Under the pieces are notes generated by a model. That model worked only from the letters and a program-made list of their open reading frames with translations, had not been told where the DNA came from and made no database searches. Shown here in pieces: positions 1 to 44,389 of a stretch of DNA of 44,389 bases. The stretch's first letter is position 1; every line of letters begins with the position of its first letter. The DNA lies in IMG/VR virus record IMGVR_UViG_3300048611_000042, positions 1-44,389 of that record; one strand, 5' to 3'. Source of the DNA: a virus. Its lineage: Duplodnaviria > Caudoviricetes. The position numbers were made by a program, and so were the translations under genes.

Positions 1-4
1 GTAG

Positions 5-394
5 GGGGGGGTACCCCCCATGCGCGCGTGTATATATAAGGAGGTAGGCGCAAGTGCGCCAGGTTCTGAGGCTTATCCACAGGTTCTGACCTGCGGTTTC
101 GCGCTGTGGGGACGCGGAACGACCCCCTCGGAAGGGGGCCGTTCCTCACACACGCTGCCAGGAGGCCACGGAGGCGTTCTTGGCGCCTCCGAGGCTACTG
201 CATGAGCCGCGATCCCGCCAGTAGAGCGGGTTCGCGAGACGACCCGCCGCGAAGGCGGGTCGTTGCAGACGGCTGTCGCGCGCTTCAGCGCGCTGCAGAG
301 GTCCACTCGGAAGCGTGGGCCTCTGCTCCTGCCCGTGTCGGCACGCGGGGCGCCAGTCGCGTTCGCGATTCGCGAAGCGGGTCCACAGTTCTGA
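5..394. other. Non-coding terminal region with palindromes, AT tract and DnaA box (candidate ori/packaging region)
   Basis: GGGGGGTACCCCCC palindrome at the start, TGTATATATAAG near 29-40, TTATCCACA 73-81, CCACAG(G)TTCTGA at 77-89 and 383-394, several GC hairpins (e.g. 238-264). Confidence 0.45.
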
Positions 395-462
395 TCGGTG
401 GCGTTGCGTGGCGGGGGAGCGGGCGACCGTGGAGTCCCTCTTGTGGCCCGCCAGCAGTGGGC

Positions 463-639
463 CTACCTGTTGTGTGTCTGCGCCTGGTTCAGTTCGTGAC
501 GTCGCTGTCGTTCGCAGCGGCGGTGGTGCGCCAGGGTGCGCCCAGCGAACACGGTGAGCACGAGGTCACCCTCGTGCTGGACCACCTCCCCGCACTCGGA
601 GCAGGTTGGCATGCCAGCCCGCGCTGCGCGCTTGGTCAC
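463..639 (-). CDS. Small hypothetical protein with CxxC...HxxC metal-binding pattern
   Basis: GTG overlaps the stop of the upstream ORF; PTCSECGE...HRRC. Confidence 0.5.
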   Translation of the reverse strand: MTKRAARAGMPTCSECGEVVQHEGDLVLTVFAGRTLAHHRRCERQRRHELNQAQTHNR

Positions 640-785
640 GTCTCGATGATCTCCTTCTCGACGGGCGCGACCGCCTCCTGCTCTTGTTCGTCGAGAACGC
701 GTTCGACGCAGACGCGGCACCAGGAGGTGCCGTCGTACTTCGCGTTGATCTCGCTCCCGCAGTGCGGGCACGGCGTGTGGCCCAT
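636..785 (-). CDS. 49-aa zinc-ribbon protein, probably leaderless
   Basis: MGHTPCPHCGSEINAKYDGTSWCRVCVERV...; ATG sits 17 nt after an ACTGGAC motif; too short for the supplied ORF track. Confidence 0.6.
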   Translation of the reverse strand: MGHTPCPHCGSEINAKYDGTSWCRVCVERVLDEQEQEAVAPVEKEIIET

Positions 786-809
786 CACCTACAGGGCCGA
801 GTGTCCAGT
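783..809 (-). promoter_or_regulatory. Phage late-promoter-like motif, copy 1
   Basis: ACTGGACACTCGGCCCTGTAGGTGATG, 25/27 identical to the copy at 2962. Confidence 0.6.
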
Positions 810-815
810 CGGGGC

Positions 816-840
816 ACTGGACGATCTGCCCTGTCTGTAG
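816..840 (+). promoter_or_regulatory. Phage late-promoter-like motif, copy 2 (back-to-back with copy 1)
   Basis: ACTGGACGATCTGCCCTGTCTGTAG upstream of the terminase operon. Confidence 0.55.
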
Positions 841-906
841 GCGGGCGGGGTTGAGGCCGAGCCTCCGCGGCCTCCCCCGCCCCTCGCCGACCAGAAAGGA
901 GCAGCA

Positions 907-957
907 GTGAGGTATCCACACCCTGGCCCACGCCCTGGGCCGCGCCCAGGCAACTGA
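907..957 (+). CDS. 16-aa Pro/Arg-rich micropeptide MRYPHPGPRPGPRPGN
   Basis: Strong SD AGAAAGGAG (893-901) 5 nt before GTG; stop 6 nt before the small terminase ATG. Confidence 0.5.
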   Translation: MRYPHPGPRPGPRPGN

Positions 958-963
958 GCAGTC

Positions 964-1398
964 ATGCCCCCCCGACCTGATCTGGAGTCGTGGCCCAGCG
1001 ACGGGTCACTGCCCGCCCACGCGCAGGCGTACGTGGAGTGGTACTGCACGCCCGAGTTCGCGCGCGCCGAGTTGGGGCTGCCCGTCTCCGAGGCGGAGTG
1101 GTGTCGCGTCAACAACTTCGACAACTCGTCGCCACGCAAGTGGCGCGGGAAGCGGAACGTCAAGAAGGCGATCGAGCGCCAGTTCGCCGAGTCGAACGTG
1201 AGCCCCGATCGCGTGCAGGCCGTCGTGGAGGCCATGCACAAGGCCGCGACCCAGGGGGACACGAAGGCGGCGGCGCTGTTCCTCCAGTACATCGACCGCC
1301 TCGCGCCCAAGCGCGTGGTGATCGAGGACCGACGCATCGAGTCGCTCTCCGACGAGGAGTTCCAGCAGGAGGTCGAGAAGGTCCTGGCTGGTGCCTGA
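964..1398 (+). CDS. Terminase small subunit (putative, HTH)
   Basis: Directly upstream of and overlapping terL; AATQGDTKAAALFLQY helix pair and C-terminal SLSDEE typical of TerS. Confidence 0.75.
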   Translation: MPPRPDLESWPSDGSLPAHAQAYVEWYCTPEFARAELGLPVSEAEWCRVNNFDNSSPRKWRGKRNVKKAIERQFAESNVSPDRVQAVVEAMHKAATQGDTKAAALFLQYIDRLAPKRVVIEDRRIESLSDEEFQQEVEKVLAGA

Positions 1399-2962
1399 CT
1401 TCACCAAGACCGAGATCCTGTACGAGGCCGAGTGGCGGCGGTGCGCGAAGGACCCCGTCTACTTCCTGGAGACGCACTGGACCATCCGCACGCCCGACGG
1501 CGCGCTGCTGTTCGGGCTGCGCCCCGAGCAGTTGCTCGCGCTGCAGACCTGGCTGGACGAGCGGTACTCGATCAACCTGAAGGCGAGGCAGATCGGGTGG
1601 ACCACCCTCGCCGCGGGCTACGCGTTCTGGCAGGCGTTCTTCCACGAGGACTGGACCTGCATCTTCCTGTCGAAGGGCGAGCGCGAGGCCGCGTACATCC
1701 TGCAGATGGTCGACTACGGGTGGCGGCGCCTGCCCGAGTGGCTGAAGCAGCGTGGCCCCACCCGAGAGGCGTTCAACCTCTCGAAGATGCCGTTCTCGAA
1801 CGGCTCCGTGATCGAGTCGCTGCCGTCGAAGCAGGACCCCGCCCGAGGCCGCACGGTCAACTGCGTGATCGTGGACGAGTGGGCGTTCCTCGACAACCCC
1901 GAGGAGGCGTGGTCGTCGATCGAGCCGATCGCCGACGTCGGCGGGCAGATCATCGGGATCTCCACCGCCAACGGCTCGGGCAACTTCTTCCACGAGTGGT
2001 GGGTGCGCGCCGAGACGGGCGCCTCGAAGTTCAAGGCGCTGTTCTTCCCGTGGTGGGTGGTACCTGGCCGCGACGACGCGTGGTACGCCGACAAGTTGGC
2101 GAACATGCAGGAGTGGCAGGTCCACCAGGAGTACCCGTCGACCCCCGACGAGGCGTTCATCAAGTCAGGGAACCCGTTCTTCGACGTCGACGCGCTGCGT
2201 GCCCTACCCACGATCAAGCCCAAGCGCGGAGCCCTGTGGTCCCGCCTCGACCCACGCGTTCCCGAGTTCCGCAAGTCGCGGGACGGACCGCTGCGCGTGT
2301 TCCACGCCCCGAACCTGATCGACAACTACGTAGTCGGCGCCGACGTCGCCGAGGGCCTCGAACACGGCGACTTCTCGTCGGCGCACGTGCTGGCCGTGAA
2401 GTCGCGCGTGGTCGTCGCGAAGTGGCACGGTCGCGTGCCCACCGACGAGTTCGCCGAAGTGCTGGCCGAACTCGGCTGGTGGTACGGGCGCGCCCTGCTG
2501 GGCGTCGAGTCGAACAACCACGGTCTGTCGGTGCTGCAGCACCTGAAGAACTCGTGCAAGTACCCGAACCTGTACTACCGCCAGGTCTACGACGAGCGCA
2601 CCCGCCGTCGGACCTCGAAGATGGGCTGGTACACGAGCAAGGCCACGAAGCCGATGATGCTCGACGAGTTGCACTCGGGCCTTCGGGGTGAGGGCGCCCT
2701 GGTCCTGGAGGACGCCGAGACGATCGGCGAACTCGTGACGTTCATCCGCGATGAGCGAGCGCACCTGCACGGGAGCCCGTTCGATGACCAAGTGATCTCG
2801 CTGGCGATCGCTAACCAGATGCTGAAGCACGCCACCGAGCCCCGCTACGAGAAGTACCGAAACGACTACTGGACCATGGACTGGTGGAAGCGCCAGGCCG
2901 ACGAGGAGGGGGCGCCAGCGCCCGCCCTGCGCCTCGGGGCGCACTCGTCGCGGCGGCGCTGA
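1391..2962 (+). CDS. terL: Terminase large subunit
   Basis: LKARQIGWTT (Walker A), VIVDEWAF (Walker B), ISTANG, nuclease GADVAEG..GDFS and DDQVISLAIA. Confidence 0.96.
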   Translation: MPDFTKTEILYEAEWRRCAKDPVYFLETHWTIRTPDGALLFGLRPEQLLALQTWLDERYSINLKARQIGWTTLAAGYAFWQAFFHEDWTCIFLSKGEREAAYILQMVDYGWRRLPEWLKQRGPTREAFNLSKMPFSNGSVIESLPSKQDPARGRTVNCVIVDEWAFLDNPEEAWSSIEPIADVGGQIIGISTANGSGNFFHEWWVRAETGASKFKALFFPWWVVPGRDDAWYADKLANMQEWQVHQEYPSTPDEAFIKSGNPFFDVDALRALPTIKPKRGALWSRLDPRVPEFRKSRDGPLRVFHAPNLIDNYVVGADVAEGLEHGDFSSAHVLAVKSRVVVAKWHGRVPTDEFAEVLAELGWWYGRALLGVESNNHGLSVLQHLKNSCKYPNLYYRQVYDERTRRRTSKMGWYTSKATKPMMLDELHSGLRGEGALVLEDAETIGELVTFIRDERAHLHGSPFDDQVISLAIANQMLKHATEPRYEKYRNDYWTMDWWKRQADEEGAPAPALRLGAHSSRRR

Positions 2963-2988
2963 CTGGACACTCTGCCCTTTAGGTGATG
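2962..2988 (+). promoter_or_regulatory. Phage late-promoter-like motif, copy 3
   Basis: ACTGGACACTCTGCCCTTTAGGTGATG fills the terL-downstream gap and ends in ATG. Confidence 0.6.
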
Positions 2989-3240
2989 GCCAGCGGAGCG
3001 CACGACGAGTCCTGCGAGCACAGCATCTACGGGTGGCCGTGCAGGGACTGCACGGTCCTGACGCCCGACCAGGCCGCCTACGGCGAGCGCCTGCGCTCGG
3101 TCGCCTTCACCTTCGCGGGGACCCGCGACGGGTGGCACAACGGACAGACGACCACGGAGTTCATCCGCGAGATGAAGGAAGACGCCAAGTTGGCAGACAC
3201 CGAGCCCGTCTACGCGGGACCGAAGTCCAGGTGGGTGTGA
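2986..3240 (+). CDS. Hypothetical protein
   Basis: ORF with high-GC codon pattern; no SD; start follows the motif. Confidence 0.7.
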   Translation: MASGAHDESCEHSIYGWPCRDCTVLTPDQAAYGERLRSVAFTFAGTRDGWHNGQTTTEFIREMKEDAKLADTEPVYAGPKSRWV

Positions 3241-3425
3241 TGCCCACGTGCAACTGCCGCGGCGGGGCTGGGTGCTGCATGGCGCCCGCGCTGATGCCCT
3301 GGTACGGCCCGCCCTGCACGTGTCCGACCATCTGGCACGGGATCTACCCGCCCCCGTGCCCGCGCCACAACCCCACGGGCAGCAACGGACGCATCTTCGT
3401 CACGACGATCGGCACGCGTGCCTGA
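3240..3425 (+). CDS. Small Cys/Pro-rich hypothetical protein
   Basis: TGATG-coupled start; MPTCNCRGGAGCC...CTCPTIWHGIYPPPCPRHNP. Confidence 0.6.
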   Translation: MPTCNCRGGAGCCMAPALMPWYGPPCTCPTIWHGIYPPPCPRHNPTGSNGRIFVTTIGTRA

Positions 3426-5364
3426 GTCCACGACCGCACCGAACTACACCGAGCCGAGCCCGACCCGAGAGGTCGGGCGTTCGCGCGCGGGTGGGGTGTC
3501 GCGTAAGGAGCGCCTGAAGCGGTACAAGACCCGCCTCGACGTTGCCCGCAAGTGGCGCAAGGACAACTACGACCTGACCTGGGCGCGGCTGCTGGACCTG
3601 TACAAGGGGAAGCACTTCGCCGACCCCTCCCGCGGGGATCAGATCGCGGTGAACATCACGTTCTCGACGGCGAACGTCATCGTCCCGAGCGTGGCCGTCA
3701 ACAACCCGAAGATCAGCGTGCTCCCGCGCCAGGAACAGTTCTCGGACCAGGGCACCATCGCCGAGGCGGTGCTCAACTACTGGTGGCGGCACTACGGCTA
3801 CCAGAACGAGATCCGCAAGTCGGTCAAGGACTCCGTCGTGTGCGGCCACGGGTGGGCCAAGGTCGGATGGCGCTACCGCGCAACCCAGCGCGAGGCCACC
3901 CCCGAAGAAGCGCAGGCCCTGTTCCTGGAGAAGCGCGAGGAGGCTGGGCTGTTCGCCGAGCAGAACCCCGTGCTCGCGGCGGACCTGCCAACCGACGACG
4001 ACCTGCTGGAGCAGGTCGCGACGGTGCCCGAGGTCCTCGAAGACCGCCCCTTCGTCGAGCGCGTCTCGATCTTCGACATCCTCGTCGACCACGAGGCCAC
4101 GTGCCTCGAAGACGCGAAGTGGATCGCCCAGCGCCTCGTGGTCCCGCTGGAGGTCGCGCGCAAGGACGACCGCTACAGCAAGGCGGCGCGCAATCGCCTG
4201 AAGCCCGACTCGTCGAGCGCCCGCTGGCGCGACGAGGACAGGGAGCGCGCGAAGGACAAGTACGACGACGACGTTCGTCGCGTGACGTTGTGGGAGTTCT
4301 ACGACCTGCAGGACGAGTACTTCTGCGTGTTCCCCGACGAGTGCAACGACGAGCGCGACTACCTCTCGTACGAGGACGGACTCCCGTACGTGTACGGGCA
4401 CCCGTTCGTGATGATCGGGAACTACGACGTCCCCGACGAGTTGTACCCGATCGGTGACCTGGAGATGCTGGAGCCGCTCCAGGGCGAGTTGAACAAGACC
4501 CGCTCCATGATGATGAACCACCGCAAGCGGTACAACCGCGCGTGGCTGGCCCAGGCCGACGCCTTCGGCCCCGAGGCTCGCAGGGTCCTGGAGGAGGACC
4601 GCGACAACCGCGTCGTGTTCATCGAGGAGGACGTGGACCTCGACAGCATCATCAAGCCGCTGGAGTCGCCCCAGTTGAACGCGGAGTTCTACCAGTACTC
4701 CGAGCAGATCGAGGCCGACATCGAACTCGTGTCGGGCGTGAGCGAGTACCAGCGCGGGGCCACGTCAGAGACGCGGCGGACCGCGACGGAGGCGTCGATC
4801 ATCCAGGACGCGGCGAACGCCCGCGCCGCCGACAAGTTGGCGCAGGTCGAGCGGTTCATCCGAGAGGTGGCCGAGCGCGTGCTGCAACTGGGCCAGACAC
4901 ACCTGACTGGCGAGCACGTCGCGCGGGTCGTGGGGCCTGGCAAGGCGATGATGTGGGTCCCGTTCACCCGCGACACGATCGAGGGCGAGTTCGACTTCGA
5001 GGTCGAGGCTGGGTCCACGCAGCCGCTGAACGAGATGGGTCGGCGCCAGCAGGCGCTGCAACTCGTGCAGGCGCTGTCGCCGTACGTGGGCATGGTCGTG
5101 AACCCGCAGGAGTTGGTCCGCTACATCCTGCAGGAGGGGTTCGGCGTCTCGAACCCCGAGAAGTTCCTGTTGCAGCCGCTCGTGGACCCTGCCACGGGCC
5201 TGCCCCTCGATCCGATGGCGGCGGCGCCGCCTGGCGGCGCGCCGCCCGAACTCGACCCCGCGGCTGGACTCACCACGCCCACCGACGGACCGACCGCGAT
5301 CCCGCCCAACGTCCTGACGCAACTGCAGGGCCAGGTGGGGCTTGACCTGGAGAACTCCACATGA
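3418..5364 (+). CDS. Portal protein (P22-like)
   Basis: 648 aa after terL; VSGVSEYQRG..RRTATEASII motif and EGEFDFEVEAGS typical of podoviral portals. Confidence 0.9.
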   Translation: MPESTTAPNYTEPSPTREVGRSRAGGVSRKERLKRYKTRLDVARKWRKDNYDLTWARLLDLYKGKHFADPSRGDQIAVNITFSTANVIVPSVAVNNPKISVLPRQEQFSDQGTIAEAVLNYWWRHYGYQNEIRKSVKDSVVCGHGWAKVGWRYRATQREATPEEAQALFLEKREEAGLFAEQNPVLAADLPTDDDLLEQVATVPEVLEDRPFVERVSIFDILVDHEATCLEDAKWIAQRLVVPLEVARKDDRYSKAARNRLKPDSSSARWRDEDRERAKDKYDDDVRRVTLWEFYDLQDEYFCVFPDECNDERDYLSYEDGLPYVYGHPFVMIGNYDVPDELYPIGDLEMLEPLQGELNKTRSMMMNHRKRYNRAWLAQADAFGPEARRVLEEDRDNRVVFIEEDVDLDSIIKPLESPQLNAEFYQYSEQIEADIELVSGVSEYQRGATSETRRTATEASIIQDAANARAADKLAQVERFIREVAERVLQLGQTHLTGEHVARVVGPGKAMMWVPFTRDTIEGEFDFEVEAGSTQPLNEMGRRQQALQLVQALSPYVGMVVNPQELVRYILQEGFGVSNPEKFLLQPLVDPATGLPLDPMAAAPPGGAPPELDPAAGLTTPTDGPTAIPPNVLTQLQGQVGLDLENST

Positions 5365-5639
5365 TCGTCAGCGAAGTCACCACCGACACCCTGCTGCACA
5401 CTGGCAAGGGCAGGATCTACGCGCTGCTCCTCACGCCCGTCGGCGCCACGACCCTGTTCGAGGTCTACGACGCGCTGACCGCGACTGGAGCGCCGATCGC
5501 CTCGCTGCAGACGGTCACGGCCGCGGGGCCGTCCGTCTCGATCGAGTACCCGCACCCGCACCTGTCCTACGCCACGGGTCTGCACGTCGAGTTGGTCAAC
5601 GGCTCGGGCAGCCTGTTCGTGTACCACGAGCCCTGGTGA
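5361..5639 (+). CDS. Hypothetical, probably a small beta-rich virion protein
   Basis: ATGA overlap with portal; beta-strand-rich composition. Confidence 0.65.
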   Translation: MIVSEVTTDTLLHTGKGRIYALLLTPVGATTLFEVYDALTATGAPIASLQTVTAAGPSVSIEYPHPHLSYATGLHVELVNGSGSLFVYHEPW

Positions 5640-5806
5640 TGGCCGACACGCCCCCCATCAACATCAACATCACGCTGACCCTCTCCGACCTGGAGGAGGG
5701 ACTTCGGCGACGCAAGAAGAAGGCGTCGGACGAGCGCGGCGCGCCCGAGCGCAAGGACGACCCGTGGGTGCGCGTCGACGGCCCGCAGCCGTACGGCGGC
5801 GCGTGA
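5639..5806 (+). CDS. Hypothetical protein
   Basis: TGATG-coupled; MADTPPINI... Confidence 0.55.
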   Translation: MADTPPININITLTLSDLEEGLRRRKKKASDERGAPERKDDPWVRVDGPQPYGGA

Positions 5807-5822
5807 GCCCCGACGGAGGTGA

Positions 5823-6299
5823 GTGAGTGTGGCCCAGGGGTCCTACCGTGAGGGTGACGTTGTTCGCATCATGCTCATGGAGTCCTCGGACGGCGGCGTC
5901 ACCTGGACGCCCGTCGAGGCTCCCTCGCTGGGCGGTGGCGGCGTGCTGATCGACCTCTCCGTCGACTTCGGCGTTGCTGGCGTCCTGGTGACTGGCGCGA
6001 AGCCGTTCAGGTGGTACGCGCGCGGCGCCTGGACGATCCTGGCCGTCCGCGCTTCGGTCGGCACCGCGCCGACTGGAGCGTCGGTGATCGTGGACGTCAA
6101 CAAGAACGGGACCACCATCTTCACGACGCAGTCGAGCCGACCGACGATCGCGGTCAGCACGAACACCGCGCTGAACTCGGCGGACCCCGAGATCGACACA
6201 CTCGCGAACGGCGACTACCTCACGCTCGACGTGGACCAGATCGGCTCGACGGAGCCAGGCCAGAACCTGACCGTACAGGTCTGGCTGGAGTCGACCTGA
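5823..6299 (+). CDS. Putative virion fibre/decoration domain protein
   Basis: SD GGAGG; TAPTGASVIVDVNKNGTTIF...LTLDVDQIGST resembles C-terminal domains of phage fibre proteins. Confidence 0.6.
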   Translation: MSVAQGSYREGDVVRIMLMESSDGGVTWTPVEAPSLGGGGVLIDLSVDFGVAGVLVTGAKPFRWYARGAWTILAVRASVGTAPTGASVIVDVNKNGTTIFTTQSSRPTIAVSTNTALNSADPEIDTLANGDYLTLDVDQIGSTEPGQNLTVQVWLEST

Positions 6300-7330
6300 T
6301 GGGTGTCCTGGAGGACATCCGAGCGGCGGTCGTGGAGATCGCCGACCCCATCGAGCGACGGCGGGTGATCCACGGGCTTCGCGCGGCCGCGTGGCGGCAG
6401 GCGCTGACCTCCACGCCCGCAGACCTCCCGCACCGACGCGGCGACATTCGGGTCGCAGCCATGGACTGGGACGGCGATCGCCTGATCCTGTCGGGCGACG
6501 GCGGCGGCCAGGCGTGGCCCATCACGATCGTGAACCCACCGCTGCTCGTGGTGGACCGCACGGGCGAGATCGTCCGAGACGTGACCTCCGAAGACGGTAC
6601 CAAGGTCGGTGAGCAGCGCATGAGCCTGGCGCCCGCACGCGCGCTGCGCTCGGTGCTCAGGAACACGACCCCTCCCCCCGACATCCCCCGAGGCGACCCC
6701 ACGCTGATCGCGTACGCGGAACTGTCGGACCGCGTCATCAACAACATCAACGACAACTACCTCCTGACCCAGGCGGGTCCCGCCACGAGCGAGGGCCTGG
6801 TCACCTCCACGACCGCGGTCGTGGGGAGGTGGTCCGCGAGTTCAGAGGACTTCACCATCAACCAGTACGGGGTTCACTTTGACACGAGCGCGATCGACCG
6901 TGCCGACCACGCGGTGCAGTCGTTCGTGGTGGCGACGTGGTTCACGTCGGTGGACGTGGACGAGGGGGCCTTCCCCGAGAATCGGGTCGAGATGGTGGCG
7001 AGTGGCTGGGATCCCACCTTCGATGCCGCCGACTGGCAGAATCTTTCGCAGGGCTCACCAGGGCAAGTTGTGATCGCCAGGATGCCCCTCTCCGACGTGG
7101 CGACGGGCCAGTACAACGACTGGACCTCTGATCCAGGCTCGGCGGCGGCATTCAGCGCGCTGGACGCGTACTTCCAGTGCTGGAACTTCCTCGCCTACGG
7201 GGTCGACCCGCCCTCCACTGGCGAGAACCGAGGCATCATCTCGGCGGCGGACGAGGCGGGCACGTCACAGGACCCGCGCCTGACGGTCACGTACGCGCCG
7301 AAGTACTCGCTGAACATCCTCACGTCCTGA
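6299..7330 (+). CDS. Putative virion protein with carbohydrate-binding-like (DNRLRE-like) C-terminal domain
   Basis: TGATG-coupled start MGVLEDIR; ends SAADEAGTSQDPRLTVTY. Confidence 0.55.
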   Translation: MGVLEDIRAAVVEIADPIERRRVIHGLRAAAWRQALTSTPADLPHRRGDIRVAAMDWDGDRLILSGDGGGQAWPITIVNPPLLVVDRTGEIVRDVTSEDGTKVGEQRMSLAPARALRSVLRNTTPPPDIPRGDPTLIAYAELSDRVINNINDNYLLTQAGPATSEGLVTSTTAVVGRWSASSEDFTINQYGVHFDTSAIDRADHAVQSFVVATWFTSVDVDEGAFPENRVEMVASGWDPTFDAADWQNLSQGSPGQVVIARMPLSDVATGQYNDWTSDPGSAAAFSALDAYFQCWNFLAYGVDPPSTGENRGIISAADEAGTSQDPRLTVTYAPKYSLNILTS

Positions 7331-7335
7331 GCGGG

Positions 7336-7362
7336 ACTGGACACTTTCGCCCTGTCTAGTGA
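7336..7362 (+). promoter_or_regulatory. Phage late-promoter-like motif, copy 4
   Basis: ACTGGACACTTTCGCCCTGTCTAGTGA upstream of scaffold/capsid. Confidence 0.6.
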
Positions 7363-7401
7363 GGGGTTGAACCCTCACGCCGAGCAACCCGCAGAGGACT
7401 C

Positions 7402-8166
7402 ATGGCAGACGAAACAGGCGCGGAGACTGCCGCGCCAGCGGTGACGGAAGTCGCCAGCCCCGATCTCGGTTCCGAGGAAGTCGGGGGCAGCGAGGAAGTC
7501 ACCACGGGGAGCCCCGAGACGTACACGGTGACCGTGGACGGCGAGGAGTTGCAGGTCACACTGCAGGAGGCTCTCCAGGGATACCAGCGTCAGTCGGACT
7601 ACACCCGCAAGACGCAGGAAGTGGCATCCCAGCGTGAAACGCTCGACAGTGCGGCGCGTCTCGCGGCGGCCCTGGAGCGTGATCCCCAGCGAACGCTGGA
7701 GGTTCTCGCCCAGGCGTACGGAGTCTCGCTCGGTCAGGCGGCGGAGATCGCCGCTGAGACGATCGAGGAAGACCCCGACCCCGAGGAAGCGCGACTGCGG
7801 TCCTTCGAGTCGTTCATGCAACAGCAGCAGGAGCGTGAAGCCCAGGCTGCGCTGGACACGAAGTTCGTCGCACTGCACCAGAAGTACGGTGACTTCGAGG
7901 AGCCCGAGTTCATCGAGTTCGCGCTGGAGCGTGGACTCACCGACCTCGACACCGCGTTCAGTGCGTGGGCCTTCGAGCGCCTGACGACGAGCAAGTCCCG
8001 CCGAGAGGCTGCAGACCGCGAGGTCGAGCAGCGCAAGGCAGGGGCGCCGCCCGTTGCAGGTGGTCGGGGTGTCGCTGCTGGTGCGGTCACCGAAGGTGCC
8101 GCGCCGCCAACGAACATCCGCGACGCGCTCCGTGCAGCACTGCGGCAGCACGGCGCCTCGATCTGA
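7402..8166 (+). CDS. Capsid scaffolding protein
   Basis: Acidic N-terminus; YTVTVDGEELQVTLQEALQGYQRQSDYTRKTQE signature; precedes MCP. Confidence 0.9.
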   Translation: MADETGAETAAPAVTEVASPDLGSEEVGGSEEVTTGSPETYTVTVDGEELQVTLQEALQGYQRQSDYTRKTQEVASQRETLDSAARLAAALERDPQRTLEVLAQAYGVSLGQAAEIAAETIEEDPDPEEARLRSFESFMQQQQEREAQAALDTKFVALHQKYGDFEEPEFIEFALERGLTDLDTAFSAWAFERLTTSKSRREAADREVEQRKAGAPPVAGGRGVAAGAVTEGAAPPTNIRDALRAALRQHGASI

Positions 8167-8198
8167 TCGAGGCCGAACCCAGGAGAACCTGAGTCCTC

Positions 8199-9164
8199 AT
8201 GGCAGATGCCAACCCCGACTTCGACACCATCCTCGCGACGACGCTGAAGAACTACGCGCCGACGCTGGAGGACAACGTCTTCAACGCCCGCGCTCTCCTG
8301 AACTGGCTGAAGCGCAAGGACCGCGTGAGGACCAAGCGAGGCGGAGCCACGTGCGTGGTCCCGATCGTGTACGCCGAGAACGACACCGTCTCGTCGTACG
8401 CGGGCTACGACACCCTCGACACCACGCCCCAGGACGGGATCTCCGCTGCGGAGTACCCGTGGCGCCAGTACGCGGGCTCGGTCGCGATCAGCGGCATCGA
8501 GGAGGCGAAGAACGCTGGCGAAGAGGAGGTCGTGGACCTGCTCGAAGCGAAGATCATGCAGACCGAGGAGTCGATCTCCGAGGGCTTCAACGCCATGTTC
8601 TACGCCGACGGCTCGGGCAACTCCAGCAAGGACTGGAACGGCCTGCGGAACCTGATCAACGACAACACCTACGACTCGGCGGCGTACGCGTCGCTCGGCG
8701 GCATCGACTCCGCGACGTACACGTTCTGGCAGTCGATCGTCAACGACCTCAACTCGGTCCCGCTCACGCTGGGCCAGTTGTCGTCCACGCACAACAACAT
8801 CCACCAGGGCACGAACGACAAGCCCGACTTCCACATCACGACCGACACGCTGTGGGAGAAGTACGAGTCGCTCCTGCAGCCCTCGCAGCGGTTCTCCGAC
8901 GCCAAGACGGCGGCGGCGGGCTTCGAGAACCTGATCTACAAGGGTGCTCCCGTCGTGTTCGACATCGACGCGACCGCGGGCGAGTGGTACATGCTCAACT
9001 CGAAGTACCTGACCCTGTACAGGTTGGGCGCGAACTGGATGCGCTCGACGCCGTTCAGGACGCCCGTCAACGGCGACGCGAAGTACTCGCAGATCATCTC
9101 GTACGGGCAGTTGGCGGTCAACCGCCGTCGGCGCCTGGGCAAGATCGTCGAAGCCACCGCCTGA
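8199..9164 (+). CDS. Major capsid protein
   Basis: 321 aa after scaffold; DGSGNSSKDWNGL, GGID, GFENLIYKGAPVVFD, YMLNSKYL motifs of HK97-fold MCPs. Confidence 0.92.
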   Translation: MADANPDFDTILATTLKNYAPTLEDNVFNARALLNWLKRKDRVRTKRGGATCVVPIVYAENDTVSSYAGYDTLDTTPQDGISAAEYPWRQYAGSVAISGIEEAKNAGEEEVVDLLEAKIMQTEESISEGFNAMFYADGSGNSSKDWNGLRNLINDNTYDSAAYASLGGIDSATYTFWQSIVNDLNSVPLTLGQLSSTHNNIHQGTNDKPDFHITTDTLWEKYESLLQPSQRFSDAKTAAAGFENLIYKGAPVVFDIDATAGEWYMLNSKYLTLYRLGANWMRSTPFRTPVNGDAKYSQIISYGQLAVNRRRRLGKIVEATA

Positions 9165-9167
9165 TCG

Positions 9168-9188
9168 GGGCGGGCCTAGCGCCCGCCC
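9168..9188 (+). terminator. GC hairpin after capsid gene (terminator/attenuator)
   Basis: GGGCGGGC-CTAGC-GCCCGCCC followed by a pyrimidine run, no U-tract. Confidence 0.5.
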
Positions 9189-9217
9189 TCCTCTCAGCCA
9201 GGAGACACTGAAGCAAC

Positions 9218-9568
9218 ATGGCAGCAGACATCACCAAGTCCGCCCAGCACATCCTGGAGCAGTTGGTCCTCACCGCGGGCATCTCCAGCGTCACGGTCGT
9301 CACTGGACAGGCCGTGGTGGTCCCGTCCGTCGGCGACGCCGACACGGGTCAGGTCATCGAGACGGAGACGACCGCCTTCGGGGGAGTCCTGGTGGGCGAC
9401 ATCGTGCTCGCTTTCCCCGAGGAGGCCCTGCCCACCGACTGCAACTACACGGGCGCCTACGTCGTGGACGACGATGACATCGCGTTCACATTCTCGGCAC
9501 AGGACGGTGCGGTGACGGGAGCCAGCAAGGACTTCACCGTCATCATCCTCCACCGCCAGCAGGCGTAG
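9218..9568 (+). CDS. Putative capsid decoration protein
   Basis: Position after MCP; beta-rich; SD AGGAG. Confidence 0.6.
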   Translation: MAADITKSAQHILEQLVLTAGISSVTVVTGQAVVVPSVGDADTGQVIETETTAFGGVLVGDIVLAFPEEALPTDCNYTGAYVVDDDDIAFTFSAQDGAVTGASKDFTVIILHRQQA

Positions 9569-9570
9569 TC

Positions 9571-9975
9571 GTGGCAGTGACCTGGGCGGCGTCAACGCCG
9601 CACCTGACCGCGCAGCGGCTCGCGAACGCCAACTACGGAGCCAGCGGCTCCGACACGGCTGCCGTGGTCCCCTGGGCGGACAACCACAGGGCCGTCATCA
9701 CGAAGTTGACTGCCACGGGCACCTACTCGACGGGCGGAGACGCGTTCACGCCGTCGTCCGTCGGACTCGTGGAGGTCCACGCCGCGTACATGCTCATCGA
9801 GGCGGGGGCGAACCGTCGCCCCAGCATCGACTCGGGAGCGGCGCAGGGAACCCCCGCGTTCAACGTGGCCGACCCGAAGGCGCCGAAGATCCAGTACTTC
9901 GACGACGGGGTGGAGACGGCCGCGGGCGGGACGCTCACGGGCGACGTGTTCCACGTGATCCTCGTCGGGGTCTGA
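9571..9975 (+). CDS. Putative virion structural protein
   Basis: Position; TYSTGG...SVGL pattern seen in head-associated proteins. Confidence 0.6.
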   Translation: MAVTWAASTPHLTAQRLANANYGASGSDTAAVVPWADNHRAVITKLTATGTYSTGGDAFTPSSVGLVEVHAAYMLIEAGANRRPSIDSGAAQGTPAFNVADPKAPKIQYFDDGVETAAGGTLTGDVFHVILVGV

Positions 9976-10235
9976 TGGCGCGCACCAGCGCGATCGAGTC
10001 GACCGAGGGCTTCGTCCCGTACCACGGCGCCCCCGAGGGTGCCGTGCCCTACCACGCACTCGACGGTCGGCCGATGGTCCCTGGCGGCGACATCCCGCAC
10101 GTCTCGGACACGCCCTGGAAGCCGTCGTACCACGACCTGCCCCAGTGCAACGGCACGTCGCGCGTGACGCGACGCCGCTGCGGATCGAAGGTGCAGCCAG
10201 GCGAGGAGTTCTGCGAGCACCACAGGGAGCAGTAA
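9975..10235 (+). CDS. Hypothetical protein with C-terminal Cys3His motif
   Basis: QCNGT...RC...FCEHH. Confidence 0.65.
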   Translation: MARTSAIESTEGFVPYHGAPEGAVPYHALDGRPMVPGGDIPHVSDTPWKPSYHDLPQCNGTSRVTRRRCGSKVQPGEEFCEHHREQ

Positions 10236-10238
10236 CCG

Positions 10239-10922
10239 ATGGCGGACCAGACGGTGCAGAGCGCACGAGACTTCGTGCGCCTGTACCTCGACACCGACAC
10301 CGAGGAACTCCCCGACCAGTTGCTCGACGTGTTCTTCGACCAGGCCCTGACGCGCATCGACCGCGCCTCGCGCCGCTGGCGCTTCTACGAGGCGGAGTTC
10401 GCGCTCGCCACCGTCGCCAGCACCCAGTCGCACACTTTCGCGTCGATCGACGCGACGCTGCAGGACGTCACCACGGTCCAGGGCCAGAGGTGGCAACTGG
10501 AGCCCCTCTCCCACGAGATCGCCCAGCGCAAGTACGCGTTCTTCATCGGCGAGCAGGAGCCCATGTTCTGGAGCACCTACGCCGACACGCTGTACCTGTG
10601 GCCCACGCCTGGCGACGCGTACTCCCTCGTGGTCCGCGGGTACAGGAAGATGACGCGCCCCGCCGACGCTGGCGCCGCGTTCGACTTCCCCGAGGACTTC
10701 CACCCGCTGGTCCTGGAGTACGCGCTCGCGCGCGCGTACGAGCAGCAGGACGACGACGTGATGTCGCAGCAGAAGTTCCTGCGCTTCGAGCAGGAACTCG
10801 CCGAGTTGAAGACCCGCTGGGAGACGCCGCCGAGCGGCGGCACCGTCCTCGGCGCGGGCACACGGCGTACGCCGTGGCACGGACAGGACCTGCCCTCCAG
10901 GCTCCTCTACGACTTCGAGTGA
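10239..10922 (+). CDS. Head-to-tail adaptor (tail tubular protein A-like)
   Basis: LYLWPTP...FPEDFHPLVLEYALARAY motif; position. Confidence 0.8.
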   Translation: MADQTVQSARDFVRLYLDTDTEELPDQLLDVFFDQALTRIDRASRRWRFYEAEFALATVASTQSHTFASIDATLQDVTTVQGQRWQLEPLSHEIAQRKYAFFIGEQEPMFWSTYADTLYLWPTPGDAYSLVVRGYRKMTRPADAGAAFDFPEDFHPLVLEYALARAYEQQDDDVMSQQKFLRFEQELAELKTRWETPPSGGTVLGAGTRRTPWHGQDLPSRLLYDFE

Positions 10923-10926
10923 CGCG

Positions 10927-11292
10927 ATGACGGCCACCCTCACCGAGAAGGTCTGCACGCGCTGCACCCGACACCTTCCAGTCGACGACTTCAACCGCGG
11001 GGCACGCTTCGGCGACGGCCTCCAGCCGTGGTGCAAGTCCTGCCAGCGGGCACAGAAGGCGGAGGCGCGCTACGGCGTCACCGACCTCGAAGCACTGCTG
11101 GCTCAGGGCTGTGCTGCATGCGGAGCGACGTCGTCCAGGGGCAAGCGCAAGACCCTACAGATCGACCACGACCACGAGACGGACAGGTTCCGCGGAATCC
11201 TGTGCGGCGGGTGCAACAAGGCCCTCGGGATGCTGGGGGACGATCCCGACCGAGTGCTGGCCCTGCTCGCCTACACCCTGACCTGGGAGTGA
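10927..11292 (+). CDS. Endonuclease VII-family (HNH-like) endonuclease
   Basis: CTRC..CKSC zinc finger then CAAC...IDHDH..FRGILCGGCNKALG. Confidence 0.9.
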   Translation: MTATLTEKVCTRCTRHLPVDDFNRGARFGDGLQPWCKSCQRAQKAEARYGVTDLEALLAQGCAACGATSSRGKRKTLQIDHDHETDRFRGILCGGCNKALGMLGDDPDRVLALLAYTLTWE

Positions 11293-11295
11293 GCC

Positions 11296-12903
11296 GTGGC
11301 TAGAAGGGCAGTGCAACTCTGGCCCATCTCGTCGTGGCATGGCGGCCTGAACCTCCGCGACGACGCGTTCCAGATCAGCGAACACGAACTCTCCGACGCC
11401 GAGAACATCGTCGTCTTCCCGCAGGGTGGGATCGAGCGCCGACGCGCGCTCGACACCTTCTCCGTCTCGGGCCTCACCGTGGCCCCCGCGAACATCTGGC
11501 AGTTCCTCGGCGCTGGGGTCAGCCAGGTCGTGGTGCAGCACGGCAACGACGTCGCGTTCGCGACGTCTTCTGGCGCGTTCACCGTCTGGAACCCCGACGG
11601 GCTGACGACCGCAGGCGTGATGCGCGCTGCGGCCCTGGGCACCCTCACGGGCGCGGGCGCGCTGAACGTGAACGACGAGAGCCTGTACATCCAGCGCAAC
11701 GCCGAGCGCGCTGGGCTACGCTTCCGCGGCTCGGGCGCGGCGTCTGCCGTGCTGGCCGACGCTGCCGCCGCGTTCAACGATGACCTCACCGCCCCCGCGG
11801 GCGGACGCCTGCCCGTGGCCCGCTTCGTCGCGACGCACCTGAACTACCTGTGGAACGCGTACACGCTGGAGGGCGGCAACGCGCACAAGAACCGCGTGCG
11901 CTTCTCGCACCCTGGCGAGCCCGAGGACTACCGCACGAACGACTACCTCGACGTCGACTCGGGCGTCGACTCCGACGAGATCACGGGCATCGTCGCGTTC
12001 GGGGACCGCCTGTTCGTCTTCAAGCAGCGGTCCGTGTACGCGATCACGGGCTACTCGCCCGAGACGTTCGAGGTCTTCCCTGTCGTGCAGGGCGTCGGCG
12101 CCCCCTCCCAGGAGGCGATCGCAGTCTCGCGCTTCGGGCTCGCGTTCTACGACCCGATGCTCGGGGTCCACCTCATCACCCAGCGCGGCGAGGTGCAGTG
12201 GCTGTGGGCTCACTTGGCCGACGCGATCCAGGACGCGACGATCCAGGCGGGCTCGGTCGACGGGGTCACCGCGTGCTGGCTCGACGACCGCCTGTTCGTG
12301 AGCGTCCCGTGGGGCGCTGGGGCCACGTCCAACACGCGCACGTTCGTGTACGACCCAGTGCTGGGCAAGGGCGGCGCCTGGTACGTGTACACGTACGGCG
12401 TCGGCCCGATGCTCGACTGGCGCCCGTCCCTCACGCTTCAGCAGCACCTGGCGTGCTCGGGTGACACGTACATCCTGGAGGTCGAAGCGACCAAGGGCGG
12501 CGACGACGACATCGACGGCGTCGATACCCCGTTCGACTCATCGTTCACGACCGCGTGGTTCGCCGCGGGCAAGCCTGGCGTGCGGAAGCGGTGGCGTCGT
12601 CCGACGCTGATCGTCGACAACGACTCCACCGCGACGCTGAACGTCAAGGTCTGGCGCGACTACAAGACCACGACCCTCGCGCGCGAGTTCAACCTCGACA
12701 CGAGCGCGATCGCGGTGGGCATGGTGTGGGGCGACGACTGGGGCGGCAACTGGGGCGCTGGCACCGACGGCGACCAGACGATCAAGTCTGGCTCTGGCCT
12801 CGGGCGCGCCTACGCGATCCGCGTGAAGGTCACTGGCCCCGAGTCCACCCACTGGGGCCTCAACTCGATCGAGTTCCGCTACATCCTGCAGAGGATTCGC
12901 TGA
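11296..12903 (+). CDS. Tail nozzle / stabilisation protein (P22 gp10 or tubular B-like)
   Basis: 535 aa beta-propeller-like; WHGGLN..AENI...GGIERR start, RVRFSHPG, LFVFKQRSVYAI. Confidence 0.8.
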   Translation: MARRAVQLWPISSWHGGLNLRDDAFQISEHELSDAENIVVFPQGGIERRRALDTFSVSGLTVAPANIWQFLGAGVSQVVVQHGNDVAFATSSGAFTVWNPDGLTTAGVMRAAALGTLTGAGALNVNDESLYIQRNAERAGLRFRGSGAASAVLADAAAAFNDDLTAPAGGRLPVARFVATHLNYLWNAYTLEGGNAHKNRVRFSHPGEPEDYRTNDYLDVDSGVDSDEITGIVAFGDRLFVFKQRSVYAITGYSPETFEVFPVVQGVGAPSQEAIAVSRFGLAFYDPMLGVHLITQRGEVQWLWAHLADAIQDATIQAGSVDGVTACWLDDRLFVSVPWGAGATSNTRTFVYDPVLGKGGAWYVYTYGVGPMLDWRPSLTLQQHLACSGDTYILEVEATKGGDDDIDGVDTPFDSSFTTAWFAAGKPGVRKRWRRPTLIVDNDSTATLNVKVWRDYKTTTLAREFNLDTSAIAVGMVWGDDWGGNWGAGTDGDQTIKSGSGLGRAYAIRVKVTGPESTHWGLNSIEFRYILQRIR

Positions 12904-13553
12904 TGGCAACGCCCACGGTCACCTACCCGAACCTCGTCAACGGCGATCCGTCCGACGCTGACCAGGTCGACCAGAACTTCGCGGACCTCATCGCGTTCAT
13001 CACGAACGAGGTGATCCAGAAGGACGGGTCGAAGCAGATGACCCAGCAGTTGTCGCTGGTCGCCGCGGACCCGACCACCGCCAACCAGGCCACGCGCAAG
13101 TCGTACGTGGACACACTCGTGGCGAACGGACCCGCCGCGCTGCAGATCGCGACGAGTTCGCTCGCGAACGAGAACGGGGCGAACGCCGAGAACGTTTGGG
13201 ACGTGAACCTCACGGCGTTCTCGAACCCCTCGCGGGTCGTGACCGTGTTCGCCCTCGCCACAGGCTTCGTCGACTGCGGAGCGAACGTGGTGACGCATGA
13301 GAACAGGATCACGGCCGACATCTCGTTCGACAACGGGGGCACCTGGGACAGCGGCCCCGAACGGTTCTCGGCCGTCTGGAAGGAGGCGGGCGGCGATGCC
13401 GTGCAGATGGCGCCCGTGATCGGCACCCACGTCAAGGTCGGCACCCCCTCGGGCAACGTGCGGGTGAGGGCCATGGTCCGCACCGACGGCACGAGCCCAA
13501 CCTCCACCACGTGGAAGTCGGGGAGGCTCTACGCCCTGATGATCCCGTCCTGA
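12903..13553 (+). CDS. Tail fibre/spike-like protein
   Basis: TGATG start MATPTVTY; ADQVDQNFADL and PTTANQATRKSYVD fibre motifs. Confidence 0.7.
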   Translation: MATPTVTYPNLVNGDPSDADQVDQNFADLIAFITNEVIQKDGSKQMTQQLSLVAADPTTANQATRKSYVDTLVANGPAALQIATSSLANENGANAENVWDVNLTAFSNPSRVVTVFALATGFVDCGANVVTHENRITADISFDNGGTWDSGPERFSAVWKEAGGDAVQMAPVIGTHVKVGTPSGNVRVRAMVRTDGTSPTSTTWKSGRLYALMIPS

Positions 13554-13999
13554 TGGCCCGCTGGAGCACCATCCGACGGCGCTCGCGCGGCGATGACGCC
13601 GTGGACCGCATCGCGGTCGACGACTGGAACCTCGCCACCTACGCGTCGCCGTGGCAGAGCGACGGCACGGCAGGCCGCGGCCCCGCTCGGTACTGGCGCG
13701 ATCCGTGGGGCGTGGTTCATCTGGCGGGCGCCGTCGAGACGACGGCGGGCGTCACGGTTCCCAGTGCGATCTTCGCCCTCCCGAAAGGCTACCGCCCCGA
13801 CTACGACCTGCGCCTCACGGGCTGGATGCTCGTGGGCCTCGGCGCTCACGTGCCCGTGATCGACGTGCTGACCACGGGAGAGGTCCGCCTGGCGGGCCTG
13901 GGTGGCGCGGCCTCACCCGCAACCGTGGCCTTCCTGACCCTGGACATGATCTCGTTCCGTCAGGTGGAGGGCGAAGCCGACCTCCGTCTGCAGCGATGA
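13553..13999 (+). CDS. Minor tail/receptor-binding domain protein
   Basis: YWRDPWGVVHLAG...IFALPKGYRP. Confidence 0.7.
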   Translation: MARWSTIRRRSRGDDAVDRIAVDDWNLATYASPWQSDGTAGRGPARYWRDPWGVVHLAGAVETTAGVTVPSAIFALPKGYRPDYDLRLTGWMLVGLGAHVPVIDVLTTGEVRLAGLGGAASPATVAFLTLDMISFRQVEGEADLRLQR

Positions 14000-14000
14000 G

Positions 14001-14027
14001 ACTGGACGAAGTGGACAGTTAGTAATG
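14001..14027 (+). promoter_or_regulatory. Phage late-promoter-like motif, copy 5 (divergent)
   Basis: ACTGGAC-N17-ATG filling the intergenic gap; no SD. Confidence 0.5.
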
Positions 14028-14534
14028 ACCCCTGAGCAGATCGCGGCCCTGAGCCCCGAGCAGCAGCGCCAGTTCCTGGCCTGGACCACCGCCCAGCAGG
14101 GCGGGCTGGCACCCCAGCAGCCTGGGGCCACGGAGATCGCCTCGTGGGACTCTCGACGGCGCCAGACGAACCTCGGCTACAAGCAGGGGCTCGCCGAGAA
14201 CACCTTCCAGCGCCAGGGCGTGAACCTCGGCTATGGCGACGAACGGCGCCGTCTCGGCCGCGAGTTCGGACGATCGCGGCGCGCGATGCCGTACCAGGCG
14301 AACGCGCGGGGCCTGCTGCGCTCGGGCATCTACAAGCAGGGGCTTCAGGACTGGGGCCAGGACCGCACGACTGCCCTGTCGGGGCTCCTGCGCCAGCGCC
14401 AGCAGGCGCTCGGCGGGCTGGACCTCGGGCGTCAGCGCCTGGAGGAGAACCGCACGGGTTCCCTGGGTGACATCGACGCCCAGGAGGCCGCGCGCCGCCA
14501 GGAGTTGGCGGCGCGACTGAGGAGTTTCGCATGA
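14025..14534 (+). CDS. Putative internal virion (ejection) protein
   Basis: Gln/Arg helical; NARGLLRSG motif; first of three genes of increasing size. Confidence 0.6.
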   Translation: MTPEQIAALSPEQQRQFLAWTTAQQGGLAPQQPGATEIASWDSRRRQTNLGYKQGLAENTFQRQGVNLGYGDERRRLGREFGRSRRAMPYQANARGLLRSGIYKQGLQDWGQDRTTALSGLLRQRQQALGGLDLGRQRLEENRTGSLGDIDAQEAARRQELAARLRSFA

Positions 14535-15649
14535 GCAACGTCCTGAAGGGTGGCGGCGGCACGCGTCGCAAGCGCCCCAGCGGTCCCCTGTACGACCCCG
14601 ACGCGATCCGTCGGACCCAGGCGGGCCAGGTGCCTGGTGGGTCGGTCCTCTCGGGTATCGACGCGGGCTCGCGCGATGCCCTGCAGCAGCGGTACGACGA
14701 CCAGCAGTTCGAGCGGTGGATCAACGCACAGGCGCAGCCCGCTGGCGGCGGCCTCGGTGGTGGTGGCGGCGGCGGCGTCGGAGCCGCACCAGCGGGTCCT
14801 GGCTTCGTCGACCCCTCGGGCGACCAGATCGCGATGCTGAAGCGGCTCACGGCTGGTGCGCGCGGCGACATCTCGCGTCGTGGCGTGGACCTGGAGGAGG
14901 CGCTCGCGAAGTTGGGCGCCGACTCGACGGCGACGTCGAAGGAGATCAGCGCGGGCATCGCTGGTTCGCAGCAGCAGGCAGCGCAGGGCGCCCGCAGCGA
15001 CCTGGCGCGCACGATGACGGACCTGCAGACCCAGGGTGCGGGCGTGGACGGACTGCGTGCCGAGGCTGGCTTCCAGTCGGGCGCGATGGACCGCGTGGCC
15101 GCGGGCCAGGACGCGCTCGCGCGTCGGCTCGCACAGATCCAGCAGGAGGACATCGCCAACCGTTCTGCGAGCGCGAAGACCACGACCGAGGGCGCGCTGG
15201 GAACGCTCGACACGAACTCGGTGATGGCCGAGAACGAGATCCGCGCCGCGGCTGCCGCGATGGCAGCCGAGGCTGCCGCACGCCGCGCCAGTGGTGGCGG
15301 TGGCGGTGGTGGCGGTGGTGGCGACGGTGATCCGCTGTCGGCACTCGGCAAGATGCTGACGCTCCGCTCGAAGGTTGCCTCCGACAAGGAGAACTACAAC
15401 CCGACCGTCGACGCGTGGGGCGCGTTCGACAACTTCATCGACGACGCAGAGTCCGACCGCTCGCGCGAGGTCCTGTACGACTACTTCAACCAGGCGAGGA
15501 GCGCGACTTCCGCCGACGACATCAGGCGCCTCCTGGAGGGCGTGAACCCGCGCTACAACCGCGTGCGGAGCGCCCTGAACGAGATCCTGTCGGGCTACGA
15601 GCCCTCAGAGCAGACGAGCGCGCAGTTGAGGGCGCTCCTCGGCGGCTGA
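14531..15649 (+). CDS. Putative internal virion (ejection) protein
   Basis: Ala/Gly/Gln-rich helical protein with poly-Gly linkers. Confidence 0.6.
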   Translation: MSNVLKGGGGTRRKRPSGPLYDPDAIRRTQAGQVPGGSVLSGIDAGSRDALQQRYDDQQFERWINAQAQPAGGGLGGGGGGGVGAAPAGPGFVDPSGDQIAMLKRLTAGARGDISRRGVDLEEALAKLGADSTATSKEISAGIAGSQQQAAQGARSDLARTMTDLQTQGAGVDGLRAEAGFQSGAMDRVAAGQDALARRLAQIQQEDIANRSASAKTTTEGALGTLDTNSVMAENEIRAAAAAMAAEAAARRASGGGGGGGGGGDGDPLSALGKMLTLRSKVASDKENYNPTVDAWGAFDNFIDDAESDRSREVLYDYFNQARSATSADDIRRLLEGVNPRYNRVRSALNEILSGYEPSEQTSAQLRALLGG

Positions 15650-15650
15650 G

Positions 15651-18600
15651 TTGGCGTTCGACCTGCAGCAGGCGAGGACCATCCTCGCCCTGCTCGACGA
15701 GGCCGAGGGCCGCGCCGACGCGTTCGCCAAGCAGTCGAACGCTTCACTCGCGCGCCAGCAGGCGCGCCGCACGGCCGCGACGCCGTCCGCGCCGCGCCGC
15801 AAGAAGGGCGGGGGTGGCGGCGGGTTCTCGTTCGCGAGCCCGCTGATGACCGCGCTGGAGGTCCTCGATGCTCCGCGCGCTGCGGTGTTCTCGGGCGCCA
15901 AGGAACTCGCGGACGTCATCAGGCCACAGAGCGGCGAGAGCGCCTCGTTCCGCGATCTGGTCGAGCAGACGGTCGACAGGAAGAAGCGCATCTACGGCAG
16001 CGACGTCCTGTACGGCAGCGCCGAGAAGGGCATCGGCGGGGTCATCGACCGCGAGTCGACGCCTGGCTGGGCGCAGGGGGCCTCTGGCTTCGCCCTGGAC
16101 ATCGCCGCCGACCCCCTCACGTACCTGGGTGGCGCTGGCATCGTACGCCAGGGCGCGAAGACCACCGCGGAGGCCGTGGCCCGAGGTGGAACGCGCGCTG
16201 TCGCGAAGGAGGCGACGAAGCGCGGCTTCAAGGAGGGCGGCGACAAGATGCTCGCCGACTTCCTGCGCGAGATCGACGACGACGCACTGAACGCCCTGCA
16301 GTCGCGGGTCCACACGGCGACACAGCAGGCGCGGCGGAGCCCGCGACGCGTGAGCCCCGAGGACCTCAGCGAGTTCACTGGCGGGCGCGCACAGCGCGGC
16401 CTCACGTTCCGCGTGCCGTTCGTTGGCGAGTCGGTGGTGCCTGGCACGCAGTCGCGTGCGGCGCTGAAGTTCGGGGAGGGCTCCGCCCGCCTGAGCAACG
16501 CGCTGGGAGACGTTCTGAAGGGTCGCGGCGGGAAGCCGTCGGGCCTGGCGCGCGCCCTGGGCGGCGCGGACGCTGGCCTGAAGGCGGCGGCGCGCAGCGC
16601 ACCCGACGCCGAGCGCGCGTTCAAGGCGGTGTTCACGCTCGCACAGAAGGGGGCCAAGGGGGCGCGGGCGAAGGGCCTCATGGCCGAGTACGCCCGCGAG
16701 TTCACGAAGTTGTACCGCGACCTGGACGACGCCGAGCGCGCGGTCGCGATGCGAGCCCTGCGAGGCGACCCCGAGGCGGTTGCCCGCCTCGGCACCAAGG
16801 GCCAGGCGCTGCGCGGGTTCTACGACAAGATCCACGAGGGCCTGACCTCGGCGGGCGTCAAGGTGAACCGCATCGAGGACTACGCGCCGAACGTGCTCAC
16901 GCCCGAGGCGCGCGAGTTCTTCGGGCGCTACGGCGGCAGGGGCGGCTTCAAGCAGTTCTTCGAGCACGCCCGAACGCTAAAGCCTGGTGAGAACGTCCAG
17001 TTCATGGGCGAGACGTTCTCGGCGTCGAACAACGCCGAACTCGTGGACAAGGTCAACGACATCTTCGCGAAGGCAGCGCGGTCAAACCCCGACATCGCGC
17101 CCGAGATCGACGACGTGCGCGCGCTGTTCTTCTCCGACGACCTCGCAGACGTGACGGGCCGCTACATCCGCGGCGCGTCGAACCGCATCGCCCTGAACGA
17201 GGCCGCGCAGCGCCTCGCTGACGTCGGCCTGGGGGTCGCCTCGCGCGAGGGCGCGGAGGAACTCACGTCACTCGGCAAGGCGTACAAGCCACTGCTGGAG
17301 GCGGCACAGACCCGCGCTCAGAGCGGCGCCCGCGGCGCCGCCGACGAGGCCGCCGAGGTGGAGCGCCAGATCGACGAGATCCTGGCGGAGGTCGGCGAGT
17401 CTCGGAAGGGCCAACTGTTCGAGGACGCCGCGGGGAACCCGCTCGACCGTCCGCTCACGGACGCGCAGGAGCGCGCGTTCGCCTCGCTCGCCGCCGACAA
17501 GGCACGCAGCGCGCTCGGGCGAGCGCGAGCGCGGCTGGAGGCGTCCGCGCGCGCTGACACGGCGCGGGGGGTGCGCCGCGGGCGCGCCGCCACGATGCTG
17601 GAGCGCAAGATCACGGCGTCTGAGGAGCGCCTGCGGGTCCTGGAGGAACTGGCGAACAACCCAGCGGCGGCGAGTGACGTCGACATCGCCGCCGAGATCG
17701 CACGAGTCCAGACCACGATCGACAACCAGACCCGCTCGATTGGCCTGTGGGTCGAGCGTCGCCGCAACGTCCTCGACGAGGCCGCACGCGGCGAGCGCAC
17801 GGGCGTCGTGTCTGGCGAGATCGGCACCGAGTCGATGGGGCGGATCGGGGACCTGGACCTGGGGGTCGTGGCCCACCTGGAGCCCGAGGGCTGGCACGTC
17901 GTCCAGGACGCCGCCACGATCGAGGCAGTGGCGCAGGAGCACGCGGCTGCCATGGCCCACCTCTCCGAGATGCGCGACACCGTCGCGACGTTCCTCAACT
18001 ACAAGACAACGCTGGGGCAGCCGAACGACCGCGGGCAGACCCTGGAAGTCCTCCGCCAGATGGCGCAGGACCTGAACCTGAACCCGACTCGGGCCACGGA
18101 CCCGCGCGAGATCCTGAGTGGGCGCGAGCAGTGGGCGCGGAGCCTCGTGGACGACCCCCGAGAGCGCGCTGCGGTCGTGAGGCGCATCGAGAAGAACCTG
18201 CGCGAGGCGATCAAGGAGACGGACGAGATCGTCGAGGTTGCGGCCAAGAGCCGCAACCTCGCCTTCGAGGACTCCGTGCTCCGCCAGGACTACGGCGTCC
18301 CCGTGGCCCCGCTGTACCACGGCACGTCGAACGCGTTCCCTGGCGACGTCGCCAGGAACCGCACGGGCGGCACGTTCGAGAACCTGCACGGCCCTGGCTT
18401 CTACACGACCGACAACGGTCGCGAGATCCTGGTCGGCGAGCGCGCTGGCTTCTCGCCTGGCGAGGGCTACGTGAGCAAGGGCCTCGACGACAAGGTCGAC
18501 GAACTCCAGGGGAACCCGACCGCGTACGGCTACGAGCCCGCGGACCCCGACGCGTTCATGCTGGACCTCGACGAGGTCGGCGTCGAGTCACTACTCGACG

Positions 18601-21086
18601 ACGCACCCGAGGAGTTGTCGGCGGCCCTCGACGAGTGGGCGGGCGGCAACTTCGCCGCGGCGTACGACGAGTGGGCCAACACCCCGTTCGGCGCCGAGTA
18701 CACGCACCCGCCGACGCTGCAGTTCTTCGCCGACGACATGGACAACTTCGCTCGCGCCTGGGCAGACGCTCACCCCGACTCGGAGTTCGCGCAGCGCCTG
18801 GCGCGGGGCTACGCCCCCGACTACGCGGGTGACGGAGACAGCCTGGAGGACATCTACGGCGCGTGGCGCGCGCATGTCGACTCGTTCCACGAGTACGAGG
18901 TCGTGAGCCAGAGCCCCGTGCTCGGCACGGGCGTGCAGTACCTCGACGACGCCGACGCCGACGGGCTCCTGCGCGACTACGTCGAGCACCTCTACGACGA
19001 CTTCGGGGTGAAGGGCCTGACCCACAGGGGTGGTCAGATCACGAACTCCCCGATCGACCACCGCGTCTCGATTTGGTTCCGACCCGAGTCGGACCTGACC
19101 CTCGTCGGCAAGACCGACTTCACGAAGGCACTGGCGGACGTCCGCATCACCGAGTTCGAGCACATGCGGAGCACGGCGCGTGCGCGGCTGTCCGAGTTGA
19201 CCGACGAGATGGCGCAGGCGGCCACGCGACGCGCCGACGACCTGGGGGCCGTCGAGACGTCGGCGCGCGAGTTGAAGCGCCTGCGCGCGGCACGCAAGAA
19301 GTACGGCAAGACGCCGTCGGCGGTCCGCAGGTCACGCGCCACCGAAGCGGCGGAAACCGCGGCGCAGGACGCGCTGGACCAGCAGGACATCGCCGAGACG
19401 TTCCTCGCCGACACGGTCGAGGCTGCTGCCGAGCGCCAGATGACGGCGCTGGAGAAAGCGCGCCGCATCGACAACGCGCTGCGCGGCTGGGGCGACAGCG
19501 CCCCGAGGACCCTGCGCGAGGCCGCATCCGAGTACACGGACGCGCTGCGCCAGGGCGCGCGCTGGGGCAAGGTGCAACAGCAGGCCGTCGCCGCTGGCGA
19601 CGAGCAACTGGCGCGCGTCGCGTCCCTGGAGCAGGCGGCTCACGCCGCCCGAGCCGAGGCCACGGACCTCGGCGAGCAGGCGCTGACCGCCGAACGCGGG
19701 CTGGCGAACCTGCCGACCGAGCGCGTCGAGAAGATGGCGCAGACCTTCCGCGACGGCGCGTACCGCGAGATCAAGGCGGGCGTCGGGACCCCCCAGGAGG
19801 TCGCCGACTGGCTGCTGCACGTGGACCGCCTCACGACCCCCGAGGGCATGCGTGGCGCACTGAAGGTGTTCGACCGCGCCGTCGGGTGGCTGAAGGACTA
19901 CCAGATCATGACCCCTGGGTTCCACATTCGGAACTCGCTGGGTGGCATCTGGAACAACTCGCTGGCTGGGGTCGACACCAACTCGTACCGCAAGTTCTAC
20001 TCGCTGATGAAGCGAGCGCGCGGAGCGGCGAAGGGCAAGGCCCTGAGCGCCGACGACCAGCAGGTGTGGGACGCCGTGATCCGCGCTACGGGTCGCGGCC
20101 AGATCGGGTCCGAGTTCAGCAACGTGAACCTGCTGGAGGAGTTGGGTGGCCGCGGGAAGGGCAGCATCCTGCCGACGCGCCGCTTCTACGGCGTGCAGGC
20201 ATCGAAGCGTGCGGGCGAGGCCACCGAGTTCCGACTGCGTGGCGTGCTCGCGTACGACCAGATCACGAAGGGCCTGCGCGCTGGCGACACGATCGACGAC
20301 GCGATCGAGGCGGCGAACAGCGCGGTCGCCAAGTACCACTTCAACTACGACGACCTGAGCGCGACCGAGCAGGGCATCAAGAAGGTGATCCCCTTCTACA
20401 CGTGGACCCGCAGGAACGTCCCGCTGCAGGCCGAGCAGATCGTCAAGAGCCCGCGCATCTACGCGCGGTACGAGCAGGCGCGCTCCGAGATCGAGTCCCT
20501 CTCCGAGGAAGACCCGATCGTGCCGTCGTGGTTCCGCGACAACCTCGCGATCCGACTGCCGTGGATGGCGGGCGGCGGGCACCGCTACGCGATGATCGAC
20601 CTGCCGCTGCGGGACCTGAACCGCATCACGCAGCCCGACGACATCCTGTCGATGACGACCCCCGTCATCAAGACCCCCATCGAGTTGAAGTTCGGCAAGC
20701 AGGTGTTCAAGGACCTGCCGCTGCGCGACGACCGCTTCGCTCCGCTGCACCCCGCGCTCGACGCGGTGCCTGGCCTTCGCCAGGCGCTGGACGTCGCTGG
20801 GGTCGGCGCGTCGCGAGGCGGCGAGTACTTCCTGTCCGAGCGCGAGATGTACGCGCTGGAGCAGGGGCTGCCGCTGCTCGGGCGCATGAGGCGCCTCGCC
20901 CCCAACGAGAGCAAGTACCAGAACCGCGCGCTCACGTCGTGGCTGTCGTTCATCGGCCTCGGGTCGAGGACGAACACGGCCCAGGAGCAGGACATCGCGC
21001 GCTGGTTCGAGGAGGAGAAGCCGAAGGGCGACGCTGCGCGTCGCGAGTCGGCCCTGCAGCGAGCCCTAGATGAGATGGAACAGTGA
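15651..21086 (+). CDS. Large internal virion/ejection protein with ADP-ribosyltransferase-like insert
   Basis: 1811 aa, TTG start; DIAADPLTY, TPGFHIRN, FNYDDLS..KKVIPFYTWTRRNVP motifs of large podoviral core proteins; LYHGT...GPGFYTT insert. Confidence 0.75.
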   Translation: MAFDLQQARTILALLDEAEGRADAFAKQSNASLARQQARRTAATPSAPRRKKGGGGGGFSFASPLMTALEVLDAPRAAVFSGAKELADVIRPQSGESASFRDLVEQTVDRKKRIYGSDVLYGSAEKGIGGVIDRESTPGWAQGASGFALDIAADPLTYLGGAGIVRQGAKTTAEAVARGGTRAVAKEATKRGFKEGGDKMLADFLREIDDDALNALQSRVHTATQQARRSPRRVSPEDLSEFTGGRAQRGLTFRVPFVGESVVPGTQSRAALKFGEGSARLSNALGDVLKGRGGKPSGLARALGGADAGLKAAARSAPDAERAFKAVFTLAQKGAKGARAKGLMAEYAREFTKLYRDLDDAERAVAMRALRGDPEAVARLGTKGQALRGFYDKIHEGLTSAGVKVNRIEDYAPNVLTPEAREFFGRYGGRGGFKQFFEHARTLKPGENVQFMGETFSASNNAELVDKVNDIFAKAARSNPDIAPEIDDVRALFFSDDLADVTGRYIRGASNRIALNEAAQRLADVGLGVASREGAEELTSLGKAYKPLLEAAQTRAQSGARGAADEAAEVERQIDEILAEVGESRKGQLFEDAAGNPLDRPLTDAQERAFASLAADKARSALGRARARLEASARADTARGVRRGRAATMLERKITASEERLRVLEELANNPAAASDVDIAAEIARVQTTIDNQTRSIGLWVERRRNVLDEAARGERTGVVSGEIGTESMGRIGDLDLGVVAHLEPEGWHVVQDAATIEAVAQEHAAAMAHLSEMRDTVATFLNYKTTLGQPNDRGQTLEVLRQMAQDLNLNPTRATDPREILSGREQWARSLVDDPRERAAVVRRIEKNLREAIKETDEIVEVAAKSRNLAFEDSVLRQDYGVPVAPLYHGTSNAFPGDVARNRTGGTFENLHGPGFYTTDNGREILVGERAGFSPGEGYVSKGLDDKVDELQGNPTAYGYEPADPDAFMLDLDEVGVESLLDDAPEELSAALDEWAGGNFAAAYDEWANTPFGAEYTHPPTLQFFADDMDNFARAWADAHPDSEFAQRLARGYAPDYAGDGDSLEDIYGAWRAHVDSFHEYEVVSQSPVLGTGVQYLDDADADGLLRDYVEHLYDDFGVKGLTHRGGQITNSPIDHRVSIWFRPESDLTLVGKTDFTKALADVRITEFEHMRSTARARLSELTDEMAQAATRRADDLGAVETSARELKRLRAARKKYGKTPSAVRRSRATEAAETAAQDALDQQDIAETFLADTVEAAAERQMTALEKARRIDNALRGWGDSAPRTLREAASEYTDALRQGARWGKVQQQAVAAGDEQLARVASLEQAAHAARAEATDLGEQALTAERGLANLPTERVEKMAQTFRDGAYREIKAGVGTPQEVADWLLHVDRLTTPEGMRGALKVFDRAVGWLKDYQIMTPGFHIRNSLGGIWNNSLAGVDTNSYRKFYSLMKRARGAAKGKALSADDQQVWDAVIRATGRGQIGSEFSNVNLLEELGGRGKGSILPTRRFYGVQASKRAGEATEFRLRGVLAYDQITKGLRAGDTIDDAIEAANSAVAKYHFNYDDLSATEQGIKKVIPFYTWTRRNVPLQAEQIVKSPRIYARYEQARSEIESLSEEDPIVPSWFRDNLAIRLPWMAGGGHRYAMIDLPLRDLNRITQPDDILSMTTPVIKTPIELKFGKQVFKDLPLRDDRFAPLHPALDAVPGLRQALDVAGVGASRGGEYFLSEREMYALEQGLPLLGRMRRLAPNESKYQNRALTSWLSFIGLGSRTNTAQEQDIARWFEEEKPKGDAARRESALQRALDEMEQ

Positions 21087-21087
21087 C

Positions 21088-21378
21088 ATGGACTTCACGG
21101 CAGTAACGGTGGCTCTGATCGCAGCGGTTGGGCTGCTTGGCCCCGCCACGGTCAACTACAGGGCCACGGTCCGCATGAGGGAGGAGAACACGTTCCAGCA
21201 CGACGCGGTCCAGGCCACGATCGAGCGTCACTCGACCCACATCGGCACCCTCCAGGCCGAGGTCAGCGACGTCAAGGCGGACGTGCGAGACGTGAAAGCG
21301 GACGTGAGGGGCCTCCGCGGGGATCTGCGGGAGTGGACGCTTTCCCCTGTAAGAGATGACGCGGTACGTACCCCGTAG
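21088..21378 (+). CDS. Membrane-anchored coiled-coil protein (lysis cassette)
   Basis: N-terminal hydrophobic helix; DVKADVR heptad repeated twice. Confidence 0.65.
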   Translation: MDFTAVTVALIAAVGLLGPATVNYRATVRMREENTFQHDAVQATIERHSTHIGTLQAEVSDVKADVRDVKADVRGLRGDLREWTLSPVRDDAVRTP

Positions 21379-22102
21379 CGGGTGGGGAGCACTCCCGCCC
21401 GAGAGCCCCATCCCCGCCTGGGAGGCGGGGCGAGGCTGGCCCGACAGCCTCGTGCTCCACTGGGTCGGCACCTACGTGCCGCCCGACCGCGACGACGCCT
21501 TCTACGCCTCGGTGGTCCGCTCGATCCAGCGGTACGAGATCGAGTACCAGGACTACTCAGACATCGCCTACAACGTCCTGGTGGCCCCCACGGGCACCGT
21601 GTTCGAGGGACGTGGCTGGACCGTCCAGAGCGCCGCCAACGGCGCCTGGACCACCTGGAACCGCCGTGGGCTGGCTGTGTGCTACCTGGGCGGCAGGAAC
21701 GCCGACGGGAGCCTCAGGTCTGGCCTGACGGACCTGGGGAAGCGCGGGCTCCGCTGGGTCTGGAAGTTCGCCTCGGGCGTGTACCCGACCATCCACCAGG
21801 TCAAGACCCACTCGCAGGTCCGCCTCGGCGGCACCGAGTGCCCAGGGGCCGAGGTCACCGCCTTCGCCCCGTACGTGAACACCCCGCCCCCGAAGGAGGA
21901 CGAGTTGCCCAGCGTCGCAGAGGTCATCGAAGGCATCGAGGCTCGGCTCGCGGACCGAGACAGCCCCCTGTCGAGGCACGTGCAGTGGCACGTGCGCGAC
22001 TCGATCGAGGACGAGTTCAAGCAGGAGCGGTCGTCCTCGTGGCAGATCAAGGCGCTCGTGAAGCGGATCGCGAAGGCGGTCGGAGCGAACGCCGAGTTCT
22101 GA
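21356..22102 (+). CDS. Endolysin, PGRP-like N-acetylmuramoyl-L-alanine amidase
   Basis: RSGWGA, LVLHW, SDIAYNVLV, VFEGRGW, THSQV..TECPG. Confidence 0.9.
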   Translation: MTRYVPRSGWGALPPESPIPAWEAGRGWPDSLVLHWVGTYVPPDRDDAFYASVVRSIQRYEIEYQDYSDIAYNVLVAPTGTVFEGRGWTVQSAANGAWTTWNRRGLAVCYLGGRNADGSLRSGLTDLGKRGLRWVWKFASGVYPTIHQVKTHSQVRLGGTECPGAEVTAFAPYVNTPPPKEDELPSVAEVIEGIEARLADRDSPLSRHVQWHVRDSIEDEFKQERSSSWQIKALVKRIAKAVGANAEF

Positions 22103-22299
22103 TGCTCGGGGACCTCCTGCCAGCGCGCTACCGCAGCACCCTCCAGGGGCTGCTCTCGCGCAAGTTCCTGCTCGCGCTCGGCACCGCTCTGACCGCCGCG
22201 TCGCAGGACCAGTGGGACATCGTGCTCACGGTCGTGCTCGCGTACCTGGGCGTCGAGGGCACCGCCGATCTCGTGGCGCGGACGAAGCACCAGCCATGA
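22102..22299 (+). CDS. Holin (putative)
   Basis: TGATG-coupled; LLSRKFLLAL and LAYLGVEGTAD, two hydrophobic helices. Confidence 0.75.
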   Translation: MLGDLLPARYRSTLQGLLSRKFLLALGTALTAASQDQWDIVLTVVLAYLGVEGTADLVARTKHQP

Positions 22300-22511
22300 C
22301 CGACGAGGCCGCGCCCCAGGACCCGCTCGGGAACCGCAGGCATCTCATCATCACGATCGAGCGTCTGCTCGACGACGACGGCGACGAGTGCTGGCGGCTC
22401 CTGTACGACGCGAAGGGCATCTCGACCTACGAGGTCAAGGGCGTGCTCCAGCAGGCGCTGATGGACTACGACGACAGCGGCATCGAGTTCGAGTTCGACG
22501 ACGAGGACTGA
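22296..22511 (+). CDS. Small acidic hypothetical protein
   Basis: ATGA overlap; MTDEAAPQD... Confidence 0.65.
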   Translation: MTDEAAPQDPLGNRRHLIITIERLLDDDGDECWRLLYDAKGISTYEVKGVLQQALMDYDDSGIEFEFDDED

Positions 22512-22514
22512 GCC

Positions 22515-22718
22515 GTGACGAGTCTGGAGTACGTCTGGCTCGCGGCTGGCGCGGTGATCGCTGGGCTGGAGGGCTACGGGATCTACCGCCACGAGCGCGG
22601 GGTCGACACGCCCGACGACACGGTCACCGAGTTCGCTCGGCGGGTGATCCGCCGCTGGCCCTTCGCCAGCATAGTGGCATGGGGCTGGCTCACGTACCAC
22701 TTCTTCATCGAGGGGTAG
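22515..22718 (+). CDS. Small membrane protein
   Basis: Two hydrophobic segments; last + strand gene. Confidence 0.65.
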   Translation: MTSLEYVWLAAGAVIAGLEGYGIYRHERGVDTPDDTVTEFARRVIRRWPFASIVAWGWLTYHFFIEG

Positions 22719-22720
22719 GG

Positions 22721-23002
22721 CTACGCGGCGGTCGTAGCCCGCTGCGCGCACCACCGTCGGTGCCCGTTCAGAGCCAGCCCGTTGCGGGCCTCAAACCCAC
22801 ACTCGGGACACGTGGGGGTCTGTCTCTCGGCTACGACCTCGGCGACGCGCGTTGCGATGTCGGGGTAGCGGTGGAGTAGGTCATCGAGGATGCGCTTCAG
22901 CGTCTGGTCCCGTTCGAGCCCGCGGGCCACCCTGTCGAGGTGGTCCGCCTCATGCCCCGAGTAGGCGACGCGCGGGGTAAAGGTCCCGCGCTTGGATGCC
23001 AT
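22721..23002 (-). CDS. Small protein with C2H2-like zinc finger
   Basis: CPECGFEARNGLALNGHRRWC; start MASKRG chosen so as not to overlap the tRNA. Confidence 0.65.
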   Translation of the reverse strand: MASKRGTFTPRVAYSGHEADHLDRVARGLERDQTLKRILDDLLHRYPDIATRVAEVVAERQTPTCPECGFEARNGLALNGHRRWCAQRATTAA

Positions 23003-23025
23003 GTGGTCCCGCGCCGTGTGTGTCA

Positions 23026-23099
23026 TGGCTGCCAGGCGAGGACTCGAACCTCGGTCTGCCCGATACAATCGGGCGTTCTGCCAACTGAACTACCTGGCA
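23026..23099 (-). tRNA. tRNA (Asn-like body) with aberrant 5-nt anticodon loop
   Basis: TGCCAGG TA GTTC AGTTGGCA GAAC G CCCGA TTGTA TCGGG CAGAC CGAGG TTCGAGT CCTCG CCTGGCA G CCA; all stems perfect; 74 nt. Confidence 0.88.
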
Positions 23100-23222
23100 T
23101 GGTGCAAGCGCGGCCCCGATCCTCGCCACGCAAGCGACAACAGGGACGTGGGCACCACCCACGTCGTCCGTCGCTCCCTCTGCGCTGTTCCCGTGCCAGG
23201 TCGTCACCCAGCGGCAGCCGCA
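23100..23222 (-). ncRNA. Unclassified 123-nt structured RNA ending in ACCA
   Basis: Exactly fills the gap between two tRNA-like genes; stems GACGTGGG/CCCACGTC, AGCGAC/GTCGCT, CGCA/TGCG, GCTGGGT/ACCTGGC, TGCGGCT/GGCCGCG. Confidence 0.5.
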
Positions 23223-23302
23223 TGGTGGAGGCGGGGGGAGTCGAACCCCCGTCCGTCGTCGATCCCCGTGGGGCTCTCCGACGTCGAACTCCATACGCCC
23301 CC
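23223..23302 (-). ncRNA. Miniature tmRNA: tRNA-like domain only
   Basis: GGGGGCG TATGGAGTTCGA CGTCG GAGAG CCC CACG GGG ATCGA CGACG GAC GGGGG TTCGACT CCCCC CGCCTCC A CCA; G3.U wobble, A discriminator, stemless D-loop ending TTCGAC, GGAC before T-arm. Confidence 0.85.
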
Positions 23303-23367
23303 GTGTCGACGGCGAGAGCAACGGCCAGGGGGATGGTTAGAGGCCCCCGCCGTCGACGAGAGACACG
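23303..23367 (-). ncRNA. Hairpin with C-rich loop (candidate sRNA or leader)
   Basis: Perfect 10-bp IR GTCGACGGCG 23305-23314 / 23348-23357, inner GGCC/GGCC, loop TCTAACCATCCCCCT. Confidence 0.4.
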
Positions 23368-23401
23368 GTCCGCGTGTGCGGCGGAGCGTGTCTGCGTGCC
23401 G

Positions 23402-23641
23402 TCACGCCGCCTCCTCCACTTCCTCGGGGGGCCACAGCCACACCAGGAACGCCTGCCACGCGATCAGGTCGCGCATGCAGCGATCGCAGTAGTCGAGTGG
23501 CCTCGTCAGGTACGTGCGTCGCACGCACCCAGGGCGCTTGCAGCAGCCGTGCTTGACCGCACGGTTGGTCAGGCGCTGGACCCGACCCTTCCGCTGCATG
23601 CGGTTCACGCGGCGGTACGCCGCGCGCGTCTCTCGGCTCAC
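23402..23641 (-). CDS. Small basic Cys-containing hypothetical protein
   Basis: GTGA-coupled; CKRPGC...YCDRC. Confidence 0.6.
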   Translation of the reverse strand: MSRETRAAYRRVNRMQRKGRVQRLTNRAVKHGCCKRPGCVRRTYLTRPLDYCDRCMRDLIAWQAFLVWLWPPEEVEEAA

Positions 23642-23841
23642 AGGATGACCCCATGCAGCGCGCGGTACGCGTGGAACGCCGCTTCGAGCCGCGCCGCGGC
23701 GCGCTCCAGTTCTTCGGCCTCGGCCGCCATCGCCTCGGGCACGGGACCCCCGTACCCGCAGACGTAGTCGAGCAGCCCGCCCTCCCAGTCGACCTTCTCC
23801 AGGAACTCCTGGGGCGAGCCCTCCCACACGCGATCGCTCAT
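23638..23841 (-). CDS. Hypothetical protein
   Basis: ATGA-coupled; MSDRVWEGSPQEFLEKVDWEGG. Confidence 0.65.
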   Translation of the reverse strand: MSDRVWEGSPQEFLEKVDWEGGLLDYVCGYGGPVPEAMAAEAEELERAAARLEAAFHAYRALHGVIL

Positions 23842-24047
23842 GCCGCCACGAACCCGTAGCCGTGCCACCGCGTCCAGACCAGGCGCCCGATCGTGTCGCT
23901 GTTGCAGTCGATCACGCGCATGGACGGCGGGCGCGCCACGCGCGCGTCGGTGCCGCTGACCAGGTCGCTGAGCAACTCGTTCAGTCGCTCGATGAACTCG
24001 GCGACCCGCCTGCAGTCCGTCTCGTTGGCGGCGGCGGTCTTCTTCAT
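23838..24047 (-). CDS. Hypothetical protein
   Basis: ATGA-coupled to ligase stop; MKKTAAANE. Confidence 0.65.
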   Translation of the reverse strand: MKKTAAANETDCRRVAEFIERLNELLSDLVSGTDARVARPPSMRVIDCNSDTIGRLVWTRWHGYGFVAA

Positions 24048-24979
24048 GCTGCCTCGCTCTCGTCGTCGAAGGACGCGCCAGCGAGGCGGTCCTTGTACCA
24101 CTGCGGGAGTCCGCCCTGGACTCCGCGCAGGATGTCCTTGCGGAAGTGGCGCCAGAGGAGGTCCTTGATGTCCGCGGCGCACTCCTCCTCGACGTCCTCG
24201 GTGACCGCCTTCATCAGCGGGCCGATGTCGACGACGTCGCCCGTGAGGCGCCCGTCGTCGCGCAGGTGCTGCACCGCCTTCTCCCAGCGCATGGCGTTGC
24301 GGTACTGGTCGATGATCGACGTCACGACGTCCGCGCGGCTTGGGTTGCGCGTCTTCCAGTCGCCGCGGTGCGTCTCCTTGAACGCCTCGCTGACGTACTT
24401 GCCGAACATCGGATCGCCGAAGTGGTTCAGGCGGTCGTGCGCCTTCAGCACGATCCCCTCGATGGGCGTGCCGCCAAGGAACGACTCGCGCTCCAGCATC
24501 TGCTGCACGACACTCAGCCCGCCGACCTTGATCTCGCGATGGAGCAGCGGGACCCTTTCCAGGCCCACGACGGACGCGAACTCGGCCATGATGTAGTTCG
24601 GGAGGAAGGTGCCCTCGGCGTCCTGTACGTCGAAGATCGCGATGTTCCCCTCGGGCACGCGGTCGTACTTCAGCGTGTTGTGCTTCGGGCGGTTCAGGTA
24701 CTCGCCGCGGAACACGTAGCCCTCGGGCAGCAGCCCGAACCGCTCGGCGATCTGCTGCACGCCCGCCTGGAACATCCCGTCGACCTGCAGGCGCTCGACC
24801 TCGCGAGCCCCGTCCACGAGCACGCCCCCCTTCGAGCGCACGTACAGGCGGTCGTCGATGCGGGCGAAACTGATCTGCGACCCGTCGACCTTCTCCTGGA
24901 CCGACACGTAGTCGTCGAGGATGCCCTCGATGGCCCTGTGGCCCAGGTTCCAGACCTTCGGGTACGAGCCGATGCTCAT
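24044..24979 (-). CDS. RNA ligase, Rnl2-like
   Basis: Nucleotidyltransferase motifs QEKVDGS (I), VRSK (Ia), FRGEY (III), IFDV (IIIa), EGIVLK (IV), GKYVSEAFKE (V); helical C-domain rather than OB fold. Confidence 0.85.
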   Translation of the reverse strand: MSIGSYPKVWNLGHRAIEGILDDYVSVQEKVDGSQISFARIDDRLYVRSKGGVLVDGAREVERLQVDGMFQAGVQQIAERFGLLPEGYVFRGEYLNRPKHNTLKYDRVPEGNIAIFDVQDAEGTFLPNYIMAEFASVVGLERVPLLHREIKVGGLSVVQQMLERESFLGGTPIEGIVLKAHDRLNHFGDPMFGKYVSEAFKETHRGDWKTRNPSRADVVTSIIDQYRNAMRWEKAVQHLRDDGRLTGDVVDIGPLMKAVTEDVEEECAADIKDLLWRHFRKDILRGVQGGLPQWYKDRLAGASFDDESEAA

Positions 24980-25320
24980 GCCGCCGCCGCCTCCAGGAGG
25001 TCCGCGACGTCGTGCTTCGACTTCGCGATGTAGTCGTTGAAGTACGGGATGCTGTTCGCCGATCGACTCACCGCCTCGTGCAGGGCGAGCGATCGCGCCT
25101 GGATCTTGGCGTCGTAGTCGTAGTGCAGGCGACGGGTCGCCTCGATGATGGCGCCAGTTGCGCAGAACCCGCCGCGCTGGTCACTGATCCGACCCCGCAC
25201 GATCCTTGGCTGGCGGCGGATGATGCGCGCAGCCTTGCGGAGGATCTGCTTCGCCCGCCGCAGCGTTCGCTCGCTCTCTTGCGGCGGCGCTGTCGGTAGG
25301 TACACCAGGTCAGTCGTCAC
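24976..25320 (-). CDS. Hypothetical protein (DUF6197-like)
   Basis: GFCATGAI...IPYFND...DVADLLEAA. Confidence 0.6.
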   Translation of the reverse strand: MTTDLVYLPTAPPQESERTLRRAKQILRKAARIIRRQPRIVRGRISDQRGGFCATGAIIEATRRLHYDYDAKIQARSLALHEAVSRSANSIPYFNDYIAKSKHDVADLLEAAAA

Positions 25321-25492
25321 TGTTCTCCTCCAGGGGTGTCACGTCACCAGAGAGGATCTGTCTGACCCGCTCCAGCACTCGGGCTCGCATCCGCGGATCG
25401 CTGGTCGTGATCCGCGCCTCTCGGTGCTGCTGCAACTGCTCGACCACTTCCCTCGCGTGGCGCTCGATCGCCTGCCTCACTCCGCTCGACAA
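25310..25492 (-). CDS. Hypothetical protein
   Basis: High-GC codon pattern; overlaps a zinc-ribbon ORF starting near 25595. Confidence 0.5.
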   Translation of the reverse strand: MSSGVRQAIERHAREVVEQLQQHREARITTSDPRMRARVLERVRQILSGDVTPLEENSDD

Positions 25493-25617
25493 CGTTCTGC
25501 TCCCACACGAACGGACACCCGAGGCAGTGCCATTCGGAGCGCCCGTCGAGCGTCAACTGCTCGACGATCTCTCCGCCACACCCTGAGTGCCTCACGGCCA
25601 CCAGCCTCTGCGTGTGC

Positions 25618-25926
25618 TCAGGCGGGTGTCTGTGGGGGCTGGGCTCCTGGCAGGAGCAGCCGCGGCCCCGAGAGGTCGTTCCAGACGCGCTCCAGCAACT
25701 GGTACAGGCGCACGCGAGCGAACGTCTCGAACTGCGCTCGCCCCTCGCTGCCGCTCGGCCACACGGACTCGATCAGCGTCTCGACGCGGGCGTCGGTCTG
25801 GATCAGGCCCACTGGCACGGGCGTCCCAGCGAGGCGCTGCTCCAGCGCCTCGATCTTCTCGTCGAGCACCGCGTCGACGTCGACCACGGTGGCGTCGGCT
25901 TCGAGGACTTCGACGTCGTCTGTCAC
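25618..25926 (-). CDS. Hypothetical protein
   Basis: GTGA-coupled start VTDDVEV. Confidence 0.6.
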   Translation of the reverse strand: MTDDVEVLEADATVVDVDAVLDEKIEALEQRLAGTPVPVGLIQTDARVETLIESVWPSGSEGRAQFETFARVRLYQLLERVWNDLSGPRLLLPGAQPPQTPA

Positions 25927-26747
25927 GGCATGCTCCATCGAGGGAAGTCGCGCGGGGCCACCTGCGCCGACTTGGCGGCGCAGTGCTCCGCGTTGTACGC
26001 GTCGACCGCGATCTCGCGGATGCGGGCTTCGTCCGCCGCTGCGACGGCGTGCCCCAGCGTCTCGGACCGCACGATCTCCACGATCTCGTCGCGGGTCCAC
26101 GGGATGGGAACGTGGCTCAGCCAGTTCACCGCCGCCCCGCGCAGGTCCTCCTCGTCGTGCTCGTACGCCTCGTCCACCACGGCGAACCCAGCGTTGCTCG
26201 TCTCCCCCTCCGAGATGGGCGAAGCGGAGACGAGCGGCGGTGGGCCACACAACACGTCAGCGAACAGCGGGCACTGGAACGTGCCGTCGATGAGCATGAG
26301 CCCGACGATCGCGTAGCCGAGCAGGTCCGCCTTCGTGTCGACGATCGGCTCGTGCAGGGCCTCGACGCGCCGCTCCAGGTTCCTCAGCCGCGCGACCTTG
26401 TCGGAGAGCCGCACGAGGACCCCCAACGCGCCGAACGCGTTGATGTTCTCGTGGCCGTAGTCGTGCTGCTTCGAGATCACCGTGTCCACGACCCCGTCCA
26501 CGAACTCGCGGCGAACGTGCGGGATCGTGGAGTGGTCGGCGATCACCGAGACGCCGATCGAAGACAGCCCGTCACGCAGATACGTGGGGGAGGCGTCCTC
26601 CTGCGCGTTGCGGGCGACGCGCAGATCCCAGGCCACGGCCTCCTGGAGGGCGAGGTCGAGTGGGTGGCGGTCCCACACTCGGTTGGCGCGGTCGAGGATC
26701 TCGTCGGCCGCGCGGTGCGCGCCCTGCTCCCAGGTGAGGGGGCTCAC
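25923..26747 (-). CDS. Nucleotide-modification-associated domain 1 (DUF1599) protein
   Basis: SKQHDYG..N...GVLVRLSDKVARL...DTKADLLGYAIVG. Confidence 0.8.
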   Translation of the reverse strand: MSPLTWEQGAHRAADEILDRANRVWDRHPLDLALQEAVAWDLRVARNAQEDASPTYLRDGLSSIGVSVIADHSTIPHVRREFVDGVVDTVISKQHDYGHENINAFGALGVLVRLSDKVARLRNLERRVEALHEPIVDTKADLLGYAIVGLMLIDGTFQCPLFADVLCGPPPLVSASPISEGETSNAGFAVVDEAYEHDEEDLRGAAVNWLSHVPIPWTRDEIVEIVRSETLGHAVAAADEARIREIAVDAYNAEHCAAKSAQVAPRDFPRWSMP

Positions 26748-26959
26748 TTGCGGACCGTCCCGACGAACGCCCCGAACAGGAACACGAGCCCCGCGGACGG
26801 CCAGAAGCCGAGCCCGACGCCCAGGGCGCCGAGCACGGCGGACAGCACCGCCGCCGTCAGCGCGAGGCTTCCCGCGCCGAACACGAGCGCCGCGAGCACC
26901 GCAGCGATCACGAGCGCGGGGCCAGGGTCCTGGCTGCGGAACTTGTAGTGGGTCGTCAT
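26744..26959 (-). CDS. Small membrane protein
   Basis: Largely hydrophobic 71 aa. Confidence 0.7.
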   Translation of the reverse strand: MTTHYKFRSQDPGPALVIAAVLAALVFGAGSLALTAAVLSAVLGALGVGLGFWPSAGLVFLFGAFVGTVRK

Positions 26960-27336
26960 GCCTGTCCCTTCAGGTAGAGGCGGATCAAGTCGTGGTCTTC
27001 GAGTGCCTCGCGCAGCAGGGCGTAGGCCCTGTCGCGGAGGTCCGCGATGTAGGTCTTCGAGAGCCCGAGTTCACGGGCGAGTTGGCGCAGCGACATACGG
27101 CGCACCACGTAGCCGTCGAACACCCACCGCTCACGCGGTGGCAGTCCGTCGATGGCGTCCTGGATCACGTCACGAAGCGGCAGCAACTCCTCGCACGAAG
27201 CGTCGGGGTCCTCGTGAGGCCCACACTCCATGAGTGCTCCGAGGCGTGTCTCTGGCCGCTGCTCCCCGTGGCCCACGAACAAGCGCCAGCGGTCGTCCTC
27301 GTCGAGCCTCCATGCGATCTCACGCCGCTGAGGCAT
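26956..27336 (-). CDS. Sigma-70 region 4-like HTH protein (no region 2)
   Basis: AIDGLPPRERWVF...MSLRQLARELGLSKTYIADLRDRAYALLR. Confidence 0.8.
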   Translation of the reverse strand: MPQRREIAWRLDEDDRWRLFVGHGEQRPETRLGALMECGPHEDPDASCEELLPLRDVIQDAIDGLPPRERWVFDGYVVRRMSLRQLARELGLSKTYIADLRDRAYALLREALEDHDLIRLYLKGQA

Positions 27337-27787
27337 CGGCGTCCGTCCCGAACAGGGCGTCCGCGGGGAACGCGAAGTACGTCTTGCCTTCGGGGAACGA
27401 CTCCAGGCTGGCCTCGCCGTTGGCGAGCAGGTGGTCGAGTTCGGCGAGTGTCACGAAGCCCCAGCGGTCGTTGTGCGAGTCGAACACGAACAACTCGACG
27501 GGGTGAACGTCGTTCCACCAGTGGAGCGCCCCCCACTTGTCCAACTTCAACTTCAGCGTCTGATCCCGCCCGAAGCCCTGGACCTCGACCAGGCGCGAGG
27601 TCATCAGGTAGTCGGGCGTGTAGCGCAGGCGCGCGGGGAGCGCGGTCATCTTCAGCGGCGGGCGGTTCAGCCCGAACCGCACGAACCCGCGCTTCAGCAC
27701 GCTCTTGGCGACCTCCTCGAACTTCGCCTCGGCGAGGTCGCCCATGCCATCGAAGCGGCTGCTCCAGCCGCGGTCCTTGAACGACAT
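27320..27787 (-). CDS. PD-(D/E)XK-like nuclease (T7 endonuclease I-like)
   Basis: RYTPDYL...LVEVQG. Confidence 0.6.
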   Translation of the reverse strand: MSFKDRGWSSRFDGMGDLAEAKFEEVAKSVLKRGFVRFGLNRPPLKMTALPARLRYTPDYLMTSRLVEVQGFGRDQTLKLKLDKWGALHWWNDVHPVELFVFDSHNDRWGFVTLAELDHLLANGEASLESFPEGKTYFAFPADALFGTDADASAA

Positions 27788-27993
27788 CAGTCGGTCCCCG
27801 CCGTGGCGGCGAGGTACAGGCCCAGGTCATGGACCTCCGTCTCGACCCCGCGGTACCAGCCCCACGGGTCGTAGATGTGCGTGGCGGTCCGCCCGCGCTC
27901 GTCGTCGCGCTCGGGGAAGCGGAACGGCGCGCCCCAGCACTTGACGATCTCGCCGTTGCGCGGGCCACCCTTCAGCACCAGCGTGCGGCTCAC
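27787..27993 (-). CDS. Hypothetical protein
   Basis: GTGA-coupled; LKGGPRNG. Confidence 0.6.
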   Translation of the reverse strand: MSRTLVLKGGPRNGEIVKCWGAPFRFPERDDERGRTATHIYDPWGWYRGVETEVHDLGLYLAATAGTD

Positions 27994-28232
27994 AGCCTCA
28001 GTCCCTTCAGTGCCTCGCGCACGAGCGCGAGCGCCGAGCGCGAGCGCGGCCACCCGAAGATGCGCTTGCGCTTGGCGCCGTGGCCGCGGGCGTTTCCGCT
28101 CGCCGCGTGGACGCGGACCTGGTAGTTGCCTTCGGTGGCGGTCCCCGTGTCGTCGTTCCAGATGTAGACGCGATCGATCTCGAACGCGCTCGCCTCGCCG
28201 TGGGGCCAGACCTCGACCTTGACCACGATCAT
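27990..28232 (-). CDS. Hypothetical phage protein
   Basis: MIVVKVEVWPHG...IWNDDTGT..GNY. Confidence 0.7.
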   Translation of the reverse strand: MIVVKVEVWPHGEASAFEIDRVYIWNDDTGTATEGNYQVRVHAASGNARGHGAKRKRIFGWPRSRSALALVREALKGLRL

Positions 28233-28450
28233 CGGCGGCGCGCCTTCTTCGGGGTCAGCACAATCGCTCGCTCCTGCATCGCTGCGCCGATCAGGCGCCC
28301 GACTTCGTTCGGCATCTTCGCCAGGTACGAGTCGGCGTACTGGAGGGTCAGGTCGCCGCCGACCTGCGCGGCGTCGTCGCCGACGTGCAGCGTGATCCGC
28401 ACGTGCCACTCGGAGTTGGCGATCGCCTTCTTCCGCTCTGCGATCTCCAC
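28229..28450 (-). CDS. Hypothetical protein
   Basis: Coupled ORF with SD. Confidence 0.6.
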   Translation of the reverse strand: MEIAERKKAIANSEWHVRITLHVGDDAAQVGGDLTLQYADSYLAKMPNEVGRLIGAAMQERAIVLTPKKARRR

Positions 28451-28453
28451 GCC

Positions 28454-28879
28454 CTACGCTCCCTGTGTGCCACGGAGCGTGTCCGCCGCGGGCGGGAAGC
28501 GGAGGTAGTCGATCGCTGCGAGCAGGGTCTGCTCGTCGTCGCGTGCTGCTGGCAGCAGGCGCTTGTTGCACGTCTTGCACAGCAGTCCACGCACCGACCC
28601 ACGAACGCCCACAGCACGCTCCAGCGCGTGGTCATGGTCCACGTGGAGGTTGTAGGCGGGCTTGCGCCCGCAGATCGCACAGCGTCCGCCCTGGCGCTTC
28701 AGGATCGCGTCGTACTCCTCCAGGGTGATGTCGTACGTCTCCTGCAGGTGCTGACGGCGCGCGGTCTGGCGGGTCGTGTCGCGGCGACACGACTGGCAGA
28801 TGCGGCCTCGGGGCGTGAAGAACCGCGTGGCGCGGTTAGCCCCGCACCTAGCACACGTGCGGTAGCCCCTACGCGCCAT
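28454..28879 (-). CDS. Endonuclease VII-family nuclease
   Basis: YDITLEEY...QGGRCAIC...LHVDHDH...VRGLLCKTCN. Confidence 0.92.
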   Translation of the reverse strand: MARRGYRTCARCGANRATRFFTPRGRICQSCRRDTTRQTARRQHLQETYDITLEEYDAILKRQGGRCAICGRKPAYNLHVDHDHALERAVGVRGSVRGLLCKTCNKRLLPAARDDEQTLLAAIDYLRFPPAADTLRGTQGA

Positions 28880-29267
28880 TGAGGACCTGCACGTGGTACA
28901 CGGGCACGCCCGCCTGCTCGGCGCGCGTCACCATGTTGAGCGTGCCCCTCGACTCCTTCAGCGGCTTGTCGGTGAACGCGAACACCACGTCGGGCTTGCC
29001 CTCGTTCAGCATCCGCCTGTTGCGGATCACGCCAGCGGCCTTGCCGTGGCGGTCCCAGTCGGCTCGGTACTGGAGGTGCTCGATGTCGAAGATCCACTCG
29101 TCCTCCTGGACCCACCGCGCAGCGCGTGCGTCGGCGCCGCGGGCACCGCCCTCGATCACCACGAGCGACTCGCCGTTGGGGACCCGATCGAGCAGCCCAT
29201 CGAGCAGGCTCTCGATGACGCCCAGGCCCTCGTCCCAGGTGCGGCTCCCGCACACGAGGACCCTCAT
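28869..29267 (-). CDS. SLOG-superfamily protein (DUF2493/YspA-like)
   Basis: VLVCGSR, IEGGARGAD, ADWDRHGKAAGVIRNRRML, SRGTLNM. Confidence 0.88.
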   Translation of the reverse strand: MRVLVCGSRTWDEGLGVIESLLDGLLDRVPNGESLVVIEGGARGADARAARWVQEDEWIFDIEHLQYRADWDRHGKAAGVIRNRRMLNEGKPDVVFAFTDKPLKESRGTLNMVTRAEQAGVPVYHVQVLNGA

Positions 29268-29428
29268 GCGTGCCTCGATGCGACGTAGGGCAGGAACTCG
29301 CCCTTGCCCTGCAGCCAGTCGTCCAGTTCCTGGGCCAGGTTCATCGCGAACACGCGGTCCACGGGCTCGGTGAAGTGGTCGACCATCAGCACGAGGTTGT
29401 CGGGGTCCTTCTCGTACACGCGGATCAT
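29264..29428 (-). CDS. Hypothetical protein
   Basis: MIRVYEKDPDN; coupled. Confidence 0.55.
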   Translation of the reverse strand: MIRVYEKDPDNLVLMVDHFTEPVDRVFAMNLAQELDDWLQGKGEFLPYVASRHA

Positions 29429-29524
29429 CGTGCGCCCCTCACGCTCGCGAGGGCTCCGCGCAGGAGCCAGTACCACTTGCAGATCGCGCTCATCGGTACG
29501 CCCTCTCCACGAAGTTGACGAGCG

Positions 29525-30535
29525 TCATCGGTACGCTCGTTCAACGGTCCGCTGCAGTTGCTTCTCGCCGTCGCGCCGCTTCGAGAACTTGCCCCAGCGC
29601 GCGTCGGCGTCGGTGACGAGCACGAGCGCCTCATGGGGCGTGAGCCCCGAGTCCTTACACTCGCCCGCCAGGTAGAACAGGCCCTCGCTGCGGTCGCCAT
29701 CGAGCGGGCCGTCGTAGAACACGGCGCGCCCAGGCTTCGACAGGCGGTGCAGCAGGTGTCCCCTGCCCCCGCCGTACGTCGTGGCGGGCTCGATCGGCTT
29801 CGGTGGCGGTGGCGGCTTCCAGAGCCGCGCCGCGTCGTCGAGCACCTTGATCGGTGCTCGCATGATCATCGCGTGCTCCAGGAACTTCTCCCAGCCGAAC
29901 GTCTCGGCGCTCTCGATGATGATGGACTGGTGCAGGGGCTGCTTGCGATGGGCGCTGAGGAAGCCAGGGAACGGGAGCCTGACGTAGTTTCCGAGCGCGG
30001 TCGGGTCGCCGAAGCCCTCGGACTTCGGGTTCACCTCGCGCTTGCTCACGACCGCGACGTCGCACGCAACGAGCAGGGCTCGCCGCATCGTCGCTGCGGG
30101 CACCCAGCCCCTGGCGAACACCCACACGTGCCGACCGTCCGAGCGCGTGCGCTCGATCCAGCCGACAAGCCCCATGCGCCGCAGGACCCGCTTCAACGCC
30201 ACGGCAGCAGCGTGGCCCTCGTCGATCGTGTCGTAGTCGTACGCGCGCTTGCCAGGCGCTGCGACGTCGAAGTCGACGCAGCCCCACTTGACCGCCCAGT
30301 CGTCGTCGCACCACAGGTTCCGATCGATCGCGTTGTCGCACCGCACGCCATCGTGGAACGGCACGAGCGGGTACACGCCCAGGGGGCGGCGTCCGCTCAG
30401 GTGGTCCTCCACCGAATCGACCCAGTGCTCGTCCGAGTGGATCGTCGACTCGACGTGACGGCACCCGCCGTCGGCGGTCCCATACGCGTCCTTGCGCCCC
30501 TCGAACAGGGCGGCGAAGACTTCGAGGACACCCAC
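29525..30535 (-). CDS. Archaeo-eukaryotic-type primase (primase-polymerase)
   Basis: LFEGRKDAYG, HLSG..PLGVY, CVDFD, ERTRSDGRHVWVF, EVNPK, GNYVRLP; start taken at GTG 30535. Confidence 0.85.
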   Translation of the reverse strand: MGVLEVFAALFEGRKDAYGTADGGCRHVESTIHSDEHWVDSVEDHLSGRRPLGVYPLVPFHDGVRCDNAIDRNLWCDDDWAVKWGCVDFDVAAPGKRAYDYDTIDEGHAAAVALKRVLRRMGLVGWIERTRSDGRHVWVFARGWVPAATMRRALLVACDVAVVSKREVNPKSEGFGDPTALGNYVRLPFPGFLSAHRKQPLHQSIIIESAETFGWEKFLEHAMIMRAPIKVLDDAARLWKPPPPPKPIEPATTYGGGRGHLLHRLSKPGRAVFYDGPLDGDRSEGLFYLAGECKDSGLTPHEALVLVTDADARWGKFSKRRDGEKQLQRTVERAYR

Positions 30536-30537
30536 GG

Positions 30538-31173
30538 CTACGGCCCCACCATCTCGACCACCAACTCGGCGTCGACGCGCGCCTCGTGGTTCTGGCCCCG
30601 CCGCATGCGCGGCGTCCCGACCGCTGCGATGTCGACGATCTGGCACCCCATCTGCTGGAGCAGGCCCACATGCCACCCCGACACCGTCTGGCGCTTGCGG
30701 TCGCGCACGTGGTCGCTGATGTTGAGCACGAAGGTCCCGTACGGGCGCAGGACGCGCAGCGTCTCGCGCCATGCCGCCGCGTGGAACGCCTGGTACCCAT
30801 GCCCCCACTGCATGCTGCCCAGGTTGCCCGTGGACAGCGGGCGCCCCAGTCGCGAGCGGTACGTGATGCACGAGTCCCGCGGGTCGTTGTCGGCCATGCG
30901 GTTGCCGTAGCAGGGGCTCGTGACGATCGCGTCGAATGAGTTGTCGGGGAACGGCAGCGCGAGCGCGTTGCCGACGATCGTGTCGGGGTGCAGGTACGCC
31001 CACTCGGGCTCGATCTCGACGCCGACTGTCTGGCGTGTCGGCGGGTTAGCGAGCGCGTGGACCCGCCCAGTCCCCGCGAACGGGTCCAGGATCATGCCCT
31101 CGATCTTCGAGCGGTCGAGGACCGCTCGGATCTCGTCGAGGATGCGCTCGGAGAACTTGGCGGGGTGCTTCAC
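30538..31173 (-). CDS. Amino (N4C/N6A) DNA methyltransferase
   Basis: HPAKF, ILDPFAGTG (SAM binding), IVTSPCY (motif IV variant), RVLRPYG. Confidence 0.85.
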   Translation of the reverse strand: MKHPAKFSERILDEIRAVLDRSKIEGMILDPFAGTGRVHALANPPTRQTVGVEIEPEWAYLHPDTIVGNALALPFPDNSFDAIVTSPCYGNRMADNDPRDSCITYRSRLGRPLSTGNLGSMQWGHGYQAFHAAAWRETLRVLRPYGTFVLNISDHVRDRKRQTVSGWHVGLLQQMGCQIVDIAAVGTPRMRRGQNHEARVDAELVVEMVGP

Positions 31174-31370
31174 GCGACGACCTTCACCGCCACGATCTCG
31201 GAGACGCGCACGAGCCACGGCGACGCCGCACCCTCGCCCGTCACCACGACCCACTCGTGGGTGTTCTCGTCCCCGCGGGCGGCCACGAGCCGAGCCAGGG
31301 TTCCGAGGTACGCCTCCAGCCCCTTGGCGTGGACCACCACCCGCTTGCCGAAGTACGCGTCGGGGATCAT
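31170..31370 (-). CDS. Hypothetical protein
   Basis: ATGA-coupled; MIPDAYFG. Confidence 0.6.
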   Translation of the reverse strand: MIPDAYFGKRVVVHAKGLEAYLGTLARLVAARGDENTHEWVVVTGEGAASPWLVRVSEIVAVKVVA

Positions 31371-32467
31371 GCTGCCTCTCCCTTGCTCTGCTGGTCGTTC
31401 ACGACCACGCCACCGAACTGCTGCTGTACGGCGCGCACGGCATCGGTCACGGACTGCTGCGGCGGTGCCTGCGGGTTGAAGATGCGCGACCGCAGGTCCG
31501 TGTCGCGCAGCGGACGGATGAGCCCCGAGTCCGACTCCATGTAGAAGTCGATGCCGTCGTAGTGGGTCATGCGCCCACCTGGGCGCTTGTTCTTCACGAC
31601 GTGGACCGAGACTGTGTCGCGGTGCTCGTCGCGCTCGTGCGCTTCGAGGTCGTCCCAGTCGCGCTTGCGACGCAGCCCGATCACGATGGTCGCCTGCTGC
31701 TCGCCCGAGAAGCCCATCGAGAGGAGCGTGATGGGCGCACCAGGCTTCGCATTCGACCGCGTGCCCTGATGCAGGGCCACGATCGGGAAGGCACAATCCT
31801 TGGCCCACCCCTTCAGCGCGAACATCTTCTGCTTCACGGACGCGCTCTGGTCCTCGTGATGCCCGTCGCCAGGCATCATCTCGACGTAGTCGATCACGAC
31901 CGCGTCGGCGTCGGCGCCCCACACGTCTCGCGCCTCGTCGAGCGCGACGAGCATCTGCGGGATGCCGATGACGTCGTCGACCACGATCAGGTTCTGGAAC
32001 CAGGCGGTAGCCGTGTCGCGGATGATCGACTTCGCTTCCTCGTCGCCGTCCTTCACGCGGCGCTCCAGCGTCTCCGCGCCGATGCCCGTGTACATCGCGA
32101 CCAACTTCGCCAGGATCATCTCGGCGGGGTCGTCGAGGCTGAAGAACAGGACCCGCTTCTCGGGGTTGTTGAGCAGCATCGTGTTCACGAGTTGCGTCTT
32201 GCCCGAGTGCGCGAAGCCCGTGACGAGCACGAGGTCCGTCGGGCGGAACCCGCGGGTGAGCACGTCCACCTGTGCGAGCCCGAGCCCGATGCCCTGGTCC
32301 ACGTTCAGGGCCTCAATCAGCGAGTCGCTGACCTGCCCCAGGCGCTTGACGTACTTGAACGACGCAGGGGAGGGGGTGGTGGAGGCGGTGCCCCCCTCCC
32401 CGTCGGCCCGCTCGCCACCGAGGGCAGCAAGCCGCGCGTCGATCTCCTCGTCGGTCGGGATCGTCAC
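31367..32467 (-). CDS. DnaB-like (SF4) replicative helicase
   Basis: GFAHSGKT, FFSLD, VVIDYV, LHQ, EQQA, VKNKR. Confidence 0.9.
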   Translation of the reverse strand: MTIPTDEEIDARLAALGGERADGEGGTASTTPSPASFKYVKRLGQVSDSLIEALNVDQGIGLGLAQVDVLTRGFRPTDLVLVTGFAHSGKTQLVNTMLLNNPEKRVLFFSLDDPAEMILAKLVAMYTGIGAETLERRVKDGDEEAKSIIRDTATAWFQNLIVVDDVIGIPQMLVALDEARDVWGADADAVVIDYVEMMPGDGHHEDQSASVKQKMFALKGWAKDCAFPIVALHQGTRSNAKPGAPITLLSMGFSGEQQATIVIGLRRKRDWDDLEAHERDEHRDTVSVHVVKNKRPGGRMTHYDGIDFYMESDSGLIRPLRDTDLRSRIFNPQAPPQQSVTDAVRAVQQQFGGVVVNDQQSKGEAA

Positions 32468-32516
32468 TCCACAGCCTCCAGGCTGGATGCGGGACGGGGC
32501 GTGGGGGTGGCGCGGC

Positions 32517-33119
32517 CTAGAAGGGCTCCTCGGACCCGTCGAAGTCGTCGCGGGCGTCGAGGGCTTCCTTCACGTGCTCGGGCGCGTTGTCGAGCCAGAG
32601 CGACACGTCCTTGTGCGGACCGCGGGCACCCTTGAAGTCCGCCGCGTTGGGCTTGTACTGGCCGCTGGCCTTCTTGCCGCGGTTGTCGTAGAACGCGTCG
32701 GGGTCCTCCAGCAGCGCCTCCCACGCGGCGCCCTTGTCGGCGCCGCTGGAGGCCGTGCGGCTGCCGCCGCCCGTGCGCTTCGCTGCGCCGCCCGCCTTCT
32801 TCGCGGCACCGCGGGCCTTGGCGGGCGCGGGCTGCTCGGCGCCGACCACGACGCCGTCGCCGTTGACCTCGAACGAGACGCCCAACTGCGAGAGCACGTG
32901 GCCCTTCGCGCGGGCGAACGCCGCGGCGACCTTCGCGTCGATCGCCTCCTGCGCGTCGGCGGTGTCGACGTCGACCTGCACGAACAGGGACGCCTCCTCA
33001 CCCGCCCCGAAGCCGCCGTCGCGCGGGACCTTGCGCGAGTACGAGATCGTGTACGTGTTCGGCTTCACGTGGGTGGCGGTCAGGGTGCCGTCGGCGTCGT
33101 AGGTCTTCTCGGTCGTCAT
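32517..33119 (-). CDS. Putative ssDNA-binding protein with PDF-type motif
   Basis: WEALLEDPDAFYDNRGKK...PNAADFK...LWLDNAPEHV; acidic tail DDFDGSEEPF; lies between exonuclease and helicase. Confidence 0.65.
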   Translation of the reverse strand: MTTEKTYDADGTLTATHVKPNTYTISYSRKVPRDGGFGAGEEASLFVQVDVDTADAQEAIDAKVAAAFARAKGHVLSQLGVSFEVNGDGVVVGAEQPAPAKARGAAKKAGGAAKRTGGGSRTASSGADKGAAWEALLEDPDAFYDNRGKKASGQYKPNAADFKGARGPHKDVSLWLDNAPEHVKEALDARDDFDGSEEPF

Positions 33120-33181
33120 GCGTGGCCTCTCCAGGTCCGTGTGTGTGGGACCAGCCTGCGTGTGCGGTGCGGGGGGTGTCC

Positions 33182-34051
33182 TTACACCGTCACGAGGTCG
33201 ACTGGGCCGTGCTCGCGGTTCGACACCTGCCAGTCGTCGTCCACGAACTGCCCCTTGCACTCGCTGAAGATCGGGCACCACTTCGGCGAGCAGTGCCAGC
33301 CCTGGTCGTTCAGGGGCCACGTCTTGACGTCCGCCTCGATCAGCCGCGCTGCGGCGATCGACTGCTGGCGCAGCCAGTCCACGTGGCGCTCCGTGCGCCA
33401 CACGTCCACGTACTGGACCTCGCCGCGGTGCAACAGCACCGCGTAGCGGAAGTGGCGGCGCTCGGGGAGCGCCAGGTCACGCGAGAGCCCGAACGTGTAC
33501 GCGGTGGGCTGCACGGCGAACCGCTGCTTCTCCCACACCTCGTAGTCGCGCTCGCCCTGCTTCCAGTCCCACACGACGTGGTCCGTGTCGGCGCAGTCCA
33601 GGTACCCCTTCAGGCGGATCACGCGCTCGGAGTCCTCGTGCAGGACCTCGTCGAAGTGCCACTCGATCCGCTCGGGCTGCACGTGCGGCTCGACCTCGTC
33701 GATGAACAGGTCCAGCATCGCGTGTGCCCGCTCGTACACCGTGGCGGGCCTGTACTTGGGGAACGTGACGTCGGGGTTCAGCAGCAGGCGGTCGACCTCG
33801 TACTCGACCACGTCATGCGCCTCGGCCTCGGTCCAGTCCTCGCCCGCCAACTTCGGGCGCAGGATGCACTCAATGCCCGAGTGCATCGACTTGCCGATCA
33901 CGGTCGAGTCCGTGTCGGGGGAGAAGAGATCCCGCCTCAGGTACGCGTGTGCGAGTTCGGGGCAGCGCATCAACTCGTTCAGCCAGGACTGGCTGAACTT
34001 GTGCTCCCAGCGGCCGTCGTCGCGCAGGACCGTGCGGTACGCGTGGGCCAT
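33182..34051 (-). CDS. Cas4/RecB-like PD-(D/E)XK exonuclease
   Basis: SQSWLN..RCP, GKSMH, LKGYLD..VWDWKQG, Q..AY, C-terminal CSPKWCPIFSEC. Confidence 0.88.
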   Translation of the reverse strand: MAHAYRTVLRDDGRWEHKFSQSWLNELMRCPELAHAYLRRDLFSPDTDSTVIGKSMHSGIECILRPKLAGEDWTEAEAHDVVEYEVDRLLLNPDVTFPKYRPATVYERAHAMLDLFIDEVEPHVQPERIEWHFDEVLHEDSERVIRLKGYLDCADTDHVVWDWKQGERDYEVWEKQRFAVQPTAYTFGLSRDLALPERRHFRYAVLLHRGEVQYVDVWRTERHVDWLRQQSIAAARLIEADVKTWPLNDQGWHCSPKWCPIFSECKGQFVDDDWQVSNREHGPVDLVTV

Positions 34052-34311
34052 CAGGCGGTCGCGCCGACCAGGAGTTGCTCGTCCACGGGGGACCAACTGA
34101 CGGTGCTGGCGGGTCCCCCCACGTCACCGCCACCGATGTCGGGCACGAACGCTCCACCGATCAGGCGCTCGACGCGGACCCACGCACAGTCGGGGTCGTC
34201 GAGGTACGCCATGATCGCCTCGGAGAGGATCACGTCCTCGGCGGGACGGTCCAGCACGAGCGTGCGGCGCTCGGGCGCACGGGCGAACTGGGCAACGATG
34301 CGGACCTTCAC
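34051..34311 (-). CDS. Hypothetical protein
   Basis: GTGA-coupled; VKVRIVAQF. Confidence 0.55.
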   Translation of the reverse strand: MKVRIVAQFARAPERRTLVLDRPAEDVILSEAIMAYLDDPDCAWVRVERLIGGAFVPDIGGGDVGGPASTVSWSPVDEQLLVGATA

Positions 34312-34655
34312 GCGCTCGCCAGGGTCTGCACGATCGCGACGAACAGCGCGTCCTTCACCCGCTGGCTCTCGGGCAGGGCGTTGTAGTCGACGAGCAGCGG
34401 GTGTTCCTTCAACCCCTCGTCCTTCACGGGGCCGAGCACCCAGCCGTGCTGCCGCTTGAAGTCGCACCAGTCCTGGTGCGACTCCTCGGGCGTGGCGCCC
34501 GCCTTCGCACCCTGCACACCCTGGTACGCGGACTGCCGCGTCTCCTCGTCGAGGTCGTCCCACGACGGCGAGACGGGGATCGTCGGGTCGTCCTGCACGA
34601 TCTGCAGGGCGCGGTTGGCTTCGTGAACGACGCGTGCGATGTGTGTGGTTTTCAT
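34308..34655 (-). CDS. Stand-alone RyR-domain protein
   Basis: HQDW...GWVLGPVKD...EHPLLVDYNALPESQRVKD. Confidence 0.88.
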   Translation of the reverse strand: MKTTHIARVVHEANRALQIVQDDPTIPVSPSWDDLDEETRQSAYQGVQGAKAGATPEESHQDWCDFKRQHGWVLGPVKDEGLKEHPLLVDYNALPESQRVKDALFVAIVQTLASA

Positions 34656-35437
34656 CAGGCGACAGCCTCCTCGTGTGCTGCGGGGGCCGACCACGTCGGG
34701 GCGAGCCCGCGCTGGCGGCGGTACTGGAGCAGCCGCGAACCAACGACGTACGCGCGGTGGTGCGTGAACTCACCAGCGAGTTCGGGGTGCTGGCGGCAGA
34801 CCTCGTCGGCGACCTCCTGCCAGGCGAGGCCCTGGTCGCGCAGCGCCAGGATCAGGTCCGTGGGCCACTTGCGTCGGCCGTACGCGGCGCCCTGGACCCA
34901 CTCGACCCCGTGCCGCACAGCAAGCACCCGCATCGCGTTGTTCTGGTTCTCGTGCGACAGCCCGAAGCGGCGAGCGAGTGTCGGCGCGTTCGGGGTCATG
35001 CCGTGCTCGGTGATGTGATCCTCGTACGCGCAGATGCGCTCGGCCAGCGGCATCGCTCGCGGGTTCAGTGCCGCCCCCACGACCTCGGCGAGCGGCACGC
35101 CCATGTAGTTCGCGATCGAGCGCATGGTCATGCGCTTCTCGATCAGCGGCCAGATGGCGACGCGGCGCGCCGCGTACACGTCGTTCGCGAAGCCACCCTT
35201 GGTCCACGCCATGACCGCAGCAGCCCGCGCGTCGTCGTCGTGGTCCACGTCGAGCAGGGATCGCGCTCGGTCGTAGATGTCGAGCGTCTCCTCGCCCCAG
35301 GCGAGGAACGCCTCACGGAACGGAAGGTCCTCCTCCATGAGCGCGAGCAGCCGCTTGTGGCGGTACACGTGGGCCACGGGCACGCCGCCAGGTAGCGGGG
35401 CCACGTCTGCCAGATCGTCGAGAACTGCTGCCTGCAC
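34655..35437 (-). CDS. Hypothetical protein with HTH-like segments
   Basis: SD GGAGG; MTMRSIANYMGV and LRDQGLAWQEVA. Confidence 0.65.
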   Translation of the reverse strand: MQAAVLDDLADVAPLPGGVPVAHVYRHKRLLALMEEDLPFREAFLAWGEETLDIYDRARSLLDVDHDDDARAAAVMAWTKGGFANDVYAARRVAIWPLIEKRMTMRSIANYMGVPLAEVVGAALNPRAMPLAERICAYEDHITEHGMTPNAPTLARRFGLSHENQNNAMRVLAVRHGVEWVQGAAYGRRKWPTDLILALRDQGLAWQEVADEVCRQHPELAGEFTHHRAYVVGSRLLQYRRQRGLAPTWSAPAAHEEAVA

Positions 35438-35622
35438 GTTCGCCTCCAGGTGTGTGCGCCTGGAGGGGAGACAGCAGCAAGTCCGCGCGCGTCTAGGTCG
35501 CTCGGACTACCATGGTCCCTGCGCGGGTCGGGCGGAAGCCCGAACCCGAGCGGGGGGCGGCGTGGAACACGTGCTTGCCAGCCTGGGACACGCCGTCCCC
35601 CCTCGCTTCTCGATTGTCAGTG

Positions 35623-35658
35623 CGGGCACGAGCACGCTTGCGACGTGCTCGCACTCCT
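35623..35658 (-). repeat. 36-nt hairpin repeat, copy 1
   Basis: + strand CGGGCACGAGCACGCTTGCGACGTGCTCGCACTCCT, identical to 43509-43544. Confidence 0.9.
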
Positions 35659-35832
35659 TGCTCTTGCGCGCTCGGCCTTACGAGCCGAGCGCCGTACGCG
35701 CTCGCGGGCAGGCTTCGCTACCCGCTGGTCGCTCAGCCCCTTCGTGGACCCCCTCTGTAGTCCCCCCCACGGGACAGGTCTGGTGCGGGGTCATGTCCAT
35801 GCTGGGCTGGGGGACGGGCGACGGTACCAGCG

Positions 35833-36753
35833 TCAGCCGACGGGTCGGTGGACCGACAGCCACTCGCCAAGTTCGTCACCCCCAGCGCGCACGTAGCGCA
35901 TCGTGGTCGAGATGTCCGAGTGGTTCAGGTACCTGCTCACGATCGCGATGGGTACCCCTGCCCTGAGCAGGTTCGTCGCGCACGAGTGGCGCAACTGGTG
36001 ACACGTGAAGCGCGGCAGGCGCAGCCGCTTGCCTGCCCTGTCGATCCATCGACTGAACTCCTCGGCGCGACGCACCCCAGGTGCGTACGCCTCCAGCCAC
36101 GCGACGAGCAGGCCATCGTTGGCCCCGTGCCCGATCACGGCCCGAAGCGGGATCGTGACCTCCTCAACGCTACCCAGCAGGTGCGACATCTTCATCGCGT
36201 ACACGCGCAGGCCCGTGCCGAGCGGCAGGACTCCGTCGCCGCCACCCTTGCGCGTGAAGCCCAGGAGCCGCAGCCCCTCAACGTCCACGTGGCCCCGCTG
36301 AAGCGAAGCGATCTCGGCTCGTCGCAGGCCCCCGTAGAAGCCGAGGGCCAGGCCCACGCGCAGTTCCACGGGTAGGGGCGCGCCCCACCACTCCTGCCAC
36401 ACGTCGTCGGGGATCGGACGCGGCAGTTCGTTCTTCGGCTTCGGCGCGTGCAGCAGGTCCGCGGGGTTCCGCTCGATGAGCCCGCGCGAGTGAGCCCAGC
36501 GGTACATGGTCCGCAGGATTGTCACGTCTCGTGCGAGCGTGGCGGGTGCAGGGGGCCGCGACTCGAACCCGTTCTGTCCGCCCGTACGCGAACGCTGCAC
36601 CCATGCCTCGATCTCCTCGATCGAGATGTCGTCGTACTCGCGCTCCCCCACCACGTCTCGGTGGTAGGCGCGCAGGACCCCCTCGTAGACGCGCAGCGTT
36701 GATACGGGGCGCCCCCGCTGGATCTTCTGCCAGTGCAGGTACTCGTCGATCAC
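35833..36753 (-). CDS. Tyrosine recombinase/integrase (XerC-like, no arm-binding domain)
   Basis: GLRRAEI, RKGG, HQLRHSCAT, LNHSDISTTMRY catalytic R-K-H-R-H-Y. Confidence 0.93.
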   Translation of the reverse strand: MIDEYLHWQKIQRGRPVSTLRVYEGVLRAYHRDVVGEREYDDISIEEIEAWVQRSRTGGQNGFESRPPAPATLARDVTILRTMYRWAHSRGLIERNPADLLHAPKPKNELPRPIPDDVWQEWWGAPLPVELRVGLALGFYGGLRRAEIASLQRGHVDVEGLRLLGFTRKGGGDGVLPLGTGLRVYAMKMSHLLGSVEEVTIPLRAVIGHGANDGLLVAWLEAYAPGVRRAEEFSRWIDRAGKRLRLPRFTCHQLRHSCATNLLRAGVPIAIVSRYLNHSDISTTMRYVRAGGDELGEWLSVHRPVG

Positions 36754-36828
36754 GTGTTCGCCTCCTGGAACCTGGCGCCACCGCTCACGCCGAGCCCCCG
36801 TTCTCCCTGGTCGTGGTATGTATCAGTG

Positions 36829-36891
36829 GGGCCGCTGGCGCAACTGGCAGCGCGTCGGACTTTCGTGCGCTCACGCTATCCGCAGGTTCCG
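36829..36891 (+). pseudogene. tRNA(Lys)-like 5' relic, candidate attP
   Basis: GGGCCGC TG GCGC AACTGGCA GCGC G TCGGA CTTT, an insert, then A TCCGC AGGTT CCG; no intact T-arm or 3' acceptor strand. Confidence 0.5.
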
Positions 36892-36910
36892 TGCGGTGCC
36901 AAGGGCGCCG

Positions 36911-36991
36911 CTACCAGTCGCGGATGGCCCGCACCACTGCCCGCCCGAGCCACACGAAGACGATCGGGGCCACAGCCCACCAGGGTCGCAT
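36911..36991 (-). CDS. 26-aa membrane micropeptide
   Basis: TGATG-coupled with SD AGGAGG; MRPWWAVAPIVFVWLGRAVVRAIRDW. Confidence 0.45.
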   Translation of the reverse strand: MRPWWAVAPIVFVWLGRAVVRAIRDW

Positions 36992-37284
36992 CACACCCTC
37001 CTACGCGCATCCTTGTACCTGTCGCGCACCGCGATCTGCGCGGCACGCGCTCGGGTGATCCCGAACTCGATCGCCAGGTCGCGCAGCGACCAGCCCTCGT
37101 TCTCGCGCAGCCACTCGAACGCGAGCGTGCGCTGATCCCCGAACTGCTCCTGCGCGTGGCGCATGCGGTCGGCCATCCTGACTGACCACCGAGCCCTGCG
37201 GCCCTGGTCTGGCTCGCGCTCCAGCGCGTCGATCGCCTGAGCGATCGCCGACGCCAGGGCGCGGTCGGCTTCCTGTGGGCTCAC
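36991..37284 (-). CDS. HTH DNA-binding protein
   Basis: EGWSLRDLAIEFGITRARAAQI. Confidence 0.8.
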   Translation of the reverse strand: MSPQEADRALASAIAQAIDALEREPDQGRRARWSVRMADRMRHAQEQFGDQRTLAFEWLRENEGWSLRDLAIEFGITRARAAQIAVRDRYKDARRRV

Positions 37285-37483
37285 GTGGCCCCAGGGTGCC
37301 CGAGGTCCGCCAGGAGCGCCTCGATCCGCCGCCGACGACGCTCGGCCGTACGAGCCTCGTCGAGATGCACCACCAACTCGGTGCTCGACTGCCCATCGTC
37401 CCAGCGCACGACGCACTCGAACTCGGCGCCGTCCACGCGGGTGACCGTGCCGCCCACGCCGTCCTTGCGCGTGGCGCGGTGGC

Positions 37484-37648
37484 CTACGAAGCGCGATCGC
37501 TTGTCTCGGCGCTGCGGACGATCGTCACCTTCACGTTCTCGCACCATCCCTCCAGTATGCCTCGGCCCGCCGCCGTCACGGCGGCGAGGATGAACGTCTC
37601 GGGCTGCGGGCTCTCGCACTGCACGCGGATCGTGAAGTCGTGCGTCAT
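37484..37648 (-). CDS. Hypothetical protein
   Basis: MTHDFTIRVQC...; overlaps a second coding-like frame that runs to 37281. Confidence 0.45.
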   Translation of the reverse strand: MTHDFTIRVQCESPQPETFILAAVTAAGRGILEGWCENVKVTIVRSAETSDRAS

Positions 37649-37650
37649 GT

Positions 37651-37998
37651 TCAGTCCTGGCTCGCGACCCGCACGAGGTTCGTGGCCTGCGGGCGGATCG
37701 CGAGGCGGTCGCTGAGCCCCATGATCTCCAGGGACCCATCGTCAACGCGCAGTCTGAGCCTGCTCCGCCCGCGCCCCTCGGCCTCGGGGTTCAGGACGCA
37801 CTCGATGTACCTCGACCCGATCGGGGCTGGGTCGCTGCCGAGCGAGCCAGGCACGTAGAACGTGGCGCCACTCGCGACGCCCGCCCCGTACTCGCGCCGC
37901 AGCGTGGCCTCGACTTCCTCGACCCTGCGGCGTAGCCGCACCAACTCGTCCTGCGCCCACTTCGGCAGGCGCTCTTCGCGCGTCTTGACCGTTGTCAT
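37651..37998 (-). CDS. Hypothetical phage protein
   Basis: REERLPKWAQ...LAIRPQATNLVRV. Confidence 0.75.
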   Translation of the reverse strand: MTTVKTREERLPKWAQDELVRLRRRVEEVEATLRREYGAGVASGATFYVPGSLGSDPAPIGSRYIECVLNPEAEGRGRSRLRLRVDDGSLEIMGLSDRLAIRPQATNLVRVASQD

Positions 37999-38186
37999 CG
38001 CAACTGCTCCCCGATCTGCCGCCCAGCGGCCTCCAGTGCCCGCACGTACAGACGTGCGTGGCGCCCGTGTCTCGGTCGGTAGTCCTCGGCCCTGGCGGGC
38101 AGCAGGATCGACAAGATCCGAGCCTCCTCGCGCGTCAGGTACAACCCGAACCGCTCGCGCTCCTGGCCCTCGTCGTACTCGGCCAA
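37995..38186 (-). CDS. Hypothetical protein
   Basis: TTG start 9 nt after GGAGG. Confidence 0.55.
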   Translation of the reverse strand: MAEYDEGQERERFGLYLTREEARILSILLPARAEDYRPRHGRHARLYVRALEAAGRQIGEQLR

Positions 38187-38190
38187 GGTG

Positions 38191-38448
38191 TCACGCCTCC
38201 CGCTCGCGGGCGAACGGAGGCCGTTCGCGCCGCACGTCCTCGACGCCGAACCCAGCGCCACCGATGGCCCCCACGAGCCGCATGTACGCGGACTCGGTGA
38301 GCCCGAGGTCGCTCCCCTCCTCGACGTCCGAGGGGTCGTCTGCCAGGACCTCCACGATGATCTTCACGTCGGGCGCCGCGCCCGCAGCGGGCGCCTGGGT
38401 GGACCCGTACGCGCTCGCCAGGTCACGAAGCGTCCAGTTCTCGTTCAC
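38191..38448 (-). CDS. Hypothetical protein
   Basis: GTG after GGAGG. Confidence 0.6.
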   Translation of the reverse strand: MNENWTLRDLASAYGSTQAPAAGAAPDVKIIVEVLADDPSDVEEGSDLGLTESAYMRLVGAIGGAGFGVEDVRRERPPFAREREA

Positions 38449-38550
38449 GTCACGCCTCCCGTCGCCAGAACTCACGGCGCGGGCCGATGTCCAGGGCGAG
38501 CGAACCCCACCCCGACCACCAGCCCGACACGATCCACCGTACGAACTTCG

Positions 38551-38682
38551 TCAACTCGTGTCCTCCTCGTACATGACGGCCTTGCAGAAGCGGCACTGCC
38601 GCTTGATCGTGCCGTCAGCCAACTTGATGGGTGGCCCCCACTCGTGCTCGGGGCCGTGTGCCTCGATGAGTGCCCGACGCAT
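38551..38682 (-). CDS. Small zinc-binding-like protein
   Basis: TGATG-coupled; HEW...QCRFC. Confidence 0.5.
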   Translation of the reverse strand: MRRALIEAHGPEHEWGPPIKLADGTIKRQCRFCKAVMYEEDTS

Positions 38683-39053
38683 CAGTCGGTGTACTGGAAG
38701 TCGTCTGCGTCGAGCGTCGTGTCGTTGCGCCCCACGACGATGTCCCAGTCGACGGGGCGCCCGCCGAAGCGATCCGACAGGTACGTCTTCAGGTGGTTGC
38801 GTGACCGCCACGGATTCGGCCTCGCGAACGGCGGCGCGAACACGCTCAACACGAACGCGGGCTCGCGGGTGTCGAGCACGGTGACCTCCTGGATCGGGCG
38901 GCGACCGAGCAGATCCGCGAGGACCGCGTACAGGTGCAGCGGGATCTCGTCGGAGGGCTGCCGACCGCACAGGTCCCGCAGGTACTCGGCCTCGTCTGCG
39001 TCGAGCACGAGCGTGACGCGCTCGATGGTGGTGAGAGCGGTTGCCTCGGCCAT
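38682..39053 (-). CDS. Hypothetical protein
   Basis: TGATG-coupled. Confidence 0.65.
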   Translation of the reverse strand: MAEATALTTIERVTLVLDADEAEYLRDLCGRQPSDEIPLHLYAVLADLLGRRPIQEVTVLDTREPAFVLSVFAPPFARPNPWRSRNHLKTYLSDRFGGRPVDWDIVVGRNDTTLDADDFQYTD

Positions 39054-39256
39054 CACGACCACCGATCCAACACGTCGCTCAGGCGGTCACGGATGTCCCA
39101 CGCCTCTTGTCGCGTGAGGTTCGAGCAGATCACGTGGAACTGCTCGCCGTCCTCGTGGGTGATGTCGAACGTGAGGCCCTCCGCGTGTGGGTGGTCCCCG
39201 ATGATCAGGCGCGCCTCGTGCCCGTGGCTCGATCCCTTGATGCTGACGACCGCCAT
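39053..39256 (-). CDS. Hypothetical protein
   Basis: TGATG-coupled; MAVVSIKG. Confidence 0.65.
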   Translation of the reverse strand: MAVVSIKGSSHGHEARLIIGDHPHAEGLTFDITHEDGEQFHVICSNLTRQEAWDIRDRLSDVLDRWS

Positions 39257-39588
39257 CACTTGCCTCCCTTCAGCCAGTCCGCGAACGGGACGCCGTCGAC
39301 CGTCTGCTTCGCGCAGTCCACGCGGGCCACGATCGTGCCGTCGTCGGGCTCGCCGACGCACAGGCCCATGCCCGTCTCCTTGGCGCCCCACGTGCGGGTG
39401 ATCTCCCGCACGATGGTGCGGGTCAGGTACGACTCGCCGCCCCAGCGAGCCACGGCGTCCTCGTGGCCCAGCGCGTCGGCCAGCGCCTCGCGGGCTGCGT
39501 CGGGGCTGGCCCAGTGCAGGTACACGTACAGGGGCGTCTCGCTCCGCTCCTGCTTGATCTCGATGTTGGTCCGCTCTCCCATGTCCAT
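39256..39588 (-). CDS. Hypothetical phage protein
   Basis: MGERTNI...YVYLHW...RW...SYLTR. Confidence 0.75.
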   Translation of the reverse strand: MDMGERTNIEIKQERSETPLYVYLHWASPDAAREALADALGHEDAVARWGGESYLTRTIVREITRTWGAKETGMGLCVGEPDDGTIVARVDCAKQTVDGVPFADWLKGGK

Positions 39589-39669
39589 GCCTCCGTTCGA
39601 GCGGGCTCGCCGCGAGGACGGCTCGTCCCGTGTCGTGTGTCGTGTGTGTCCTCCGTGGGTGGACCGTGA

Positions 39670-39707
39670 GAGGGGGCAGGGCGCACGGAGGAACGCCCCG
39701 CCCCCTC
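39670..39707 (-). terminator. GC hairpin after DUF932 gene
   Basis: + strand GAGGGGGCAGGGCG...CGCCCCGCCCCCTC. Confidence 0.45.
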
Positions 39708-39715
39708 GCTCGTGC

Positions 39716-40717
39716 TCAGGCGAGCACGAGGTCGAGCGCCTTGTCGGTGAGCGGCTGCTTGCCGCTGAGCACCGAGTCGGCCTGGCGCATGGCCCGCAGC
39801 GTGTCGCTGCCGACGCCCCGCGTGTTGCGGGTGGGCATGCCCCAGTTCTCGTACGTGTTGACGCTCTGCACGAACGCCCACGCCGTGCCCTCGACCCCGC
39901 CGACCACGTCGACCGTCTGGTCCTCGGCGCGGTACAGGAGCCCGACCTTCTCCCGCGCAGCGTCGTTCACGTTGCGGGTGCGGGTCGGCACGTCGTCCCC
40001 AGCGGGGAACAGCGTGTCGAGCAGGGCCTTGTACGTCTGCGGGGCCACGGGGGTCCGCATGAGGCCCTCGGCCATCGCCACGTACGCCTCACGGTTCTCG
40101 TGGTGCGTGCCGAGCGCCTGGCGTGCCTCGTCCATGCGGTCGTGGACGCCGCTCGTGTGACGGAAGCGGTAGTGGGTCGTACCCGCCGCCTTCGCCGCGG
40201 CCAGCGTGTTCGCGCAGACCACCAGGATCGGCGAGTTGAGCCCGAGCAGCGGGCTCGTGCCGTCGTGCGACCCGCTCACGGTCCAGTAGTCGGCGACCTC
40301 GTAGTCGCCGATCGTGAACCGCCCGAGGTCGTACGTGAAGAAGTACCGCCGACCGTGGTCGAGCGAGCCGACCGAGATGAGGTCCGCACGCAGACCCTCG
40401 CCCTCGGCCTGGCGACGCACGTCCGAGCCGAACTCGTACGCCTGCACCGCCTGCACGGGCTCGTACCGAGCGCCGACCGTGGCGAGCAGCACGTTGTCCT
40501 CGCGGACGATCCCGAACTGGTCGTCCCCTGCGACGGTGCAGAGGATCACGAGGTCCGAGAGCGGCACCTTGTCGACGCGCTTCGTGACGCTGATGTCCGC
40601 GGCGAGCAGGTCTGCCCAGGTGAAGTCCTCACCCGTGACCTCGCCGAGGCGGTGCCACGCCGCCTGACGCCCCATGTACTGGCCCTTGCCGTCGAGGATT
40701 TCGATGTTGTCGCTCAT
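39716..40717 (-). CDS. DUF932-family protein
   Basis: AWHRLG, VGARYEPVQ, GSLDHGRR, SHDGT, VVCANTL, RHT, GTAWAFVQSV. Confidence 0.88.
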   Translation of the reverse strand: MSDNIEILDGKGQYMGRQAAWHRLGEVTGEDFTWADLLAADISVTKRVDKVPLSDLVILCTVAGDDQFGIVREDNVLLATVGARYEPVQAVQAYEFGSDVRRQAEGEGLRADLISVGSLDHGRRYFFTYDLGRFTIGDYEVADYWTVSGSHDGTSPLLGLNSPILVVCANTLAAAKAAGTTHYRFRHTSGVHDRMDEARQALGTHHENREAYVAMAEGLMRTPVAPQTYKALLDTLFPAGDDVPTRTRNVNDAAREKVGLLYRAEDQTVDVVGGVEGTAWAFVQSVNTYENWGMPTRNTRGVGSDTLRAMRQADSVLSGKQPLTDKALDLVLA

Positions 40718-40801
40718 GTTCGCCTCCGTGTTTCGTGTGTGTGTCTTGCGGGTGTTCGTCGGATTCGGTGCTAACCGCGGGATTGCCGCTAGCGACTTCC
40801 A

Positions 40802-40836
40802 CAGTATCGCGCCGCTGTCAAGCCCCCCATTAGCCC
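40802..40836 (-). promoter_or_regulatory. TTGACA-containing 35-nt motif, copy 1
   Basis: 29/35 identical to 42337-42371. Confidence 0.6.
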
Positions 40837-41096
40837 CAAGGGGCTGCTCGGAGGAATCCGTAGCGGGCGTCCTCGGCGTAGCGGGTCGCGGCGCTCCACG
40901 CCGTCTCGCCCTTGAACGTGCGGGTCCGCGGCTTGGGGCTCGGCCCCTCGACGCTCACCCTCCACGCACCCTCCCCGTACGCGTGGTCGGTTCGCGCGTC
41001 GAGCAGCGTGGCGGACTCGACCACGACCACGTGGGCGCCGACCTCGATCTGCTCACGCGTGGTCCAGGGGGGCAGGATCTTGTAGCGAGCCGTCAC
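40830..41096 (-). CDS. Hypothetical protein
   Basis: GTGA-coupled; RTFKGETAWSAATRYAED. Confidence 0.65.
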   Translation of the reverse strand: MTARYKILPPWTTREQIEVGAHVVVVESATLLDARTDHAYGEGAWRVSVEGPSPKPRTRTFKGETAWSAATRYAEDARYGFLRAAPWG

Positions 41097-41440
41097 GAGA
41101 GCACCCCCCGCGTCTCGTGGATCTTGTACGTGCGGGCCTCGTCGCGACCGCCGTCGAGCACGAGTTCCACGTGCTGGTCCTCTTCGAGGTTGCCCGCGAA
41201 CGCATTCGTCACGGCGCCGCAGAGTTCCGCTGCGGCTGGCGCCACGGACCCCAGCACGTCGTTCGTGTAGGTGCGGTCGAGGCGCTCGATGGTGACGCGG
41301 TACGCGGCGGTGGTGTGCCGCTCGCTCTCGATGCCGAGCGAGTGCAGGAAGGCTCGCTTGCCCTCGTCGCACCCAGCCTCGTACTCCATCACGGCCTTGA
41401 TGAGCCGCTTCGTGCCGATCGTCTTCGGGTTCGTGGTCAT
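41093..41440 (-). CDS. Hypothetical protein
   Basis: ATG after ACACACGGAGG; frame stays open upstream to ATG 41716. Confidence 0.65.
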   Translation of the reverse strand: MTTNPKTIGTKRLIKAVMEYEAGCDEGKRAFLHSLGIESERHTTAAYRVTIERLDRTYTNDVLGSVAPAAAELCGAVTNAFAGNLEEDQHVELVLDGGRDEARTYKIHETRGVLS

Positions 41441-41712
41441 GTTCGTGTGCCTCCGTGTGTGTCGAGCGCGGCTGGCGCTCAGTCTCGGTCCCACTGCGTG
41501 GACCCGCAGTGTCGACTCGTTGTCGATCGGGTCGTATGCCGTGTCGAACAGTCGCGGTGGCCACAGCCACGTCGAGTGCTCGTCGAGCGGGTGCTGGTGC
41601 TCCTCGCACTCGCCGTAGAACGCGGGCGCCGACATGGTCAACGTCTGGACCTGACGCACCGACTCGGCGGTGGCGCCGCAGCCGTAGGTCGCGCATCGGT
41701 AGTCGCTGGCGC

Positions 41713-41877
41713 TCATGCGACCTCCTCCAGGTAGAAGCCGTCGAGAGCCTCGTCGAGCAGGTCCACGTGGTGTGACCCGCGGCACGTGCAGTTCGGGCAG
41801 AAGTCGTCGGGCGAGTCTGCGTGCAGCCCCGCGTAGTGGTCCTCGATCACGTCGTCGATGTCGCTGGACCCGTACAT
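41713..41877 (-). CDS. Small acidic Cys/His protein
   Basis: MYGSSDIDDVIEDHYAGLHADSPDDFCPNC...; coupled at both ends. Confidence 0.55.
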   Translation of the reverse strand: MYGSSDIDDVIEDHYAGLHADSPDDFCPNCTCRGSHHVDLLDEALDGFYLEEVA

Positions 41878-42050
41878 CACCCCTCCGTTCCGCAGATGCG
41901 ATTACCCATCGCATCGCAGTCCCAGCACGGCATGTCCTCCTGGCAACGCGCGGTCACGTCGGGAGCCGAGATGATCGAGCCCACGAGCCACGCGGCTGCG
42001 AGCAGGATCACGAGCCACCACGTGATGAGCCACGCACGGACGCCGCTCAT
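41877..42050 (-). CDS. Small membrane protein with CQEDxPCWDC..MGN..CG motif
   Basis: TM helix followed by a 4-Cys motif I recall from actinophage proteins. Confidence 0.7.
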   Translation of the reverse strand: MSGVRAWLITWWLVILLAAAWLVGSIISAPDVTARCQEDMPCWDCDAMGNRICGTEG

Positions 42051-42169
42051 CGAGCGGCCTTCGTCGCGAGCACGACGTGGTACGTCGTGTACCGACGCAA
42101 CTCGTCCCACGCGTGGACCGTGATGCTCGGGCCGACGCGGCGGAACGTCTTGCGGGTGGAACGCTTCAT
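42047..42169 (-). CDS. Small basic hypothetical protein
   Basis: ATG after ACACACACGGAGG. Confidence 0.55.
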   Translation of the reverse strand: MKRSTRKTFRRVGPSITVHAWDELRRYTTYHVVLATKAAR

Positions 42170-42336
42170 GGTCGTGACCTCCGTGTGTGTGTGTTCGAGG
42201 ATCGGGAGCAGCGCCCCCACGAGCGGCTGGCGCCGTTCAGCGCCGCCCCCGACCCTCAGTCGCATGGCGGACCCCGTGCAAGCGAGTGCTCCCTGCCTCG
42301 AAGGCACGGCTCACCCGCTGGCGGCGAGGCCAGTAC

Positions 42337-42371
42337 CAGTGTCGCAGCGGTGTCAAGCCCGCCCTTAGCCC
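42337..42371 (-). promoter_or_regulatory. TTGACA-containing 35-nt motif, copy 2
   Basis: GGGCTAAGGGCGGGCTTGACACCGCTGCGACACTG. Confidence 0.6.
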
Positions 42372-42377
42372 TTCGGG

Positions 42378-42767
42378 CTAGGCCACGCGCTCCTTCGGGT
42401 TCTCGCAGTCCTCGCAGCCGTCGCAGCCGTGCGAGTGCCACACGATGTCCCTGCACGAGTACCACTCGGCGAGCAGCACTGCGGGCACGTACCGCTCGCC
42501 TGCGTCGAGCGCACCCACGACTCGGTGGTGCCCGTCCACGAGCACCATGCACCCGTCGAGGTTGCCCGACGAGTGGTAGTCGACGCCGTCCGCGAGCACG
42601 TACACGGGACGCGTGCCGTACCCGCCGCGCTCGGCGTTGTCCTCGCGCTTCTCGGTCAGGACCTCGTCCCAGCCCTCGCTGGGCGTGTACGCCTTGTCGA
42701 GCAGCCCCGAGTCACACGCGTACACGTTCTCGATCAGCCACTCGGGCTTGTACCCCTTCAGCCTCAT
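42378..42767 (-). CDS. ParB/sulfiredoxin-like N-terminal domain protein
   Basis: PVYV...VLVDGHHRVVGALDAGERYVPA. Confidence 0.75.
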   Translation of the reverse strand: MRLKGYKPEWLIENVYACDSGLLDKAYTPSEGWDEVLTEKREDNAERGGYGTRPVYVLADGVDYHSSGNLDGCMVLVDGHHRVVGALDAGERYVPAVLLAEWYSCRDIVWHSHGCDGCEDCENPKERVA

Positions 42768-43009
42768 CGCGCGACCTCCGTTGCGCTCAGCACGAGTGCG
42801 ATGCACCCCTGCACGTTGCCGACGTTGCGCTTGACGTCCACGTCCGTGATGCGCGCCAGGACCGTGGACCCGTCACTGAGCACGAGACGCACGAATGGGC
42901 GCGTCTCGTACAGGACCTCGTCGTTGCGGACTGTGCTGGCGATCTCGCGGTCCGCGTAGCGGACCGTGTCTGCCAGCGTCTTGGAGTCGATGATGGACGT
43001 GAGCGGCAT
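42764..43009 (-). CDS. Hypothetical protein
   Basis: ATG after ACGGAGG. Confidence 0.65.
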   Translation of the reverse strand: MPLTSIIDSKTLADTVRYADREIASTVRNDEVLYETRPFVRLVLSDGSTVLARITDVDVKRNVGNVQGCIALVLSATEVAR

Positions 43010-43037
43010 GTGTGCCTCCGTGGCGCTCGTGTGTGTT

Positions 43038-43073
43038 CGGGCACGAGCACACCTGCGATGTGCTCGCACTCCT
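43038..43073 (-). repeat. 36-nt hairpin repeat, copy 2 (compensatory variant)
   Basis: + strand CGGGCACGAGCACACCTGCGATGTGCTCGCACTCCT. Confidence 0.9.
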
Positions 43074-43086
43074 GTTGTGGGCGCCC

Positions 43087-43455
43087 CTAGCGGGCGGTGA
43101 CCCACGTGGTGCTGGCGTGGAGCACGTCGCCCTGCGGGTAGGCCGCACGGGACCGTGCCGTGACCATCAGCCAGACCCCGCCGACCTCGTCGTGCGATGC
43201 CCACTCGGGGCGATCGACCACGACGCACGCCACATGACCGCTCGCGATCGTGCGGAAGTAGACCTTCTGGCCGACCTTGGACGCGCACTCGGGACATGGC
43301 CCCATGTCAACCAGCGTGGTGGGCACGTCCTCGTGCGTGGTTTCCCAGCGCCCCGTACCGCCGCACGCGTTGCACGCGTCCTCGTGGTTCGGTGCCGCCT
43401 CTCGTGCGATCGCGGCCTCGATCTCGGCCTGCTCCTGCTGCTCGGTGCGTCCCAT
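43087..43455 (-). CDS. Hypothetical protein with CxxCxGxG zinc finger
   Basis: CNACGGTG...PCPEC. Confidence 0.7.
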   Translation of the reverse strand: MGRTEQQEQAEIEAAIAREAAPNHEDACNACGGTGRWETTHEDVPTTLVDMGPCPECASKVGQKVYFRTIASGHVACVVVDRPEWASHDEVGGVWLMVTARSRAAYPQGDVLHASTTWVTAR

Positions 43456-43508
43456 GTCGTTGCCTCCGTGTGTGAGTGTGTGTGCGGGCTACGAGACGTG
43501 TCTGTGTT

Positions 43509-43544
43509 CGGGCACGAGCACGCTTGCGACGTGCTCGCACTCCT
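43509..43544 (-). repeat. 36-nt hairpin repeat, copy 3
   Basis: Identical to 35623-35658. Confidence 0.9.
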
Positions 43545-43552
43545 GACGCGAA

Positions 43553-43580
43553 GCGGGCGGGGCACGATCGCCCCGCCCGC
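43553..43580 (-). terminator. 11-bp GC hairpin after first early gene
   Basis: GCGGGCGGGGC-ACGATC-GCCCCGCCCGC. Confidence 0.5.
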
Positions 43581-43589
43581 CGCACTGGC

Positions 43590-44063
43590 CTAGGCCAGCA
43601 GGTCCTTGACCGCGGCCTTGATCTCGACCACGATCACCTCGCCCACCGCCTCGCGGATCGCCTCACGGATCTGCGTGCGGAGCGGGCTGGTGGTCGCCTT
43701 CGGCGTCGCGGCCCTCGCCTTGCTCGGCGCCTTCGGCGCCGTCCGCTTCGCTGCCGTGGCCTTCGGCGCCTTCGGCGCCTGTGCGCTGCGCTCGCTCGTG
43801 CCCCGCTGTCCGCTGCGCTCCACCACGTCGCCCACGACCACGACCTTGTCGTCGGCTCGGTAGGTCGTCTCGCCGCTCGCCTTGCCGCTCCGCGGCAGAC
43901 CGAAGGTCACGACGCAGCCCTTGCGGGTCACGTCCACCGCGAGCACCGCACGAGCGTGCTGCGGCTGGCCGTTGGTGCCGACCTTCGTGGCGACCACGTC
44001 GCCGACCTTCAGCGAGTGGGCATCGTGGATCTGCGGGGCGTCGTACGTCGTGAGGGTTCGCAT
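43590..44063 (-). CDS. Hypothetical protein with Lys/Ala/Pro-rich linker
   Basis: SD ACGGAGG; APKAPKATAAKRTAPKAPSKA. Confidence 0.75.
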   Translation of the reverse strand: MRTLTTYDAPQIHDAHSLKVGDVVATKVGTNGQPQHARAVLAVDVTRKGCVVTFGLPRSGKASGETTYRADDKVVVVGDVVERSGQRGTSERSAQAPKAPKATAAKRTAPKAPSKARAATPKATTSPLRTQIREAIREAVGEVIVVEIKAAVKDLLA

Positions 44064-44114
44064 GGCAAGCCTCCGTGGCTCGGATCGTGCCGCTCCGTTT
44101 GGGGCGGCCTTAGC

Positions 44115-44123
44115 ACCGTACCA
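44115..44123 (-). promoter_or_regulatory. Extended -10 promoter candidate for the early arm
   Basis: TG-G-TACGGT matches TGnTAnnnT, about 50 nt upstream of the first - strand gene. Confidence 0.45.
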
Positions 44124-44347
44124 TGGGCCTCTGACCAGGACTTATGTACGCCGATCGGTCGACTCGGCGACGTCGCCTCGCGACGCGCCGAGCGCACGGC
44201 TGGCTCCCACGTGGACCCGCTGCCCTTGACCCCCACCCGAAGGGTGCTGGTTGGGTTGCTCCTGCCTGGCGAAGCCCTCTGCTGGGCCACGTGGTGGCCT
44301 CACGCGTGCAGATGTGCAGTAGGCCGCGTGTGAAAGTGCAGGAAGTG

Positions 44348-44369
44348 GCATAGAACCAGAGTTCTATGC
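44348..44369. repeat. Perfect 9-bp inverted repeat near the end
   Basis: GCATAGAAC-CAGA-GTTCTATGC. Confidence 0.7.
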
Positions 44370-44389
44370 GGCGCGGGCAGGGGGAGGGG

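Follow-up and report, generated by a model that had tools for sequence, protein, structure and literature searches.

Does the ligase gene that lies just upstream of a row of tRNA-shaped RNAs in this phage genome work together with them, as one module of translation rescue and RNA repair against translation-targeting defenses, or do the two only share a neighborhood? The window analyzed here is the entire 44,389-nt phage record IMGVR_UViG_3300048611_000042 (~69% G+C). Its plus strand, up to ~22.7 kb, carries the structural and lysis genes, and a long minus-strand arm encodes the integrase, helicase, primase, sigma-like and other genes, with the RNA row at its far end. A stretch downstream of the integrase (35380-35830) has few genes and many hairpins and may be an attP or regulatory region. 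The sequencing runs that contain the RNA row are soil metagenomes. The features of the locus are as follows.

22721-23026, minus strand: orphan ORF that follows the tRNA; its C-terminus has a zinc-finger-like motif, CxxC...HxxxxC, and the protein search matched itself alone
23026-23099, minus strand: tRNA-Asn-derived gene, 74 nt (RF00005, 56.8 bits; fold z -3.67)
23100-23222, minus strand: orphan structured segment with an ACCA end, a candidate stable RNA that fills the gap exactly
23223-23302, minus strand: tag-less tmRNA of 80 nt, reduced to the tRNA-like domain (TLD-only; RF00023, family alignment and covariation)
23305-23357, minus strand: 15-bp hairpin with a C-rich loop (z -4.73), 2 nt before the mini-tmRNA, without CCA
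23361-23391, minus strand: small hairpin (z -3.28)
23402-23641, minus strand: ORF3, ~79 aa, a small Cys-rich protein with no Pfam match over the cutoff
23638-23841, minus strand: ORF2, 67 aa, with a partial match to phrog_22497 (unknown function, E = 4.2e-6); the protein search matched itself alone
23838-24047, minus strand: ORF1, 69 aa, with no Pfam or PHROG match and no usable Atlas match
24044-24979, minus strand: ATP-dependent polynucleotide ligase, 311 aa (PF09414, E = 2.9e-14)
25923-26747, minus strand: DUF1599-like protein, upstream of the ligase in the same arm
28869-29267, minus strand: YAcAr SLOG protein (PF10686), upstream of the ligase in the same arm

Along the minus strand the ligase is followed by the three small ORFs, 99 nt with two hairpins, and the 80-, 123- and 74-nt units, which abut one another and each end in CCA. 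For comparison, 1.9% of minus-strand positions read CCA and 0.35% read ACCA. The initial annotation described a gap-free array that included the C-loop hairpin; the abutting, CCA-ended arrangement holds for the three units, but not for the hairpin, which stands 2 nt off the mini-tmRNA and has no CCA. For the same two reasons its reading as a tRNA mimic is unsupported, and it gave no Rfam match at E up to 10 and no homologue at the viral or metagenome loci. Stop/start overlaps do couple the ligase, ORF1, ORF2 and ORF3, as had been proposed, but the ligase is not the start of this run: its ATG overlaps the stop of an upstream DUF6197 gene, and the run thus begins further upstream. The Atlas matches of ORF3 all stay under 0.9 and belong to unnamed phage and actinobacterial clusters. 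At all three junctions (23222, 23099 and 23025) the CCA is followed by UG, giving an AUG each time, the last of which starts the downstream ORF.

The 80-nt unit bears out its earlier description as a mini-tmRNA. It scores 67.4 bits (E = 2.9e-24) against the Rfam tmRNA family RF00023, and by its sequence it is a further example of a published kind, the DS6A-type TLD-only tmRNA. The acceptor stem has 7 of 7 pairs, including G3.U70, and is followed by a discriminator A and the ACCA end. The UUCGAC/GAC elbow and the T arm are present, no D stem is seen, and a short P2 stem carries a small hairpin cap; the elbow columns are invariant in the family alignment A1, but were partly fixed by the search pattern. 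The two halves lie ~30 nt apart, which leaves no room for a message or tag frame. ARAGORN called no tmRNA in the window. A permuted tmRNA gene was considered and rejected, as the permuted model scores only 29.4 bits against a cutoff of 47.

Of the 63 loci that the pattern scan of viral sequences returned, 54 are TLD-only; the remaining 9 do not pass the acceptor test and are for the most part full or permuted tmRNAs. All 120 metagenome matches are TLD-only (~570 stretches are estimated), and the viral and metagenome sets combined comprise 131 distinct sequences, while a collection of genomes from 185,579 species gave only 10 pattern matches. Because U70 and CCA are set by the patterns, and G3 too by the one used on metagenomes, the sole unforced result is the presence of G3 in 48/48 distinct viral sequences, for which the pattern left this position free. 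Among these 48 sequences, covariation with changes on both sides was counted 28 times in P2 and 30 times in the T-stem, and sister alleles of the mini-tmRNA retain the P2 pair. Three mini-tmRNAs with an altered T arm or 3' end (L394, L393 and L395) were overlooked by the strict pattern, and the family is therefore larger than the pattern counts. Matches without RNA annotation occur in five cultured Streptomyces phages (pSt2308, LuckySocke, GiJojo, BRock and Alone3; the sequence was inspected in two of the five). Mycobacteriophage DS6A is reported to have such a gene, and its RNA or a similar molecule to inhibit the host tmRNA, perhaps by titrating SmpB (PMC4131195, PMC11915505). Tag-less tmRNAs, described in these accounts from one phage, DS6A, are yet common and unannotated.

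The 74-nt unit retains an Asn-type tRNA body (cloverleaf, U1-A72, G73 and CCA), the encoded CCA overlapping the ATG of the next ORF, and all 40 listed blastn matches (the best 40 of 175 records) are tRNA-Asn. Its anticodon loop has 5 nt; on folding, the arm forms 7 pairs that enclose 3 nt. The identity Thr(tgt) given by ARAGORN was rejected, since that call reads the 3-nt residual loop. The 7-nt loop with a GUU anticodon of a decoding tRNA-Asn is absent from the window and present in a sister contig from another soil run, X3. This contig (151 nt, depth 2) spans the whole tRNA gene and 55 nt of the orphan unit, and it differs from the window by 6 substitutions and a 2-nt insertion. Read by hand from the five listed substitutions and the insertion, the X3 allele has the loop CUGUUGA with anticodon GUU, a variable loop AUGUC, and one T-loop change. 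It is a single low-depth contig, of a sort that the tool flags as possibly wrong; an error is less likely here because the anticodon-loop changes bring back a normal Asn loop, a rare outcome of random error.

All five listed allele differences fall at positions unpaired in the cloverleaf (P ~0.013, post hoc), and in the window allele two of them lengthen the anticodon stem, by one pair at each end. Because the X3 loop is normal and the changes are confined to unpaired positions, decoding was likely the original state, and sealing a recent change. As read from these alleles, the odd tRNA is a recently altered tRNA-Asn and not a fixed mimic family. A scan for tRNA bodies 2 nt short found 48 loci with 33 distinct sequences, 8 of which combine an acceptor of at least 6 pairs and a perfect anticodon stem with a 5-nt loop; all 8 loops differ. 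The decoding and sealed forms of the tRNA-Asn make a natural allele pair, which could show how non-decoding phage tRNA look-alikes originate.

The segment between these two genes, 122-123 nt long as its first U may be a 1-nt spacer, had been claimed as a discrete RNA, and here the evidence is mixed. Its ACCA falls exactly at the tRNA boundary, which is the best hint of a real unit; no base is left over, and the central 47-nt arm (23131-23177) is strong, with z -3.97 for a sub-window picked after looking. The whole 123-nt unit, on the other side, folds no better than shuffles (z -1.16). From its second base a 6-of-7 stem can be closed before the ACCA, as it can at 145 of 1919 random positions (7.6%), and the 3' 84 nt can fold as an acceptor, a long arm and a T-like arm (z -1.73), with no T-loop consensus. 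No sequence search gave a homologue, viral and metagenome loci included; with E values up to 10 allowed, Rfam gave no match for the unit and none to Y RNA, SRP RNA or T-box across 22700-23700, and a Pfam scan of the 62 ORFs found no TROVE match for Ro60. The unit is near-identical in soil runs X2 and X3, which shows no selection, because the coding pieces of those runs differ by only 0-6%. The loop of its long arm, UGGUG (23149-23160, minus strand), is complementary to CACCA, the 3' end of both the mini-tmRNA and the orphan unit; this pairing has no comparative support.

Mini-tmRNAs elsewhere also have RNA neighbors, and these vary. A tRNA lies within 300 nt of 21 of the 131 mini-tmRNAs and within 20 nt of 11. 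At L019:2905-3000 (minus strand; also in L045 and L056) a 96-nt cloverleaf begins directly after the mini-tmRNA CCA (z -2.43), its T arm normal and its D and anticodon arms not. In Streptomyces phage Alone3 (OR725492.1, L460:1338-1468) an unannotated ~130-nt tRNA-shaped gene, with a branched insert in the anticodon arm, sits directly upstream of the unannotated mini-tmRNA. The proposal of non-decoding, tRNA-shaped RNAs in a packed row is supported, and odd tRNA-shaped RNAs abut mini-tmRNAs in other phages too. Six loci (L004, L026, L035, L053, L061 and L063) share a long stem with G-rich and C-rich strands upstream of the mini-tmRNA, ending in a common pyrimidine run just before it, and the 100 nt upstream of the mini-tmRNA have a fold z below -3 in 24 of 130 loci.

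The ligase consists of an N-terminal nucleotidyltransferase domain, with motif I EKVDG fitting KxxG, and a predicted helical C-terminal domain. In the structural model its catalytic fold is Rnl2/Rnl5-like, which for the catalytic part agrees with the earlier Rnl2-like assignment. The counter-nuclease precedent that had been invoked concerns another ligase family: Rnl1 and Rnl4 are described as sealing loop breaks, and Rnl2 as sealing 3'-OH/5'-P nicks in duplex RNA or RNA:DNA (PMC4408790). As in the earlier reading, no polynucleotide kinase/phosphatase gene was recognized: among the 62 ORFs scanned, Pfam gave no match for a kinase, phosphatase, SmpB, Ro60 or CCA-adding enzyme, although most small ORFs have no family and an end-healing enzyme may hide among them.

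Co-occurrence in other phages speaks most directly to the question of a joint module. No match to the ligase profile turned up in the 3 kb flanks of the 54 viral mini-tmRNA loci or in the 2.5 kb flanks of the 120 metagenome ones; 80 of these 174 loci include at least 1700 nt upstream, enough to show the gene at the distance seen in the window. Conversely, a mini-tmRNA lies within 5 kb of the ligase at one of the best 80 of 357 viral ligase loci, L070, where it is encoded on the same strand 3.7 kb upstream. When whole records are compared, a 67-84-nt TLD-only match is present in 3 of 80 ligase records (~3.7, 13 and 17 kb away) vs 0 of 50 controls (Fisher p = 0.23, or p = 0.14 with a 139-nt variant counted). 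That variant, in a ligase-carrying phage (L408, minus strand, ~1501-1639; G105:C1:3618-3756), has a tmRNA-type G3.U70 acceptor, an ACCA end and two T-loop-like motifs. In the reverse test, on 46 records (47 of the 54 loci were kept after duplicates were dropped, and one of these was left out), a PF09414 gene occurs in 3, at least 9 kb away and from other subfamilies. No Streptomyces phage matches the window ligase, though five cultured ones carry the mini-tmRNA. Most records in the survey are fragments, and the nearest relatives of the window ligase, at 53-58% identity, lie on contigs outside it, so that the result applies to linkage beyond this phage's own clade.

Recurrent same-strand neighbors of the 80 ligase loci are DNA polymerase A (13/80), DnaB (10/80) and an RNase H-like exonuclease (8/80); the small ORFs of the window have no relatives there. 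The YAcAr SLOG and DUF1599-like proteins each have a relative near one other ligase locus (L123 and L070, respectively). A HAD 'Swiss army knife' RNA-repair phosphatase lies near the ligase at 4 of 80 loci, and the ligase family can therefore be tied to RNA repair. Because ligase and mini-tmRNA are almost never found together in the phages surveyed, the ligase is probably only a neighbor of the RNA row. The neighborhood survey proposed for mini-tmRNA and Rnl2 has thus largely returned no linkage, and the union of ligase and RNAs in one module was not borne out, which narrows the significance of the locus. Two observations count against this unlinked reading: a tmRNA-type acceptor RNA occurs in 3-4 of the 80 ligase records, a non-significant excess over the controls, and the HAD phosphatase lies near 4 of 80 ligases.

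At the far end of the minus-strand operon we likely see two unrelated things, an RNA-gene cluster and a widespread phage ligase gene. The explanation that we favor, and hold to be reasonably probable, is a small-RNA cluster in the style of phage T4 at the end of a long operon, with a mini-tmRNA directed against the host SmpB and a ligase that acts separately. Host RNase P and 3' nucleases would cut the operon tail into small RNAs, by analogy with tRNA processing in general and with T4. For the tag-less tmRNA, its conserved features and the DS6A report predict alanylation and binding to host SmpB; it may then compete with the host tmRNA for SmpB and stalled ribosomes, and such competition would lower the tagging and degradation of proteins made during infection. 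The altered tRNA would no longer decode and would persist as a cloverleaf, either as a processing signal or as a recent mutant allele. The ligase would seal nicks in duplex RNA or RNA:DNA in its separate role.

A variant of this explanation, fairly unlikely in our judgment, keeps the rest and makes the mini-tmRNA a tag-less rescuer instead of a sponge: the alanyl-TLD with SmpB would enter a stalled ribosome, accept the nascent chain and free the ribosome without a degradation tag. The unforced G3 fits this route, as do the reports that mitochondria and some plastids retain tmRNAs without a CDS alongside SmpB (PMC11915505) and that the ribosome is bound by a truncated tmRNA together with SmpB and EF-Tu (PMC8363625); since the mini-tmRNA has neither a resume codon nor a stop codon, a further release step would be needed, and tmRNA is reportedly inhibited by the DS6A-like molecule irrespective of whether that molecule can be charged (PMC4131195). 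As five cultured Streptomyces phages carry the mini-tmRNA, the choice between sponge and rescue is testable by simple knockout. An unlikely reading is that the row, without the ligase, is a selected cassette of non-decoding tRNA mimics, the tRNA-Asn being sealed as a nuclease-proof form or decoy and the orphan unit being a third mimic. The confinement of the five listed substitutions to unpaired positions and the pair gained at each end of the anticodon stem agree with selection, and so do the recurrence of 5-nt loops on intact stems (8 of 33), the odd tRNA-shaped RNAs beside mini-tmRNAs in L019 and Alone3, and the acceptor-like fold available to the orphan 3' 84 nt. The eight pentaloops differ in sequence, however, several resembling simple 2-nt deletions, the X3 sister allele is still decoder-like, and the orphan has neither a homologue nor a T-loop consensus; the closed-stem test that it passes is also passed at 7.6% of random positions.

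In a more elaborate and distinctly unlikely form, the tRNA would be losing its decoding role and becoming a sealed mimic without an anticodon, within a swappable cassette of tRNA-shaped RNAs that jointly decoy SmpB and tRNA-targeting defenses. The orphan would then represent a new family of RNA, and its UGGUG loop might read CCA ends. The joint module of the initial annotation, in which the ligase, small ORFs and RNA mimics together counter tRNA or mRNA nucleases, we regard as highly improbable. In its favor, the ligase and RNAs are adjacent and co-oriented, phage-encoded tRNAs and ATP-dependent RNA ligases have been presented as counter-defense equipment (PMC7824862), and one other ligase locus, L070, has its same-strand mini-tmRNA 3.7 kb upstream. 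Against this stand the 174 mini-tmRNA loci without a ligase, the lack of an end-healing enzyme among the 62 ORFs in Pfam, a modeled fold closest to duplex nick sealers and not to the loop-sealing Rnl1, small ORFs without relatives near other ligases, and cultured Streptomyces phages that have the mini-tmRNA while no Streptomyces phage has a match to the ligase.

With respect to known systems, the ligase shares 14-19% identity with T4 RNA ligase 2 (Rnl2) and the Naegleria and Deinococcus Rnl5 enzymes, and its own activity is only predicted. Whole-model searches did not superpose its C domain on that of Rnl2 (rmsd 13 when included). The Rnl5 architecture also differs: the window ligase has no N-terminal module, its catalytic domain starting from residue 1 and aligning to NgrRnl 139-339, and ~100 helical residues follow the catalytic domain, whereas Rnl5 has no C-terminal appendage. 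The T4 Rnl1/Pnkp anticodon repair against PrrC resembles the present case in that a single phage genome encodes both a ligase and RNAs of tRNA type.

The RNA genes have counterparts as well. Phage tRNA-Asn(GUU) genes, such as gene 7 of Mycobacterium phage Luchador, share with the window tRNA the U1-A72 pair, G73, a similar D loop and ~74% identity; unlike the Luchador tRNA, that of the window has a 5-nt loop, and the U32-A38 and G26-C44 pairs seal a 7-bp stem. The X3 sister allele has GUU with G at position 37. The DS6A gene (tmRNA Website, tmID 11587) is likewise a phage-encoded tmRNA tRNA-like domain without a tag frame, a likeness that rests on published descriptions, and the gene in the window adjoins an orphan RNA and an altered tRNA-Asn. 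For the orphan unit, T4 (NC_000866.4) offers rnaD (119 nt) and rnaC (139 nt), directly behind tRNA-Arg, as non-tRNA units of similar size lying 1-6 nt from tRNA genes. These are annotated stable RNAs with no sequence similarity found to the window unit, itself a candidate stable RNA. T4 rnaD, 1 nt behind tRNA-Arg, with an ACCA end and a fold no better than that of shuffles (z -0.72), is its closest precedent in form.
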